Source of the DNA: Podarcis muralis
Taxonomy: Eukaryota
DNA length: 64,000 nucleotides
Assembly: GCF_964188315.1 (NCBI RefSeq)
Contig: NC_135668.1
Span: forward strand, 31,248,001-31,312,000
Direction of reading: 5' to 3'
Below are positions 1 to 64,000 of this stretch, in pieces. The translations under genes and the position numbers were made by a program. Numbering within the stretch: the first letter of the stretch is position 1; each line of letters starts with the position of its first letter. The notes under the pieces are model-generated. The model did not search any database and was not told where the DNA came from. It saw only the letters and a list, made by a program, of their open reading frames with translations.

Positions 1-301
1 TCCATTCTGGGCAGCCTTCTAGGGGCCACATATCAGTGGTGGGTGGGGCCAGAGGCAAAAGGGGCGGAGCAACCGACACAAACATCACCCTTGTGCAGCA
101 GGCTAGATTTTGACATGCACTCATCTCCTCCATCCAGGTGAGCATGAGGCATGAACAGAGTTGAAGGGTGCATCCCATCCAGGCATATCTGAAGCTGGGC
201 CAGTGATGAGGGTGGCCTAGGGAGAGTTCTGAGCACAAATGGAGGATTGCATTCAGGCCCTGGGCATGAAGTTACCTGCACTGGCTTAAATGGATCTAGA
301 G

Positions 302-434
302 CAGGGCTTCCCAAACTTGGGTCTCCAGCTGCTTTTGGACTGCAATTCCCATCCTTGACCACTGGTCCTGCTAGCTAGGGATGATGTGAGTTGTAGTCCA
401 AAAGCAGCTTGAGACCCAAGTATGGGAAACCTTG
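302..434. mobile_element. hAT (Charlie-like) palindromic MITE in last PLK1 intron
   Basis: Near-palindromic 133 bp with TIRs CAGGGCTTCCCAAACTTGGG / CCCAAGTATGGGAAACCTTG; flanked by 8-bp ATCTAGAG / ATCCAGAT, an imperfect TSD of the nTCTAGAn type. Related copies near 2370-2490, 2950-3090, 36920-37070 and 37550-37690. Confidence 0.7.
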
Positions 435-729
435 ATCCAGATATTCCTTATATCGGGAATAGCCAGGTTTTCATGGGCTCCAACTCCCACCCACCCCCCT
501 CCTTGGCCAAGCTGATTCTAGGACCAACAGGAGTTGCCAAGGCCCAGAATAGTCATCATAGGCACCGCTGGTTTCCCAGCTTTGTCTTGTTATGTGGTTT
601 TACAAACTGCTACCTCGTATTGCATTAATGCCACCATCCTAATCCCCTGTGGCTGCCTCTCAGAGCTGAAGGAGCCCAGCTGGTGCTAATTTGCCTCTTG
701 CATGTCTCTTCTCCATCCTCTGCCCACAG

Positions 730-936
730 GACCACACCAAGGTCATCCTGTGCCCCTTGATGGCAGCCGTCACCTACATCAATGAGAAGCGGGAGTTCCG
801 CACCTACAAGCTGAGCCTGATTGAGGAGTTCGGCTGCTGCAAGGAACTGGCCAGCCGCCTCCGCTATGCCCGCACCATGGTGGAGAAGCTGATGAACTCC
901 AAGCAGGGCGTTCCCTGCCCCAAACCTTCTACCTAG
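730..936 (+). CDS. PLK1: Polo-like kinase 1, final coding exon (end of polo-box 2)
   Basis: Acceptor ctctgcccacAG|GAC; translates [58 protein letters not shown]...*, matching the vertebrate PLK1 C-terminus. TAG at 934-936. Confidence 0.97.
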
Positions 937-1469
937 CACCTGGCTGCTGGGGTTGTGCAGCAGTGAAGGACTCTCTCGCTGTCTCTTCCAGTTCCAATAC
1001 CGTTAAGGGCTGCGGCATTCCTGCCCTCCCCTCCCAGCTGGGGTCACCTCTGCCTGGCTGTGTCCTGGCACAGGGGTCAGGCCAGGGAGTGGCTTCTAGC
1101 TGGGCGGTGCTCCTTACAGGGGGGCTAAATGCCCCCCCAGCCCAGCCTAGAAGACTCTTTATTTTTTAAAAAAACAACAACCAAGGATTTCTTTTCTCCC
1201 GATTCTACTGGAGAAAAAGCCCCCATTTCTCCCTCCTCTCAGCCCAGCCCAATGAGGCCTCTGGTGCAACTTAAGAGTTGGGGGTTTCGGTTACACCATG
1301 TGAGTTACTTGTACGTGGTCTGTCTGCTGAGCCTTCCTCTTGTGGGCACTCTCCCTCCTCTTCCTGCTGTAGTTAAACTGTCTGGCATTTTGTTCTTTGA
1401 CTCTAAGCAACCAGATTTTTAAATATTGAAACTAAAGTCTACACCAACTAAACTTTTTGTACATTACTT

Positions 1470-1475
1470 AATAAA
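1470..1475 (+). terminator. PLK1: Probable PLK1 polyadenylation signal
   Basis: AATAAA about 530 nt after the stop, in a U/A-rich 3'UTR end. Confidence 0.6.
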
Positions 1476-3258
1476 GAAGATTCTCTGGAAGCATTCAGCG
1501 GGGTCCTCCACACTGCCTTCTCCACCCTTGTAACTCTGAAAGGGGTTTTTGGCCGCTTTTGCACATCATCCTCTAATAGAGTTGCAGATCCCAAGTCCTT
1601 GGCTGCCTTTACTCCCTGATGTTTCTTGCCTGGGGCTGCAAGTCTCCTTCCCCACAGAGAACAGGTTCCTAGGGGACATATTGAAATGGCTTCTGCTCTG
1701 CTGTAAGAAACTGTGGCCCCTTCGTGCCTTCCCTGCATGGACACATTGGGAGAAGTGAGCCAGGTCCCAAAATGACAAGCCCAGAGGATTGGGGCACTAT
1801 CGAGCAACAAAGGATTGGTTCCCTTTTAGATTCAGAAGAGCCACTTCTGCAACTCCTACAGAAGAGACTCATTGGCTGCCTCTTCCCTTTTAACCTAGCT
1901 AGGACTGCCCCACAGCTGAGCTCTCCCTTTCAGGTGAAAAACGTCCACCAGCCCTTCACAGTTGTGATGCTTAGACCTCTGGTCTCCAACTCTGCAGCAT
2001 GACTAGTCTTAGCTTTGGAGGGATTCAGCAGGGGGAGGGTAGTGATTGTGCCTAAGCATCATCAGTGTTTCTTCTGCGAAATGGGTATCTTGCAGTGCGT
2101 ACAGCAATCTTAACAGTAAAAAGAATTAAAACTTGCCAACCTTTAACATAGGGTGCTGATGCCATGCCTCAGGATGTTTCACAGAGCAAGCGTTGGATGC
2201 AGACATGAGGAAGATGACCATGAATATTAATTGCAGGGGAGGAAAAGCAGGAGGGAGCCTTTGCTTTCCTACTGCCCTCCAGCTTATCTGAAGTGAAACT
2301 CACATCTGCTTCAGGCAGCAAAGCTGTAAGGTGTTGGCACCAAGGATGCACCTCCTAATTCCTGGACCAGGTATGGGGAAACCGTGGCCTTCCAGATGTT
2401 GAACTACAGCTCCCAGCAACCTCGGAAAGCATGCCCCCAAGGATCATGGGAGTTGTGGTTCAATATCACCTGCAGGGCCAAAGGTGCATCACCTGTCTAG
2501 TGCGAAGGCCAGGGCATCCTGAGCAAAGGGGCTTCAAACAGCTGTGATGTGGTTAGCCGCCTCCTGAATGCTTGAGGGGAGGCTGCAGCTGCCCAGTATT
2601 GGCAACTCATGTTGCTGCCCGAGGACACACACCCTGCCTTGAAGGTGACTGGGCTTGCAAATGGCAGCATACATTTAAAGTGATGATATTGCAGAAAGCA
2701 AAGAATCCTGGGAGCTGTAATTTGTTAAGGGTACTGGGGGTTGTTAGGAGACCCCTGCTCCTTGAGCTACAATTGACAATCCTCTGCAAACTGGGAATTG
2801 TGGGTCTATGGGGGGAGGGTCTGCTAATGTTTCGAATTTAATATGCCATTCGGGCTGAATATCCTAGAATAAAGGTCAGTCTCATGCCACACCTCCTAAC
2901 AGCAATTTTCGCAAACCTGCTGCCCTCCCAAGGTCCTTTCAGCTCAGTATTGTCTACACCAGGCACCCCCAAACTCAGCCCTCCAGATGTTTTGGGACTA
3001 CAATTCCCATCATCCCTGACCACTGGTCCTGTTAGCTAGGGTGATGGGAGTTGTCCCAAAACAGCTGGAGGGCCAGGTTTGGGGGTGCTTGGTCTGCATT
3101 GGCTCGCAGCATTGGCTCTTTCAGACACTGAGGACTGAACATGGGACCTTCCGATCTGTTCCTGAGCTGGCCTCTGTGTGGCCCCCCACCCCCAGCTCCT
3201 GACTCAGATGGCCCACCCACTTGGTTCACCACAGCACTATGAAACAACAGAGTAACAG

Positions 3259-3264
3259 TTTATT
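3259..3264 (-). terminator. Probable polyadenylation signal of the RASD-like gene
   Basis: TTTATT on + (AATAAA on -), about 770 nt downstream of the stop codon. Confidence 0.55.
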
Positions 3265-4031
3265 CTCCAAAACAGGATTACATACTGTATTATAAAAAAC
3301 AAGTCACATTCCTTCAAGTTCAGAATGGTCTTTAAAGAAACAAGTACAGGTGCAACCACTCTGTCCAGCCGGCCCAGACCCCATACTCCATCCTAATGGA
3401 TCAGCCCCACAGCCAGGAAAGCTGTTAAGGTACAGCAGTAAGTACTGTTTCCACCCTACACAAGTCAAGAACAGGCAAGTGGACAATGCCTTGGAAACAG
3501 CCAGCTGGAACTGAGTGCCAGGCAGCCAGGTTTCCTGCAGAAGTCCGGCCTCCGGAGTCTCCTGTTGGGCTCTGTCCGAGGCCTGGCTTCTGGAAGAGAG
3601 CGCCCCCACCCGGTTGCCAAGAGCGGGCTCGGCAGAGTCCATGTCCTGGAACGGGCCACCTCGATGGCCAGGAAGCTTGGCACAAAGGGGTGTCTCCTTC
3701 CCTCGAGCCGAAACTCTTGCGCTCCGAGACCCAAGTGGCAAGTGGGGGAATGTGCGCAGTCCGCCGCGGGGGCGCCAGATGCATAACAAGGGCACTTGCT
3801 TCTGTCGTCCCGTGCGGTTGGACGTGTGTCTTTTGGGACTCGATCCCCTAGCCTCAACCCACCGGGGAGAGGCGTCTCTGCATGGCTCGCTACTCCTGAG
3901 AGGCAAACGCGCTCCGTTTCTTCCTCCTGCTTCACTCGTGCTCGACGACATTCGCTTCCTCGGCCGCCCCGTCGGCTGCCTAAGAGGAAAGGGGCGCCGC
4001 AGCGGCCGCTGGGCTTCCTCCGACGCTCCGG

Positions 4032-4679
4032 CTAGCAGATGGCGCAGTTGGGGCTTTTGCTCGGGCGTCGCCGCGTGGACGCCGTCGGCTCCTTGGCCAG
4101 CGGGTCGGGGATGGAGCGGCGCCGGAGGGCCGGACTCAGGCGCCCGCTGAGCACGTCGACTTGGCCCAGCAGCTCCTGGAAGAGCCCGACCACGTTGCAG
4201 CCCTGCTTGGCTGACGCCTCGACGTGGCGAGCGCCCCACTCGCGCTGCACTGTGGCGGCGGCCAGGCGGTCGCTGTTGCCGGTGGCCGGGCCCAAGTCGG
4301 ACTTGTTGGCGACCACTACAAGGCGCACCGGGGCGCCGGGCTTGGCTTCCAGGATCTCATCGCGCAGCCGCTGCAGCTCCTCGAAGGAGCCCGGCTCGTG
4401 GGGCGAGTAGACGAGGGCGAAGACGTCGCCGTGTTGGATGCAGAGGCGGCGCATGGCCGGGAAGCTGTAGCTGCCGCTCGTGTCCAGCAGCTCCAGGCGG
4501 AGGCGCAGCGTCGGGCCCGGTGGCTCCAGGTCCAACTCCAGCACGTGCAGTTCCTCCACGGTGCGACGGTGGCGGGCCTCGAAGGCGTCGTGCAGGAAGC
4601 GGCGGATCAGCGCCGTCTTTCCCACGCCCGCTGCGCCCAAGAACACCAAGCGCACCCGGGCCTCTGGCTTCAGCGACAT
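4032..4679 (-). CDS. Intronless Ras-superfamily small GTPase, RASD/Rhes-like (resembles teleost rasd3/rasd4 group), 215 aa
   Basis: G1 GAAGVGKT, effector RRTVEE, G3 DTSG, G4 NKSD, G5 SAK, polybasic tail RRRPSK and CaaX CAIC. Lies in a CpG island; ATG context ccacgATG. Confidence 0.92.
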   Translation of the reverse strand: MSLKPEARVRLVFLGAAGVGKTALIRRFLHDAFEARHRRTVEELHVLELDLEPPGPTLRLRLELLDTSGSYSFPAMRRLCIQHGDVFALVYSPHEPGSFEELQRLRDEILEAKPGAPVRLVVVANKSDLGPATGNSDRLAAATVQREWGARHVEASAKQGCNVVGLFQELLGQVDVLSGRLSPALRRRSIPDPLAKEPTASTRRRPSKSPNCAIC

Positions 4680-4684
4680 CGTGG

Positions 4685-4790
4685 AGCTGTTTATCTCTGG
4701 TCCGTCCGCTACGACGGGGCGGCCGCTTTATCTGCTGCGGCTGCAGCCCGCGGCCAATCGAACAGCCGGAGGAGGGGCTCGGGCGGGCCG
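4685..4790 (-). promoter_or_regulatory. Core promoter of the RASD-like gene (GC box, CCAAT, GATA-type TATA substitute)
   Basis: GGGCGGG 4781-4787, CCAAT 4754-4758, GATAAA on - at 4727-4732 and 4690-4695; within a CpG island of about 3560-4960. Confidence 0.55.
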
Positions 4791-5307
4791 GTCTGCGGTG
4801 GGAGGGGCTGCCTGCTGGCCGCCCGCCAGCCCGGGCAATTGTTTGCTTCGCGGGCGCGCCCCGGAAGGCTCTGCGCTCTGGGAGCCGAGCACGCGCTAAG
4901 GGGCTTCTCAGCATTGGCGACAGGACTTCGCTGCGTGGTTTCCCCTTCCCCGCACAAAAGACTAAGCCTCTGTTCTGGTTTTTTTTTTTACAGATGGCAG
5001 CAGACTGAGGCAGTTTTTGTCACAGTAAATCACTTCCAAGCACTTAGAGGTGATGGATGATTTAAGCAAGATATAAATCCTGTTCGCAACAAATCATGGG
5101 TATTCTCTCAGCATTAGCCCCCTGCATCTGCAACAGGGGTGTGTCACTGGCCCACCTGACAAAGGTGTTGTGAAGCTTGCTTTCGTAGGCAAAGCACTTT
5201 AAACACACCAAAGAACTTATTACAGTACTAATAATACCCAAAGCTGCATACAGGCTGCACACACGCGGTGCATTTAAAGCACCCCAACTCCTGTAACTTA
5301 CCCCTTA

Positions 5308-5650
5308 GGTAAAGGTAAAGGGACCCCTGACCATTAGGTCCAGTCATGGACGACTCTGGGGTTGCGGTGCTCATCTCGATTTATTGGCCAAGGGAGCTGG
5401 CGTACAGCTTCCAGGTCATGTGGCCAGCATAACTAAGCCCTTTCTGGCAAAGCGGAACAGCTCACGGAAATGCCGTTTACCTTCCCGCCGGAGCGGTGCC
5501 TATTTATCTACTTGCACTTTGACGTGCTTTCAAACTGCTAGGTTGGCAGGATCAGGGGCCGAGCAATGGGAGCTCACCCTGTCGCGGGAATTTGAACCGC
5601 CGACCTTCTGATCAGCAAGCCCTAGGCTCTGTGGTTTAACCCACAGCGCC
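5308..5650 (-). mobile_element. Sauria SINE (full length)
   Basis: (GGTAAA)n tail, which is the reverse complement of the (ACCTTT)n Sauria/BovB-type tail; characteristic body; tRNA-like head; TSD ACCCCTTA at 5300-5307 and 5651-5658. Confidence 0.9.
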
Positions 5651-8600
5651 ACCCCTTACAAAGCTACAATTCCCAGCACCCTTAACCTACAGTTCCCAGG
5701 ATCTAGTGTGGGTGTGGTTTAAATTTAGGTGTGAGTTTCTAGTAGAGGAGGGACTTGACCCCTGGGGTGCTGTCCATAGGCATAGCCAGGATTTATGTTA
5801 GGGGGCAGGCTTCGTGTTGGGTGGAGCAGAACCTCAGTTAAGTATTTTTATTTATTTATTTGATCTGGGCCTCTTGGCTATGCACATGGTGCTCTCTGAG
5901 TGAATTTAAGCTTGGACGCCACCAGCCTCTCCCCTCTCCACCCTCAGTGCAAGGAGTGAGCCTTTGTCTAGTTTTGGCCAACACTTTCTCCTCCTATAGT
6001 GGAAGGGGAAACAGACAGACTTGGTCTTATACTGCAATGCTTTCGAAATGTATTTATTTATTAACTGTAGTGGCCAAGAAAGCCTGGGGCATGTGTGGCA
6101 TCTCAGCCTCTCAAGGCAGAAAAATTAATTCCCTGGAAAGGAAGTTATCCGCAGATGGAAAACTTTCCTTCTGCCAACAACCTTGGCTTGGAGTGCCCAG
6201 AAGGAGAACATTTGTAGAGTCCTAGGATGAGAAACTGGGTCAGGTTTACTGGGACAGGAACAGGGGGTGCTTAGAGATGCCAGTGCCAGGAGCTGCAAAG
6301 TCGTCTTAACTGAAAAGTGATGCTTTGTCAGGCTGTCCTCGGAGTCCTGCCAGAGCTACAGGGATGGTGCGTTTTGTCCTGCCATACTACCTCTGGCAAA
6401 GGAAGAATGTGTTTCACATCCCCCTCCCCGCAAAAAAACCTTTTAAAAGCTGCCCCACTCTGATGGTTTCTGGAACCATTTGCCTGTGCCCCCTCTCAAC
6501 AAAATGATGCGAATCAGCGGCCGGTGTTAGACTTGGATGGGAGGTTGTCTGCAGTCAGGTCCAACTCATTGTGTACCTCCAGGCAATAATGAAAAGAAGT
6601 GGGGACCTGCAGCCAGTGGTGCCTGGTGCCTACTAGGCAGAGCTGGTGGGGCAGCCAACAATAGCTAGTGTCAGTGATAGACAGAGCCAATTAATTCTAC
6701 TTTCCCCCACCGCTGGCCCCATCCTTAAGGAGGAGGTAGTTGACAGCCAGGGCTACCCCCTGGACTGGTTGTAAGAAGGCAGCGTAGCTTGGAGGAGTCA
6801 AAGCTGAAGTTGTGGGGCCATGCCCCATTTGCCCTAATGGACCAGCCACCACTGCCATCAGCAAAGTTGCAGTAAAAGCCCATTCTCTAAAAAGTGTGTT
6901 CCTATTCAGGCTTCCATCCAGCCTTGAACAGGAGCATTGTAGTCCTGTTTGAGGGCTCCTGGGGGTGTGGGGAGAGGGTCCCCCCCCCCCGGGAAAAATA
7001 AAACTACCTTGGCAGCTCTTTCCTCTGCTGTGATATAAAACTTTAAATGATTTGGATTAGACGGTGTGAGCCAACCCGCCAAAGCCTTCATTGCTATACA
7101 GCAGCAGAGAGGTCGCTAGGAAAAGGAAAGGGTGCAAATTCTGCTTCCCTTCTTCCTGAAATCTCTTTGTTTAGTACAGAGAAGGAAGGTCCTTAACATT
7201 ACAGTGTGCACCTGGCGCCATCCGCCCTCTAGGGTACAATGAACTCTTATGGCTCAAACAGGCCAGAACCCTGCTCAGCCATGACCACCTCCTTCACTGG
7301 AGCAGAGCAACCCTTCCTCTGGCTATTTCGGCTCTTGTTGTTCTGAAGAACAATGGTTGCTCTGATACGGCTGAATCACTTTCGCTGGGAAAGCTGTCAT
7401 TCACTTGGGCTGACCCACCCTGTTTGGGTTTGGGATTAGAAAGCCAGAGCCTTTGAAGAGGCCCTGGGAAGTCAAACAGAGAGGGAGATGCCAAGCCCTT
7501 GGCATGGGCCAGCCTGATGGCCTCCAGCTGTTTTGGATGACAGCTCACAGCATAATGGCGCTAGGATGGGGAAGGCTTGCATATACTCTGCAGGGTTGGG
7601 GTGGGGGCACAGGAAAAAGGAGCAGGCAGGGAAGTGGCTCTCATAATACTATAGAATTGTCAAGTTGGAAGAGATTCAAAGGGTTATCTGGTTGCAGGAG
7701 GTTGGAATGATTGGCAGGTGTCACATGACTGCCTTGGGGATTCAGATTTCCTAGTCTTCCCCACCTCCTCCTGCAATTCCACCTGCACCTATTGCATCTG
7801 GGAGTTCTTCCTCGGGTTACCAAATTTTCTGAGGATGATGCACGTGAAGGCAGAGGAGTTGGCTGGGGAGAAGGAACTGACCCACTTCCCCACCATTTAA
7901 TTGTGCAATAAACAGGTGTTTTGTTTCTGGAAATGACTTGACCCTGACCTGCATGATGTGCATCCCTCTGTTGCTTTGCTTGATTATTTTTATGATGTCT
8001 TTACAGCTGCTTTTTAATTGTTTTTATTGCCTTTTATAGTATTTTATTGCCTTTTATAGTATTTTGATTCTTTTTGGAATATAGGTCAGCAACAAGTCTT
8101 TTATATAGAACGTCACTCCAGAAGAAGGAGGGAAGCTTTGAGCTACAAATGCAACGTCATTGGACCCCAAGCAAATGACCCTTTTCATACCCAGCATGGA
8201 CACATCAGAAAACCTTTCTGAGGATTTGGATGCAGAGGATGTTGTGGAGCTGTGCTGAGACAGGACACTCAATAATATTTTAAACTATTTGTTATGTATT
8301 ATTGCTAGTTGGTTGTGATTTCCCACCTCAAAGTGGTTGGGAGGGTGGAGGTACAGGAGAGGAGGCTGTGTCTTAGCTATTCCAGAGGTTCCATAACTGG
8401 GGTCTGTGGCCCACTGGTGGCCCCCCCATAGGATTGCAGAATTGTAGTGCTGGGAATGACATCAAGGGTCATCAAGTCCAACCCCCTGCAAAAACCTGAA
8501 TCCAACTCTGTTTAAAACCCAGAGAGTCCTCCTCCTCCTTCATTGAGGTATCCTATGGGAACATTGCAGAACAGAATACCTGTACTTTGGCCAGCGATAC

Positions 8601-9049
8601 CTGTGCTTGGTTTATTTGTTTCCTGCTGACAGATAATGCATTGTTTTGGTTTACAAAAGGATGTTTCTTTCACTGAGCCCTCGGGAGATGAAGTGCGTTG
8701 TCCACACACAAATTTATTTGCCAAGTGGGAGGTGGCTTGATATTTTCCTGTCTGGCCTTGTGTACACATCTCATGCTGAGGGGGAGCTCCTTGCCTGGGC
8801 TTCGGTCCACGACCTCTCCCCTACTTCTGAAGGGAACAAAGGTTCTGTAACACCCACCCCACCCACCACCCCCAGATGTGGTCCATGCCTGGCAGCTGTG
8901 TGGCTCTGTCCCCTTTGCTGCGAGTGCCAAAGTCTGGCTTGATAGCTGGGACCAACCAGAGGCGCCACTGTCACTTGGGTGGCAAAGTCTCTCGGCCTGG
9001 TAGAAATCACAAACACGGGGCAGGGTTTTCTTATACTGTACCAGCATTA

Positions 9050-9830
9050 AGAAGGTAAGATGGATCTGCTGGATCATGGCCCACCTAGTCCAGCATCCTG
9101 TTCTCACAGGGCAGATGCCCCAGAGGAAAACCCACAAGCGGGATTTGAGCCCAAGAACACTGTCCATTCCTATGACCCATGGAGGGACAGCATGGCCATT
9201 GTGTCTAGTCGCCATTGATTGCCCTCTTCACGAATTTGTATTGCTCCCCTTTGAAGCCATGTGGCCATCACTGCCTCCTATGGGAGCATGTTTAATTGCA
9301 TTTCACTTTTAATTTGTATTCCGCCTTTCTCTATTACTGGACACAAGGCGGTTTACAAGCTGAAGAAACAACAAAATAGACAGCAAAGATCACACACCTA
9401 ATAACAATCTGATCCAATACAAAAAAGGTCACAGTAACTTTAAAATAAACAACTTATATCGAATAAAGCAATATTCAACAATCCATGGTTATGTGGTTTG
9501 ACTCTGCACTGTGTGAAGAAGGACTTTCTTTTATCTTCTCTGAATCTTCCAGCATTCAGCTTCCTTGGGTTTCCCCACTGAGATCTAAATGTTATGAGAA
9601 AAGGAGAAAAGTAGCTTTTCTTTAGCCACTTCCTCCATACCCGGCATAATTTTATAAACTTTGATCATGCCACTTTTTAATCCCCCTTTTCTCTAACCTA
9701 AAAAGTCCCCTGGGCGGCAACCTTTCTTCATAGGGGAGTTGCTCCACCCTCTCGGTCATTTTACTTGCCTTTTTCTGAACCGTTTCCATCTCCACAGTAA
9801 TGAGATGACCAGAAGTGTTCACATTTGCCA
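9050..9830 (-). mobile_element. CR1 LINE 3' fragment (interrupted)
   Basis: Minus-strand remnant ...RVEQLPYEERL...GLFRLEKR of the CR1 ORF2 C-terminus, plus a squamate CR1-type 3' tail near 9050-9120. Confidence 0.7.
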
Positions 9831-12788
9831 ACCAGCCCCCTCCATATGTTTTGGACAAACTCTCACCTGCTCCAGCATCCTATGGTCTTGGATACAAACC
9901 CAAAACACCCGGGAAACCCTAGCCTGCAGTAGGCTGAAGTAGACCACAAGCCATGTTGATTTATCCTAATGGTAGGGGACTTTTGTTTGCTGCTGAGAGC
10001 TACATCCCCTCAGGGAACTGTTGGGGGTCATGTAGGGGCAATGGGCAGGGTTGAATCCAGCCATGGGCAGGGCCAGAGCTACTGTGGGCTTGGAACCCCA
10101 CTTTTCTATCTCTAGGCCACCCCTTTTCACCCTGTTCCCCCCTCCCCACCTTGTCACCTTTATGAAATTAGGCTGAAAAGTACTGTTTACAACAAGTGCA
10201 AATTTGACTAATGTTGGGTCAGTCTTTTCAGGTCATCTCAGACCAGCATCTCTCCCTTGCTTCTTCACATCCTTGGGGTGCAGCTAGAACTGGACCTCAG
10301 GGCTAGAGTCCAGGGCCCCCAAATGATGACCCAGAGAATAGGAGACAAGCAGCAAACAGGCCCCATGTCAGCATCCGAGCACTTTTTGCCTTCTTACTTT
10401 TAAAAACATTTTTAGTTGTGGGCTGGCTAATCATGCAGATAGTTACAGATGCTCGTTTTGTTATTTCCACAAGCTGTTTGTGCACCTGATCCCTGCCTTC
10501 TCCTCTGAGGAAGCTACAGGACATGGGCAGGACCCTTCCTCTCTGCCCCAGTGCTGTGTCGGGCCCTGGTGAGAAGCCCTCTCTTCAAAGCAAGCCAGGT
10601 GAGTTATTGCTGTTGACAGCGGCCGCCTTTCTTCTCAACAGCTGGGATCTTGCTGGACAGGAAACCTGCCAGCTCTCTCCTGGACAAATATTTGCCTTCT
10701 CAATCCCTTTGGCACAGGTCAAGGGGAAGAGGCAAATGCCAAGATGAAGAACAGGGAGGGTAGGTGGTTGTCAAGTCCCAGAATCAGTACCACCACTGGC
10801 ACTCAGCAGGGCGCCCGGGTGATCCAAGCAGATCACAAAAGAGCTGCTGAGATAAACAGCTTGGCCAACGCAAGTGGAAGCAGAGGGAGGAGAGGCAGCA
10901 GGCTTGGCCTTTCCCCGTGGGTGGTGTTTACTTGTTCATTGGCCTGCTCCCTGCCTTCCCAGCTGGAGATTTAGGCCCAAGGGGACCTTTGAGGAGTACA
11001 CTGAGGAGACAAGCTTCCCTTGAACTTCAGCTGCCCACCCCCGCCCCACATCCTGGTTGAGCTTCTCCTGAAGTGTGCAGCCCAGACATCAGGAGACTGT
11101 TTTCGGATGCATCTGGGCCACAGCCCATTTTGTGATTTAAAAATTAACCCTGCTGGTTTAAGAGCAGAGTTAAGGCTGTCTCATGTTGGGCTCTCAGGAT
11201 GCTGGACCCTTAGGCTAAGGCCTTAGCAGGCATGCCAGCTGTTGGAAACCACAGGACAGGAGAGTGATCTTGTCCTCAAATCCTGCTTGCAGGCTTCCCA
11301 TTGGGGCATCTGTTTGGCCACTGTGAGAATAGGATGCTGGGTCCCCTTTGGCCTGATCCAGCAGGCTTTTCTGTTCTTATGCCTCATGATCCGTGGTGAT
11401 GCTGTGCAATGCCACAAGTTGTGCTTGATTGCAATGGGAGCTGTAGTCCAAAACATCTGGAGGGCAGCCGGGTTGGGGAAGGGGGTGGCACCTGGCTTTT
11501 CTGCTTCATATCTCAGGTTACCCCCATTTGCATCTTTTGTACGTATTTGGAAAATTACGGCATTGGGAAGATAAGTGTAGCTGCCAGAATGTTGGCAAGA
11601 AGATTTATAGTCAAAGGCACTCTGGGAATCTCCATCCCATATCACACAAACAAAGGAGGAGGAGATGCAGATCCAGGTGGAGAAGTCACAGTCCAGAGAA
11701 AAGGGGCCGCTGTGTCGCCAGGTCAGGTTTGATCTACAGGCTGCCAGCTCACCATGCCAGATCTTCACCTTGCATATGCTCTGTGGTCCTCACACAGGTG
11801 TCCTTCAGAAGGTATTCAATGCGAAAAGGATTCACCAAAGCTTAAGAGATTGAGAAACCACCATTATTGTGTATTTTCTTATTTTCCTACCATATTTCTA
11901 GTTTTCCTTTCACTCAAATGTCACAGGGCAGAGATACATGCAATTAGAAGCAAAGCTATACATGAATATTCAGACAGGCCCACAAAAATTCCATTCTGAG
12001 AGTTACCATCTTTCAGAATTGTCCAATGAAGCATTTATCAACAAATAAGTTATCTGGTCAGTAGGGAAGTGGGCATTCTGGCAGCCAGACAGATTTCAGG
12101 TGGTGGTGAGGCTTCCTTATTTAGAGATAAAGAAATTAATTCAGTGCTGCCCACCAGCTGGTACACACTGTAAGAAAACAGGTACAGTCGGTAAGGAGTA
12201 GGACGCGCTCTCCCTGCCAACTGTTTATGCCCTTTGGCAATGCCTTATCTCTCCCAGAGAGCAGGAGGTAGACAAAAACAACTCTGTTGATTTCCTGTCG
12301 AGTTTGGCGCTCTGCATTAAAGCCTTCGCTCATCCGTGACTCAGCCTGGAAAAGAGTCTCCAAGGAAGTCCTGGTATAGCTTGGAGGAACTAAGCAAAGC
12401 ACCTCCTAATATGGGTTCTAGAACTTCCTCGGGCCATGCTAACATTTCATGACTGATCTCTGCCTTTACTCCCTTATTAAATTGACGAGAAGGAGGGAGC
12501 ACCCTCAAGTTCCTTCCTGCAATACCATCTTTGCTTATCACAGGAACCCTGTGTCTTCCCTCTCTCTGGGCAGGTCATGTGCTCTTCTTTCTGCTGTAAC
12601 AAGCAGGTATCCCTAACCTCATTGGGTTGGGGCAATGTCCCAGCTTCTTCTGACCATTTGCCAGGAGTTCTGCACACCCAACAAGCAAAGGGACATGTTG
12701 GAAAATAGCCCCTCTACAAGTCCCCCAGGCGTCCATCTCCTGCACCACCGGCTTTGAACTCAAGGCATGGGAGGTGCCTGCCTGTCAG

Positions 12789-12907
12789 TCATAGAATCAT
12801 AGAATTGTAGAGTTGGAAGGGACATGCAGGTCATCTAGTCCAACCCCCTGCTATGCAGGAATATTTCACCCAACGTGGGGCTCAAACCCACGACCCTGAA
12901 ATTAAGA
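12789..12907 (-). mobile_element. tRNA-Lys-derived SINE with CR1-like tail (5'-truncated)
   Basis: Reverse complement reads TCTTAATTTCAGGGTCGTGGGTTTGAGCCCCACGTTGGGTG (tRNA-Lys-CTT 3' half), followed by a CR1-type tail ending (TTCTATGA)n. Confidence 0.75.
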
Positions 12908-13519
12908 CAGATCTAACACACATGTGCATTATTTTAGGGAACTTTGTTAAATAACTGAAAATCATTCCTGAGGTGTGTAGGATATGAATTGGGTCACCTT
13001 TTTCTAATCTTGGTTGTTTGGATGCCATCTTGAAGAATGGTGGCCATGACTAATGAGATTAATAAATGTTACTATCTCAGCACTTGTGTGACTAATTCGA
13101 AACTTATACATGACTGGTTATTCCAATAGTTTCAGAGCTTGATGAGTAATGCCCATTGTTTGATAGCTCTGAGCCAACACATGGGGAAAAACGATTATTT
13201 GATTGATTTTTTTTTTTTGCCAACGTTATGTTGTAGAGTACTTATTCATTTGTTTATAGATACGATTTCTAACACATCACTCTGTTTGCCTTACCAGCAA
13301 GTGAGATCAGAATTAGACAAACACAAAGTGCAGTATCAATATAATATTTAGTCAGATACAGCAAAATGCAATAGGAGGCAGGCAGGCAGAACAGATAAAA
13401 CGATCTCTTCAGAAGCAACACAACTGCTCAGGGAGACAAAGTCCTGTTAGAATAATAAAAGTCCTTAAAAATAGTTAGACAACAAGAAAGGGAACCAGTC
13501 CAGCTTCAAGGGGCACCGT

Positions 13520-13800
13520 GGCCTCGCAAAGTTCCCAAAGCACTTGTGCTGAGATTTTATTTGAATTGACTTGAATTGTAAGGAAAGTAATTGTGGGGAT
13601 TACTATTCAGAACACATGGAAGTATATTTGCTTGAGGGCATCGCAAGTAAATCAGTAACCAAACAATACAAATTATATTTTGAAAGCATGGTATGCCAAA
13701 AGAGATTGTGAGCGGTAACGCCCCTCAATGTTGCTTCAGCGACTCCAGAATATTTGCAAAAGAATGGGACTTTGTTCACAGTACATCGAGTCCAGCATGT
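13520..13800 (+). mobile_element. Fossil Ty3/Gypsy-type integrase core
   Basis: DYYSEHMEVYLLEGIASKSVTKQYKLYFE (13598-13684), then a -1 frameshift into KHGMPKEIVSGNAPQCCFSDSRIFAKEWDFVHSTSSP; matches the Gypsy IN consensus VVDYYS...FARHGIPEEIVSDNGPQF...FAKEWDF.H.TSSP. Confidence 0.75.
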
Positions 13801-13859
13801 ATCGCCGCTTCTGATATACTATCAGGGCAAATGTCAGCTTTTGCTGTTGGTAAACAAAG

Positions 13860-14290
13860 CCCCTAAACATCTTAGGCCCAGGTTATCTGAAAGGCTGCCT
13901 TCTCCTATATAGACTCACTAGGACACTGAGATGATCAGATGAAGCCCTTCTGGTGGGTCAGGCACTTTGGAAGTTTGCAGAGCACTGCAACACCCACTTT
14001 GGTGGAATAGCCTCCTTGCTGACATCCGGTTCATTTCCGGACCCAATTTAAAGTGCTGGCAGTTACCTTCAAAGCCTCAAACAGTTTGGGGCCATGATTC
14101 TTAAATAGCAGCCTGCACCCCTATCAACCTGCCCCTGCCAAAAGATCCACTTCAGAGCTCCTGCTTAGGCTTCTTCCTCCACAGACGATCAGGTTAGAAG
14201 GAATACAGAGCAGATCCTTCTTGACGGTGGCTCCACCACTATGGAACTTTTGACACTGTTAAGCAGGCCTTAAAGACTTAGCTTTTACCT
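13860..14290 (+). mobile_element. Two degenerate L2-clade LINE 3' fragments
   Basis: Motifs such as TTTAAAGTGCTG...ACCTTCAAAGCC...TTGGGGCCA and LGPGYLK, like the better preserved L2 at 26518. Confidence 0.5.
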
Positions 14291-14570
14291 CTTGTGTTTT
14301 GTGATCCATGTGTGGATGTGTTTTGGCTTTTAGTAGCAGTCATGTTGAGCTGGGTACTGTTTTGAAATGTTTGTTCTTGTGATTGCATTATGCTTCATTT
14401 GTTGGTATATATTGTGGCAACCCCCCTTTTTGTTTGACTAGAGGTCTATCTACGGTATTTAAAATGAAAATGATGGTAGTAAAACAACAACAACAAAGCA
14501 ACCAAAACCCTTTGCAGATTTCCCCACCTAGGCTGAAAGAAGGGGAAAGACAAGCCAGGATCTGTGATGC

Positions 14571-15175
14571 AGCAGCAAGAAAAAAAAGGCTATTCTAGGC
14601 TGTATCAACATAAGTATAGTGTCCAGATCAAGGGAAGTAATAGTACCACTCTATTCTGCTTTGCTCTGACCGCATCTGGAATACTGTATCCAATTCTGGG
14701 CTCCACAATTTAAGAAAGATGTTGACAGGCTGGAACATGTGCAGTGGAGGGCAACCAAGATGATCAAGGGTCTGGAAACTAAGCCTTATGAGGAGCGCTT
14801 GAAGGAGCTGGGTATGTTTAGCCTGGAAAAGAGGAGACTGAGAGGAGATATGATAGCCATCTTCAAATATCTTAAGGGCTGTCACATGGATGAGGGAACA
14901 TGCTTGTTTTCTCCTGCTCTGGAGAATAGGACAAACCAATGGCTTCAAATTACAAGAAAGGAGATTCTGACTAAACATCAGGAAGAACTTCCTGACAGGA
15001 AGAGCTGTTCGACAGTGGAGCGGACTCCCTCAAGAGGTGGTGGACTCTCCTTCCTTGGAGGTTTTTAAGCAGAGGTTGGATGGCCATCTCTCATGGCTGC
15101 TTTAGCTGAGATTCCCGCACTGCTGGGAGTTGAACTAGATGTCCCTTGGGTTCCTTCCAACTCTAAGATTCTATG
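14571..15175 (+). mobile_element. CR1 LINE 3' end
   Basis: ORF remnant [48 protein letters not shown] and tail CCTTCCAACTCTAAGATTCTATG. Confidence 0.92.
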
Positions 15176-15749
15176 CTTGGCTTGCCCCAAGGGTGCCTTT
15201 TACCTGGGGATAAATCCTTTAACAAACCAGACTAAATTTCTGCTGAGCCTCATTCAAGCTGATGAGGCCTCATTCAGTGCTTTAAAGGAAGGCTGTCTAT
15301 GGAAGGCATGCACTCTTGTGTAAACAGAGATCTCACTGGCTGGAGTTGGTCCCAGGGCCAGTGTCCATCAGTGTTCCACCTAGCTCCCTGAGGGAAATGC
15401 TAGCCAGACCAGCTACGGAGGCTTGCTTCAAATTTGTTTAGGTGGGTTTGTTGCCGTTTGTTCGATTCACAGGAGAGCTGGGTGTGTTGACTTGTCCATG
15501 TCACATATCCAAGCCAACATCCTTGGAAAGCCCATTAGACTTCCCAAGAAAGGCCTGATCCATTCTTCAAACAACCAAGTATGCAAATACAAGTGTTTGG
15601 GTGAGAGAGATATTTATAAAGCCCAATAAAAAGTTAAGGAAGAGAGAGAGAAAGGGTGGTAGTGATAGAAGGCAACATCCTTCAAGGGAAATGGTGAGAG
15701 CTCTTTGGAGGTGGGACTGGGCTGCTCAAAGTGCTTTCAAAACTGTATA

Positions 15750-15995
15750 TAGTTATACCTTGGTTGTCGAACGCCTTGTGACTTGAACGTTTTGGCTCCC
15801 AAACACCACAAACCTGGAACACAAACCTGGAAGTGAGTGTTCTGGTTTGCAAATGTTCTTTGGAACCCGGACTGCTTACGATTGAGTGCAGGAAGCTCCT
15901 GCAGCCAATTGGAAGTCGTGCCTTGGATTTTGAATGTTTTGGGAAGTCAAACAGACTTCCAGAATGGATTCTGTTTGAGAACCAAGGCACAACTG
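15750..15995. mobile_element. Tc1/mariner-type MITE (family B)
   Basis: TIRs (T)AGTTATACCTTGGTT / AACCAAGGCACAACTG; inverted homologue of 50626-50876; partial third copy near 47500-47575. Confidence 0.75.
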
Positions 15996-18432
15996 TTTAA
16001 AATATTGAAAAGCAAATTAAAAGCCCCCCATTTAAAAGTCCTGTAATTGCACAGGGATGAGCCGGCTGAGTTATCTTAAGAACATCAGAAGAGTCTGGCT
16101 GCTGATCAGGCCAAAGGGGGACCATCTAGTCCTGCATCCTACTCTCACAGCAGCCAATGAGAAGCCACAAGGAGGACATGAGTGCAATAGCAACTGGTAT
16201 TCAGGGCCATGCTTCCTCTGACACTGGAGGTCCTTGCAAAGCTTTTAGTTATGGAGCCATAGCTCAATGGTGGAACCCTGTTGGATCAAACCAAAGGTCC
16301 AACATCCCATTCTCACAATGGCCAACTAGATGTCCCAATGGGAAGCCTGCAAGCAGGGCGAGTGCCGCACCAGTGCTCTTTCCTTGCATGTGATTCCCGG
16401 CCACTGGTATTCAGACATACTGCCTCCAATGCTATCATTGATGTCACAGGCACTGCCCAATATGTGGCTGTGCGAGAGTTGACCAAAAGCAGAATATAGC
16501 ACTGATGGTGCTTGGGAGATGTAGAGAGGAACTTATTTCACCAGCAGCCTCCAGATGCAGCCCTTGTGTTGCATGATCAATAAATCAGCTGGGCCTCTTT
16601 GCAACTCAGGCATGTTAAGGATGTACAACCCACTGCAAGATGCAGTATTGGTGGTCTCTTATTTTAAGGATACTTCAGAGAGTTGCCAGTGCTCCACTCC
16701 CTGCTGCCCATCCCTCCTGCTGGCTTCCGGTGTGCTCTGCTGCCCAGCAATCCACCTGGTGCCTCATGACGGGCCAGGTTGCCTTTGCAACAACACCAAT
16801 GCCCAAGATCTGCAAACAACAGTAATTGAAAGGGACTTTATTATAGCCTTTATCTTGCTGGTATTGACACATTGGAAAAGGAAGGCAGGTGTGTATTTTT
16901 AGAAGTGCTGTTTGTGTGTTTGGTGGGGCTGGGATGTAAGTGTGGGTGGGTGTGGACTGAGAAAGTGGGTTCAGTCTTCCGAACTAAGGAAAGGGTGCTT
17001 TCCCTGTAACGGTTGCTGAATCAGAAAAGGGCTGGGCATTGGCAGAGGCAGCTGCACCACTTAACTAAATCAGGGAGGGTTGTGCTAGGCTCCCTGCCTC
17101 AAATCTTGGAGGACCGCTGCTAGTCAGGGTTGACAATACTGGATGAGCCAAGGGTCTGGAAGTATAAGTCTGTGTTCCTATGTAATGGGGGGGGGAGGGG
17201 ACAGGACCTCTGGCTCACAGGCCATCTTGGGCTGACACAGTCTAATTTGACCCATGAGGGCCCTTTAGTAAAACCACAACTAGCTGTCCGTCAACTCACA
17301 CCCCCTTAATGGGCAGTGTGGTGGGGTTCAGTTGGCTGCACCCACCACCAGTTCCCCACAGGAACCTGGTTCGTGCAATCAAAGCAGCTGATGAGAGGGT
17401 GGTTAAATCCTGCTCAAACCCCTGCAGAGAGCAAGGTTGAAGTCTCCACTCATCAGCAGAGAATTCAGTCCTGCTGGGTGAAGCTAAGACAAGCCTGCAG
17501 GATCAGGCCAGTGGCCCATCTAGTCCTGCATCCTGTTGCCATGGGGCCAACCAGATACCCGTGAGAAGCCCACAAACTGGACATGAGTGCAAGTTCACTC
17601 TGCCAACCTTGGTCTGCCCTGTGGGTTAAACTTGATGTCACTGTAATATCAGATGATTGACAGGCAGACGTTCCCACCCACATTTCAAAGTTGGCCCGCA
17701 GGGTTGGGGAAGATAAGATCTGGTTCACTGGGCCAAAAAGGTTCCCCACCCCTGCTATGTATGGAAAGCTTAGTGAGGTGGTCAAGATAGAGGTTGCTAT
17801 CTCTAGCACCCCTAAGAATCAGCCCTGTGACTCTTGCCAGAGAGGAAGAACTGCCTTCTCAGCAGGGACAAAGGAGAAAAGAGTTGTAGCTCAGGGGCTG
17901 GGCACCTGCAATGAACACAGAGCATGCCCAGTTCAGTCCCCAGCAGTGCCAAGTGGGGCTGGGCAAGGCTGCAGCTGGAAACCCTAAAGAACTGCTGCTG
18001 CCAGCCAGTGAAGGCCTTTTCCATCCTAAGGGCCACATTCCTGCTTGAGCGGCCTCCTGAGGGCCATGATGGGTGTGGGCTGACCACAGTGGCTGCTCTC
18101 TCTGTGTGTACATCTTTGTTCTCAGGCCTGTTGCTGCTGAGCAGTAAGCTCTTTGAGGTTCAGGAGCAGTAAATAGATACCTGCCACGCAAGGTCTGTGA
18201 GAGGGAAGGCGTCCTTATGCAGAACAGGCTGCAGATCACAAATGATTAAGGTTTGAGTGGTTTTGTAGTGCAGCTGTAAGTGACAAGAAGCGGCGGCCTT
18301 GCCAGTTTATTTTCTGCCCCATAGTAGATTATTCCCACGTACGAGTTGGGCTTTTATTCATAAAACCAAAGGGTTGTAGAGCTGGAAGAGACCCCAAGGA
18401 TCATCCAATCCAACCCCCTGCAAAGCAGAAAT

Positions 18433-18775
18433 CACAATGTTTTACGCATTCCATTTTAAGTGGAGCTGACATTCTCCAGGAGTGGCCAGCATCCCTGCAC
18501 ACCCCCTTGGGCAGAGACTGGTTCAGTTCCAGCCCTGCCCAGTCTATCTGCAAGGAATGTGCCCAGCTCAGCAGAAGTTGCCTTTGCCTTTGCCACAACT
18601 GTTTGTTCTGGTTTCTTCACCCTGATAGCCACTTTCTAGGATGACGGCCCTTATCAGCCCTGATGTGGGAAGCGTGCAGGACCTCTGCTTCTGACGGCGG
18701 CAAAGGTGACCTCGGCACTTCCGATAGGACACACCATAGCCAGCCCTCGATTGCAGTCTTGACGGGTTTCTTCAC
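18433..18775. repeat. Copy A of diverged local duplication (copy B at 19984-20305)
   Basis: Collinear blocks, e.g. TGTGCCCAGCTCAGC and TTCTGGTTTCTTCACCCTGATAGCCAC, shared with copy B; roughly three-quarters identical by eye. Confidence 0.85.
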
Positions 18776-19245
18776 TTTTTGGGGGGAGGGGGTGTACTGT
18801 AGTCTGGCTGTGGGAGGGGGGAATCTAAAGCCTCCATCTCCAGCAAGGTAGCTTGACTTCTCACTAAGACAGCAGCCCTTGTCAAGCGATCATTTCAGAC
18901 CCCACAGCATGGGCAAGCAGTGCTCCCTCCCCTGGCAGCCTGCTGGTTGGGAAGGAAGAGAAAGAGTTCACTACTCCCTTCAGACTCTGATTCTGCCCGC
19001 CACTGCATGTGGGTGGGATGGGAGAGAACAACAGATTTACCCTCAAGGGAATATAGCCTTTTGATAATATACCTTTAAAGCATTTACCTGCATTGCAGGG
19101 GGTTGGACTAGATGACCCTCGGGTCCCTTCCAACTCTACAATTCAACACACATTTAAAGTACATTACTTCTTCCAAAGAATCTAGCAGATAGAGTTTGCT
19201 AAGGGTGCTGGAAATGGTAGCTCTGTGAGGCAGAAACTGCAGATA

Positions 19246-19471
19246 CAGTGGTACCTCAGGTTACATACGCTTCAGGTTACAGACTCCGCTAACCCAGAAA
19301 TAGTGCTTCAGGTTAAGAACTTTGCTTCAGGATGAGAACAGAATTTGGGCTCCGCCGGTGCGGCAGCAGCAGAAGGCCCCATTAGCTAAAGTGGTGCTTC
19401 AGGTTAAGAACAGTTTCAGGTTAAGTACGGACCTCCGGAATGAATTAAGTACTTAACCTGAGGTACCACTG
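19246..19471. mobile_element. Tc1/mariner (Tigger-like) MITE (family A)
   Basis: TIR CAGTGGTACCTCAGGTTA / TAACCTGAGGTACCACTG with TA target duplication on both sides. Confidence 0.9.
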
Positions 19472-19983
19472 TACCAAGATTTTACACTGAATATGCTTTA
19501 AATATATAGCATGGACCTGCCTTAAGACCACAGAAGCATCCCACCCCATGTCATTGGAGGTTTTTAAGCAGAGGTTGGATAGCTGTCTATCAGGGATTCC
19601 TTAGCTGGGGTTGGACTAGATGACCCTGGGGCTGCCTCCCAACTCTGAAATTCTATGATTTCTTTGCTGCCATCCATTTTTGGGTTGCCACTGCTGTCCG
19701 CAAGCTCCACCTGCCACTGCAGCCTCTTGTGGAACTAATTTCCTTGGGCACCAGCATGGGGTTCTTGGGGGACAGGTAAGTGGGGGGGGGGGAGAGCATG
19801 CGGAACAAGTCAGGTGGCTACAACTGGGCACAGCTGAGGGCCTTGTTCCAGGACCCATCCTTAGTGACTGCTCACTGATAGGCATCGGCTCTTCCATTGC
19901 TGCAGTGAAAGGCTGGATCGTAGAATTGTAGAGCTGGAAGGGACCTCAGGGGTCATCTAGCCCAACCGCCTGCAAATCAGGAT

Positions 19984-20305
19984 TCACGTTTTACACTTTT
20001 CATTTTAATTAGGAGCTGAGCTTCTCCAATGTTCCTCCAGCCACCCTTGGGCAGTTCAGTTCCAGCCTGGTCCAGTCTTTCTGCAAAGAGTGTGCCCAGC
20101 TCAGCAAAAGTCGCATTTGCACATTTCACAACTGTTTATTCTGGTTTCTTCACCCTGATAGCCACCTTCAAGGATAGCGGCCCTTATCGGCCCCGATATA
20201 GCAAGCATGCAGCAAGAGGTCTGCTTCTGGTGGAGACAAAGGTGCTCTCAGCCCTTCTGGTGGGACACGCCAGGGCCAGCCCTCCAATCCGGCCGTTTTA
20301 TCACT
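19984..20305. repeat. Copy B of diverged local duplication
   Basis: See 18433-18775. Confidence 0.85.
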
Positions 20306-20785
20306 TGCACGGTCCAGGAAATGTTCAGTTGAGAACACAGAGAGATTAAGGGGGGGGGGGACACAGAGAGATATTTGTGAGCTGTTGAAAGATTGCATTG
20401 AGCAACTGGGAGAGCCTTTGGGCACACTGCTGGCAGCTTTAGGCTTTTAAGAGAGCTCTTTGGTTAACTGGGCAGCTGGAAAGGAGCCCTTGACATTGCC
20501 CGAGTTTGGGTCACCCAGCTGGTCAGTCCCACCCAGCTGGCTAAGAGCCCCTCCAGCCCTGCATTTGCAAAGCTGGTTTAGTGGGACCCAACTGGACTAG
20601 GGGGGGGGGGCAGGTTTAAAGCCCCAAGCAGCTCCTGGCCACCTTAAGGATTGTCTTTTTCCAATGGCGGGCCTTGCAGTGGTCCAACAGCAGAGGCCAT
20701 TAAATAAGATGGGTGTCCACCAGAACATAAGAGGAGTTTGCTGCATTGCAGGGTATTTGGTAGAGCCCCATGATAAGTTTGTTGG

Positions 20786-22112
20786 AGGGAAGTCAATTAG
20801 GGTTATGTTATGAATTAATGTTTGTTACGGGGGGGCGTACGGGGGGGCCACTAGGGGGCGCATTGGAAGATGGCCGACAATACCATCTTTCCGACGCACA
20901 CGGGGTAATTAAGAGGCTGTTATGGGAGTAGGCAGCCTCCCTTGTTGCCCCAAGGAAATGGGGAACACTGCCCTTGCCTGCTGTGCCCATAAATCACCCC
21001 CTAATTCAAAAGAAGGGGGTGAGGGCCCTAGGCAGAATGCCCCCGTGTGGACCTTGGCTCTCCTGGACGCTGTCTCTGATCGCGCACTAGCTGCAGCAAT
21101 TTGGAATAATTAATTACAAAAGAAGCAAATGCACATATTTCAAGTGAAGAAGGGGAGTGAAGTCTGCTAATTTAAGTGACCTCTGCGAAAGAAGACGACG
21201 GGTTGGAGAAACAGGAATATTTTACGATGAAGATACACCAAAGGCTGGGTATGTTGACAACGGGACTGAATGGGGGGGGGGCTTTTTTTACTTTCCTTCT
21301 ATGTGATTTACAAGAACCCCTCCTCATTAGAATCGTCGGTTGAACTGACCCAAGCAGGATGATTAAGGTCTGTGTGGAGATAAACTTTAACCAAAAGTAT
21401 GCTTTATGGAGATCGAGAAGCAATAAGAGCTTTTGGGAATGGCGCAGCAATTAATTCAGAGTCGCCATCTTGCCAAAGGATTTATAGCCGGGAGGAAGAA
21501 CGGACTTGTTTTTAGACTGCATTCCTAGTGAATCTCCTCAGAGGTTTTGAGAAAGGAGGCAGATTGGTGAAGATTAATGATGCTAAGACTGTTTTGATGT
21601 ATGGAAGTGATGTTATATGGAAAACGTCTGGATATGGCTATTGGATAAAAAAAATAATATCCACGCAGGATTACAAACTGTTCTAACCAGCTTGCGGAGA
21701 CTATCAGAGGTCACAAAGAGAAAGGAAAAATATATGAAAATAACAACAAGAGATGTGGAAAAACAATAAGAAAGGACTGGATAAGAAAGGACTGTGAACA
21801 TCATAAGGTTAGATTTGTGGACATTAAAACAGCAGTAAGAAGCAAGAAGTTGATTGGATCCCCTTCGGAACTTGAAATATGGGTACCCCCAACAAAAATT
21901 TAAAATTCGGCCGTGTAATTTGGAATTTATGTAATTTGGTTTGATTTGATGTGATTGGTCGGTTAATAAAAAATTATTCTTAAAAAAAAAAAGAATTAAT
22001 GTTTGTTTTCTTTTTGTATGTGCTGTTTTGCTTTCTTTGTACGTTTTTTGTTGTTGTTGTTTTGTTTCTGTTTGGTTAAAAGAACTCAATAAAAAGATAT
22101 TAAAAAAAAAAA
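20786..22112 (+). mobile_element. Outer retroposon: short L1-like 3' UTR fragment (about 150 nt net) split by a younger insertion
   Basis: Starts near GGGAAGTC, has a T-rich 3'UTR, AATAAA 22088-22093 and a poly(A) tail; TSD GATAAGTTTGTTGG (20772-20785) / GATACGTTTGTTGG (22113-22126). Confidence 0.7.
20827..21992 (+). mobile_element. Inner 1166-bp polyadenylated non-coding retroposon with L1-like promoter end
   Basis: Perfect 15-bp TSD GAATTAATGTTTGTT (20812-20826, 21993-22007); AATAAA 21965-21970 plus poly(A); G-rich, CpG-rich 5' end containing AAGATGGCCG (20867-20876); no long sense ORF. Confidence 0.8.
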
Positions 22113-22657
22113 GATACGTTTGTTGGGCCTTGGCTCTGTACCGTTTCAGGCACTGGGTCCAAACTGGGCTCTTTTCAGGAAGCACGGGCTCAAATCAGTT
22201 CACTGCCATGTGCAGCTGTCTGACATGGGAGGGAGGACCTGGCACAAAGAACCCGGGGGGCGCTCATTCTTTCCCTCCTTACTAGGCATCAAGGAGAGCA
22301 GCAGCAGGCATCAAGGAGGCAAAAGCCCTCCTACCTACACTGAGATTTGTACCCCAAGGCCACCCTCTGAAAAGCACAGCCCTGGAGGATGGAAGCTGCC
22401 TCCACATGGCCTTTGGTGCCATGCCAACAGCTCTGGAGGTCAGGCTGACACAGGCATCTCTTGTTGCAAAAGCCCTTTGAAAGGCCATTTTAAACACAAA
22501 GGAAGAGGAAACAGAGTCCCCTGGTGGACTCTCCTTCGCTAGAGGGATTTGGATTAGATGACCTCTGAGGTCCCTCCCAAATTCTAGAATTCTGTGTGTG
22601 GAATCACTTACAGGTAGCTGGGCTGGGCTAGTCTGGGTGGCTGGTTGAGCAGCCCCA

Positions 22658-22663
22658 TTTATT
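22658..22663 (-). terminator. DCTN5: Candidate DCTN5 polyadenylation signal
   Basis: AATAAA on the minus strand about 1.6 kb downstream of the DCTN5 stop; usage not demonstrable from sequence. Confidence 0.35.
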
Positions 22664-24273
22664 CAGCAGTTGGAGATTTCACCAAGGAGAGTGCAGCTAG
22701 CACCCCCGCCCCTTGCCAAAGCAGTGGGTGGTGATGCCAGCAGGACACTCCCATCTACCCCGCTCTGTTTCCAGATTTGTTAGAGGAAAATTACCACTTC
22801 AAAGCACTTGACCTACTTGAGAGGATTTTAATTTGTGGACAGCAAAGTATAAACAAGGCGAACAGTGACGTGATGGTTAACAGCAGCTCCTCCGGGCTTC
22901 TGTGTTTGGAGAGGCCATGGCTAGTTAATGGGTGGCAAAGCTGTACGTGCCACAGAACAGATGAAAAGAAGCAGCACACCCACCCACCCGCCTGCCTGCC
23001 TGTATGCTGACCCTGTATCCAACATTCAGGGAACCAGTGATGTGCATAGCCACCAAACAAATGGACTGGGGGTTTGATCTGGAAAGAAGCAAAGGATCAT
23101 CAGAGCGTATCCATCAGGGGTGGGAGTCATTTGCATCCCCAGATAGAAGCTGGTTCCTTCACAACCTTCTCTTTGCAGATGACCCAGCCATGGGAAAGCT
23201 GTGGCCTGTCAGCTGATACTGGACTCCCATCAGCCAGCTTGGTCAGGCAAGGTGGGAGTTGGGAGTCTAGCAGCTTCTGAAGAACCACGGGAGCCCTGTC
23301 CCTGCCCTATGCCCTTCCAGACATACCACCCCCAATCATAACCCTGTGCAGGGACCCCCATCCCTGTGCAAAATCCACAAGGCCACCCACCTCCTGCCTG
23401 CACTCAAGCCCTATGCTCTGAAACAATCTCTACAAAGCTACCCCTTGCAGGAGGAAACGGGTCAAAGCAGCTGCTTGGAGTCATTCTCCGAGTCACATAT
23501 CTCTCACTGCCTGAAAAATATGCAGCTGATAAAGGGAAGGGACAGTCTGGACAGACTGTCTGATCTGGGTCACAGCGCATGCCCCCCGTCTATAATGGCC
23601 TTCACAACAGTCGTATGAAGTGGAGATGGAGGCTTGTTGGGAAGCCCTCAAGGGCCAAATAGATGACCACTTTCTCATCTTGTCCAGGCAGGGAGCAGAG
23701 CCTTCCTCACTGGAGGGTGGCAGGCAGGCAGGGAGGGAGGCTACATATGCACCTGCTTGGAGGAGAGGGTGCTGAGGGGTCTCTGGTCACGTTGACTTCT
23801 AATTAGGAATGTGTTGGGTGGGGGGGAGATGACAGCAGAAGCACACAGACCTCCCTACCCCTTGTAGGCTGGCCAGCCATCCTCCCACTCAGGAGGTTTG
23901 TCGCTGCTCATTTCACATTCCAATGCACCCTGGATCTAGGGATAAATAAATAACATGCGAGTCTCTCGCAAGCGAAGGAGTAGACAGTGGGGTCAGTCCA
24001 GGCTGGTCAGTGGCAGGGCTAGGGTGGACAGCGGGAAAAGGCCTCCCATATGGGACAGAAGAGTCCAGATTGTGGGCAAGGGTGTGAGGCAGAGGAATGA
24101 AGGGGATGCCCAAGAAGGGAAGATGGTGTTACACAAGGCAGCTTCTGGCAGAGTCTGCCAGTTGGGCTTGGAGCCAGCTGCTTGCAGGACTCTCACAAGC
24201 CACGCCAGTCACGCCGAAGCTTCTTCCCACTCTTCCTCCTGCAGAGGGCCACAGGAGGGCCAGGTGGAGACGG

Positions 24274-24610
<337 letters not shown>

Positions 24611-26467
24611 CTAAAAAGGATGTGCCACAAGTCAGTTTGGAATTAGAACAGGCCCCAGGTTCCCACCCTTCCACCTGCCACTCATGCCCTGGACTTCCAG
24701 GCTTAAAGGGCCAGCAGGCAGCCCAATGCTCAACTGCATCCAAGTGGGTGGTTTTGTTCTTAACTGGCAATCTCACCAACTGCAGCACTACAGGACTTTC
24801 CTTCTGAGTACTGCAGACGCTCCTTCATTGGAGGTTTTAAAACAGAGTATGGATGGCTATCTGTCAAGGATTCTTTAGCTGTGATTCCTGTGTTGAAGGG
24901 GGTTGGACCAGGTGGCCCACAGGACTTTCTTGCAACTCTACAATTCTGTGTGTGGTTTGCAGCACAAATCTTGGGTAGGGAATCAGCCTCTGTGAAAAGA
25001 TGGGCCCCCTTTGACCTGATTCAGCAGGCCTGTCTTATGTTTTTCTGTACCACACTCTAGTTCAAGGGTGAGGAAACCATGCCTCCAAATCCATCAGTTC
25101 CAGCCAATGCAGCAGATGGTCAAGGCTAATGGGAACTACAGTGTAGTCCAACTCCATCTGCAGGGACACAGCTCCCCCACTCCAGCTGAAGTTCCCATAG
25201 AACCTGCTTGAGCAGGTGAGCAAAACGTAGTGATTAACACCGGATCTTTTACTGTTCTGGCAAATGTGTGTTTTCGCTTCAGACGCCTCTGGGCTGCAGT
25301 TCCTGGGCATGAGAGGAGCCGAGTTGCTCAGGTCAGGTGCCAAAGGCAGGTTCTGGGACAGTCACGTCCCACACACTGCAGTCCCCGGACAGCCAGAAGC
25401 TCTGTTCTCTCAGCAAATAAAAACCTAACAATGTTTGCTCAGGTGGGGACGTGGGAGAGATTCAGAGAGCTCTCGAGTTACCTCGTTCTGAAGTTTGTTG
25501 TTTGGTTTGGCTGCCAGAGAGGGGAATCATTCCCACCAGGAAGACTCCGTTGGGAGATCAGGACGTGCCCTCTCTTTAAAGAGGCACAGACAGTCCGCCC
25601 TGCTTTTTAGGGAGATTGGAAGATTCATGACGGATAAAACTAAGTCCTTCTCCAAATGGGCCATAGTTAAACTTCCTCAAGACAGTGCATAGTTAAACTG
25701 TGGAACTCACTCGCACAGGAGGCGGTGATGGCCACCAATTTGGATGTCTTCAAAAGAGGACTGGACAAATTCATGGAGGGGCGGCCTATCAATGGCTACT
25801 AGCCAGGATGACTATGCTCTGCCTCCACAGTTGGGAGACACAAGAGAGGAGAGGGCTCTTGTGCTCAGGTCCTACTTAAGTGTTTCCCGTAACAGGCATC
25901 TGGTTGGCCACTGTGGTAACAGGATGCTGGACTAGATGGGCTTCCTTTGGCCTGATCCAGCAGGCTCTTCTTATGTCCAGGAAACATGTCCCCTCCTCAG
26001 GTATCTCCACACATGCCAAACCACAGCACTATCTTGTTCAGGTAAGCTATCCTGGCTGTCCTCTTCACATTTCCCAGCAACAGCAAGGCTGACAAACCAG
26101 GGGCTCTGAACTGGTGCCAACTCTGGGAACAAAGCGCTTATTCAGGGCAGCCCCCATGAGCAGCTGGCGCTTGAGCTCAGGCCACTTTGACAAAGAGGGC
26201 GCAGGCAGGAGGGATCCGATGCAATGCCCGTTGACAAAAGAGCAGGGGAGCCAAGTGGCATTTAAAGTGCAAACACTGAGTCACGCAGGACTTTTTTTAA
26301 TACTAGGGCTGGATGGTGAAAGACAAAGGAGAACGTTGCTACAATTGGGGCTTAGATTGATACACTCTCTTGGGATCTCTCGACAGGCACTCAGGCAAGT
26401 TGTCAACAGGTCCCGTGGGTACAGCTTCACAGCCATATTGCCACAGGATGGCCACCAACTTGGATAA

Positions 26468-26468
26468 C

Positions 26469-26514
<46 letters not shown>

Positions 26515-26516
26515 AT
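26468..26516. repeat. (TAT)n microsatellite
   Basis: About 15 TAT units. Confidence 0.95.
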
Positions 26517-26517
26517 A

Positions 26518-27020
26518 TGGTGGAGTACAGGATCAGGTTTAAAGTGCTGGTTTTAACCTTTAAAGCCCTATACGGCCTAGGACCCTCATACCTACGGGAC
26601 CACCTCTCCTGGTATGTCCCACAGAGGACCTTATGGTCTTCAAACAAAAACATCTCGGAGATCCAGGGCCAGAGAGGTTAGGTTGGCCTCAAATAGAGCC
26701 AGGGCTTTTCCGGCTGCGGCTCTGATCTGGTGGAACGCTCTGTCACAAGAGACTAGGGTCCTGCGGGACTTGACATCTTTCTGCAGGGCCTGCAAGACAG
26801 AGCTGCTCCACCAGGCCTTTGGCCAAGGCACAGCCTGACCCCCTCCTTTGGCAATTCTTCACAGAACTCTAGCCCAATGGTTGCCATTAATCTGATTTGA
26901 ACTGATTTTATAATGAAATGATTTTATAATGTTGTATCATTTTACTGTTGTTAGCCGCTCTGAGCCCGGCTTCGGCTGGGGAGGGCGGGATACAAACAAA
27001 CAAACAACAACAACAACAAC
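26518..27020 (+). mobile_element. L2-clade LINE 3' end
   Basis: VEYRIRFKVLVLTFKALYGLGPSYLRDHL and RAFPAAALIWWNAL motifs; tail GTTAGCCGCTCTGAGCC...GGGCGGGATACAAAC. Confidence 0.85.
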
Positions 27021-28286
27021 AATTTATACACCACCCATCTGGCTGGGCTTCCTCAGCTACTCTGGGTGGTTCCCAGAAAAATATAAATAATAATAAAATG
27101 TCAGACATTAAAAACTTCCCTGAACAGGGCTGCCTTCATATGTTTTCTAAAAGTTGTGCAATTCTTTATCTCCTTGACATCTGACGAGAGGGCTTTCCAC
27201 AAGGAGGGCGCCACTGCCGAGAAGACCCTTTAAAAGAGGGCTAGACAATATCATGGAGGAGAGGGCTCTCAGTGACTACTAGCCATTAGGGCTATGCTAT
27301 ACCTCCACACCTGGAAACAGCAATGTTTCTGAATACCAGCTGGTGGAAACCACAGGAGGGGAGAGCTGCTCTTGCATTCTGCGTGCTGGTTTACCATAGG
27401 CAATTGCTCAGCCTCTGTGAGAACAGGATGCTGGATTAGATGGGCCACTGGTCTGATCCAGCAGCAGACTCTTATGTTCTTACACTCAGCCATGGAAATT
27501 GTGTGCTATAAGCGTATGGGTGTATCTTTTATCGCTAACCACATTACACAGATATGATGCCTTTTTCTCTCAGACAAATTGTGTTTCTCTCACACACTGA
27601 TGAATCATTGGATTGTACCCCATGTTAGCCTTATTCAGAGCAGACCCATTACCAGTCATGGACATTACTAACTTAGGTTCATTGATTTCAGTGGGTCTAC
27701 CCTGAACAAGATTTAGTTGGATACAACCCCATGGCTGTTATTTGGGGATGGCTTCATTAAGTCTGTTCAGAAAGAGTTAGGTGCATAGAGAGGTTCTAAC
27801 TGTCAGTGATAGAAGTTTTATGGATGTAGAATCTACTAGAATCTTCCTGAACTTTCCAGCGTGTTCACAACAGAACAAGCTTGCAGCTGCATTTATCTAG
27901 TCAAGGTCGCTGCCTCAATGGGAGATACATAGCCTTGCCTGCTGGGCAGTTTATCTTCTGACCTTCATCCTGCTCTTTACTTTTGTTTCCATATATATTG
28001 TGTGATTTTGCTTCTGTAACTGGATGTGCTTTGGAGCAGATTTTGCCTTACTGGGAATTCAGTAAGTTCCTGTATGCATTTAAACCTCAGTAAAACACTT
28101 ACTGAAGAATCCTGCTTCCTGTGTGAGTGTTTTTCTCTGATCTCTACAAGGAGTGGACTCTACTGGGGTTTTTTACCCATATCCTGGGGTTGCCCAGGCA
28201 TGAAGACAGCGGGTGACTGGATTTGGCCATCAGCCCTATCACTGGCATGCAGCTCATCCTGTGCAGTGCAGAAACTATGCACAAAT

Positions 28287-28691
28287 TGTGAAGTTTGGAA
28301 CTTAACTGGTTAAGAAGTTCCCATGATGCCTCAACATTCTGACGTCAGCTTTTAGAAGCTGGGAGGAGCTGGGAGGAGTTTCTGTCTCTTCCTCCTGGGT
28401 CTTTGAGGGGGAAAGACGTAGCCTGTCATGGCTGCAGTGAGCCCAGGAGATCCCTGGGGAATGTCGGAATAAAGAACTGAAAATGGACAAACCTGGACTC
28501 TGTGTGTGTTTGTCAAAGGACGTGACAGTTTATCACCGCTGTGTTTATCTCTGCTAAGGTGTGACTGAGAGCTACCGGACGACGGAGCTGAGTGGCGCAG
28601 CTGAGGGAAGCGCGCCGGACCGGGCTGCCATAAATAGCTAATTGAGGACCAATAAATCAATTAGCGGGGTCCCAATATAACTATTGCCACA
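28287..28691 (+). repeat. 5' LTR (405 bp)
   Basis: Identical by base-by-base reading to 31220-31624; CRE palindrome TGACGTCA 28340-28347; TATA-like CATAAATA ~28629; AATAAA 28651-28656. Confidence 0.95.
28586..28633 (+). other. tRNAiMet 5'-half-like sequence inside LTR (also 31519-31566)
   Basis: AGCTGAGTGGCGCAGC tgag GGAAGCG CGC cggac CGGGC tg CCATAA versus vertebrate tRNAiMet nt 1-37 AGCAGAGTGGCGCAGC GGAAGCG TGC TGGGC CCATAA: 34 of 37 identical with three short insertions. Confidence 0.8.
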
Positions 28692-31219
28692 GGTTATGGG
28701 TACTTAATTACCGCTTGTAAAACTGTCACTGGAAGTGCCGGAATGCGTTTGAAGTTGGCGATCTGAGAAACGGAAGCTGGCCGGAGGTCGGAGGCTGCTT
28801 TCAGTGAGTCTCGCCTGATGTCGAGGTGTTTTGCCTGGTGAAAAGAGGCAAGGAGAGCTGCGGAGCTAAGAGAGCAGCAAGGAATCGTTTCTCCACGGAA
28901 GAAGGGAGAGCCAGAGAAGCTGAAACTGACTGTAAGTACAGCTTGGGGCCCCTTGGGAGAACGGAAGAGGATGGCAGGCTGCCAGGTCTTGGAGGACATT
29001 CAATGCTCACTTTAAGAAGTTGGGCAACCTGGCTGCTGATCTGAAGTCTACTGTTCTGGGTGCCAGGAAGCCAGAGGCCGTTTGGCTAGTGCTCCAGGGA
29101 GTTTGTGAGGCTGGAGGCGGACAGCAAGGGCCGGGAGATGGCTGCTTCAGAACAGGAAGGCAAGATGGCGCTGACCACCTTCGTGAGAGCCGGTGCACAG
29201 CTGGGAAGGGCTGTGGGCCCCAGAGGGGGGGCGAAGGGACTATTGCCACTGCTGCTGTTGCTGTGAAGCTTCAGCAGGAGGCCAGAGCCTGGAGAAAGAA
29301 TACAAAAGCCTAGAGACGGCTGGAGCCCCTGTCCCTGATGCTTTAGCCACAAGGAGTGCTGCTGAGCAGGTGGGGGGGCGGACTTTTCCAAAGGCACGTT
29401 TAAAAGGTTTTCCACTGTACGTGCTGGAATGAAGTGGAGGTTCAGAGTGGGCGGAGCTGGCAAGGAGTGCTTTTCCGGAAGAAGGAGAAGGAGGCCAGCT
29501 GGGAGGAGCCCCGGGCAGTGTTTTTCCACTGGAGTTCGTCATTGCTACACGTGTAATGCAACGTGTCTGCGTGAGGAGCTTGGAGAGAGGCAAGCTGCTG
29601 GGAGCCCTTTACCTACCACTGGGGGTGCAGGAAAGCGTCCTGGGAGCCCTGGGAGCAGTGGGGGGGGGCGGTGAGCAGTAAAAGCACAGAAAAGCCTCTT
29701 TTTCCAAAGGCTGCCAAGAGATGTTTGCGTCGAAAGTCGAAGCCTGGGAAACAGGACACAGCTACAGGCTTCAAGGCCAGCCATCTGCTGCAGAGGGAGA
29801 TACGTGCTGCAGAGTTGTCTGGGAACTCTGAGATAAGTCCAGTCTTCAGAGCAACGCAGGATGTTGCGGTTTCGGACGCTGCCAAGGACAGAGGCAGCGG
29901 GACGTTTGTTGCTTCTATGGCAACTGTGAAGAACAACTCCAGCCAGGACACGGTGACACGCTGGGTGTTTGGGATTCTGCTATCAGGCAGCACCTGATAG
30001 GCAAACCTGCTGGCAAAATGCGGAACTGCAGGGCTGTTTCAACAGGAACACTTGTTATGTTAGCAGACGGAATGAAAAAAATCAGTCTGTGGTGTGGCTA
30101 ACGTGTTTTTCTCTCCTTTACAGGAGGAGCCAGAGGTCTACGTTGTGCCGGGACTGAATTGTTGTCTTTTATCTGTATCTGCTCTAATGAAGCAGGGATT
30201 CAAAAATTTGCTTTGAAAATGACACCTGTTCCATTTTCAGAGGGGGGCGACAACGGGTCAACATGGCGAAGAGCAAGGATAATTTCTTTGTTCTGGAGTC
30301 ACCTCTGGAGGGTGGTGGGAATGCTGGAAAAGCACAGGTGCAGTGTGCTAAGGTTCCCAGTCATGTGCAAAAGTTGCACAGGTGCACAAAAGGGTGTAAA
30401 CTCCGGAAATGTGGGAGGTCCCAAGGGTGCAGGGCATGCAAAGGTGCAAAGGTACTTGGTTTTCCCGGGTTTGGGAGGGTAGCCAAAGAAGCCCTTTGAG
30501 CTTGTTCACACACAGATCTGTCAGGACCCATGAGGTGTGAGAGTCTGGGTGGGGCCAGGTATGTGCCATCGCTGACAGATGGCCACAGCCAGGTTGGCTG
30601 GTGTCTCTCTCTCAAATCACAGGGGGAGGCGGCGCAACTGATCCAGGATTGGGTTGCGGAGGTGGAACTAAGGTTTTCCACCAGGGTGCAAGGGTTCAAG
30701 AGCGACCGAGGGTCACAGTTTACTGGGTCTGCTCTGGAGGAGTTTTTCAAAGAAAAGGGAATACGTCACCAGGTGACGGGTGCAAAGTCTTCTCAAGGGA
30801 GAAGGGAGGCTGTTACTGAACCCGGTGACGGGGGATCAGGTCCAGAATCAGGGTTCAAAACCCGGTGATGGGGACCAAGTCCAGGGTCAGGGTTCAGGGC
30901 AGGTTTGGGCATCTCCAAGGGTTGTTAAAGGAGTGTCCAGGTGTGAGGCTTCATCTCCGGTAAACGTAATGGAGAAAGCTCACGGAAGGGTTGTCAGGTC
31001 AGAGGGGGAAAAGTCTGACGGAAAAGACACAACTGCTGGCCCTAATGGGTCAGTAGGGTATCAGGTCACAGGTGCGTGGAAAAGTGTCGCACAGTGTGAT
31101 TCTGGGAGTGTTGAAGGGGTTCAACAGGTGCCTGGGAAAGATGCCGGGAAGTGGCACAAGGCAAAGGGCAAGGTGTTGAACTCAGAAGGTCTTGTCAGAA
31201 TGGTTTCAGCAAGAGGGGG

Positions 31220-31624
31220 TGTGAAGTTTGGAACTTAACTGGTTAAGAAGTTCCCATGATGCCTCAACATTCTGACGTCAGCTTTTAGAAGCTGGGAGGA
31301 GCTGGGAGGAGTTTCTGTCTCTTCCTCCTGGGTCTTTGAGGGGGAAAGACGTAGCCTGTCATGGCTGCAGTGAGCCCAGGAGATCCCTGGGGAATGTCGG
31401 AATAAAGAACTGAAAATGGACAAACCTGGACTCTGTGTGTGTTTGTCAAAGGACGTGACAGTTTATCACCGCTGTGTTTATCTCTGCTAAGGTGTGACTG
31501 AGAGCTACCGGACGACGGAGCTGAGTGGCGCAGCTGAGGGAAGCGCGCCGGACCGGGCTGCCATAAATAGCTAATTGAGGACCAATAAATCAATTAGCGG
31601 GGTCCCAATATAACTATTGCCACA
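31220..31624 (+). repeat. 3' LTR (405 bp)
   Basis: Directly follows the polypurine tract; identical to the 5' LTR. Confidence 0.95.
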
Positions 31625-31648
31625 CAAATATCATGCAATAACTTTTTC

Positions 31649-31890
31649 ATAAGAACACAGGATGCTGCCCTATACTGAATCAGGCCCTTGGTCCATCTAG
31701 CTCAGTATTGTCAATACCGACTGGAAGCAATGGTTTTCTATGGTTTCAGGCAGAGATCGCTCTACTTGGAGATGCTACTGAGGGTTGAACCTGGGACCTT
31801 CTGCATGCAATGCAGATGCTATACCAACGAGCTATGGCCCTTTCCCAATGCTCAGTGGTAGAACATCTGCATTGCATACAGAAGTTGGGG
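31649..31890 (-). mobile_element. Squam3-type (tRNA/MIR-related) SINE on -, abutting a second SINE head on +
   Basis: Reverse complement of the GCTCAGTGGTAGAGCATCTGC...GGTCCCAGGTTCAA...TACTGAGCTAGATGGACC consensus; head-to-head with GCTCAGTGGTAGAACATCTGC at ~31850. Confidence 0.7.
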
Positions 31891-32311
31891 CCTGCTTCTC
31901 AGTTCCCTCGGTCTGAAGTTGAGTCCACTCCCCACAACACAAAAAGAACTGCACAGACCAAACTCCTGCTGCTGTCCCAGGTGGAGCTCTGCTAGGTGAG
32001 CAGCAGAAATCTCTTGACAGGCCTGCCAAGCCACAGCCCTTCCCATCGCCATGACCCCACCCTCCGGCCATTAGCTGTTGCAGACAAGAGGGGAACACAG
32101 CAGCTGGGACTGGAGTTTGGCAGCCACAGCAAGCAGCTGACCAGGAGCAGAAGGCTCCACTCCACAAGTTGAAATCTCTGGCATAGGAATGGGTCTCAGC
32201 TTCCGCCTGCCTCCCCAGCCAAACACGGACATGGCCAGGAAGTTCCATTTGAATGGGTGCATGTGTGGATCTTGAACTGTGGTGTAATCTGCTTAGGGCC
32301 TCAGGGTGAAC

Positions 32312-32535
32312 TAGAGAGCCCGTGTGGTGTAGAGGTTGCTGTCAGACTAGGACCTAGGACCTGGAAGGGTTCAAATCCCCACTCAGCTAAATTCACTGGG
32401 GGACCTTGGGCCGGTGACTGCCTAACCTACCTCCCCGGTGTTGTTGTGAGGATAAAACAAGGTAGAGGAGAATGATGTAGTCCACCTTGAGCTCCTTGGA
32501 GGAAAGGCGGCATATAAATGCAGTAAATAAATAAA
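32312..32535 (+). mobile_element. CORE/MIR-like tRNA-derived SINE
   Basis: A-box TGGTGTAGAGG, B-box GGTTCAAATCC, CORE-like GTTGTTGTGAGGATAAAA, (TAAA)n tail; inverted relative at ~53030-53300. Confidence 0.7.
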
Positions 32536-32710
32536 ACTTGATTCTGAGCCAAATAAATACCCTGGCTGGTTGCCCACAGGCATCTGGTTGGCCACTATGA
32601 GAACAAGATGCTGGACTAGATGAGCCCCCTTTGACCTGGTCCAGCAGGCTCTTCTTAGGTTCTTTTGACCCCCATGCAACTGCCTGAAATTAAGTGGGAC
32701 TGTTATGCTA

Positions 32711-32947
<237 letters not shown>

Positions 32948-33929
32948 TCACTGAAGCCCCAGAACAATAACAAATTTGGTGAGGATGACTTGCAAAGCTT
33001 GATCAAACAACATGCAGCATGCCCAGGAGCTACCAACGCCCAAGTGGGATTGGCAAGGAAGAACACAAAGATTTCCTGGATCCCCCCTCCGAATTCCTCA
33101 CAGTTGGCAACCTCCAAGCAAAGCTCTTCCGCTCTGCCCGTCCTTAGGTTTTGGCTGCAGCCATGTCAAGAAGCAGATGTAAGGCAGTACACCAGCCCCA
33201 CAATGTCTAGGGCTGCTGTCTTTTGGCTAGAGGTCAATGCAGAGGTCTCCTCCCAGTTCCACTGAGACAGCAGTCACCCTCTCAGCAAAGTCTCCACTTC
33301 CAAGTATGTGGGATCCTTAACTCCCCCAGGCTCATCATCACCAGGAAAGGTCCCATGCACTCTTTGAACAATTATATTGAGTGAGGAAGTAGATTCAGCT
33401 GGTGGGACTGGTAATCTCCCCCACCAACCATGGGTCAGGTTTGACAACTGGGAGGGGCTGCTCGTCTGTCAATGGCATGGCATCATGACTGAAATCAAAC
33501 CATGTGGGTGAGCAAACACAGCACTATGCAAGCCCTGATGAGCAGCTGGTTGCTGGGGCTTTGCTGGAGCTATCCAACTACAGATATGTAGGCTAAAAAA
33601 TGGTATACACTCTTCTCTACTCAAATTCATTTATCTAAAAATGGAACAAAACAATGGAGCCAGGCAGCATGGGTCACCTTCACTAACCCCCACACTTTTG
33701 AAATTGGGATGTGTACGTGATGATTTCTCAATCATCTCCTATGGATAGTTGTCACTTCTGCCAAAGGATATTCCAAGTGGGGTTGGGGGGAGATATCAAA
33801 AGGAATTGAGCAGTGGGATTATCAATCTAGATAATTGTATGTTTATTAAGGAACCCAGCTCCTTGAACTCAAAACTCAGCACTACCCTGTTTCAAGGAAG
33901 CCCTCCCACCTTGTCCCAAGCAACTCCTA

Positions 33930-34091
<162 letters not shown>

Positions 34092-34680
34092 TCAAAGCAG
34101 GGCGGCATTCTGATGGACCCTGAGAAACATGCAAATAAGATGGGATTCATGTAAATGTGAACAACACACTAAATGGTTCGTCTTCTTTGGTTGCTGTAAG
34201 AACCACTCCCAGGTGCAGCCAGTGTCAAGATTATCTTTTATTTATTTTAGTATTTTTATACTGCATTAAAGACATTAAAGAGTCTCCCTAGATGGTTCAC
34301 AATTAAAAAAAACATAGAAACAATTTAAAACATAAATTTAGGAAATGGCTTTGAAAATGATGAGAGCAGTAAAAGGAAGGAAGTAGAAGGAAGAAAGGTG
34401 TTTCACAGTTTGCTGTAGCCTGGTCAATGTAAATAAGCAATCAACACACTTGAAGGGGCCCACCTCAAGAGCCCCCTTGCCTCTTAGTACTCTCCAGGTT
34501 ATCCCACTGCCCCCCCTCAGGGAGCAGTACCACTCACTTTGGGAATCACTGGCCTACCTGAACAAGAGGTCTTATTTTCCACCCTTTGAATCTATCAGTA
34601 GGCCATGAACTGTTCACTGCACTTACAATCCCTTCCTACCCTGTCCCATAGGCAGCCTCTGGAGTTCAAGGGCCCCTCAC

Positions 34681-34749
34681 CTTGCCATTGAGCACGATGT
34701 TCTGGCTTCCACACAGCACAGACTGCCTGCTCACTTTGTTCCCAGATGC
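34681..34749 (-). CDS. DCTN5: Dynactin p25, exon 2
   Basis: ASGNKVSRQSVLCGSQNIVLNGK; 69 bp. Confidence 0.97.
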
Positions 34750-35917
34750 CTAAAGAGATAGAGAAAGGCAGAAATGATTAGCAAAAACAAAGCTCTTAGA
34801 GAAGGTACTTGGGGGAAAGCCCTGTGGTCTTTGCAATATGGGTGGGAGCACCAAACGGCCATAGTTATCTGTAACCCAATGGCCTCCAGATTAACTACCA
34901 TAATGTTACATGTGGGGTGCATGCCTCTAAGTATTTCTCAAACTTCAAGGGTGAATGGATGTGTTTCATTTGATATGATAATTAAGTGCTGTTGTGCTAT
35001 TATTTTATTATTTCACTGTGCATTCAAAAAAATTCTTAGCAGCTTTGCATGAACACAACAATAGCATATAAGTTCATAGGAAGCTGATTTATACCCAGTC
35101 AGATTAATTGTCCCATCTCCCTCAGCACTGACTGGCAAAAGCTCTCTATTTAGCCACCCAAGGAAGCTGAGAATTGAACCTGGGGGTTTTGCATGTAAGG
35201 CAGGGACTGACCAATGAATTATAACAGCCCTCCTCCTGATCATGGTAACTGGTTATTAATTGGGAAGAGCCAATGGAAACACACGTTGCCAGTACTGAAA
35301 CTGCTGCACTAGGTGTTGGTTAGTTTCCAAATAGCCATTTCTATTACCTTTTCAGCAATCAGGTGCCCTCCTGATGCTTTGGAGTACAAAACACCCAGAG
35401 GGCACCAGGCCAGGGACGTCTCCTTCAAAGCCTTTGCCAGCTTAGGAGCCAGGTACCTAGAGGGCCACCTTAGTCCATGTACAGTGATCATGGCATAGGA
35501 CTCTTCGCCACATGCCCCCACCCTCTGAAGCTAAGTGGGATTGGGGGTTCAGGCACTAGCCAAAGGCCCTTCCAGACCTCACCATCACAACACGCACTCT
35601 GCTGCTATTATATTATTTAGACACTTTCCATCCTGCTTTTCAGGCAAAAAAATGGGGGCAGCCTTCCAGAGCGGCTTATATATCACTTTAAAAAAGGCGG
35701 CCCCGCCCGCAGCCTTAAAATTAAAAAAAAAAAGACAAGGCACGCGAGGAGAAAAGGCGGGGAGGGAGGAGGAAACGAACGAATTGTGGCCTCCGCTCTG
35801 CCTCCATACGTTTCATGCATTATTCTGAGGTGAGCGCCCTGGCATGGCGGTGCTTCTCCCACTCCCACGGGCCTGGTTCCCGGGTAAAGAGGACTAGCGC
35901 CTTGACTCGACACGCAC

Positions 35918-35965
35918 CGTCTCGATGTACTCGGACTTGTTGTAGAGCATTTCGCTCAGCTCCAT
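35918..35965 (-). CDS. DCTN5: Dynactin p25, exon 1
   Basis: MELSEMLYNKSEYIET; 48 bp; the six exons sum to 549 nt (182 aa plus stop). Confidence 0.97.
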
Positions 35966-36519
35966 CGCGAAGCCCCCGCGTCACACCCAGAGCGGCTCCC
36001 CGACTCTATTGTCCCCGCGGGGCTACCGTACAAACGTCCCACTTCCGCCCTCCAGCGGGCCGTAGACTTTGCAGCCTATCAGCACAGACCTTCCCGGAGG
36101 CCTCCAAACACTGCCAGCCAATGACTGAAGACAAAAGTGACGTGATACGTTTACTTCCGGTTTCTGTTTGGAAACAAGGCGACTCCCCCCTCCCTTGCCT
36201 TATTCTCCATGGTGCCCTGTCTTATTTCAACATTCGGCTCTGACTAGAGACATCCCTTTGTTGAGCACGCTCTGGCGTCGCAGCTGCGGAGAATAAAGCG
36301 CAATATTAAGTGGGTGGGTGATAGCGACGCGGGAGGGGGAATGAGCCGCTCTACCTTCCGTCTCTATGGCGCTAGCTCCCGTTTCTTGACATGGCGCATG
36401 CGCAGAGACATTCCCTCGCTCCAGGCGAATCTTGCGTTTCCATGGACGCCGTTTCGCTGGTTCAGCTACTGCGCAGGCGCAGCTGGAGCGAGGTGCGTGG
36501 CGCGCAGAGAGCGGGAGAT
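35966..36519. promoter_or_regulatory. Bidirectional DCTN5/PALB2 CpG-island promoter
   Basis: 554 bp between divergent ATGs; NRF1-type GCGCATGCGC 36394-36403 and TGCGCAGGCGCA 36470-36481; ETS ACTTCCGG 36153-36160; GTGACGTG 36137-36144. Confidence 0.85.
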
Positions 36520-36573
36520 ATGGAGCCTCCGCGGGGCCACTTCCCGGCCCTCAACGCTCAGGAGAAGGCCCAG
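36520..36573 (+). CDS. PALB2: PALB2 exon 1
   Basis: MEPPRGHFPALNAQEKAQ | GTGGGC; resembles human MDEPPGKPLSCEEKEK. Confidence 0.88.
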
Positions 36574-36749
36574 GTGGGCGCCGGGCGAGAGGGGCCGCGA
36601 GGGAGGGGCTTTAGCTGGAGGAAGAAAGGGCGGGAGGGTCTCTTGAAGAGAGGGGCTTTGGCCTGGCAGCTGGGGAGGTAAGGCCCGCCCCTCTCCTCTT
36701 TTCCTGTGGTAGAGATTTCAGGAGGCGGGACAAGGGAAGAGGGCCCTCA

Positions 36750-37535
36750 CTATGCGGTATAGAGCATGTGCTTTGCACGCAGAAGGCCCCACGGGTGGGA
36801 TTTCCAGATATGGCTGGGAACCTTGGAGAGTTGCTGCCAGTCAGTGTAGACGGTACAGGCTAGATGGACTCAAATAATCTGACTTTGTGTAGGGCAGCTT
36901 CCTATGTCCTTGCTTAAACCAGCTGTTTATTTAGAACCATGTGGACTGGATTCTTCCTCAACCTTGGGTCCCAAGATGTTGCTGGGCTATCACTCCCATC
37001 ATTCCTAGCCAGCATGGCGAGGGGTCAGATATGATGGGCGTTGTAGTTCAAGAACATCGGGAGACCCAAGGTCGAGAAAGATCATGGCTTGGAAGAACAT
37101 TCTCACTTCAGTTTGCATACAAAAAAAAAAGTCTGTTTTTAGTCCCCACCGGCATCTTCAGGTGGGAGTCAGAAAGACCTTTGCTTGAAACCCTCGAGAG
37201 CCACTGCCACTGTTGACAATACTGAGCTAGATGGAATCTTACTTTGTAGGGAAGGAATATAAACACTTGCTTTGCACACACAAACTCCCAGGTTCAGTTC
37301 CCATCAGCATCTCCAGGTGGGAGTAAGAAAGACCCCTGTCTGAAAACCTAGAGAGCCACTGGGCCATATATAGATCCATAACTTAGCAGTAGAGCAACTG
37401 CTTGGCATGCAGCTGGTCCCATATTCCACCTTCAGCATCTCCAGGTTGAGCTGCCCTTACCTGAGACCCTGGAGAGCCACAGCTGTTCAGTGTAGAAACA
37501 CTACTGAGCTCGATAGGGCAATTTCCTATGTACTC
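36750..37535 (+). mobile_element. Cluster of about four Squam3-type SINE copies plus a hAT MITE in PALB2 intron 1
   Basis: Repeated GAGAGCCACTGCC(A/C)...ACTGAGCTAGATGG / GGCAGCTTCCTATG motifs at ~36750, 37090, 37250 and 37390. Confidence 0.75.
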
Positions 37536-37893
37536 CTTTTGGAGATCTGTTTAAACCAGCCTCTCCCAACTTTGTGCCCTCCAGATGTTAGGCCTATAAC
37601 CCCTATCAGCCCCAACATCATACAGCTGTGTTGGCTGGGGCTGTTGGGAGTTGCACTCCCAAAAACCTGGAGGGCACTAGATTGAGGGAGGCCAGTTTAT
37701 ACTGTTGGGGATGCGGTTTTAAGTTACACAGAACCCTTCATTTTGAGTACATTGTTTTGGTGTGCAGTCTTGTGTTCCTCCTTCCTCCAGCAAGACCAAG
37801 TGTTTGGCAATGCAGTTCATGTAGCTGCTGCCTTCCTAAATCTTGTTTTAAAACAACTTGTGGTGACCACCTTGTAACATCTTTGTCTTCCAG

Positions 37894-37953
37894 CTGAAAG
37901 AAAAGTTGGCCTTATTGAAAAGAGAATACAGCAAAACATTCCACAGGTTACAG
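37894..37953 (+). CDS. PALB2: PALB2 exon 2 (BRCA1-binding coiled coil)
   Basis: LKEKLALLKREYSKTFHRLQ; 60 bp. Confidence 0.97.
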
Positions 37954-38357
37954 GTAAGTAAACAATAGTGTCTGCCAAGGACTTATAAGCAAGGTCCTGA
38001 GGGCAGCAACACGAGAGCAGGTCTTTTCTGCAGTGGCCCCTCGCTTGTGGAATGTGCTCCCTGGGGACGCTCACCTGACTCCTTCCTTACATATCTTTAG
38101 GTGCCAGGCAAAAACATTCCTCTTCTTCCAGGCCTTGGTTAATTAAACAATCTATGGCCTTTAAACTGGGGAGGGGGGTATTGTTTTGTTTGTTACTATA
38201 GTGTGTAATTTTGTGTTTCTGTGTTGTAAACCCCTCCTGTGATCATCTAATTAAGAGTGATACAAAATTTTAATAAATAATAATATTTTTGGCAGAAAAT
38301 GAAATCACATCTGATTAAGCACCGGTCTTCCCATTACCCTTTTTATTGTTTTTGTAG

Positions 38358-38457
38358 CGTGCTGAAAGAGCTGAAAAGGTGAACAACTATGTCAAGAAAA
38401 CGGTTGCAGAGAAAAACCTGTTGCTTATGCAAGAGGAAGCTGAGGGGGACCTTGCAG
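38358..38457 (+). CDS. PALB2: PALB2 exon 3
   Basis: RAERAEKVNNYVKKTVAEKNLLLMQEEAEGDLA; 100 bp, ends in phase 1. Confidence 0.93.
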
Positions 38458-39159
38458 GTAAGCCTGGAAAGGCAGATCCATGGTTCTTTGGGTGTTTATC
38501 TGTCCTGATGAAGTCATTGCTCCATGGCTCTCACTCTTGTATTATAGGCTCATTCTACCTTTCCCAAAAGGCAGAGCACTTTTTGTATTGCACCCAATGC
38601 TGTTCTTGGGCAGGCCTCTTGGGCTGAGGACTAAGTGAGACCATTACAGGGAGTTGCCATAAAACTTAAATTAATTTTTCTTCTGTTGTTTCTGCTCCAA
38701 AACTTTGCATTGTTGAGATCTTGGATTCTGTTCACTTAGAATCCCGCACATTTTCTGTTTGGCTATGTACAGATGAGGCCTGGTGTTCCAGTTCAGAACT
38801 AGCCCCTTACTCTGGGGTACTTGTGAGTGCTTATTTTCTAAAATGAGGGGAACTGGGACTAAAGCCATCTTAAAAATTGTGCTGGGTGGACTAAGGACTG
38901 TGAACTCAGTTCTAGCACTCAATTATTTAATTCTAAGTGTTTTTTATACCTGACTCTGATGAATCTCTGGGTTTTAATTTTTAAAAAAGGAAAGTTGATT
39001 TGTCAAGCCTGAACTCTGCTCTCCACTCTTTAGGAAGTGAAACAGAGTCTTATGTTAAACTGCCTTTGTAGTTTTCAACTTTTTTGATTAAAATGCGCTT
39101 CGTTTTGCTGTTCTGTGTGCTTCCTTGATGGCAGTGTGCTGTTATTTTTTCCTTCACAG

Positions 39160-40812
39160 ATGGTGGCTGTTCAAAGAAGAGCACTGCAAAAGCTGCATCA
39201 GTCACCTTCAAGCCTGAGGCCTTCAACCAAGAAGACAGCTTGCTAGGAAACTTGAGTTCTTCGTGTAGCAACCAGGACCGCAAAAGGGTTCTCTTTAGTC
39301 CTGTTCTTAAGAAAAACCAGAATAGTTTGTCAAGAAGTAGAACCAAAGTGCAACAGAGAGCATCTTTGGCTTTGGAGGAAAGAGAAGAATCTACATGGGA
39401 TGCACATCTGGGAAATGTGGGACCCCAGCCAGAGAGCTCCCAGGGCTCCAGGTCGCCAGTTTTCAACAGAAGTGACAGTTTATTGGCGGACCATAGCATC
39501 CCAGTGGCCTCCTCAGGGAACACAGCTGAAGAAGGAAGAGGCAGCGATGTTTCTCCTGTGTTGCTGCATCTGGATTGTTTACAGGAAACATCTGGGCAAG
39601 CCACCTTTCTTCATGATCTGTCGCGTGAAAACCAGGAGTCTTCACCTGAGCATCTTTGTGAGGAAGGCCTGTTTGATAGCTCTGGAGGTCCAGCTGTCAA
39701 GAATATTGTGTCACCTGCAGACATGCAGATTGAATCTCCACAGATGGAGGAGGCAGGCCGATTTGCAGGCTTAGCTGTGACCATTGAGGCTGCCTCTCAT
39801 ACACATGGAATGCAGCAAGAAGGCAGCCGATGCCAGGAACCTCAGAAATTGGAGCTCAGCGGCAGTGACGCTCCCACCAGCAAGCCCAGTGGAAATGGTT
39901 TAGGGGATCAGCTTGAAGAAACTGGATCTCCCCTCCTGGATAGGGCTCCAGCCACACCTGCTAAGGATGTGCTGAGCTCTTGCACAGTAGTTGAGGGGCT
40001 CCTGTTTCCTGTTGAGTATTACGTAAGGACAACACGGCGAATGTCCAGTCAACAGAGGGAGGTGAACTTGGCGGCCGTCATTCAAACCCAGCTGGGCAAA
40101 AGTAGGAAAGGACAGAGAATTGTGTGCAAGGAGAAGAGCACAGATCCAGCCTCGCCGTCCTCCCAAGGGCAGACAGAAAGTGGTGAGCAGAGGGAGGCTG
40201 TTCCTTTCCCATTTCCCAATTCTGGTGCCAGCCCTGGCACTTCTCCTCTTCAGTCTCTTTCTAACAAGAACACATCTTCCAGCGGGGATCTAGTACAGAG
40301 TGAAGGCCTAGTGCAGCCCAGAAGAAAGAGAAAGCTGAGAGGGAGGTCTAATCACAAGGCCTTGTCCGCCACAGCAGAGGACCCAGCAGAGAATGTGGAG
40401 CTGACAATTCCCAAGGTTGATAGTTCTCTTGTGCCAAGTGAAGCTCAGGGAAGGAAGGAAAACCACCATGGAAGAGACAAAGCCACAGTGCTTTACACTA
40501 CAGCTGGTGGCAGCGTGGAATCCAAGCCGAGTGGCAGAAAATGGCCGGCAGGGTCTGCAGTTTCTGCTTCCACACACCCTGAGACTGTCCATGTCTCACA
40601 GGTGGTGAACTCAAAGGCCAGTGTTCCCTCCAGCTTCATGGGAAGCCTGGAAGAAAATGACAAGACATGTTGTCCTGACAGTGGGTCTCCTGAGCAGGCT
40701 GGGAATTGGAACAACGCTGGGGTCAATCTGGCACAAGTGGATAGAGACCCCTTGCCTCACTATGCACCCCTAGTTGCCTCTGTGAAATGCAAGCGGAGGG
40801 GAGCACCCCGAG
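39160..40812 (+). CDS. PALB2: PALB2 exon 4 (contains ChAM)
   Basis: Open frame; ChAM motif SCTVVEGLLFPVEYYVRTTRRMS...VIQTQL; acceptor ttcacAG; donor CGAG|GTATGT; phase 1 to phase 1. Confidence 0.9.
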
Positions 40813-41200
40813 GTATGTGCCCCCTGGACCCAGAGCTCGTTCAGCTTTATCACCCAGGGGCAGCTTGGGGAGGGGGCTCCTACTTGGTCCCTTTAGAGCA
40901 AGGGTCGCCAATGCAGTATTTGTGGGCACCACAGTGCCCACCAGTTTCTCCAGTGGCTCTCATGAAAGGCCTCAGTAAATATCCCCTCGGGAATATTTTG
41001 CTCATTTCCTGTGTACACTGGCTTAGCTTCTTCAGTGGAGACCCCTCCCCATGAGGCAAGTTGAGAAAGCTCCCTTAGGTGGCGTATTTTCATGAGGGTG
41101 GGTGGGCTGACCTGCAGGATCTCCTTAGGAAGTTCTTTGTGACTGGCCCCTTTGAAGTGAGTTGGAGGTGCTGTGCAGCTGGCACACAAGAGGAGCTCCC

Positions 41201-41202
<2 letters not shown>

Positions 41203-41229
<27 letters not shown>
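41203..41229. repeat. (GATT)n microsatellite
   Basis: About 7 units. Confidence 0.9.
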
Positions 41230-41231
<2 letters not shown>

Positions 41232-41605
41232 GCCCCATACTAATTGGGGATGGGGAGGGTTTTTGGATTTCCAGCTTGATCACTATATGCTAATTTTACA
41301 GGCCCCTTGGTGGTCTTTGATATTTCCCCATTGTTTTGGGGCCTTATTGAGCTGGGGGATGGGGGCAGAGGACAAGGCTTTTCAAAATGTCCCTGGAAGC
41401 ACACAGGTCCTTTGCAGGGGAGTTCACAGCTTAGAGCATCTAGGTGATTCAGCAAAGGACACCTGAGAGCATGTTTCGAACCAGCAGGTCTCCTGCTGCT
41501 AATTTGAAGCAGGGTGGCTTTAAGGATCCCAGGAGCCCTTCTAGAGTAAGATCCTCACAACTGCAGTGAATGCCAGGCTAAGCTGTTTCTCTTTTGTATT
41601 TGCAG

Positions 41606-42354
41606 GTAGAAGGAGGGCCAGCCTGCCTGTGGAATCTCGGGATCCTACCTCACTTTACCTCTTTGGGACAGGTTCCCCCAAATTGTCCCTTCCTTTTCAT
41701 GGCAAGAGAAGTAAGATGTCCAGTCTTGAATGGCTGCCCTGTGGCTTAGAGCTCCAAGAATTCCACCTACCTGAAGATGAATTTGGGCTCCTTAAACTGG
41801 AAAAGCTCAAAGCCTGTGCTGTAAATCTGCCGGAGACTTTTGACACTGGCCAGTCAGCCAAGTGCCTCCAGGACACTAGTGGGGCTGGCTTTGAGAAAGA
41901 TTCAGCACTAGGAGAGAATCCCATTTCCCTGGAGAAAGAGCCACCCTTTCCAGTGGGCTCGCCTCGGAAAGCTCTTCCATCAACTGAGTTGTTCCTCTCT
42001 CTAGCCCTGGAGGGTGTCCCAGAGTCCCAGCTGCCTACCCCAGTTTTCCCCCGTTTGGGGGCAACCCCAGCCTCCCAGGCCTTGCCAGGCACACCTGGCG
42101 CATCTGCTTTGCAAGCTCATGCCAGCCCTGAGCCAGGGGACTCTGCAGGTATTTCTGCCTTGCCCAGGAGCAGGCAAGAGGAAGAAGAGGGAGGTGGCGA
42201 AAGGATGCCCTCATTGTCACAAGGCCAAAGGGAAAAGAGCTGGAAGCCTGATGAGGACGTGGCCAGCTTTGAAGAAAGGCTGCTATCAGCTGGCGAGTCT
42301 GTTGAGTGTTACAAGGAATCCCCCAAACAGGAAGAAAGAGCAGAGGAGCCTATG
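41606..42354 (+). CDS. PALB2: PALB2 exon 5 (MRG15-binding FxLP motif)
   Basis: LQEFHLPEDEFGLLKLEKLK matches human DFQLPDEDFGPLKLEKVK; donor inferred at ATG|GTTGGT (weak, 3' boundary less certain). Confidence 0.85.
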
Positions 42355-43518
42355 GTTGGTTGGTTTATTCATACCATTTCTGTGCTGCTTTCCAAACAGT
42401 GCACAAACAACAATCAACAAGAGCAGAGCATCATATTTACAGCACAAGTTATATAATTAAGAGTTTCAATGAAACAAAAGAGCAGCTAAAAATGCAGCTT
42501 AACATTATTACTCACTCCACCCACATTCTGCTGTAATTATCAATCAGTGATTGCACACTCTTGCTGGGTGGTACCAACCGCTCTCTGCTTTTGGTCATAA
42601 TTGTAGAGGTCTCTGGGATTCCCAAGGAGAAAGCAGAGGCGTTTCTGTCAGAGCTGCAGGCTTGACCTTCCAGGAACTGCAGTTATAATCAAAACTCGCT
42701 CCCTTGTGTACCTCTTTCTTTCCTTTCTCTTGGCTCCATGACACTCCCTGTTCTTTGGCCCTGCCTAAGTTTCCCACAGCCTCTCTGCGTCTTTCCCTTT
42801 CTTTGCTTCCATGTCTTGCCCGTTTCTCCCTCCCTTCATCCCTCAGTCTCTGCCCATTCCTCAGGTTCTTGTTGCCTACTGTGCCGTCTTTCTTTGGTCA
42901 CCTTCACCTGGAGTTCACTTGGGTCCCCTTAGCTACCCATCCCTCAACATTCCTGCCTACTCAGCCTGTTTCTGCCAACACCTCTCTCCAGTCATTCAGC
43001 CCTGTGTGAGAGTCCCCCCACCTTTCCCAGCCAGATCGACTTTTCTTTCACAGAAGCTGCATCAATTGCCAGGGTACTGTGGCTGAAACCTTATCTCTGA
43101 GCAGGTAGAATGTTCATGAGCATTCCAAGACCATTCCCAGCAAGGGGCAAGTCACTGTTGGTTTTTAGCCTACTAGGTGCGGAATACCCTTGCGTCCAAA
43201 AGAAGGCAACCTAGTTCAAGTTTCCTCCCTTAGGCAGGATATTTCATGCATAAATCCTTGGTATAGCCTACCTTGAGTGGGAGACTTCTGTCGCTCTACA
43301 TGCTGCTGAACTGCATCTCCCAACAGCCCCTTTAGGCATGATGGGAGTTGCAGATCAACAGAATGTGGAGCACCAAAGGTTCCCCACCTCATTCAAGGGG
43401 TTGGAATATTGAGAGTTCATGTTTCACCTTAACTTCCTGGAATCTTGATTTGGGACAACTGTGCTTGAGCCAAGCTTAGGTACCCTTGTCTGCCCAAAAT
43501 CACATTTCTGCAGATGTA

Positions 43519-43522
43519 ATAG

Positions 43523-43569
<47 letters not shown>

Positions 43570-43570
43570 C
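43519..43570. repeat. (AAT)n-rich microsatellite
   Basis: Imperfect AAT/ACT run next to an inverted L2 tail. Confidence 0.85.
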
Positions 43571-43864
43571 ATTTTATTTATATCCCGCCCTCCCTGGCCA
43601 GAACCGGGCTCAGGGCGGCTAACATCAAAATATATGATACATTAAAACATTACACTTACAGTTTTGGCAACTCAGTACACTCCAATTAAATAAAACCGAA
43701 CAAATCTAGCCAAACATCAAGTACCTATATGGCTAACAATTATTGCATTGCTTATCAACCTACTATTAGCATCCCAGGTGCCTGGTGCTTAAGAGACAGG
43801 TGGGAACTCTGCTGCCCGGAAGCCATATGGTTCTTCATTTTATTACCTTGATGTTTTATTGCAG

Positions 43865-43939
43865 AATGAAGTGACCGTAGAAGACCTAGCGGAGGACAGC
43901 CAGAGAAAAGGGAGCTTGCGGATGACCTCAAAACTAAAG
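43865..43939 (+). CDS. PALB2: PALB2 exon 6
   Basis: NEVTVEDLAEDSQRKGSLRMTSKLK, resembling human ...GNLQLVSELK; phase 0. Confidence 0.85.
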
Positions 43940-44900
43940 GTCAAAGAAGAAAACCATGTCACTTTTTGAAAAAGTGCTTTATTGATGTAAATGCATGTCT
44001 GCCCCCCCTTTTTTAAATGCCTTGTTCCGATTCTACCTACTTCTGGACACAGATGTGTCCTTTTTCCCCTGGAGGTTGGGCCCTACATGGACAATGTTAT
44101 TCAGGCTTGCTAGGACTGATTCACGCTTTTGTTTATTTTGCCTTTTATATACTTTTATTCTGTTTTATTGGTTTGGGTTTTTCATTATAATGGATATTTA
44201 TTTATATTGTACGTAGCTTACACTGCTTAGGGATTAAAAAAATTAAGCGGCTCAGAAATGGTTATGAATATGTAACAAAATATTGTAGAGCTGCAGATAG
44301 CCACTTGCCTGTGGAGTTGAGAGGAGTGGCACAGTGGCCCCCACCCTCTTGGGTGCTCTCCTTTCTCTTGCATCCTGCCATCGCTCTCTCCTTTCCTAGG
44401 ACAGGCCTCCAGGATAGTGCCAAGAATCCTGCTTTTTTTTTTTTTTGCATGTGTGTTTGTGGAGGACAGAAGTATTGTGGTTGGGTCCCATGTGTGCTCT
44501 CCCTCTCAGTCTCAAGAGGTGGGGAGGAAGTGGAAGGGCAGGATTAGCCGGGTTCAAGTATGTGCAAGTACTTGACGTCGTCAGGGCATCTGGCATGAAC
44601 AGGAGAAAGGCCTTTAGAAATGAAGCACCGAGAGACCACATCTGGTCCATAATGGGAGGAAGGCCTGGATTGTGCAGGTGCTTTCCTGGCAAGCTTGAGC
44701 CTCGGCCCCTTTATTGAGCTAGCCGCTGGTCTGGTGCCTGCACACATCCCGTAAGCTGCTTTTCCCTGTGTAGGGGAGCACCAACCCGCTGCTGCTGCTG
44801 CTGCTGGAAGCTCTTTGTGGCACATGATTTGCCTTTGCTGGCAACATTTCCCTCCCACCCACCTGCCCCCTATTGATTCTTTCTCTCTTGTTTTGTACAG

Positions 44901-45062
44901 AGCTGCTCTGGATCATGCTCGGTGGACGTGGGCACCGTGTGGTGGGAGGCCGCTGACTTCACAGCACTGTGTGTTGTGACAGCTTGTGAGGCTTCCGTTT
45001 CCCTCTGGAGGCATCTGGAGTCCGGCCACTGGGGCTGTGTGCACACCTGGCACTTTACAAAG
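44901..45062 (+). CDS. PALB2: PALB2 exon 7 (WD40)
   Basis: SCSGSCSVDVGTVWWE...VTACEASVSLW...TWHFTK; 162 bp. Confidence 0.96.
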
Positions 45063-45353
45063 GTTAGAAAGAAGGGGTCTTTACTCCTTCTGAAATAGAA
45101 TATGTGTGGTCTGCCCCATGGTGGCTATCATAGCACCAACAACTTGCTGCAGTTGCCCTTGAGTAACTTCTGGAAACAAAAACTGGCTCTGGGCTTCTTC
45201 CCATTGGAGCATCTGGTTGGTCCTTGGGAGAGCAACATGCAGGACTAGATGGGCCCCCTTTGGTCTCTTCCAGCAGCCAGGCTCTTCTTGTCCTGGGAGG
45301 GGGAGCACGGATGAGGAGGAAGAGAGTTGATTCTTGTTACTCTGGTTCCCCAG

Positions 45354-45439
45354 GTTCCGGTCATTCAGATTGTTCCTCTTCCAGGTGTCCAGAGCCTTGT
45401 GTGTGTTGCATTGGGAGGACTGGAGATTTCAGAGATCAG
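45354..45439 (+). CDS. PALB2: PALB2 exon 8 (WD40)
   Basis: [28 protein letters not shown]; 86 bp. Confidence 0.96.
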
Positions 45440-46611
45440 GTGAGTTGTGCCTGTTTTCAGAGATCCAAAATGTGTGTTCCTCTGCAACATAATCATTGTG
45501 CACCTTAAGTGTTACTTTAAAAACGCTTTTTGGCCTCTGAGTAGAGGCCAGCTCTACTGTTGTGGCCTTGAGGAAGGAACCTTGACAGTTAAGTCTTTGT
45601 GGTTATTTCAGAGTGCTGCTGCAGAGAAGTGAGATTGACCCTCTTATAACATGATGCTCTGCTCTTTGGGTATTAATAACTCATCCAACTGTACTTCTGT
45701 TAGGGCGGCTGAAATGTCACGAAATAGTGTGCAGACTCTCAAATGCACCTCATCTCTGTCTCTTCCACTATCCCACTTTGCATTGCTTGCCATCTAGCCT
45801 GATGGAGATCTCCTAGAAGTTATGTCTACCAACTAGAATAGCTTTAGAAGAGTAGGATAAGGCCATGAATGGCTACTAGTCATGATGGCTATGTTCTACC
45901 TCCACTTTCAGAGGAAGCATCCTCTGAATACAAGTTGTTCGGAATCACAAGTGAGGAGAGGGCTACAGTTGCATTCAGGTTCCCCTTGTGGACTTCCCAG
46001 AAGCATCTGGTTGGCCTCTATGATGCTGGACAAGATGGGCCTTTGGTATTTGGTCTGATTCAGCAGGGCCTTTTTTATGTTCTTCATTTCAGAGAACTCG
46101 AAAGCTTGCAGAGTATTTTCTGACATTTCAGCTGGTTTAATAAAGGTATTGCTCTAATACGGATTTTGCAATGCTTCTTACAGACCAGTACAGTTACCTT
46201 TCACCTTCTTAGCAAGCGGTGCTACAGGTTACTGAGTTATCACAGTTATGCATAGAAAAAGACACAGGAAACCTCCCATCAATGACTTTGTGGCCTTTGG
46301 GAGAAGCAGAAATACAGAATTTCCTTGCAGTGCTCTGTAAAAGAGCTGAACATAGCAGACCCTTTTCATAGTGAACATGAATACACCCAAATCTCAGAAG
46401 TTCACAATACATACTGTAAGACAGAGACAAGGAATTATGAGGGCTGCCTTGTCAAATAACCCTGTTTTTCTTGCACGGTAGCACAGAGATGTTACCAATA
46501 CACTAAGGTTCTCAGCATACCTGCCTGAAGTAAGTGCCATTGACATAAGGGAGGGATTACAAACATGCTTGGAATCGGGGCCAAAAGCTACCATGTCACC
46601 TTTTCTTCTAG

Positions 46612-46773
46612 GTTCTTGTTTTATTCTTCTGAAGATGGCTGTGTTAAGCAACCCCTCGTCAAAACTGGAAACATAAATGCTGTTCTTGGACTAAAGAATA
46701 GGAGGCTGGTCAGTAGTTGTGGGTCACTCCAAGACCAAGAAGTGGAAGTCCTCTCTTTCTCTGAGACAGGAAG
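46612..46773 (+). CDS. PALB2: PALB2 exon 9 (WD40)
   Basis: ...[37 protein letters not shown]; 162 bp. Confidence 0.96.
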
Positions 46774-46936
46774 GTGAGAGGTGGCAGCAGTGGGAAAGGA
46801 AAGTTGGTGTTGGGGTGGGGGTTCCACTGATCTCCTAGAGCAGCAGCAGAGACAAAAGGTGTTTTGCTGTGTTTGAGACATCTTCTACTTCTTTCAGCTT
46901 GGTTTCAACATCCCTGGGGGTTTCTTTTGTTTCTAG

Positions 46937-47053
46937 GAGTAAAGAGAGGCAGGCTTTGATGCCTCCTGAAGAGACTGTTTTGGCTTTTGCTGAAGTGGAT
47001 GGGATGGAGGAGGCTTTAATTGCCTTGACTACCACAGATTGCTTGGTGGTCTG
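46937..47053 (+). CDS. PALB2: PALB2 exon 10 (WD40)
   Basis: [39 protein letters not shown]; 117 bp. Confidence 0.96.
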
Positions 47054-48048
47054 GTAAGCATCTGTATGGAGTTTACTTGCCCCACTGCCAGAACAAAGTT
47101 TTTCTCTAAATCTAAAAACTTCCCAGTGTCCTAAATTAATGAGACTCTGATGTTTGACTTATATTTCATAAGGAAACCAGAAGAAAGCTACACTGCAATT
47201 TTATAAACATATATTCCACCCCCACTCACATGGGAGGAAATATTTGTTTGTGGGGAGAGGAGACTAGTAAAGGACACTTTAAATATTTTTAAATGATTTT
47301 TTTAAATTAAGACTTGGTAATTCAACAGCATGCATTTGTCTTATATTGTTTAAATTTTGGGGTGGGGTGGAAACAGTATTTTTAACATGCTAATCTTAGC
47401 AAGCCCAGAAAGTCATGATTGATAGTGGATTTCCTGTGAACAGTCCTGAGACCTGTGAGTATAGAGTGGTATATTACTACTACTACTACTAATACTAATA
47501 CAGTTGTACCTTGGTTTCTGAACAGCCTAGTTCTCGATGTTTGGCTCCCAAACGATTGAAACCCGGAAGTGACTGAAACTCTCTTGGGTTTCAGACTGGG
47601 GAGCTTCTCCCAGCCCTACTTAGAGGGGCTAGAAATTGTACCTAAGACTTTTAAAATGCAAAACAGGTGCACTACCACTGAGCTACAGGCCCTTCTTTGT
47701 ACACAAAGCAAGCTACGCAAGCTGGCATCAGTAGCCCAGTTAACACGCCTGGCTTAGAGGCCCCTTCCCAGCTCACATCCATCTCCTTGGATAAGGGCGT
47801 AGCTGACAGGCAGCCGGTGGGAGAAGTCTCTCCTCTCCTAACTGAATCGGAACCAAGGCTTCAAAGCAGATAAACATACGTGACCTCATTTTTGCAGCGA
47901 CTAACATTTAGTCTTGGGGTTATCCTGACTATCAAGATGGTGTTTACAGGCCTTCCAGAACATTTTCACTGTTTGGTTCTACACACCACCTCCCCTTTTG
48001 CTGCACTCTGTACAGGAGCAGGTGACAATTTGCTTTCTCCTTTTGCAG

Positions 48049-48136
48049 GAACTTGACAACTGGGCAGCTGCTGAGGAAGGTGCCTCTTGGTTCTTCCTAC
48101 CCAGGATCTGTCTGCCACAAAGCCTATTCTGACTCG
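48049..48136 (+). CDS. PALB2: PALB2 exon 11 (WD40)
   Basis: NLTTGQLLRKVPLGSSYPGSVCHKAYSDS; 88 bp. Confidence 0.96.
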
Positions 48137-48742
48137 GTATGTCTCTTAAAGCAGGTTCTGCTCTGTGAAATACACAGTGCTGCAGTTTGGGCTAGGTCAA
48201 GGAGCAAGGCATCTTGGGGAAAAGGGGATCTGGGATTCAAGTTGCACCCTTGCCCTCCCCTGATGTTCTTGTCTTTGTGTTGCACTAGCTCCCTAGCTCT
48301 AGACACCACCAAGGTCCAACTTTGACCTTGAAGGCCCTAAATCCCTTTAGTTCTGCATTCCTAGGAGGTTGCCTTCCCTCCTACATCCCATTGCAGTGCA
48401 AGGCATCAGCAAAGTCTCCATCAATATAGCCTTCTGTTCTCTGGGTTAAAATGTTTCTGGATTGGCATCTAAGAGCTAGACCAAAACGTTTCCCGATCTG
48501 AGATTTTAACAGAAGCTCTGCTTTCAGTCAGGTTTGCAGCAAGCTGCGTGCAGCTTTCAGACTGCAGCATGCCTTGAGTATTTGAGGTGGGTTAGAAACA
48601 GAGTCACAATCTTGTTAAGGGGGTACCACTTTCCTGAGCCCTGGATCTCCTGTCCCTCCCCACAATTCCACCACCAGTCGCTGCTACTTCTGTTGCTTGC
48701 TGAATTAACATTTCTACTTGCTTTTCCTTCCTTGTGGATCAG

Positions 48743-48891
48743 GGCCTCCTGTTCGTAGTTCTGAGCCACCCGCATGCCAAGGAGAGCAACTCATGTGTGA
48801 ACCCTGCCTTCCAGGTGGTTGTGCTCAACCCCAAGACAGCGAGAAGTGCCAGGCTGATGTCCTTATCCCTTCCCCTGGGAATCACAGGAAG
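48743..48891 (+). CDS. PALB2: PALB2 exon 12 (WD40; GC donor)
   Basis: GLLFVVLSHPHAKESNSCVNPAFQVVVLNPKTARS...; 149 bp; donor AAG|GCAAGT. Confidence 0.93.
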
Positions 48892-49714
48892 GCAAGTTGT
48901 TGCTTGTTGTTGTTGTTTCTACCCATAAAACCAGCAGTTAGAGCAGATTGCAGCCAAACTAGGGTATGGGGGTCTGACTGCCCATTTAGCTCATTTCTTC
49001 CTACTCTGGCTGGCAGCAGTTCCCAGGCTCTCTGGCAGAGGTTTCTCCCAGTCCTGCTACCTCTGATAAGGTTAACTGAGCGCAGCAAGGACTGGGGATG
49101 TCCTGTATTCAAGGCACATGCTTCCCCTCCCCCACTTTCTTTCCAGCCCAGTGGAGCTACATTCCTGCTGATGCTTCTGTAGCTCTAGGTCACTGGGAGG
49201 GCACTGCCTCCTTCCTGCCAGCCTCCTGTGTAAATCTGATTTTAAGTACTGGAGCTTCCTGGACTCTGGTGAAGGGAGCTGCTTCCTCTGCAGCTCTTCA
49301 TGTCAGGAGTTCCTAATGAAGCCTTTGCTGACGTGTGTCATGATGGGTTATCGTTCAAGTGCAGACCACTTTCTGCTTGCCACCTTCTCTGCCCTTTGAA
49401 CATCCTGGACCTCTTCCACAAACAGCTTTTTTTCCTGGTTGATGATGAGGATCATTAAAACATGCTGTAACTTCCACTTTTATTTAAGCAGGCTTTTTAA
49501 GGATCCAGATTTTACTGCACTGTTGTGATTTTAACAGTGATTATTGTTGTATAAAGTTGTAGAAAAGTGTTAAATCTGTTTTTAATCGTGTGAGTCCTCT
49601 GTGTTTCTTGTTTTTATTTTGACTTTATGCTCTTGCATTTTAGTTCTACTTTTAAAAAATAATAATAGTTATGTTATGGGGCAGCATTAATCTGGATATT
49701 GCTTTTGGCTCTAG

Positions 49715-49949
49715 GTACTTGGAGGGTGAAGTGAAGGGCGCTTCTGCAGCAGCTGTGCTAACATCTGGAACCATTGCTGTCTGGGATTTATTTTGGGGGC
49801 AGTGCACGGCTCTGCTGCCCCCCAACTCTGAAGGGAGCTGGTCTCTCGCCAGGTGGTCTGTCACTGACACTTGTCTGCTGGCTGGGCAAAAGGACGGCAG
49901 TGTTTACATTTACAGTTACACAACAGCTTTGAGGGACTCGCTTGGTTAG
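49715..49949 (+). CDS. PALB2: PALB2 exon 13 (last coding)
   Basis: [25 protein letters not shown]...[31 protein letters not shown]. Confidence 0.96.
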
Positions 49950-50625
49950 ATGAGTTAATTTGGACAAGATTTCCTGCACTTGAACAACATGTAAGGACTA
50001 GTGGATCCATTTCTCCGAAAAGTTGAATGCTTTCAAAAGTGTAATGAAGTGGCCTTAGGAGAAAGTTATATTCTGTTTATTCTGGCATTGCCAGTATAGT
50101 TGTGCCTGCTGGGGCCAATGGTAGTTTTATCCCAGAAGGCTGGTCTCAGGAATTGATAATGGGCACTTTGAATGTTTTCTCTGCATACCCCAATGGGCTT
50201 CCCTGGGCACAGCATTGTGCAAAATCTATTGTTCTTACTGTTCACCCTCTTGGGCAGGCTTTGAACTGTTAAAAACATTTTCTGGAGTGTCTTAAATGTA
50301 ATATTAAAATTTCTTTTTCAAAAAATGTATAAAGTTTTCTAGGTGACGGGTTATAAATTGCCTAAAATTTTCCAAGTGCTGTATGTGTATCATTGAAAGA
50401 TAAGACAGTCCATTCACCCAGCCTCACAGTGATAATAGACCCAATAGAAAAGGAAGAAATAATAGACACAACAGAAAAGGAAAAGGTAATGGGGAGGGAA
50501 GAAGAAAGCAAGTGTTGGAACAGCTAATCCTTTACTGTTCATTATGATGTCTCCCTCTCCATAATTATCCTCCTGGGCTGCAGAGAATGGTCTACAGATA
50601 GCTGGCATGAAAGTGGGATGGAGTA

Positions 50626-50876
50626 CAGTGGTACCTTGGTTCTCAAATTTAATCCATTCTGGGAGTCCGTTCGACTCCTGAAACGGTTCGAAAACCAAGG
50701 CATGGCTTCCGATTGGCTGCAGGAGCTTCCTGCACTCAATTGGAAGCCACAAAAGCCACGTCGGACGTTCAGCTTCCGAAAAACGTTCGCAAACCGGAAC
50801 GCTCACTTCCAGATTTGCGGCATTCGGGAGCCGATTTGTTCGGAAGCCAAGCCATTTGACTACCAAGGTACCACTG
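50626..50876. mobile_element. Tc1/mariner-type MITE (family B)
   Basis: TIR CAGTGGTACCTTGGT / ACCAAGGTACCACTG with TA duplication. Confidence 0.88.
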
Positions 50877-50897
50877 TATTTGAGATTTCAGGCACAC

Positions 50898-51222
50898 GTC
50901 TTCAAATTTCTAAAGGACTGTCTCTTGGAAGATGGAGCAAGTTTTCTCCTGCTCTGGAAGGTAGGACTTGAACCAATGGCTGCAAACTCCAAGAAAGGAG
51001 ATTCCAACTAACCTTCAGGAAAAAACTTTCTGACAGTAAGAGCTGTTTGTTTGACAGTTTGGAACGGTCTCCTTTGGAAGGTTGTACACTCTCCTTCCTG
51101 GGAGTTTTTTAAGCAGAGGTTGGATGGCCATCTGTCATGGATGCTTTAGCTGAGTTTCCTGCAATGTAGGGGTTGGACTAGATGACCTTTGGGTTCCTTC
51201 CAACTCTACAATTCTGATTCTA
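50898..51222 (+). mobile_element. CR1 LINE 3' fragment
   Basis: Homologous to 14860-15175 (FKFLKDC...GRTRTNG...; CCTTCCAACTCTACAATTCTG tail). Confidence 0.85.
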
Positions 51223-51499
51223 TGGGGGATCCCTGCCCTCCTCGGCACAAAGTAAGTAGAGAGGATCTGGGGTGTTGTACTGCACCTGACTGGTCCCTCC
51301 TGTTCCTACCCTCCTGCTGTCGTAGACTGAAAATTCTATTGACAAGAATGAGGCTTCCAGACTGTTACCCATAAAAAGAATGAAAAAAATCCTGGAGGTT
51401 TAGCATAATGCTAAATGTAATGATGAAAAAATGACTCCCTCTACAGTGAGAGTGGGGAAGCTTTGGCCCTCCTGATGTTACTCCCATCAGCCCTAGTAA

Positions 51500-51817
51500 A
51501 AAAGGTAAAGGTAAAGGACCCTTGGAAAGTTAAGTCCAGTCAAAGGCGACTATGGAGTGTAGCAGTCATCTCGCTTTCAGGCCAAGGGAGCCGGCGTTTG
51601 TCCATAGACAGCTTTCTGACTAAACCACAAGCCGGAGTGCACGGAAACACCATTTACCTTCCCGCTGCAGCGGTATCGATCTACCTGCACCAGCATGCTT
51701 TCGAATTTCTAGGTTGGCAGGAGCTGGGACAGAGCAACGGGATCTCACCCTGTCATGTGGATTGGAACCACCAACCTTCTTATCGGCAAGCCCAAGTGGG
51801 CCACCTGCGTCCCTTAC
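51500..51817 (-). mobile_element. Sauria SINE inserted in a hAT MITE
   Basis: (GGTAAA)n tail and Sauria body; TSD CAGCCCTAGTAA / CAGCCCTGGTAA (51488-51499, 51818-51829); MITE halves on both sides (~51450-51900). Confidence 0.85.
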
Positions 51818-52299
51818 CAGCCCTGGTAAGCATGGCCAATGACCAGGGATGTTGAGAGTTGTAGTTCAGCAACCTCTGGAGTGCCAAAGGTTTCCCACAC
51901 CTCTACAATGATCAGTGGGGGTGGGAGGCTGGTGTGTGTGTGTGTGCACATTCACACATGCACTACACAGCTACACCCTCTGCAGGCAGACCTCTTGGCT
52001 CATCTAGCTCCATATTGTCTGCCCGGGCTGGCAGTAATTCATCAGAAGAATATCCGCAGCCCTTTCTGGGACCATCTGCATGCAAAGGAGGTGCTGTCTG
52101 GCAGTGAAACTTAGGGCTGCAGGAGGAAACAGGGCAATGAGGCAGCCTGGAGGGCTATCGACGCTACTCCAGTTTTACTCGGAGTAGACCCATTGAAATT
52201 AACTGAGGTCCGTTACTTGTCATTTGAGTCACTGGACGGGGCAAGAGGAGGAGCCACCACATGAGCCTGAGGGGAAGGCGGGGCTTGCTTTGCATATGC

Positions 52300-52424
52300 A
52301 AACACGGCGCGCTGCATGCCGGGAGCCTCCCCTCCTCAATACCCTTGAAACCCGGCGGGCGAGCGGGCTGGCGCGGGGCATTGTGGGCGTCGGCGCAGGC
52401 GCACTCGCGGGGTCATCATGGCGG
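52300..52424 (+). promoter_or_regulatory. NDUFAB1: NDUFAB1 CpG promoter
   Basis: NRF1-type GCGCAGGCGCA 52393-52403; YY1-type ATCATGGCGG overlapping the ATG. Confidence 0.7.
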
Positions 52425-52603
52425 CCCGTGTCCTCCTGCTCTCCTCCACCTGCCTCCGCCGCCGGTGTTGCAGCGGGAGCCGCGGCTTCTTCTCCGCCTC
52501 CTCCTCACCGCTCGGACGTCTCAGCCTCCCGCTACCGCCCGCCTCCCGCCTCGCTTTCTTGGCCCCCCTCCTGCCGCCAGGACCCGCCAGGCTGACGCCG
52601 CAG
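52418..52603 (+). CDS. NDUFAB1: Mitochondrial acyl carrier protein, exon 1 (targeting peptide)
   Basis: MAARVLLLSSTCLRRRCC...RLTPQ | GTGAAG; Arg/Ser/Leu-rich presequence with no acidic residues. Confidence 0.92.
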
Positions 52604-53732
52604 GTGAAGAGCGCAGGCGGGAGCCCGTCCGGTGCAGCGCAGGGTTCGGCTTTGCGGGCCGCCCGGGATCCCGACGCGGGGGGTGGTCTGGAACCCAGCT
52701 CAGAGGATCGCGCAAGATTCGGGGTTTTTTCGTTTTCCTGCCCCGCCTTTCAACCAACAAATGGCCGAAAATAATGATATTAATTAACACAGCTAAAGCT
52801 GGATCAAGAATAGCGACAAAGAACGGGGTCAAAACCTGAAGCAGCACCGACTCCCCGCTGCATGAGGGTGGTGCCTCCCCCTCGTGGCCTTTCTTGGCCT
52901 TTTACTGCTGCCATGGGGAGATGATGCTGCTGCTGCTGCTGCTTCCTTGGTGGGGTAGTCCCAGTTTCGTTTATTCTTGCATTTGCTACCACTTTGAGGT
53001 TTAAAGCTGTTTTCGTTGTTGTTTTTTACAATCAAGCTTTATGTAAATTTTATGAAATAAATAAGTGAATCTATGTATGTGCCATGCCTCCCCTCCAAGG
53101 ATCTCAAGGTGGCAAGGATGGTTCTTCCATCTTGTTTTATCCTCGCAACAGCCCTTTGAGGAAGGTTCAAGAGAGAGAGAGAGACCAAGACCAGCCCAAT
53201 GTTGCCCAGTAAGCTCTGTGGCTGCATTGAGGATTTTGAACTTTAAGGTCTCCCTGGGCCTAGTCCAGCAATCTGGGCACTGAACCACACTGGCCCTGGA
53301 TTGTAGGCTGGGCTTCCTTCACAAGCACAAGGTGCTTTGCCATGAAATGGGAGATTTTATGTGCACACCAAGGCAGCAAATGCCCAGTGGAAAACCCCTT
53401 GCACTGCCCTCCCTGCTTTTGGAGTTCCCTGTGGCATCTGATCCCTAGGAATTATATTCTGAGATTCTGTTTTTCAGCCAAAGTTGTTTTTTTGAAGGCA
53501 CATTTAGTTTGCCACAAATTTTAGGGCTTGAGAATGATCTATCAGGCTCAGATTTTCAGGAGCTGTGTTTCAAAATCAAACATGCACACTGCAGTGTCTC
53601 TATCTATGAATATCTGGGGAGCTTTAATGACCAGTTCTTTTTAGGTGTCACCTGTAAAGAGTTAGTATTTCAGGTGAGCGTGCTGAGGATATTCCCAAAT
53701 CATGAAAAACATATTTCTGGCTTCTCCTATAG

Positions 53733-54044
<312 letters not shown>

Positions 54045-54308
54045 TGATAGGAAGAAAGTTGTCTCTCTGGCTTAATGAAACAAATGAGCATCCAGACACC
54101 AAGAGGAAATAGGAAATGAACAATAAGGGGGGGACAATTTCACTTTAAGATTGTCCAGTAATGGGAACAAAGTAGGAACAATGTTCTGGGCGGAGTGGAG
54201 AGAAGACCTCTATGTAGTAAAACCCAAATCTCCCTGGAGTCTTTGGCCCCTATTTTCTTACTTTTGACATTATTTGAATGGTTATGGACATTGTCCATTA
54301 TACCATAA

Positions 54309-54467
<159 letters not shown>

Positions 54468-56017
54468 TAGAATGTCACAAGGTCAGAGTGTGCCTGCTGT
54501 GGAGCTCAGTCTTAATTGAGAAAAAACAGAATTTAATACATAACAAAGTAACACTCCTGGGCAGTTGCTCTGAGCATCTGAGTTAGTCAGGCCTGGAATG
54601 CAGATGCTTTCGTCTTCCATAACATTGGCAACAGCCCACCTGGTGTGCCCTTTGATGTCTCTGTCACAATGTCAGGGAACATCAGCTCTGTGGCATTCCT
54701 TTGGCAAAGCAGTCTGGGCGTTCATTCTAGCAAGGAGAGCCAACATGCTGCTCTCCAGATGTTGCTGTGCTGTTACTTTCACCATCCCTGACTGGGCTGG
54801 GGCTGCTGTGAGTTGTAGTTTAACAACATCTGGAGAACACCATGTTGGCTACTCACACCATTATACGAACTGCCCAACTATGCTTTTAACGTGACAATCC
54901 TTTCATTCTCCTTAGATATGCACACATTTCCCTTTTCTCTCTTATTTGACCTTTTAGTATAAATTTACACTCACTTAGTTTCTCTCTATATTGGTGTTTC
55001 CCACAGTTCTCTGTGCTTCATGGCACATCGGTCATTACACCACTTCCTTGTCTTCAGCTCATCCATCTTGCACTGCTGTGCATACTGATATGTGATTTGG
55101 ACTTGTAGGAATTTATACCAGGTCAGATTATTTGTCTTTCAAGTCCAGTATCATCTACTCTGGCAGCAGTGCTCCAGAGCCTCCAGCAGAGAGAGACATC
55201 CCCATCAGCTGCTTCCCTGATCCTTTTAAGTACAGATGCCAGTAGCTGAACCAGGGACTACCTTCATCTAGGGGGGAAAAAGGGGGAGGGAGGTTTCTGT
55301 CACTGGGTTGTGGTCCATCTCCAGTTGCATTTCTGACAAGACTACTGGAAAAAGATGGAGCTCATGCATTTTAGCATATCCCAGCTTGCTGAACTCCTTT
55401 CACTTATATAAGGGGCCTAGTACGGTACACAAACTGCTACTTCTTTGGTGATCACTTGTAGCCATGTAAGATTGTCTTCCATTAATATGGTCTTAACAGT
55501 GAGTCTGTAGGTGACTGTGGAGGCCAATTCTGGATCCACACATCCTTTCACAGTGGGGCTATAGGTTTTTGGGTGGGAGTTTATCACTGTGAGGATTTGC
55601 CAAATGTGCCTTCCTCTTAGCACATTTCTGCCTTTCATCCTGAGTTTGTGCTTCTTCAAAGTCCATAACGCCTTTGTTAGAGGCTGTTCTTCAATTGGAG
55701 CACTCACAGGCCAGTGTTTTTCAGTTGTCGGTGTTTATACTACATTCTTACAGATTAGGGTACCCGAACTATAGTGACGCTCATTGCTAGTTGCATAAAT
55801 TGCTTCTGTTAAATTCCCTTTCCCTCCCCTTACTCTTTAGTAGCGCTTTAAGGAGTTTCCGGGAGAATCTCATAAGCAATGTGCTTACGAGCTGTTCTTG
55901 TATGTTTACACCCTGACTCCCAGGGGACACAGATCATTCTGTTAACTTTCCTGCACTACATGGCACCCCCTTTGCCCCTCCATTGGAAAACTACATCGTG
56001 ATCCCTTGTCTTGTTGA

Positions 56018-56155
<138 letters not shown>

Positions 56156-57015
56156 TTGTTTGTGTCGAGCTGAGTAAGTAGAGACTCCTGCTGGAAGGAG
56201 TGTGCAATGGTCTTGTGGTAGAAAACCTGCATGGAGTGATGCTCTCCTCATTCAGAGGGCATCTGATGCAAGGGAAGCAGAAGATGGATGTCTTGGGGAG
56301 GACTTCATGCTCTTCATTCAAAGGCATCAGCCTCTGCTAGATAGAGAATCTTGGGTAGCATGGAGCAGCCCCCATTAAAACTTATTTGGGATGGTGGATT
56401 CTTTGATTCATGTTTTGCTTGGGAAGGCCATGGGAGCCTGCTGCCTCTCCTCGCTGGCGTTACTACACTTGGCTTGAGGACACAACCCTCTATCTGTGTC
56501 TGTAATCCACCTTTCTGTGTTCATGGAATAAGCAACACGCAGCTGTGGGATGTTACTCTGGTGCTAAGGGAACACCATCCCCCTGTGATGTTGTCCTCCT
56601 GGAATTGAGGCTACTGCAAGCTGGCCTAGCACATTTTGCCAAATACAGAGGAGCACAGCAAAGGTCCTGTTATGCCTAGGTAGCTGAATGCCCCTAGAAC
56701 TTTTCTGGAAAAGGGAGCACTTTATTCTAAAGTAAAATGCAAGGCAAATTGCAAGAAGAGTAAGTGAAGGCTGTTCCAGAGTGGAGAGGCAGCAATAACT
56801 GGCATTGGAAGTTGAAAAGGTGACCTGGGGTGGGGGTAGAATGAGAGATTGAGTTTTAGCTCTATAACAACCTCCCTTTCCTTTATGATCAGTCAAAACC
56901 ATGTCAAAAGGAAGTGGAACCCCCTAGTTTATAAGGAAGTATTTCACTGTGTGTGTTACTTCTTGGTGATTTTTTGAGTTTCTAAGCCATACATGTCTCC
57001 CTCTCCCATCCACAG

Positions 57016-57195
57016 GCAACTCTGTTCTGTCCTGAGGGCTAGGATGATGTCAGCAGGAAGAGGGGACCGTGTCATGGAAGCTCTGTGCTGTATTGAATCA
57101 TCATTACGCTCAGAGGAATAGTCCTGTTGGCTGCTGTATTTAAAGCTGTGTAATATATGTTGGCCTCCAAAATAAAAAGACTGATACTGACTCCT
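57016..57195 (+). other. NDUFAB1: Probable non-coding 3'UTR exon 5 of NDUFAB1
   Basis: Donor TGA|GTAAGT after 56173; acceptor ctctcccatccacAG at 57014-57015; AATAAA 57171-57176. Confidence 0.7.
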
Positions 57196-57323
57196 TTATT
57201 CTGATTTTCACTGGTTCCAAACATGTGTGTATTATGTGTCTCAGGGTTAGGGTTACAGCTACATTTCCTGTTCTCTTCTGGTTAAGAGGTGTGGTCCTTC
57301 TCCCTACTTGCATCTGGGGAACT

Positions 57324-57460
57324 CACAGAATTGAAGAGTTGGAAGGGACTATGAGGGTCCTCTAGTCCAACCCCCTGCAATGCAGGAGTCTTTTGCCCAA
57401 TTGTGGGGCTCAAACCCATGACCCTGTGATGAAGAGTCTCATGCTCTACTGACCAAACTA
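57324..57460 (-). mobile_element. tRNA-Lys-derived SINE with CR1-like tail
   Basis: Reverse complement TAGTTTGGTCAGTAGAGCATGAGACTC...GGGTCATGGGTTTGAGCCCCAC (A and B boxes) plus a GGGGGTTGGACTAG...CCTTCCAACTC tail. Confidence 0.8.
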
Positions 57461-58862
57461 TGTTAAAGGCACCTCTTGGCTGCTGAGCCAAGAGGTGGGA
57501 GGAGCTCTTGAGCTCAGGTCAGACAAGGGGAACCTTTTTCAGGCTGAGGGCTGCATTCGAGGGGCCACTTGCCAGAGACAAAGGTAGGTGGAGCCATGAA
57601 TGTGAATTCTCCCTTTTGTACAGCAGGCTGATTTCTACACCCCCCCCTCTCTATCCTCCATCCAGACTTTGTGTCCAGAGTTCAAGGACACATTCCAGCC
57701 AGGCAGAAAAACTCAAGGAATGTGCTAAGCTGAGCTGGTGAGGGGTGAAACTATGGTTCAGGGAGGGTCCTGTGAGCCTTTGGCTTAGATGCTCTGCAAA
57801 GGCCCTCTGGAACCCCATGTATTCCGTGGCCAGGTCCTGCCCCAAAAGCTTTGCCCTGTTGGGACTTGCTCTGCTGTTGTGTTTGGAGCAGGGGCGTGGG
57901 GGTTTTGTGGCCTACCAGGAAGCCTTAGCACCTATCTGCCCCAGCCATGATGGCCAATGGCCAGGGATAGTGGGAGTTGTGGGCCAGCAACAGGCAGGAC
58001 CACACTGCACCCTTCCTTGAGCTAGCATGATGGGACGTAGTGGTGGCCAACTACTCAGCTACCAAGACTTCTTGCTCCTGCACAGCCAAGTGGAGGCGAC
58101 TTCTGGGTTTCCAAGCAAGGGAGAGGGATTGGGGTGGGGACACTTTTTCACATGCTGCTCTGGACAGCCACATAACAGTGATGGGCACACTGATGCCAGA
58201 GCTAATTTTCCCTCTGTACGGTAAGCTAGTTTCCCCACCTGTACCTTCTCCGCAAACAGAGGCATTGGAGAGTTCAAGGACACATTTCAGCCAAGGAGAA
58301 AGGAACATGGGGAGGGGGTGTGTGTTCCCTAGGGCCAGAGAGAGAAGCCTGAACTGTCTCTTTGCAGCTGGCCTGCTCGTCGGAGGCTCCGAGAGGGCCA
58401 GGGAGTCCCTGGGATTGAAGTCCCGAGCAGGGCGTCAGTCGAAATCCCCGAGCGCCTGCCCCGGAGAGGGCAACCAGGAGACCCCCTCGGCTGCTCTCGG
58501 CCCCACACGCCCCTCCCTCGAGGGGGAGGCGTGGGGAGTCAGGGCACTCTGCAGACGCTCAGAGAGCAACTTTTCCTCCCCACGTGCGCCGGCAAGCTCT
58601 GAGGCTGCTGCCTCCCTCGCCTCCTCCCGTCGTGCCACCGCGGGCGTCCCGGAGTTGGGGGCAGGCGGGGACTTCCCGTCTCCAAGCCGGGGGGCTCCGC
58701 TTTCCGGGTCTGGGGCGGCGGCGGCTGCTTCTCCGCCTCCTCCTTTTGTGCCCGCCGCGCGCTCGCTGGCTCGTGTCGCGCACGGGAGGTGGCGAGCAGG
58801 GCGGAGGGCTCCGCTTCCTGGCAGCGACGGCGGCGCGCTTCGGAGGGAGCCGGGCGCGCAGC

Positions 58863-58950
58863 ATGGACCTCCACCGCCGCCGCTGCTGCTGCTGCCTCCG
58901 CCGCCTCCGCTGCTCTCTCGTGGCGCTCCTGGCCCTGCTGGCCGCCGCAG
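58863..58950 (+). CDS. Unidentified gene exon 1 (signal peptide)
   Basis: gcagcATGG Kozak; MDLHRRRCCCCLRRLRCSLVALLALLAAA; donor G|GTAAGG (phase 1). Confidence 0.75.
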
Positions 58951-59054
58951 GTAAGGCGCGGACGAGGGGGGCGCGGGGTGGGCCGGGCGCTCCGTCGGGC
59001 ACCGCGGGGCACCGCGGTCTCCTCTCCTGCCCTCCTCTGTCTCTCTCCGCGCAG

Positions 59055-59312
59055 GGCGCTCCGGAGGCTGCGAGCAACGCCTGGACGCCTCGGCCGCCCC
59101 CGAGGGCCCCCCCTGCTCGGATCTCCTCCCCAGGCAGCCGCTCCCCGTCGAGGGGCAGGAGGCGGCGGCAGCGGCGGCCCTGCCAGACCCGCTGCAGGTG
59201 GACTTCGAGGGGGGCGGCCGGGAAGGCGGGCGGCAGCGTCGGCGGCCCCGCGGGGACCAGCAAGGCGCCGGTAGGACCCCTCAGCCTGGCCTCGCCATCA
59301 CCCCCTCCTCCG
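59055..59312 (+). CDS. Unidentified gene exon 2
   Basis: Pyrimidine tract plus gcAG acceptor; (G)RSGGCEQRLDASAAPEGPPCSDLLPRQPLPVEGQEAAAAAALPDPLQVDFEGGGREGGRQRRRPRGDQQGAGRTPQPGLAITPSS; donor G|GTAAGG; phase 1 to phase 1. Confidence 0.65.
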
Positions 59313-62300
59313 GTAAGGACCCCTTCCCTTTTTGTCCCTTCCCTCGAGAGGGCTCCAGAAGGTCGCCCGGCTGGCCATCGGTCTCGCTGTCCTTGGCATC
59401 GGGGAAGACCCCGCCCCGTCGGGTACTGTCTGCCGGGGGTGGGAAAGGCTTAGGGCGCTCTCTGCACACGCTCGGAGACCCGCTTCTCTCGGATGATGTT
59501 GTCAGTGCCCTCCAAAATCGGGCAACTGCCCTTCTTCGCCGACTGAGGTGCTGGGCACCGCTGGGGACGCTGGAGCCGAAGGTCGCCCGCTGGGGGAGCC
59601 AAGTGGCCCCAGGCATGGGGCAACCCAACAAGGCGTCTTGCTCACCCGAGGACCCTCCACACTCCACCACTTGTTGCCTGCCAGGAACTGCCAGCATCGG
59701 GTATCCCGTGTGGGTGGTGGAGATTTGGCAGGTCTGAACCTGGGGCTGGTGTGGGGAGGGTGAATTTGGGAGGCACTGGTGCTGCAGGGTGCCCCCATCC
59801 CAATTTTGATCACTGAAGTGGCTTGTCTGTGCCCACCCCCCAGATGTGTCTGGACTCCATCTCCCATCATCATCCTTGACTTTTGGCTGTGCTGGTTTGG
59901 GGTGATGAGAGCTCAGCATCATCTGGGAGCCACAGGGTAGCTCCCCAGCCCCCTGCTTCATGGAAGATACACCTGACATTCCAACAGGGAACATTTTTGC
60001 ACACCCCCAGTCATTAAGAAATTACTGCTCATCATTTAGGAAGATTTACATGCCACACTTAATTTTTTTTTTTAAATAGCTAAACTGCTTACATAATTAT
60101 GATGGCCGTGTGCAATACTGTAATTGTTTAGTGCATTCGAATGTTTACGGGGCTTTTCATATTTTGATCTCAACAACAGCCTAGTAAGGTAGGACAACAG
60201 CAGCAGCAGAGACAAATTTAGGGGAATGCTACCACACTGTGTGCGGAGCCGAGAGGGGGTGCTGCAGCAATGACAAACAACGGAAGGCAGAAAGTAGAAG
60301 GGGGTGCCAAATTTTAAAAAGAACATCAGAAAATAAAAAGAGCCTTCTGGATCGGGTCAGTGGCCCGTCTAGTCCAGCATCCTGTTCTCATAGTGGCCTA
60401 CCAGATGCCCCAGTAGGAAATGCATAGGCAGGACCCAAGCCCAAGAGTGCTCTTCCCTGCTCTGGTTTCCAGCAACTGGTATTCAGAAGCATAGCAGCCT
60501 CCATCTGTGGACAATGGAGTTCATAGCTTTAAAGCACCCGCAAGCACCATCCCCTTTAGATGGCCATGTGCATTTTTCCACTGGCTTCAATATGTCCCAC
60601 GCTGCTCTTGCTGCATTTCGGGAAACCAGCTGCTCCTTCTGCTAAGTGGGGAGGGGCCCGGACCTCCCCCCCCCAAGCCTTACCCTGGCAGCACGCCCAA
60701 AGGATAATGCCCGGCTGCGAAGCCCCATGTTCTTCCTAATGTCTGCCATGTTTTGGAGGCTGGTTGTGGCTCCTTCGTGGGGCAGGAAGGAGCACATGGC
60801 TCTTCGTTCTCCTCCCTTGCTATGTTCCAGGAGGGGTCTGATCTGCAGGGTGCTGCTCTGTCTACAGGTATCTGCACCTTTGCCGCCGCCTGTCCCCTTG
60901 ATCGACTCCTATCTCCACTCCAGAAAGACATCGTCTCACCTGCGAGGATGTATCTGTGTGGGTGTGCAGTTAGCTGCAGGCAGGTCTTTTGGGGTTGGTG
61001 CTGGCTTTGTGCCAGAGCTGGGTATCTTTCTTAGAGCTGCATTCCTAGACTGAGTAGAATGGAAATATTACGCAAGAGGAAAAAAGCAACAGAACCACAG
61101 TAGGAAGCAGCTGCCTCTGTGGGATCCCAGCAGAGCCGTTGGGGCTCCCATCCAGGGCTAACCTTCCTTCACAATCCCTAGATTAAATATGTCCCATCTC
61201 ATGCTTGCCTACCAACCCCAATGAAAACCTCTTGCTAGTGACCCAAACTCTCTTTTACCTTGCTTAGGGTTTTCGTCGATGGAGGAATGAAGCTCTCGCC
61301 CTTGACACATGGTTGTGTTTAGAAGAAAGCAATGCCAGACAAATTCATAGCACACTTATGTGGTCTAGATGCTCATCTCTAGGTTGGGATGGGAGGAGGG
61401 CAGCAAATTATGACTCTGTTCCTTTGGAAGAGTGTGGCTAGGCATGTACCTTCCTCTCTGTAAGACAAAGTGTGGGGAACATTTTTGAGCCTGAGGGCCA
61501 CATTGCCTTACGAGCAACCTTCTGGGGGCCACATGCCAGGTGTGGACAGAGTCGTGGGTCAAAGTGAGTGTGGCCAGAGGCAAAACAGCAGTTTCCACCG
61601 CCATTCCACACAAAAGTCAGATATTTCTGCACAGCTCTTGTCTTCCACCCAGGCAAGCAAAGTGACATCATTACACCTCAAGGGCACTTGAGGAGATGGC
61701 AAGGCAGGTGAGGGCCAGATAGTCATGGAGGGCCGTATTCTGCCCCCCGTCTCCAGGACAAGAGACGCAGGGCTGATACAATGCCCCTCTTTGATTGTTC
61801 AACCTTAGGTGGAGAGTAGGAGGGCAAAGGCTTCAAGGTTTTACTCAACTCTTAATCAGTGAGGTCATGGGCAGCCTAGACTGGCCCGGTGGTCTGGCTG
61901 CCAACTTAATATACCGCAGGCTCTTACTGGCCTGGGCTTATCTCTCTCAGTCCATCTGTATGAGTGACATGCAGTGCTCTAAGGACAACCTGGCTGCTTG
62001 GGGGGGGGGGGAGGAGGGAGGATTTTCCTTCCCCACTGGCAATCAGACGAGAAGTAGTCATTGTAAGCCTATCAGAGACTGATAACTATGGGGTGCATGA
62101 TGCTCTGCCTGAATCCAGATGTTCGCTATGATGGATGACATCACAGCTGTGTGTGTGTGGATGCAGGAAAGAGTAGTGGCACTTATCCTACAGTCGCTGA
62201 TGCACACCCTTCCTCATTCCCTGGGGTCTCTGCCTTCTGCTTTGCCCCCAGCCGTCAAGTCCTGTGTCTCGTATGTCAGTGTATGAATGCAGAGGATCCA

Positions 62301-62899
62301 GGAGTTCCTCGTACAAAACGTGGATTTCTTCCACAGCAGACACGATGCCAGCCTCCTCCTCCGAACCAGCCGTGTCAGATAGCGGTCTGTGCCAGAGAAA
62401 GCTCGTTGCCTTGGCAACACAGAGAGAGTGATGCAGAATATCTGGGTGGGTTGTCTTGAGTGCCTGTTCTGGATTATTAGCTGGGCTTCTGTTGAATATT
62501 CTGCCACTGAGACGGCAGCTCCAGAGCCATTCTTACCCAATAGCTATGCTGTGGCCCCTGGGAGGCTGGGGGGAGATTTCTGCCCCACCCCATGTTCTTG
62601 CATAAGGTTTCGGTTCCCAACTTCGTTTTGGGATTGAGAGCTGTGTAACTACGGTCCGGATGTGTGTGTGGTGTCCATTTGTGGTGCAGAAATCCGGTGA
62701 GAAGCAGGGCAGCTGCTCCACCCCCAAATCAGCAAAACCAGATCAAAAGCAAATCATTCATTCATTCTCTTTGTATGCTGCTTTTCCATGCTCAAAGCAG
62801 CTTACAACAAAGAAAAGAGGAGAGCATTTCAAAATCAAAGTGCAAAAATAATTTCCTAATAGCAACAAAACACCACAACAGTATAGAGAACACCAGACA

Positions 62900-62944
62900 A
62901 AAGCAAAGCAAAGCAAAACAAAACAAAACAAAACAAAACAAAAC
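62900..62944. repeat. (CAAAA/GCAAA)n microsatellite
   Basis: Pentanucleotide run. Confidence 0.85.
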
Positions 62945-62985
62945 ACTTCAGTGCTATAAATAGAGCAAGGTTGCATAAACAACTA

Positions 62986-63211
62986 CAGTGGTACCTCGGG
63001 TTAAGAACTTAATTCATTCCGGAGGTCCGTTCTTAACCTGAAACTGTTCTTAACCTGAAGCACCACTTTAGCTAATGGGGCCTCCTGCTGCTGCCGCGCC
63101 ACCGGAGCACAATTTCTGTTCTTATCCTGAAGCAAAGTTCTTAACCCAAGGTACTATTTCTGGGTTAGCGGAGTCTGTAACCTGAAGCGTCTGTAACCCG
63201 AGGTACCACTG
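62986..63211. mobile_element. Tc1/mariner MITE (family A), inverted relative to 19246-19471
   Basis: Same 226-bp length, TIR CAGTGGTACCTCGGGTTA and TA duplication. Confidence 0.9.
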
Positions 63212-63553
63212 TACATCCAGCATCCAATTGCAAAAATAACAAGGGAGCTTTACAGTTGCACCGAGAGAGCTCTGTGTTTAAATGCATTTTTGGAACAGGA
63301 GGTTTGGGGGCTTTGGCTTATCCACCCTCCCGGGGCTGCCAGCGTGTAGCATCAGCGCAACACCACTGCCTGGTACCTCCCGGTGCTTTAACCTCCTTGC
63401 ATCTGGTTGAACAAAGGGCACTTGCTGACATTTGCAGCTCAGATCCCGAAGACGCCTCCGCTTTTCTGCCTGTAGGGGTGGCAGTGAAGATGGTGCTACC
63501 CCTCGACTTCCCTCCAGGGAGCTCACTGGCTTTGCTTTCCCTCCACCCCACAG

Positions 63554-64000
63554 GGTCAGATTTCTCTGGGCTGCAGGACTCGCTAAGCACCAGTAAGACG
63601 CTGAAGACCCTCCTCCATGGCAGCGCTGAGCCCTCTGGCATCACCTGGCATCGTCTCTTATCCACTGATGCTGCTGTCCCCACTGCGTGGCACCCAGACT
63701 TGCAGACTGGATCTGCTGTCCTTGATGCCAGCCAAGAAGAAACATCGAGGAGGCCAACGGAGGTGGAAGAAAGCAGAGCAGCAGTTGCCACTGGGAGAGG
63801 CACTCAGTTCCCCACTCAAGAGAGCACATTGGGGGCTGGCGGGCTGCCCCAACCAAGTCCACCCCTCATCACAACCAAGCCTGTGACCTTCTCAGTATTG
63901 CTTCCTGGGCCCATTTCCCCAAAGGATGTTGCAGGTCAAAATTCTTGGCCCTCTTCTCTTCCGGAAGAATCCTCCAGCCCTGGAGCTGGAGAGGAAGCCC
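63554..64000 (+). CDS. Unidentified gene, downstream mucin/proteoglycan-like exon (open at window end)
   Basis: Acceptor ctttccctccaccccacAG; phase-1 entry compatible with exon 2; 447 nt with no stop: (G)SDFSGLQDSLSTSKTLK...EESSSPGAGEEA. Not in the ORF track because it has no stop in the window. Confidence 0.65.

Follow-up and report, generated by a model that had tools for sequence, protein, structure and literature searches.

A young, protein-dead copia element in a DCTN5 intron of Podarcis muralis, its three-tier family and the tRNA-derived sequence in its likely U5 region

Results and Discussion

The window, a stretch of 64,000 nucleotides of Podarcis muralis DNA, contains an LTR element of 3338 bp with gag-PR-IN remnants, inserted antisense in an intron of DCTN5 (24611-32749, minus strand). 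Named public relatives, proteins of Podarcis and Zootoca, point to a lizard host. The neighboring exons were recognized on the minus strand at 32750-32848 and 24512-24610, covering PF21711 positions 84-116 and 117-149, respectively, and bear out the intron location given in an earlier note on this DNA. Next to DCTN5 lies a large exon (39129-41054, plus strand) without Pfam match, which is PALB2-like by its motif. A Ras-family open reading frame (PF00071) occupies a single frame at 4035-4727 of the minus strand, and immediately to the right of the insertion a SINE-like repeat of high copy number (31690-31890) contains a 40-nt hairpin (31798-31884).

On the plus strand, the element is bounded by LTRs of 405 bp with TG...CA ends (28287-28691 and 31220-31624), flanked by the target-site duplication CAAAT at 28282-28286 and 31625-31629. 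All 405 bases of the LTR pair are equal and the match stops on both sides; identical LTRs and a perfect duplication were thus found as described before. A polypurine tract region (31207-31219) adjoins the 3' LTR. The primer binding site (PBS) at 28692-28700 reads GGTTATGGG and is complementary to nt 31-39 of initiator tRNA-Met, with 9 contiguous bases matching the genome's own tRNA gene and ending at linear nt 39. It is therefore a short PBS of the half-tRNA (Hemivirus) type, in agreement with the earlier assignment. With TG...CA LTRs, PBS, polypurine tract and 5-bp duplication the element belongs to the Ty1/copia superfamily. Relatives exhibit the copia domain order PF14223, PF13976, PF00665, PF07727, from which the window element keeps protease, integrase and the linker up to the RT start.

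The gag remnants (28930-29700) are fragmented over several frames, and a natural capsid query gave no match to the window element. They are followed by an interrupted protease remnant (29910-30204), the N-terminal half and core of an integrase (30203-30802) and an IN-RT linker remnant that ends at the first RT codons (30819-31206). Among 12 translated frames the integrase core PF00665 (30500-30865) was the sole Pfam match above cut-off, with neither RT nor RNase H present. Comparison with natural relatives revealed frame changes near 30203 and in an AC run near 30505, the absence of both zinc-finger His residues of the integrase, and the deletion of about 160 integrase codons including the catalytic Glu at ~30802. 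The broken gag, the frameshift placed at ~30507 by the earlier note, the truncation ahead of the catalytic Glu and the missing RT and RNase H were all recovered in this way. The window copy accordingly lacks the intact gag-pol with RT and RNase H that marks an autonomous copia. The protease motif DSA (29973-29981) had been taken as a further sign of decay. Since 16 of 19 young relatives with open frames of 927-964 aa also read DSA, it is a lineage state and not damage to this copy.

A recent insertion is indicated by the identical LTRs as well as by an empty site. A 737-nt contig of sequencing run X1 covers 27639-28279 and 31623-31715 and carries a single CAAAT, and contigs of X3, X7 and X8 also end at 28279 with about 87-93 extra letters that fit the same join without spanning it; a filled allele may be present beside the empty one in such runs. 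From 60 fetched loci we retained 31 related full-length copies, after exclusion of solo or truncated loci, four duplicates of locus L133, a further three short or partial copies and less deleted relatives. Their LTR pairs range from 98.8 to 100%, with 29 of the 31 at 99% or above and 9 identical. Because identical pairs also occur in these 9 copies elsewhere, the identity in the window is not just a collapse in the assembly. Observed/expected CpG ratios of 0.57 in the LTR and 0.42 in the interior exceed those of the 5-kb flanks (0.23 and 0.38), so that the proposed CpG retention is real with respect to the surroundings but modest.

The element's family is transcribed. In two bulk RNA runs most first mates map to the minus strand, corresponding to sense RNA if the usual stranding holds. 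These reads come largely from other copies, as the left intron flank has zero reads. The RNA reads gave no clear position for the transcript start or end, and a TATA box was not found by pattern in most LTRs. Taken together, the element almost certainly belongs to an RT-less Ty1/copia lineage, as a protein-dead copy that inserted recently.

A search of the genome with the window LTR gave 608 candidates; among the 40 that were scored, 30 formed 15 pairs 2.5-3.0 kb apart. The window copy is the bottom of three tiers, consisting of autonomous elements, RT-less coding elements and dead passengers. In the dead tier all 32 examined copies lack the C-terminal half of the integrase, and 31 of them fit one junction pattern. 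The AC slip is present in 15, absent in 15 and unclassified in 2 copies, a count biased by the fact that many were found using the window's own translation. Dispersed young copies sharing an inactivating lesion are the mark of copying in trans. It is therefore likely that a non-autonomous lineage of long standing continues to be copied in trans, as suggested in the earlier note. Five near-identical dead copies (L133-L137), located near the ends of contigs C1, C3, C5, C6 and C10, share the same flanking bases, and each lies near an identical-scoring autonomous copia detected by RT matches at the same contig ends. They are likely one subtelomeric segmental duplication rather than five insertions.

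The middle tier had been overlooked. At least about 30 of 150 scored matches of the gag search lie in frames of 926-964 aa. All 19 elements fetched from this group are LTR elements of 3.7-4.0 kb, 8 of them with identical LTRs and 16 with at least 99% identity; an RT match is absent in 18 and a weak remnant in one. In eight elements tested by Pfam, copia gag was detected in 8, PF00665 in 7 and RT in none. Many young copies of this tier keep an open Gag-PR-IN frame of ~950 aa and lack only RT and RNase H; their DSA protease may be active. Integrase dN/dS values of 0.23-0.57 in 11 RT-less pairs, compared to 0.16-0.31 in 3 RT-bearing pairs (all chosen for open frames), argue for purifying selection on the RT-less coding clade. 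In the tree, 12 RT-less rows group as a single clade (100/97) that is nested beside broken RT-bearing elements, and a shorter tree places the window copy inside the RT-less group (93/94); monophyly was judged from support values in trees without named reference elements. All short-PBS families likewise fall into one clade.

For the autonomous tier, the genome holds 2157 RT candidates. Among 150 scored matches, one short-PBS family shows 23 frames with 1385 aa and a further one with 1384, the gag being 98-100% alike. The predicted autonomous copia is thus present in intact form in this lizard, and the notion of copia as a rarity finds no support: passages of PMC11948899 describe an active copia in the corn snake, and parts of PMC4657000 name an Anolis Copia-6 and likewise point to active squamate copia. 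The corn-snake supplements did not show the word of the half-tRNA PBS, although line breaks may conceal words there. On visual inspection, the insert in corn-snake OCA2 seems to have a 3'-end initiator-tRNA PBS and hence is no test of the priming model developed below.

Among the fetched RT-bearing loci no cognate autonomous parent of the window element was found; an LTR blast of these loci against the window LTR gave no match, and the nearest RT-bearing relatives (L185, L186 and L188) are broken. On account of its youth, number of open frames and PBS type, the short-PBS family with ~24 frames of 1385 aa is the most likely source of RT despite the missing LTR similarity. Autonomous short-PBS families would supply RT, whereas Gag and integrase could perhaps also come from the RT-less coding tier.

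Several further observations concern the relations between the tiers. Over 25 bases from the PBS on, the elements L248, L249, L252 and L256 equal window 28692-28716 with proteins only ~50% alike, which hints at recombination between tiers. L156, L158 and L164 are young RT-bearing elements with frames of 1364-1407 aa whose gag has no PF14223 match, unlike that of the close relative L162; they are possibly Gag-dependent and complementary to the RT-less tier. Contig C20 of genome G000 (30.4 Mb) has copia matches far above its size expectation, many in duplicated blocks, and looks like a W chromosome. A search of viral contigs revealed no relative of the element.

The second feature that had escaped the earlier reading is the tRNA-derived U5. 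A likely polyadenylation signal (28468-28473) followed by a GT-rich tract would place the R/U5 border near 28490. Of 20 short-PBS LTRs, 18 have the signal A[AT]TAAA 74-103 nt upstream of a CTCTGCT box, and single-cell reads pile up at 28376-28519, immediately 5' of the signal in LTR coordinates; because of both, the elements described next are likely located in U5. Two boxes are complementary to the initiator tRNA, namely 28536-28541 to nt 13-18 and 28549-28555 to nt 1-7, present in 20 and 22 of 23 U5 types, respectively. They are followed by a sense copy of nt 1-37 (28586-28633), composed of nt 1-16 (15/16 matching), a 4-base insert, the core nt 17-31 (12/15, 28606-28620), a 7-base insert and nt 32-37. 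The loop of a hairpin at 28637-28665 is similar to the tRNA T-loop in sister lineages, most clearly in L116. The order boxes-copy-PBS was imposed by one search and read by eye in the others.

With the genome's own initiator tRNA genes as reference, the sense match of the window LTR was reached by 0 of 300 shuffles (a variant tRNA gene was used here). Compared with 55 other tRNA sequences, the initiator tRNA gives the best match in 25 of 28 short-PBS elements (12/12 RT-less, 13/16 RT-bearing; exceptions L184, L189 and L171) and in 0 of 6 long-PBS elements, the rows of both groups not being independent. With every short-PBS family in a single clade, a single origin underlies the association of the sense copy with a short PBS. 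Metagenome copia loci (62 of 80 kept for usable upstream sequence by eye, several U5s truncated) offered 12 half-tRNA PBS sites, 10 of them long, and none of the 12 has a sense copy. An Rfam scan of 28200-31700 gave no tRNA match and two chance snoRNA matches (E 1.3 and 2.6), the sense copy being too broken for the tRNA model.

Conservation is uneven along the copy. The core nt 17-31 is best kept across the 23 U5 types, with G18, A19, A20 and C31 in all 23, and in an ungapped tally tRNA identity is high up to nt 31 and lower beyond. Of 48 short-PBS segments, 44 have a PBS that spans nt 32-39 or 31-39, so that the conserved core stops where the PBS match (32-39) starts. Core substitutions are 24 G>A, 16 T>C, 8 C>T (all in one CpG column) and no A>G; singletons in the family background (75 G>A, 56 A>G, 31 T>C, 49 C>T) display no such skew. 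It arises from 7 of 10 permissive columns compared to 1 of 5 others, and the changes at nt 27 and nt 30 are probably single ancestral events. G>A and T>C changes would be accommodated as T-G or G-U wobble with minus-strand DNA.

A mechanism that combines these features can be proposed. The 5' half of the tRNA would anneal at three sites (nt 1-7, 13-18 and 32-39), leaving nt 19-31 free. RT would start at the PBS, copy U5 backwards and reach the sense copy just before the boxes, which are blocked by the 5' end of the primer. The new minus-strand DNA, being complementary to the primer, could capture the free nt 17-31 and subsequently strip nt 1-18 off the boxes. Trimming of the resulting RNA:DNA hybrid by RNase H would leave 8-9 nt, matching the short PBS with its edge at nt 31/32. 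The sense copy in the LTR would in this way serve to lift its own priming tRNA half off the template, a function we hold tentatively and at somewhat less than even odds. We favor this hand-off because it accounts for the order of the segments, their abutting edges, the wobble-compatible changes and the specificity for the primer tRNA; C22T, found in 8 of 23 U5 types, would be a mismatch under it. Minimum-free-energy co-folds of U5 with the tRNA half (window, L248, L158 and L168) engaged the boxes and not the PBS, with weak predicted binding of -5 to -15 kcal/mol, and thus did not reproduce annealing at three sites. Duplex energies computed separately for the U5 types use RNA parameters and are a consequence of the sequence similarity.

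Alternatively, the copy could act at the RNA level, either as a stand-in that pairs with the upstream boxes until the tRNA displaces it or as a tRNA-like decoy for tRNA-binding proteins. The predicted fold of the window U5 indeed pairs boxes with sense copy, nt 1-7 as well as nt 11-15 are kept fairly well (13-18 of 19), and passages of PMC8473020 on HIV-1's tRNA-like element (TLE) offer a precedent. Such a role is nevertheless rather unlikely, as the best-kept nt 18-31 are largely beyond the reach of box pairing, L113 and L190 are not predicted to adopt the fold, several families have a disrupted D-stem by reading of the alignments, and RNA pairing to a tRNA-complementary strand would become weaker through G>A changes.

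The segment, though derived from a tRNA, might also be retained now as a DNA-level target of RNA polymerase II factors, or ride along as a relic. GGAA is nearly invariant, followed by GCCAT in 8 of 23 types (CGCCAT in 3), and words like GGAAG...CCGGA recur at 28733 and 28772; we take GGAAG to be ETS-like and CGCCAT to be YY1-like. This reading would leave a primer-specific match over 30 nt, its position between boxes and PBS and its end at nt 31 unexplained. Furthermore, similarity across lineages is higher for boxes and core (0.74-0.76) than for the spacers (0.51-0.55), a comparison in which boxes and core were picked by matching. We regard it as unlikely.

Quite improbable is an internal RNA polymerase III promoter as in the TRIMp3 elements Helenus and Cassandra. 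In some RT-less lineages the match extends to a T-loop/B-box-like stretch, and according to parts of PMC10886601 a tRNA sequence inside the LTR is the hallmark of Helenus. A-box and B-box patterns, however, occur in only 2 of 23 U5 types each, the first T4 run follows 243 nt downstream with 13 runs within the element, the polymerase II polyadenylation signal is conserved, and the copy is shared by autonomous elements. The lizard elements also measure 3-5 kb, compared to 311-1263 bp given for Helenus in that source.

Finally, the copy could pair with the 3' half of the tRNA and thereby open it and expose the 5' half, given that it includes the 5' acceptor strand together with some of the anticodon stem, the normal partners of that half. 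Duplex energies with the 3' half are no better than those of shuffles (z -0.9 to +1.3, 19 types) and T27C, present in 13 of 23 types, would mismatch. We therefore disfavor this swap as highly improbable.

Returning to the hand-off, primer contacts are not confined to short-PBS elements. The long-PBS families L159, L168, L170 and L167 also contain tRNA-complementary boxes, in L168 with 9 nt against nt 13-21 in addition to nt 1-7, and multi-site primer binding may be general in this genome. In L112, L130 and L246 the PBS reads GGTCATGG, with the change facing tRNA base 37, while L187 has another variant. Base 37 of initiator tRNA is normally modified (t6A37), and a misincorporation footprint at this base is possible.

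Several separate sites complementary to one tRNA are also a feature of Ty1, Ty3 and Ty5, and parts of PMC1635307 report them for gypsy. In contrast to this bipartite binding, the extra sites in the lizard lie upstream of the PBS in the likely U5 and are joined by the sense copy. HIV-1 has a U3-R sequence that is complementary to the primer, unlike the sense copy in the lizard. Its TLE and PAS, treated in passages of PMC8473020, parallel our case in that further sequence related to the primer sits close to the PBS and assists the handling of the primer; the TLE, however, imitates the anticodon loop and acts as a decoy for proteins, whereas the lizard U5 holds a sense copy of 30-37 nt. Hemivirus-type elements (Drosophila copia, 1731, Ty5 and Osser) share the anticodon-region initiator-tRNA PBS, the PR-IN-(RT) order, the 5-bp duplication and the TG...CA ends. 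Their PBS measures 12-14 nt compared to 8-9 nt in the short-PBS elements, and the window element further differs by the primer copy in U5 and by encoding nothing intact. Half-tRNA priming itself is described for copia-type elements in sections of PMC1181622 and PMC10275265.

Like Helenus, Cassandra and Ajax (TRIMp3), the window element is a non-autonomous LTR element with small-RNA sequence in the LTR (parts of PMC10886601). It has the tRNA-like LTR sequence, but neither the short non-coding interior of ~1 kb or less nor the polymerase III boxes: elements of its kind have 3-5 kb, are coding-derived, share the copy with autonomous relatives, have no conserved A/B boxes, and the captured tRNA is their own predicted primer. 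The main text of PMC10886601 mentions no lizard or reptile; it states that not a few Repbase LTRs hold tRNA-like sequence, of which only short ones were followed.

The coding tier likewise has known counterparts. TR-GAG, BARE-2 and LARD are partly coding, helper-dependent non-autonomous LTR elements, and TR-GAG is defined by gag with or without PR only and no integrase. The lizard middle tier differs in that Gag, PR and IN share a single ~950-aa frame and a fully dead tier runs in parallel; with PF00665 in 7 of 8 elements the middle tier lies outside that definition, as does the window copy without intact gag. In the full-text literature, with most subscription papers as well as Repbase and Dfam outside the scope, we found neither a sense copy of the primer in a copia U5 nor an RT-less Gag-PR-IN tier described, and provisionally regard both as new.

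Conclusion

While the earlier observation is confirmed, its interpretation is partly supported. The whole account, an RT-less copy that is copied in trans and carries a tRNA-derived primer-removal device in U5, has in our estimate a probability of roughly 0.42. In its widest form, in which a lizard copia clade would have captured its own primer tRNA in U5 as a built-in hand-off that sets the shortened PBS, with a three-tier parasitism of an old, selected RT-less Gag-PR-IN lineage and dead passengers riding on it, the scenario is doubtful.

For a lizard, a young dead copia is by itself ordinary, and its insertion in the DCTN5 intron is usable as a presence/absence marker; most of the interest lies in the U5 primer copy and the three-tier family. 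The RT-less Gag-PR-IN clade represents a clear animal case of partial autonomy. Primer annealing, primer release and PBS definition are far less worked out for half-tRNA priming in copia-type elements than for 3'-end priming. Young long-PBS families without the copy and young short-PBS families with it offer a natural paired comparison in one genome.

What the first reader, a model, noticed from the sequence alone, without database searches (positions are those of the whole stretch)
28586..28700. The copia LTR carries a sense copy of its own primer, the 5' half of initiator tRNA-Met
Seen: 28586-28633 (and 31519-31566) align collinearly to tRNAiMet nt 1-37 with 34/37 identities (16-, 7-, 3-, 5- and 6-nt blocks, three short insertions), about 60 nt upstream of a PBS complementary to the same tRNA half. 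A weak continuation (GAGG, then AATAAATCAA versus GATGGATCGA, all differences G>A) overlaps the polyA signal and is speculative. Knowledge: copia-type elements prime from a cleaved 5' tRNAiMet fragment; plant Cassandra elements carry 5S sequences in their LTRs for Pol III transcription; Tf1 self-primes. I know no precedent for a tRNA-half inside a copia LTR. Hypotheses: (a) a captured Pol III A-box promoter (TGGCGCAGC), (b) a tRNA mimic pairing with the PBS (only 6 bp, CCATAA/TTATGG) or folding minus-strand strong-stop DNA back on its primer, (c) a relic of template switching onto the primer.
Basis: partly seen in the sequence, partly recalled or inferred. Interest (0 to 1): 0.85.

Follow-up and report, generated by a model that had tools for sequence, protein, structure and literature searches.

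The report
Primer tRNA half copied into copia LTR
A lizard-type copia retrotransposon and all five relatives examined carry, in the U5 part of the LTR, a same-sense copy of the 5' half of initiator tRNA-Met, the fragment that primes their reverse transcription, so the block is old, conserved and probably works in primer handling.

Summary
Window 28586-28633, and the identical 31519-31566 in the 3' LTR, match initiator tRNA-Met nt 1-37 at 34/37 positions with three short insertions. The score lies 8-9 SD above dinucleotide shuffles and is the best hit in the 64 kb on either strand. The block sits 58 nt upstream of the PBS GGTTATGGG, which is complementary to tRNA nt 31-39. The element is a young, internally deleted copia: identical 405-bp LTRs, a 5-bp target-site duplication, and only an integrase remnant.

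All five relatives I could fetch, including a Podarcis lilfordi copy with a 1376-aa polyprotein, have the same block. It is in sense orientation, specific to initiator tRNA-Met, limited to the 5' half, matches 28-34 of 39 positions, and lies 7-101 nt upstream of an 8-9-nt PBS. Their flanking U5 no longer aligns. Two outgroup copias with the same half-tRNA PBS type have longer PBSs; one complete LTR lacks the block, and the other shows none in the 47 nt of U5 held.

Tests rejected a Pol III promoter, Tf1-like self-priming, pairing with the leader, and a relic of the tRNA 3' half. My best reading is an ancestral capture of the primer by template switching that selection then kept. The mechanism I favour is inferred, at about 0.3: the minus-strand copy pairs with the primer's free tail. 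The closest precedents are Helenus (tRNA-like LTRs) and the HIV-1 tRNA-like element.

The parts
28287..28691 (+). 5' LTR (405 bp, TG...CA)
   Evidence: 100% identical to 31220-31624. Its start, TGTGAAGTTTGGAAC, resembles the Podarcis element's LTR start in L003.
31220..31624 (+). 3' LTR
   Evidence: Identical copy of the 5' LTR.
28282..28286 (.). Target-site duplication CAAAT, left copy (right copy at 31625-31629)
   Evidence: Read directly from the sequence. A 5-bp duplication is typical of copia.
28586..28633 (+). Sense copy of initiator tRNA-Met nt 1-37 (tRNA-half mimic) in U5 of the 5' LTR
   Evidence: 34/37 identities, insertions of 4, 5 and 2 nt, z = 8-9 against shuffles, best hit in the window.
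31519..31566 (+). The same block in the 3' LTR
   Evidence: The LTRs are identical.
28692..28700 (+). Primer-binding site GGTTATGGG, complementary to initiator tRNA-Met nt 31-39 (anticodon loop plus 2 nt)
   Evidence: Starts immediately after the LTR's terminal CA. The same 8-9-nt PBS is present in all clade members.
28468..28473 (+). AATAAA followed by a GT-rich stretch (28501-28513): probable polyA signal marking the R/U5 border
   Evidence: An AATAAA is present at the equivalent place in all relatives, mostly within AAATAAAG and AATAAAC in L005. Function is inferred, not tested.
28637..28665 (+). 9-bp hairpin GCTAATTGA / TCAATTAGC between the block and the PBS, with a second AATAAA (28651-28656) in its loop
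   Evidence: It is not conserved outside the two non-autonomous lizard elements.
31208..31219 (+). Polypurine tract AGCAAGAGGGGG
   Evidence: Abuts the 3' LTR.
30530..30865 (+). Integrase core remnant, the only clear coding remnant in the 2.5-kb internal region
   Evidence: Pfam rve, E = 1.5e-8. It is 56% identical to P0001 and 47% to the copia polyprotein P0008.
30094..30213 (+). Weak remnant of the Pol beta-barrel (protease-proximal) domain
   Evidence: Pfam Pol_BBD, E = 0.015, below the curated cutoff.

Best explanation
What it is (confidence about 0.9): a conserved U5 module derived from the element's own reverse-transcription primer, the 5' half (nt 1 to about 37) of initiator tRNA-Met. 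It is in the same sense as the genomic RNA. It is ancestral to a clade of copia elements found in lacertid lizards and in unidentified hosts of metagenome and read-archive contigs.

Origin (inferred): during minus-strand synthesis through U5, reverse transcriptase switched onto a packaged primer half, copied it to its 5' end, and switched back. This explains the sense orientation, the start at tRNA nt 1 and the absence of the 3' half.

Function (inferred, about 0.3): once the first 50-150 nt of minus-strand DNA are made, the DNA complement of the block lies in cis to the primer. It can pair with the primer's 30 free 5' nucleotides, because nt 31-39 are held by the PBS. That RNA:DNA hybrid would be an RNase H substrate, so the primer would be trimmed to the 8-9 nt held on the PBS. 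Plus-strand strong-stop DNA would then copy only those 8-9 nt. This matches the unusually short PBS of exactly this clade and would keep the second strand transfer in register.
For: Shown:
- Seven U5 copies from six elements each resemble initiator tRNA-Met nt 1-39 in sense (28-34 of 39 positions, p <= 0.002 each). They do not resemble elongator Met, Lys or Asp tRNAs, the antisense strand, or the 3' half.
- Different members keep different perfect stretches: 18 nt (tRNA nt 7-24) in L005, 12 nt in the window, and nt 16-30 in L001 with a single 1-nt insertion.
- L001, L002 and L003 share a 1-nt insertion before CTGG, which argues for common descent.
- Flanking U5 and leader are at the shuffled baseline between elements (0.59 against 0.57). 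The block is 72-87% identical to the tRNA. The polyproteins compared are only 43-50% identical to one another.
- The PBS is 8-9 nt in all six members. It is 11 and 13 nt in two outgroup copias with the same PBS type. L007's complete LTR has no block, and the 47 nt of U5 held for L006 show none.
- In the predicted fold of primer plus nascent minus-strand DNA, 25-29 of the 30 free primer nt pair with the block's complement in all six members, and 0 pair in the outgroup.
- Transitions away from the tRNA are skewed to G>A and T>C (16 cells at 10 sites) over A>G and C>T (3 cells at 3 sites). T>C occurs at 3 of 3 T sites and A>G at 0 of 6 A sites (Fisher p = 0.012). These are the changes that keep wobble pairs only if the complement of the block pairs with the tRNA.
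Against: - No experiment was done. The fold-back follows from the sequence similarity itself and used RNA energy parameters.
- At the level of distinct sites the substitution skew is not significant (p = 0.09-0.17). Its G>A part could reflect APOBEC-type editing, which is known for vertebrate LTR elements (PMC4866542).
- Only six elements and two outgroups were available. Three members have unknown hosts.
- The link between short PBS and presence of the block rests on one clade, so it is effectively one evolutionary event.
- D-stem pairing is kept in 26 of 28 cells, which would equally suit an RNA-level structural mimic.
- Where reverse transcriptase stops on the modified primer half is not known for these hosts.
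Confidence: 0.4

Rival explanations
1. RNA-level tRNA mimic. In the genomic RNA the block folds or presents itself like the primer's 5' half. It competes for a partner of the tRNA, either a protein that holds or cuts initiator tRNA-Met or the tRNA's own 3' half. This would free or deliver the primer half to the adjacent PBS, as proposed for the HIV-1 tRNA-like element and LysRS.
For: It is the same tRNA as the primer and lies next to the PBS in every member. D-stem pairs are kept in 26 of 28 cells, and four of six single-sided changes preserve pairing. Several insertions fall at tRNA loops or junctions (D loop, nt 24-26, anticodon loop). HIV-1 gives a precedent for tRNA mimicry beside a PBS (PMC5113203, PMC5689005).
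Against: A half tRNA cannot form acceptor or anticodon stems, and no partner strands were found nearby (the 3' half test gave p about 0.6-0.7). L001 has a 2-nt insertion inside the D stem. The transition skew runs opposite to what sense-strand pairing with an antisense partner would tolerate. The D-stem count is biased because the structure was taken from the tRNA itself.
Confidence: 0.2
2. Functionless relic. This clade's reverse transcriptase tends to switch onto the abundant primer half, and the inserted copy persists or is re-acquired without any role.
For: Template switching is the simplest origin. Spacer length to the PBS varies from 7 to 101 nt. Identity to the tRNA (about 0.8) and pairwise identity (about 0.65) fit star-like decay from a tRNA-identical ancestor. 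L050 shows another, unrelated arrangement of sense tRNA next to a PBS.
Against: Flanks have decayed to the random baseline while the block keeps 72-87% identity. Shared derived indels and substitutions argue for a single old acquisition rather than repeated captures. The block is present in every clade member found.
Confidence: 0.15
3. U5-leader stem or bipartite PBS. The block pairs with a box downstream of the PBS that is also complementary to the tRNA D arm. This would enclose the PBS in a stem that the tRNA opens.
For: In L003 and L005 the predicted fold pairs GGAAGCG with a GUUUCC-like or ACGUUUC-like box just after the PBS. L002 has ACGCTTTG in its leader.
Against: Leader complementarity to tRNA nt 1-30 or to the block is not better than shuffles in any element (p = 0.07-0.72; Fisher combined 0.30 and 0.32). 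The register differs between elements. Such pairing would not require tRNA-likeness over 35 nt.
Confidence: 0.08
4. Internal Pol III promoter, as in Cassandra, Helenus and TRIMp3 elements.
For: An A-box-like TGGCGCAGC is present in the window, and an intact A box in L005. Helenus LTRs carry tRNA-like Pol III promoters (PMC10886601).
Against: No B box in any member (best matches have 3-4 mismatches). The A box is broken in most members. The window element has 13 runs of four or more T after the block, the first 240 nt downstream. The block also occurs in relatives with 1065-1376-aa pol ORFs, one of them 4.7 kb between its LTRs. A transcript starting there would lack R.
Confidence: 0.03
5. Tf1-like self-priming. 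The block's 3' end pairs with the PBS and is cut to serve as the primer.
For: 6 bp (CCATAA/TTATGG) in the window and 5 bp in L002.
Against: Pairing is absent in L001, L003, L004 and L005. tRNA positions 34-39 are the least conserved. The block is internal to U5, not at the RNA 5' end.
Confidence: 0.03

Closest known systems
Helenus / TRIMp3 (Kojima 2024, PMC10886601) and Cassandra
   Same: A small-RNA-derived sequence sits inside both LTRs of an LTR retrotransposon. Fungal Helenus elements depend on copia, often have a PBS complementary to the initiator tRNA-Met anticodon loop, and make 5-bp target-site duplications.
   Different: Helenus carries a whole tRNA-like unit with conserved A and B boxes, read as a Pol III promoter. 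Its elements are short non-coding TRIMs (311-1263 bp), and animal Helenus is Gypsy-dependent. The paper does not link the tRNA type to the primer and found no complementarity to the PBS. Here only the 5' half is present, with no B box. It is the same tRNA and the same half as the primer, it lies in U5, and it is also present in relatives with full polyproteins.
HIV-1 tRNA-like element next to the PBS (PMC5113203, PMC5689005)
   Same: A cis element beside the PBS imitates the element's own primer tRNA and is conserved across lineages.
   Different: The HIV-1 element mimics the anticodon arm and the global fold, and binds LysRS. Its resemblance is structural rather than a collinear copy. Here the resemblance is a collinear 37-nt primary-sequence copy, and the anticodon loop is its least conserved part. 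Binding was not tested.
Half-tRNA priming in Drosophila copia and yeast Ty5 (as cited in PMC10886601, refs 37 and 38)
   Same: The PBS is complementary to the anticodon-loop region of initiator tRNA-Met, so a 3'-truncated tRNA serves as primer.
   Different: To my knowledge, which is unverified here, no sense copy of the primer has been described in those LTRs. From memory, their PBSs are longer than the 8-9 nt seen in this clade.
Tf1/Sushi self-priming and the extended tRNA-binding boxes of Ty1/Ty3 (established knowledge, not re-read here)
   Same: Sequences outside the PBS in U5 or the leader take part in primer formation or binding.
   Different: In Tf1 the RNA 5' end is complementary to the PBS. 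The Ty1 boxes are complementary (antisense) to tRNA arms. Here the block is in sense to the tRNA and is not complementary to the PBS or the leader.

Membership tests
Ty1/copia (Pseudoviridae) LTR retrotransposon | Two LTRs with TG...CA termini and a 5-bp target-site duplication | tested here: met
   LTRs of 405 bp, 100% identical, TG..CA termini; target-site duplication CAAAT.
Ty1/copia (Pseudoviridae) LTR retrotransposon | Polyprotein with integrase upstream of reverse transcriptase (gag, protease, IN, RT order) | tested here: met
   The window keeps only an rve remnant. Relatives P0008 and P0151 have Retrotran_gag_2, rve, SH3_retrovirus and RVT_2 in that order.
Ty1/copia (Pseudoviridae) LTR retrotransposon | PBS next to the 5' LTR and a polypurine tract next to the 3' LTR | tested here: met
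   GGTTATGGG at 28692-28700 is complementary to initiator tRNA-Met nt 31-39. The polypurine tract is at 31208-31219.
Helenus / TRIMp3 | tRNA-like sequence in the LTR with conserved A and B boxes | tested here: not met
   No B box in any member. The A box is intact only in L005. The 3' half of the tRNA is absent.
Helenus / TRIMp3 | Short non-coding TRIM (about 0.3-1.3 kb) compatible with Pol III transcription | tested here: not met
   The window element is 3338 bp with 13 runs of four or more T after the block. The block is also present in relatives with 1065-1376-aa pol ORFs.
Tf1-type self-priming element | The RNA 5' end is complementary to the PBS (about 11 nt) and is conserved | tested here: not met
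   At most 6 bp, not conserved, and the block is internal to U5.
HIV-1-type tRNA-like element | Mimics the primer tRNA beside the PBS | tested here: met
   It is the same tRNA as the primer and lies 7-101 nt upstream of the PBS in all six members.
HIV-1-type tRNA-like element | Anticodon-arm mimicry and competitive binding to the cognate aminoacyl-tRNA synthetase | not testable with these tools
   The anticodon-loop positions are the least conserved. No binding data can be obtained here.
Functional tRNA gene or tRNA-derived SINE | A cloverleaf recognised by tRNA finders, or a SINE body and tail with its own target-site duplication | tested here: not met
   ARAGORN and Rfam give no call. Only the 5' half is present, and no SINE tail or flanking duplication is visible in the sequence.

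The most novel reading that the evidence does not exclude
The block is a cis-acting 'primer trimmer'. Its minus-strand DNA copy folds back on the tRNA-half primer and makes an RNase H substrate, leaving only the 8-9 nt held on the PBS. This would be a sequence-encoded way to set the end of plus-strand strong-stop DNA, in place of the modified-base stop that retroviruses use. It would also explain how a clade can run on an 8-9-nt PBS.
Probability: 0.25. Interest if true: 0.85.

Novelty: new variant of a known kind. Interest (0 to 1): 0.66.

Why it matters
How half-tRNA primers are made, positioned and removed in copia-type elements has been open since the 1986 copia work. A conserved copy of the primer built into U5 gives a concrete cis element to mutate. 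If it acts through the minus-strand DNA, it would be a new way of controlling primer removal and the second strand transfer. If it acts as RNA, it would be a second, independent case of primer-tRNA mimicry beside a PBS, after HIV-1.

In practical terms it is a diagnostic signature for this clade. It also explains some of the partial tRNA-like hits in LTR libraries that are not Pol III promoters.

Tried and rejected
- Continuation into the tRNA 3' half: not above shuffles in any member (p = 0.6-0.74).
- Pol III promoter: no B box, the A box is mostly broken, and there are many T runs.
- Block:PBS pairing or self-priming: not conserved.
- Second tRNA-binding box or a U5-leader stem: seen by eye and in the predicted folds of L003 and L005, but not significant (Fisher 0.30 and 0.32).
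- A long palindrome between the block and the PBS (prompted by L050): only a local 9-bp hairpin in the window, not shared.
- Rfam and ARAGORN: no tRNA call.
- MAFFT alignment of the blocks was poor. I used tRNA-anchored pairwise alignments instead, and I did not use the consensus line the tool printed.
- Other copies in the window's own genome: the window ORF is not on record, and the word-index protein search found nothing.
- Two contig look-ups returned no DNA, and one returned a contig without an LTR.
- The metagenome and viral pattern scans returned what look like chance matches; the ones I inspected (L037 and its look-alikes) lie in bacterial-looking sequence. The exception is L050.
- tRNA specificity could be tested against only three other tRNAs (elongator Met, Lys, Asp, from PMC8216282), not a full tRNA set.
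Full report
**Anatomy of the element.** The finding lies in a complete but internally deleted LTR retrotransposon at window 28287-31624.
- The LTRs (28287-28691 and 31220-31624) are 405 bp, 100% identical, and begin TG and end CA.
- They are flanked by a 5-bp duplication, CAAAT.
- Directly after the 5' LTR comes GGTTATGGG (28692-28700). Directly before the 3' LTR comes a polypurine tract (31208-31219).
- In the 2.5-kb interior only an integrase core remnant is recognisable (30530-30865, Pfam rve, E = 1.5e-8), plus a sub-threshold piece of the Pol beta-barrel domain.
- No other copy is present in the window.

It is therefore a young insertion of a non-autonomous copia derivative.

**The observation.** I took the vertebrate initiator tRNA-Met sequence from a paper rather than from memory (PMC8216282).
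- Window 28586-28633 aligns to tRNA nt 1-37 with 34 identities and insertions of 4, 5 and 2 nt.
- Under three scoring schemes the score is reached by 0-1 of 2000 dinucleotide shuffles of the LTR and by 0 of 2000 shuffles of the tRNA half (z = 8.1-8.9).
- It is the best match to the tRNA half anywhere in the 64 kb on either strand.
- The PBS is the exact complement of tRNA nt 31-39, so block and PBS point to the same tRNA and the same half.
- The proposed continuation into the 3' half is not above chance.
- tRNA finders do not call the region.

**Relatives.** A full-library protein search with the integrase remnant and two follow-up searches led to five related elements whose DNA I could fetch.
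- L001 and L003 come from assembly GCA_947686815.1. A source names the L003 protein as Podarcis lilfordi.
- L002 and L004 come from ENA metagenome assembly ERZ27260045.
- L005 comes from a Logan assembly of ERR14656775.
- L001 is a non-autonomous relative, about 77% identical to parts of the window element's interior.
- L003 encodes a 1376-aa polyprotein, and its LTR starts almost like the window's.
- L003, L002 and L005 share only 43-50% amino-acid identity in their pol or gag-pol products. L004's gag-integrase product is 50% identical to that of L002.

Every one of these elements has the PBS GGTTATGG(G). Upstream of it by 7-101 nt, each has a sense block matching initiator tRNA-Met nt 1-39 at 28-34 positions. 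L004 shows the block in both of its diverged LTRs.

Each of the seven copies is individually significant (p <= 0.002, z = 3.8-8.8). Each scores at background for elongator Met, Lys and Asp tRNAs and for the tRNA 3' half. Antisense scores are lower in every copy, though only narrowly so in the weakest one (L004 5' LTR, 82 against 85).

Different members keep different stretches intact:
- GTGGCGCAGCGGAAGCGT (18 nt) in L005;
- GAGTGGCGCAGC plus GGAAGCG plus CCATAA in the window;
- GGAAGCGTGgCTGGGC in L001.

Chance resemblance to a motif would not produce this pattern. L001, L002 and L003 share a 1-nt insertion before CTGG, and several members share G30>A, so the block is inherited rather than captured anew each time.

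**Position within the LTR.** All members have an AATAAA, mostly within AAATAAAG and followed in most members by a GT-rich stretch, 170-250 nt upstream of the PBS. No conserved signal lies downstream of the block. The block therefore lies in U5 and is present once in the genomic RNA, upstream of the PBS. This assignment is an inference from sequence signals.

**Selection.** Between elements, the 45-nt segments on either side of the block and the leader are no more alike than shuffled sequence (0.59 against 0.57). The blocks are 0.65 identical pairwise and 0.72-0.87 identical to the tRNA. The block has thus been held while its surroundings randomised.

Two outgroup copias have the same half-tRNA PBS type. 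L007/L008 is 33% identical to P0151, and L006 comes from GCA_902806785.1. Their PBSs are longer (11 and 13 nt). No block is found in L007's full LTR or in the 47 nt of U5 held for L006.

**Mechanisms tested.**
- **Pol III promoter.** There is no B box anywhere, and the A box is intact in only one member. The window element has 13 T runs after the block, and the block is present in relatives with long pol ORFs. Rejected.
- **Self-priming or block:PBS pairing.** This gives 6 bp in the window but is not conserved, and tRNA positions 34-39 are the least conserved. Rejected.
- **A second tRNA-binding box or a U5-leader stem.** It is suggested by the folds of L003 and L005. However, leader complementarity to the tRNA or to the block does not beat shuffles (combined p = 0.30 and 0.32). 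Not supported.

What remains is selection for likeness to the tRNA itself over about 35 nt. That implies one of two things. Either something complementary to the block's complement, namely the primer, is the partner, or a factor that recognises the tRNA half is.

Two observations lean to the first option:
- Transitions away from the tRNA are mostly G>A and T>C (16 cells at 10 sites) rather than A>G and C>T (3 cells at 3 sites). T>C occurs at 3 of 3 T sites and A>G at 0 of 6 A sites. Only G>A and T>C preserve wobble pairs when the complement of the block faces the tRNA.
- When the primer half is joined to the nascent minus-strand DNA, with nt 31-39 held unpaired, the predicted fold pairs 25-29 of the 30 free primer nt with the block's complement in all six members. 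None pair in the outgroup.

Both observations are weak. The skew is not significant by distinct sites, and its G>A part may reflect APOBEC-type editing (PMC4866542). The fold follows from the similarity itself. D-stem pairs are kept in 26 of 28 cells, which keeps an RNA-level mimic in play.

**Proposed working model (inferred).** An ancestral reverse transcriptase switched onto a packaged primer half while copying U5 and inserted a sense copy. The copy was then kept because its minus-strand complement captures the primer's free tail in an RNA:DNA hybrid. RNase H trims the tail, and plus-strand strong-stop DNA ends after 8-9 nt. That is the length of the PBS in this clade and not in the outgroups.

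I put the identity and conservation of the block at about 0.9 and this mechanism at about 0.3. The main rivals are an RNA mimic that competes for a tRNA partner (0.2) and a functionless relic (0.15).

**Comparison with the literature.** Full-text searches found no description of a primer-half copy in copia U5.
- The closest precedent is Helenus/TRIMp3 (PMC10886601). These are whole tRNA-like units with A and B boxes in the LTRs of short non-coding TRIMs, read as Pol III promoters and explicitly unrelated to priming. The same paper remarks that 'not a few' Repbase LTRs contain partial tRNA similarity, which may include elements like this one.
- The HIV-1 tRNA-like element (PMC5113203, PMC5689005) is the closest functional analogue. 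It differs in being a structural anticodon-arm mimic.
- The element is a member of Ty1/copia. It fails the defining tests for Helenus, Cassandra-type and Tf1-type elements.

**Limits.**
- Only six elements were available, and three have unknown hosts.
- Only three control tRNAs were available.
- I had no access to the window's own genome for other copies.
- All functional statements are inference.
The copies are described only as found. The window element lacks most of pol. L003 has lost nearly all of its 3' LTR, keeping only the last 26 nt at L003:7072-7097.

Noticed in passing
L050:155-207 (JGI metagenome contig Ga0136559_1055940): A sense initiator-tRNA-like stretch (equivalent to nt 12-39, near-perfect) is followed by TGTTGA-C-TCAACA and then GGTTATGGG. 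CCCATAACCTGTTGA / TCAACAGGTTATGGG is a perfect 15-nt inverted repeat. It reads like the junction of tRNA primer and minus-strand DNA fixed in DNA next to a U5 end plus PBS. The host and the element type are unknown.
   Followed up: partly
L003:7072-7097 and L003:2788-2813: The Podarcis lilfordi copy encoding the 1376-aa polyprotein is annotated in NCBI as 'Retrovirus-related Pol polyprotein from transposon TNT 1-94'. It has lost almost all of its 3' LTR: only the last 26 nt remain, fused to the end of pol.
   Followed up: partly
window 28340-28347 and 28357-28378 (repeated in the 3' LTR): U3 contains a CRE-like palindrome TGACGTCA and a tandem GCTGGGAGGAG GCTGGGAGGAG. The tandem GGGAGGAGCTGGGAGGAGC also occurs in the LTR of the Podarcis element L003, so it is a candidate conserved promoter element.
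   Followed up: no
window about 31690-31900, and 27385-27446 / 32565-32626: Right after the 3' LTR lie two tRNA-derived, SINE-like heads in opposite orientation. They contain GCTCAGTGGTAGAAC-type and GGGCCATAGCTCGTTGGTATAGC-type sequences. ARAGORN and Rfam do not call them. A 62-nt repeat pair (79% identical) flanks the insertion at a distance. Both suggest a repeat-rich, squamate-like genome.
   Followed up: no
L001:6280-6579 and 10104-10403: A second LTR element, with 99% identical repeats of at least 300 nt spaced 3.8 kb apart, is nested in or just after the integrase remnant of the Podarcis non-autonomous copia relative.
   Followed up: no
L004:6-237 versus L004:4713-4945: The two LTRs of this metagenome-assembled copia are only about 80% identical. 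The 3' LTR copy of the tRNA-like block is closer to the tRNA (33/39) than the 5' copy (28/39). Either the insertion is old, or the assembly is a chimera of two family members.
   Followed up: partly
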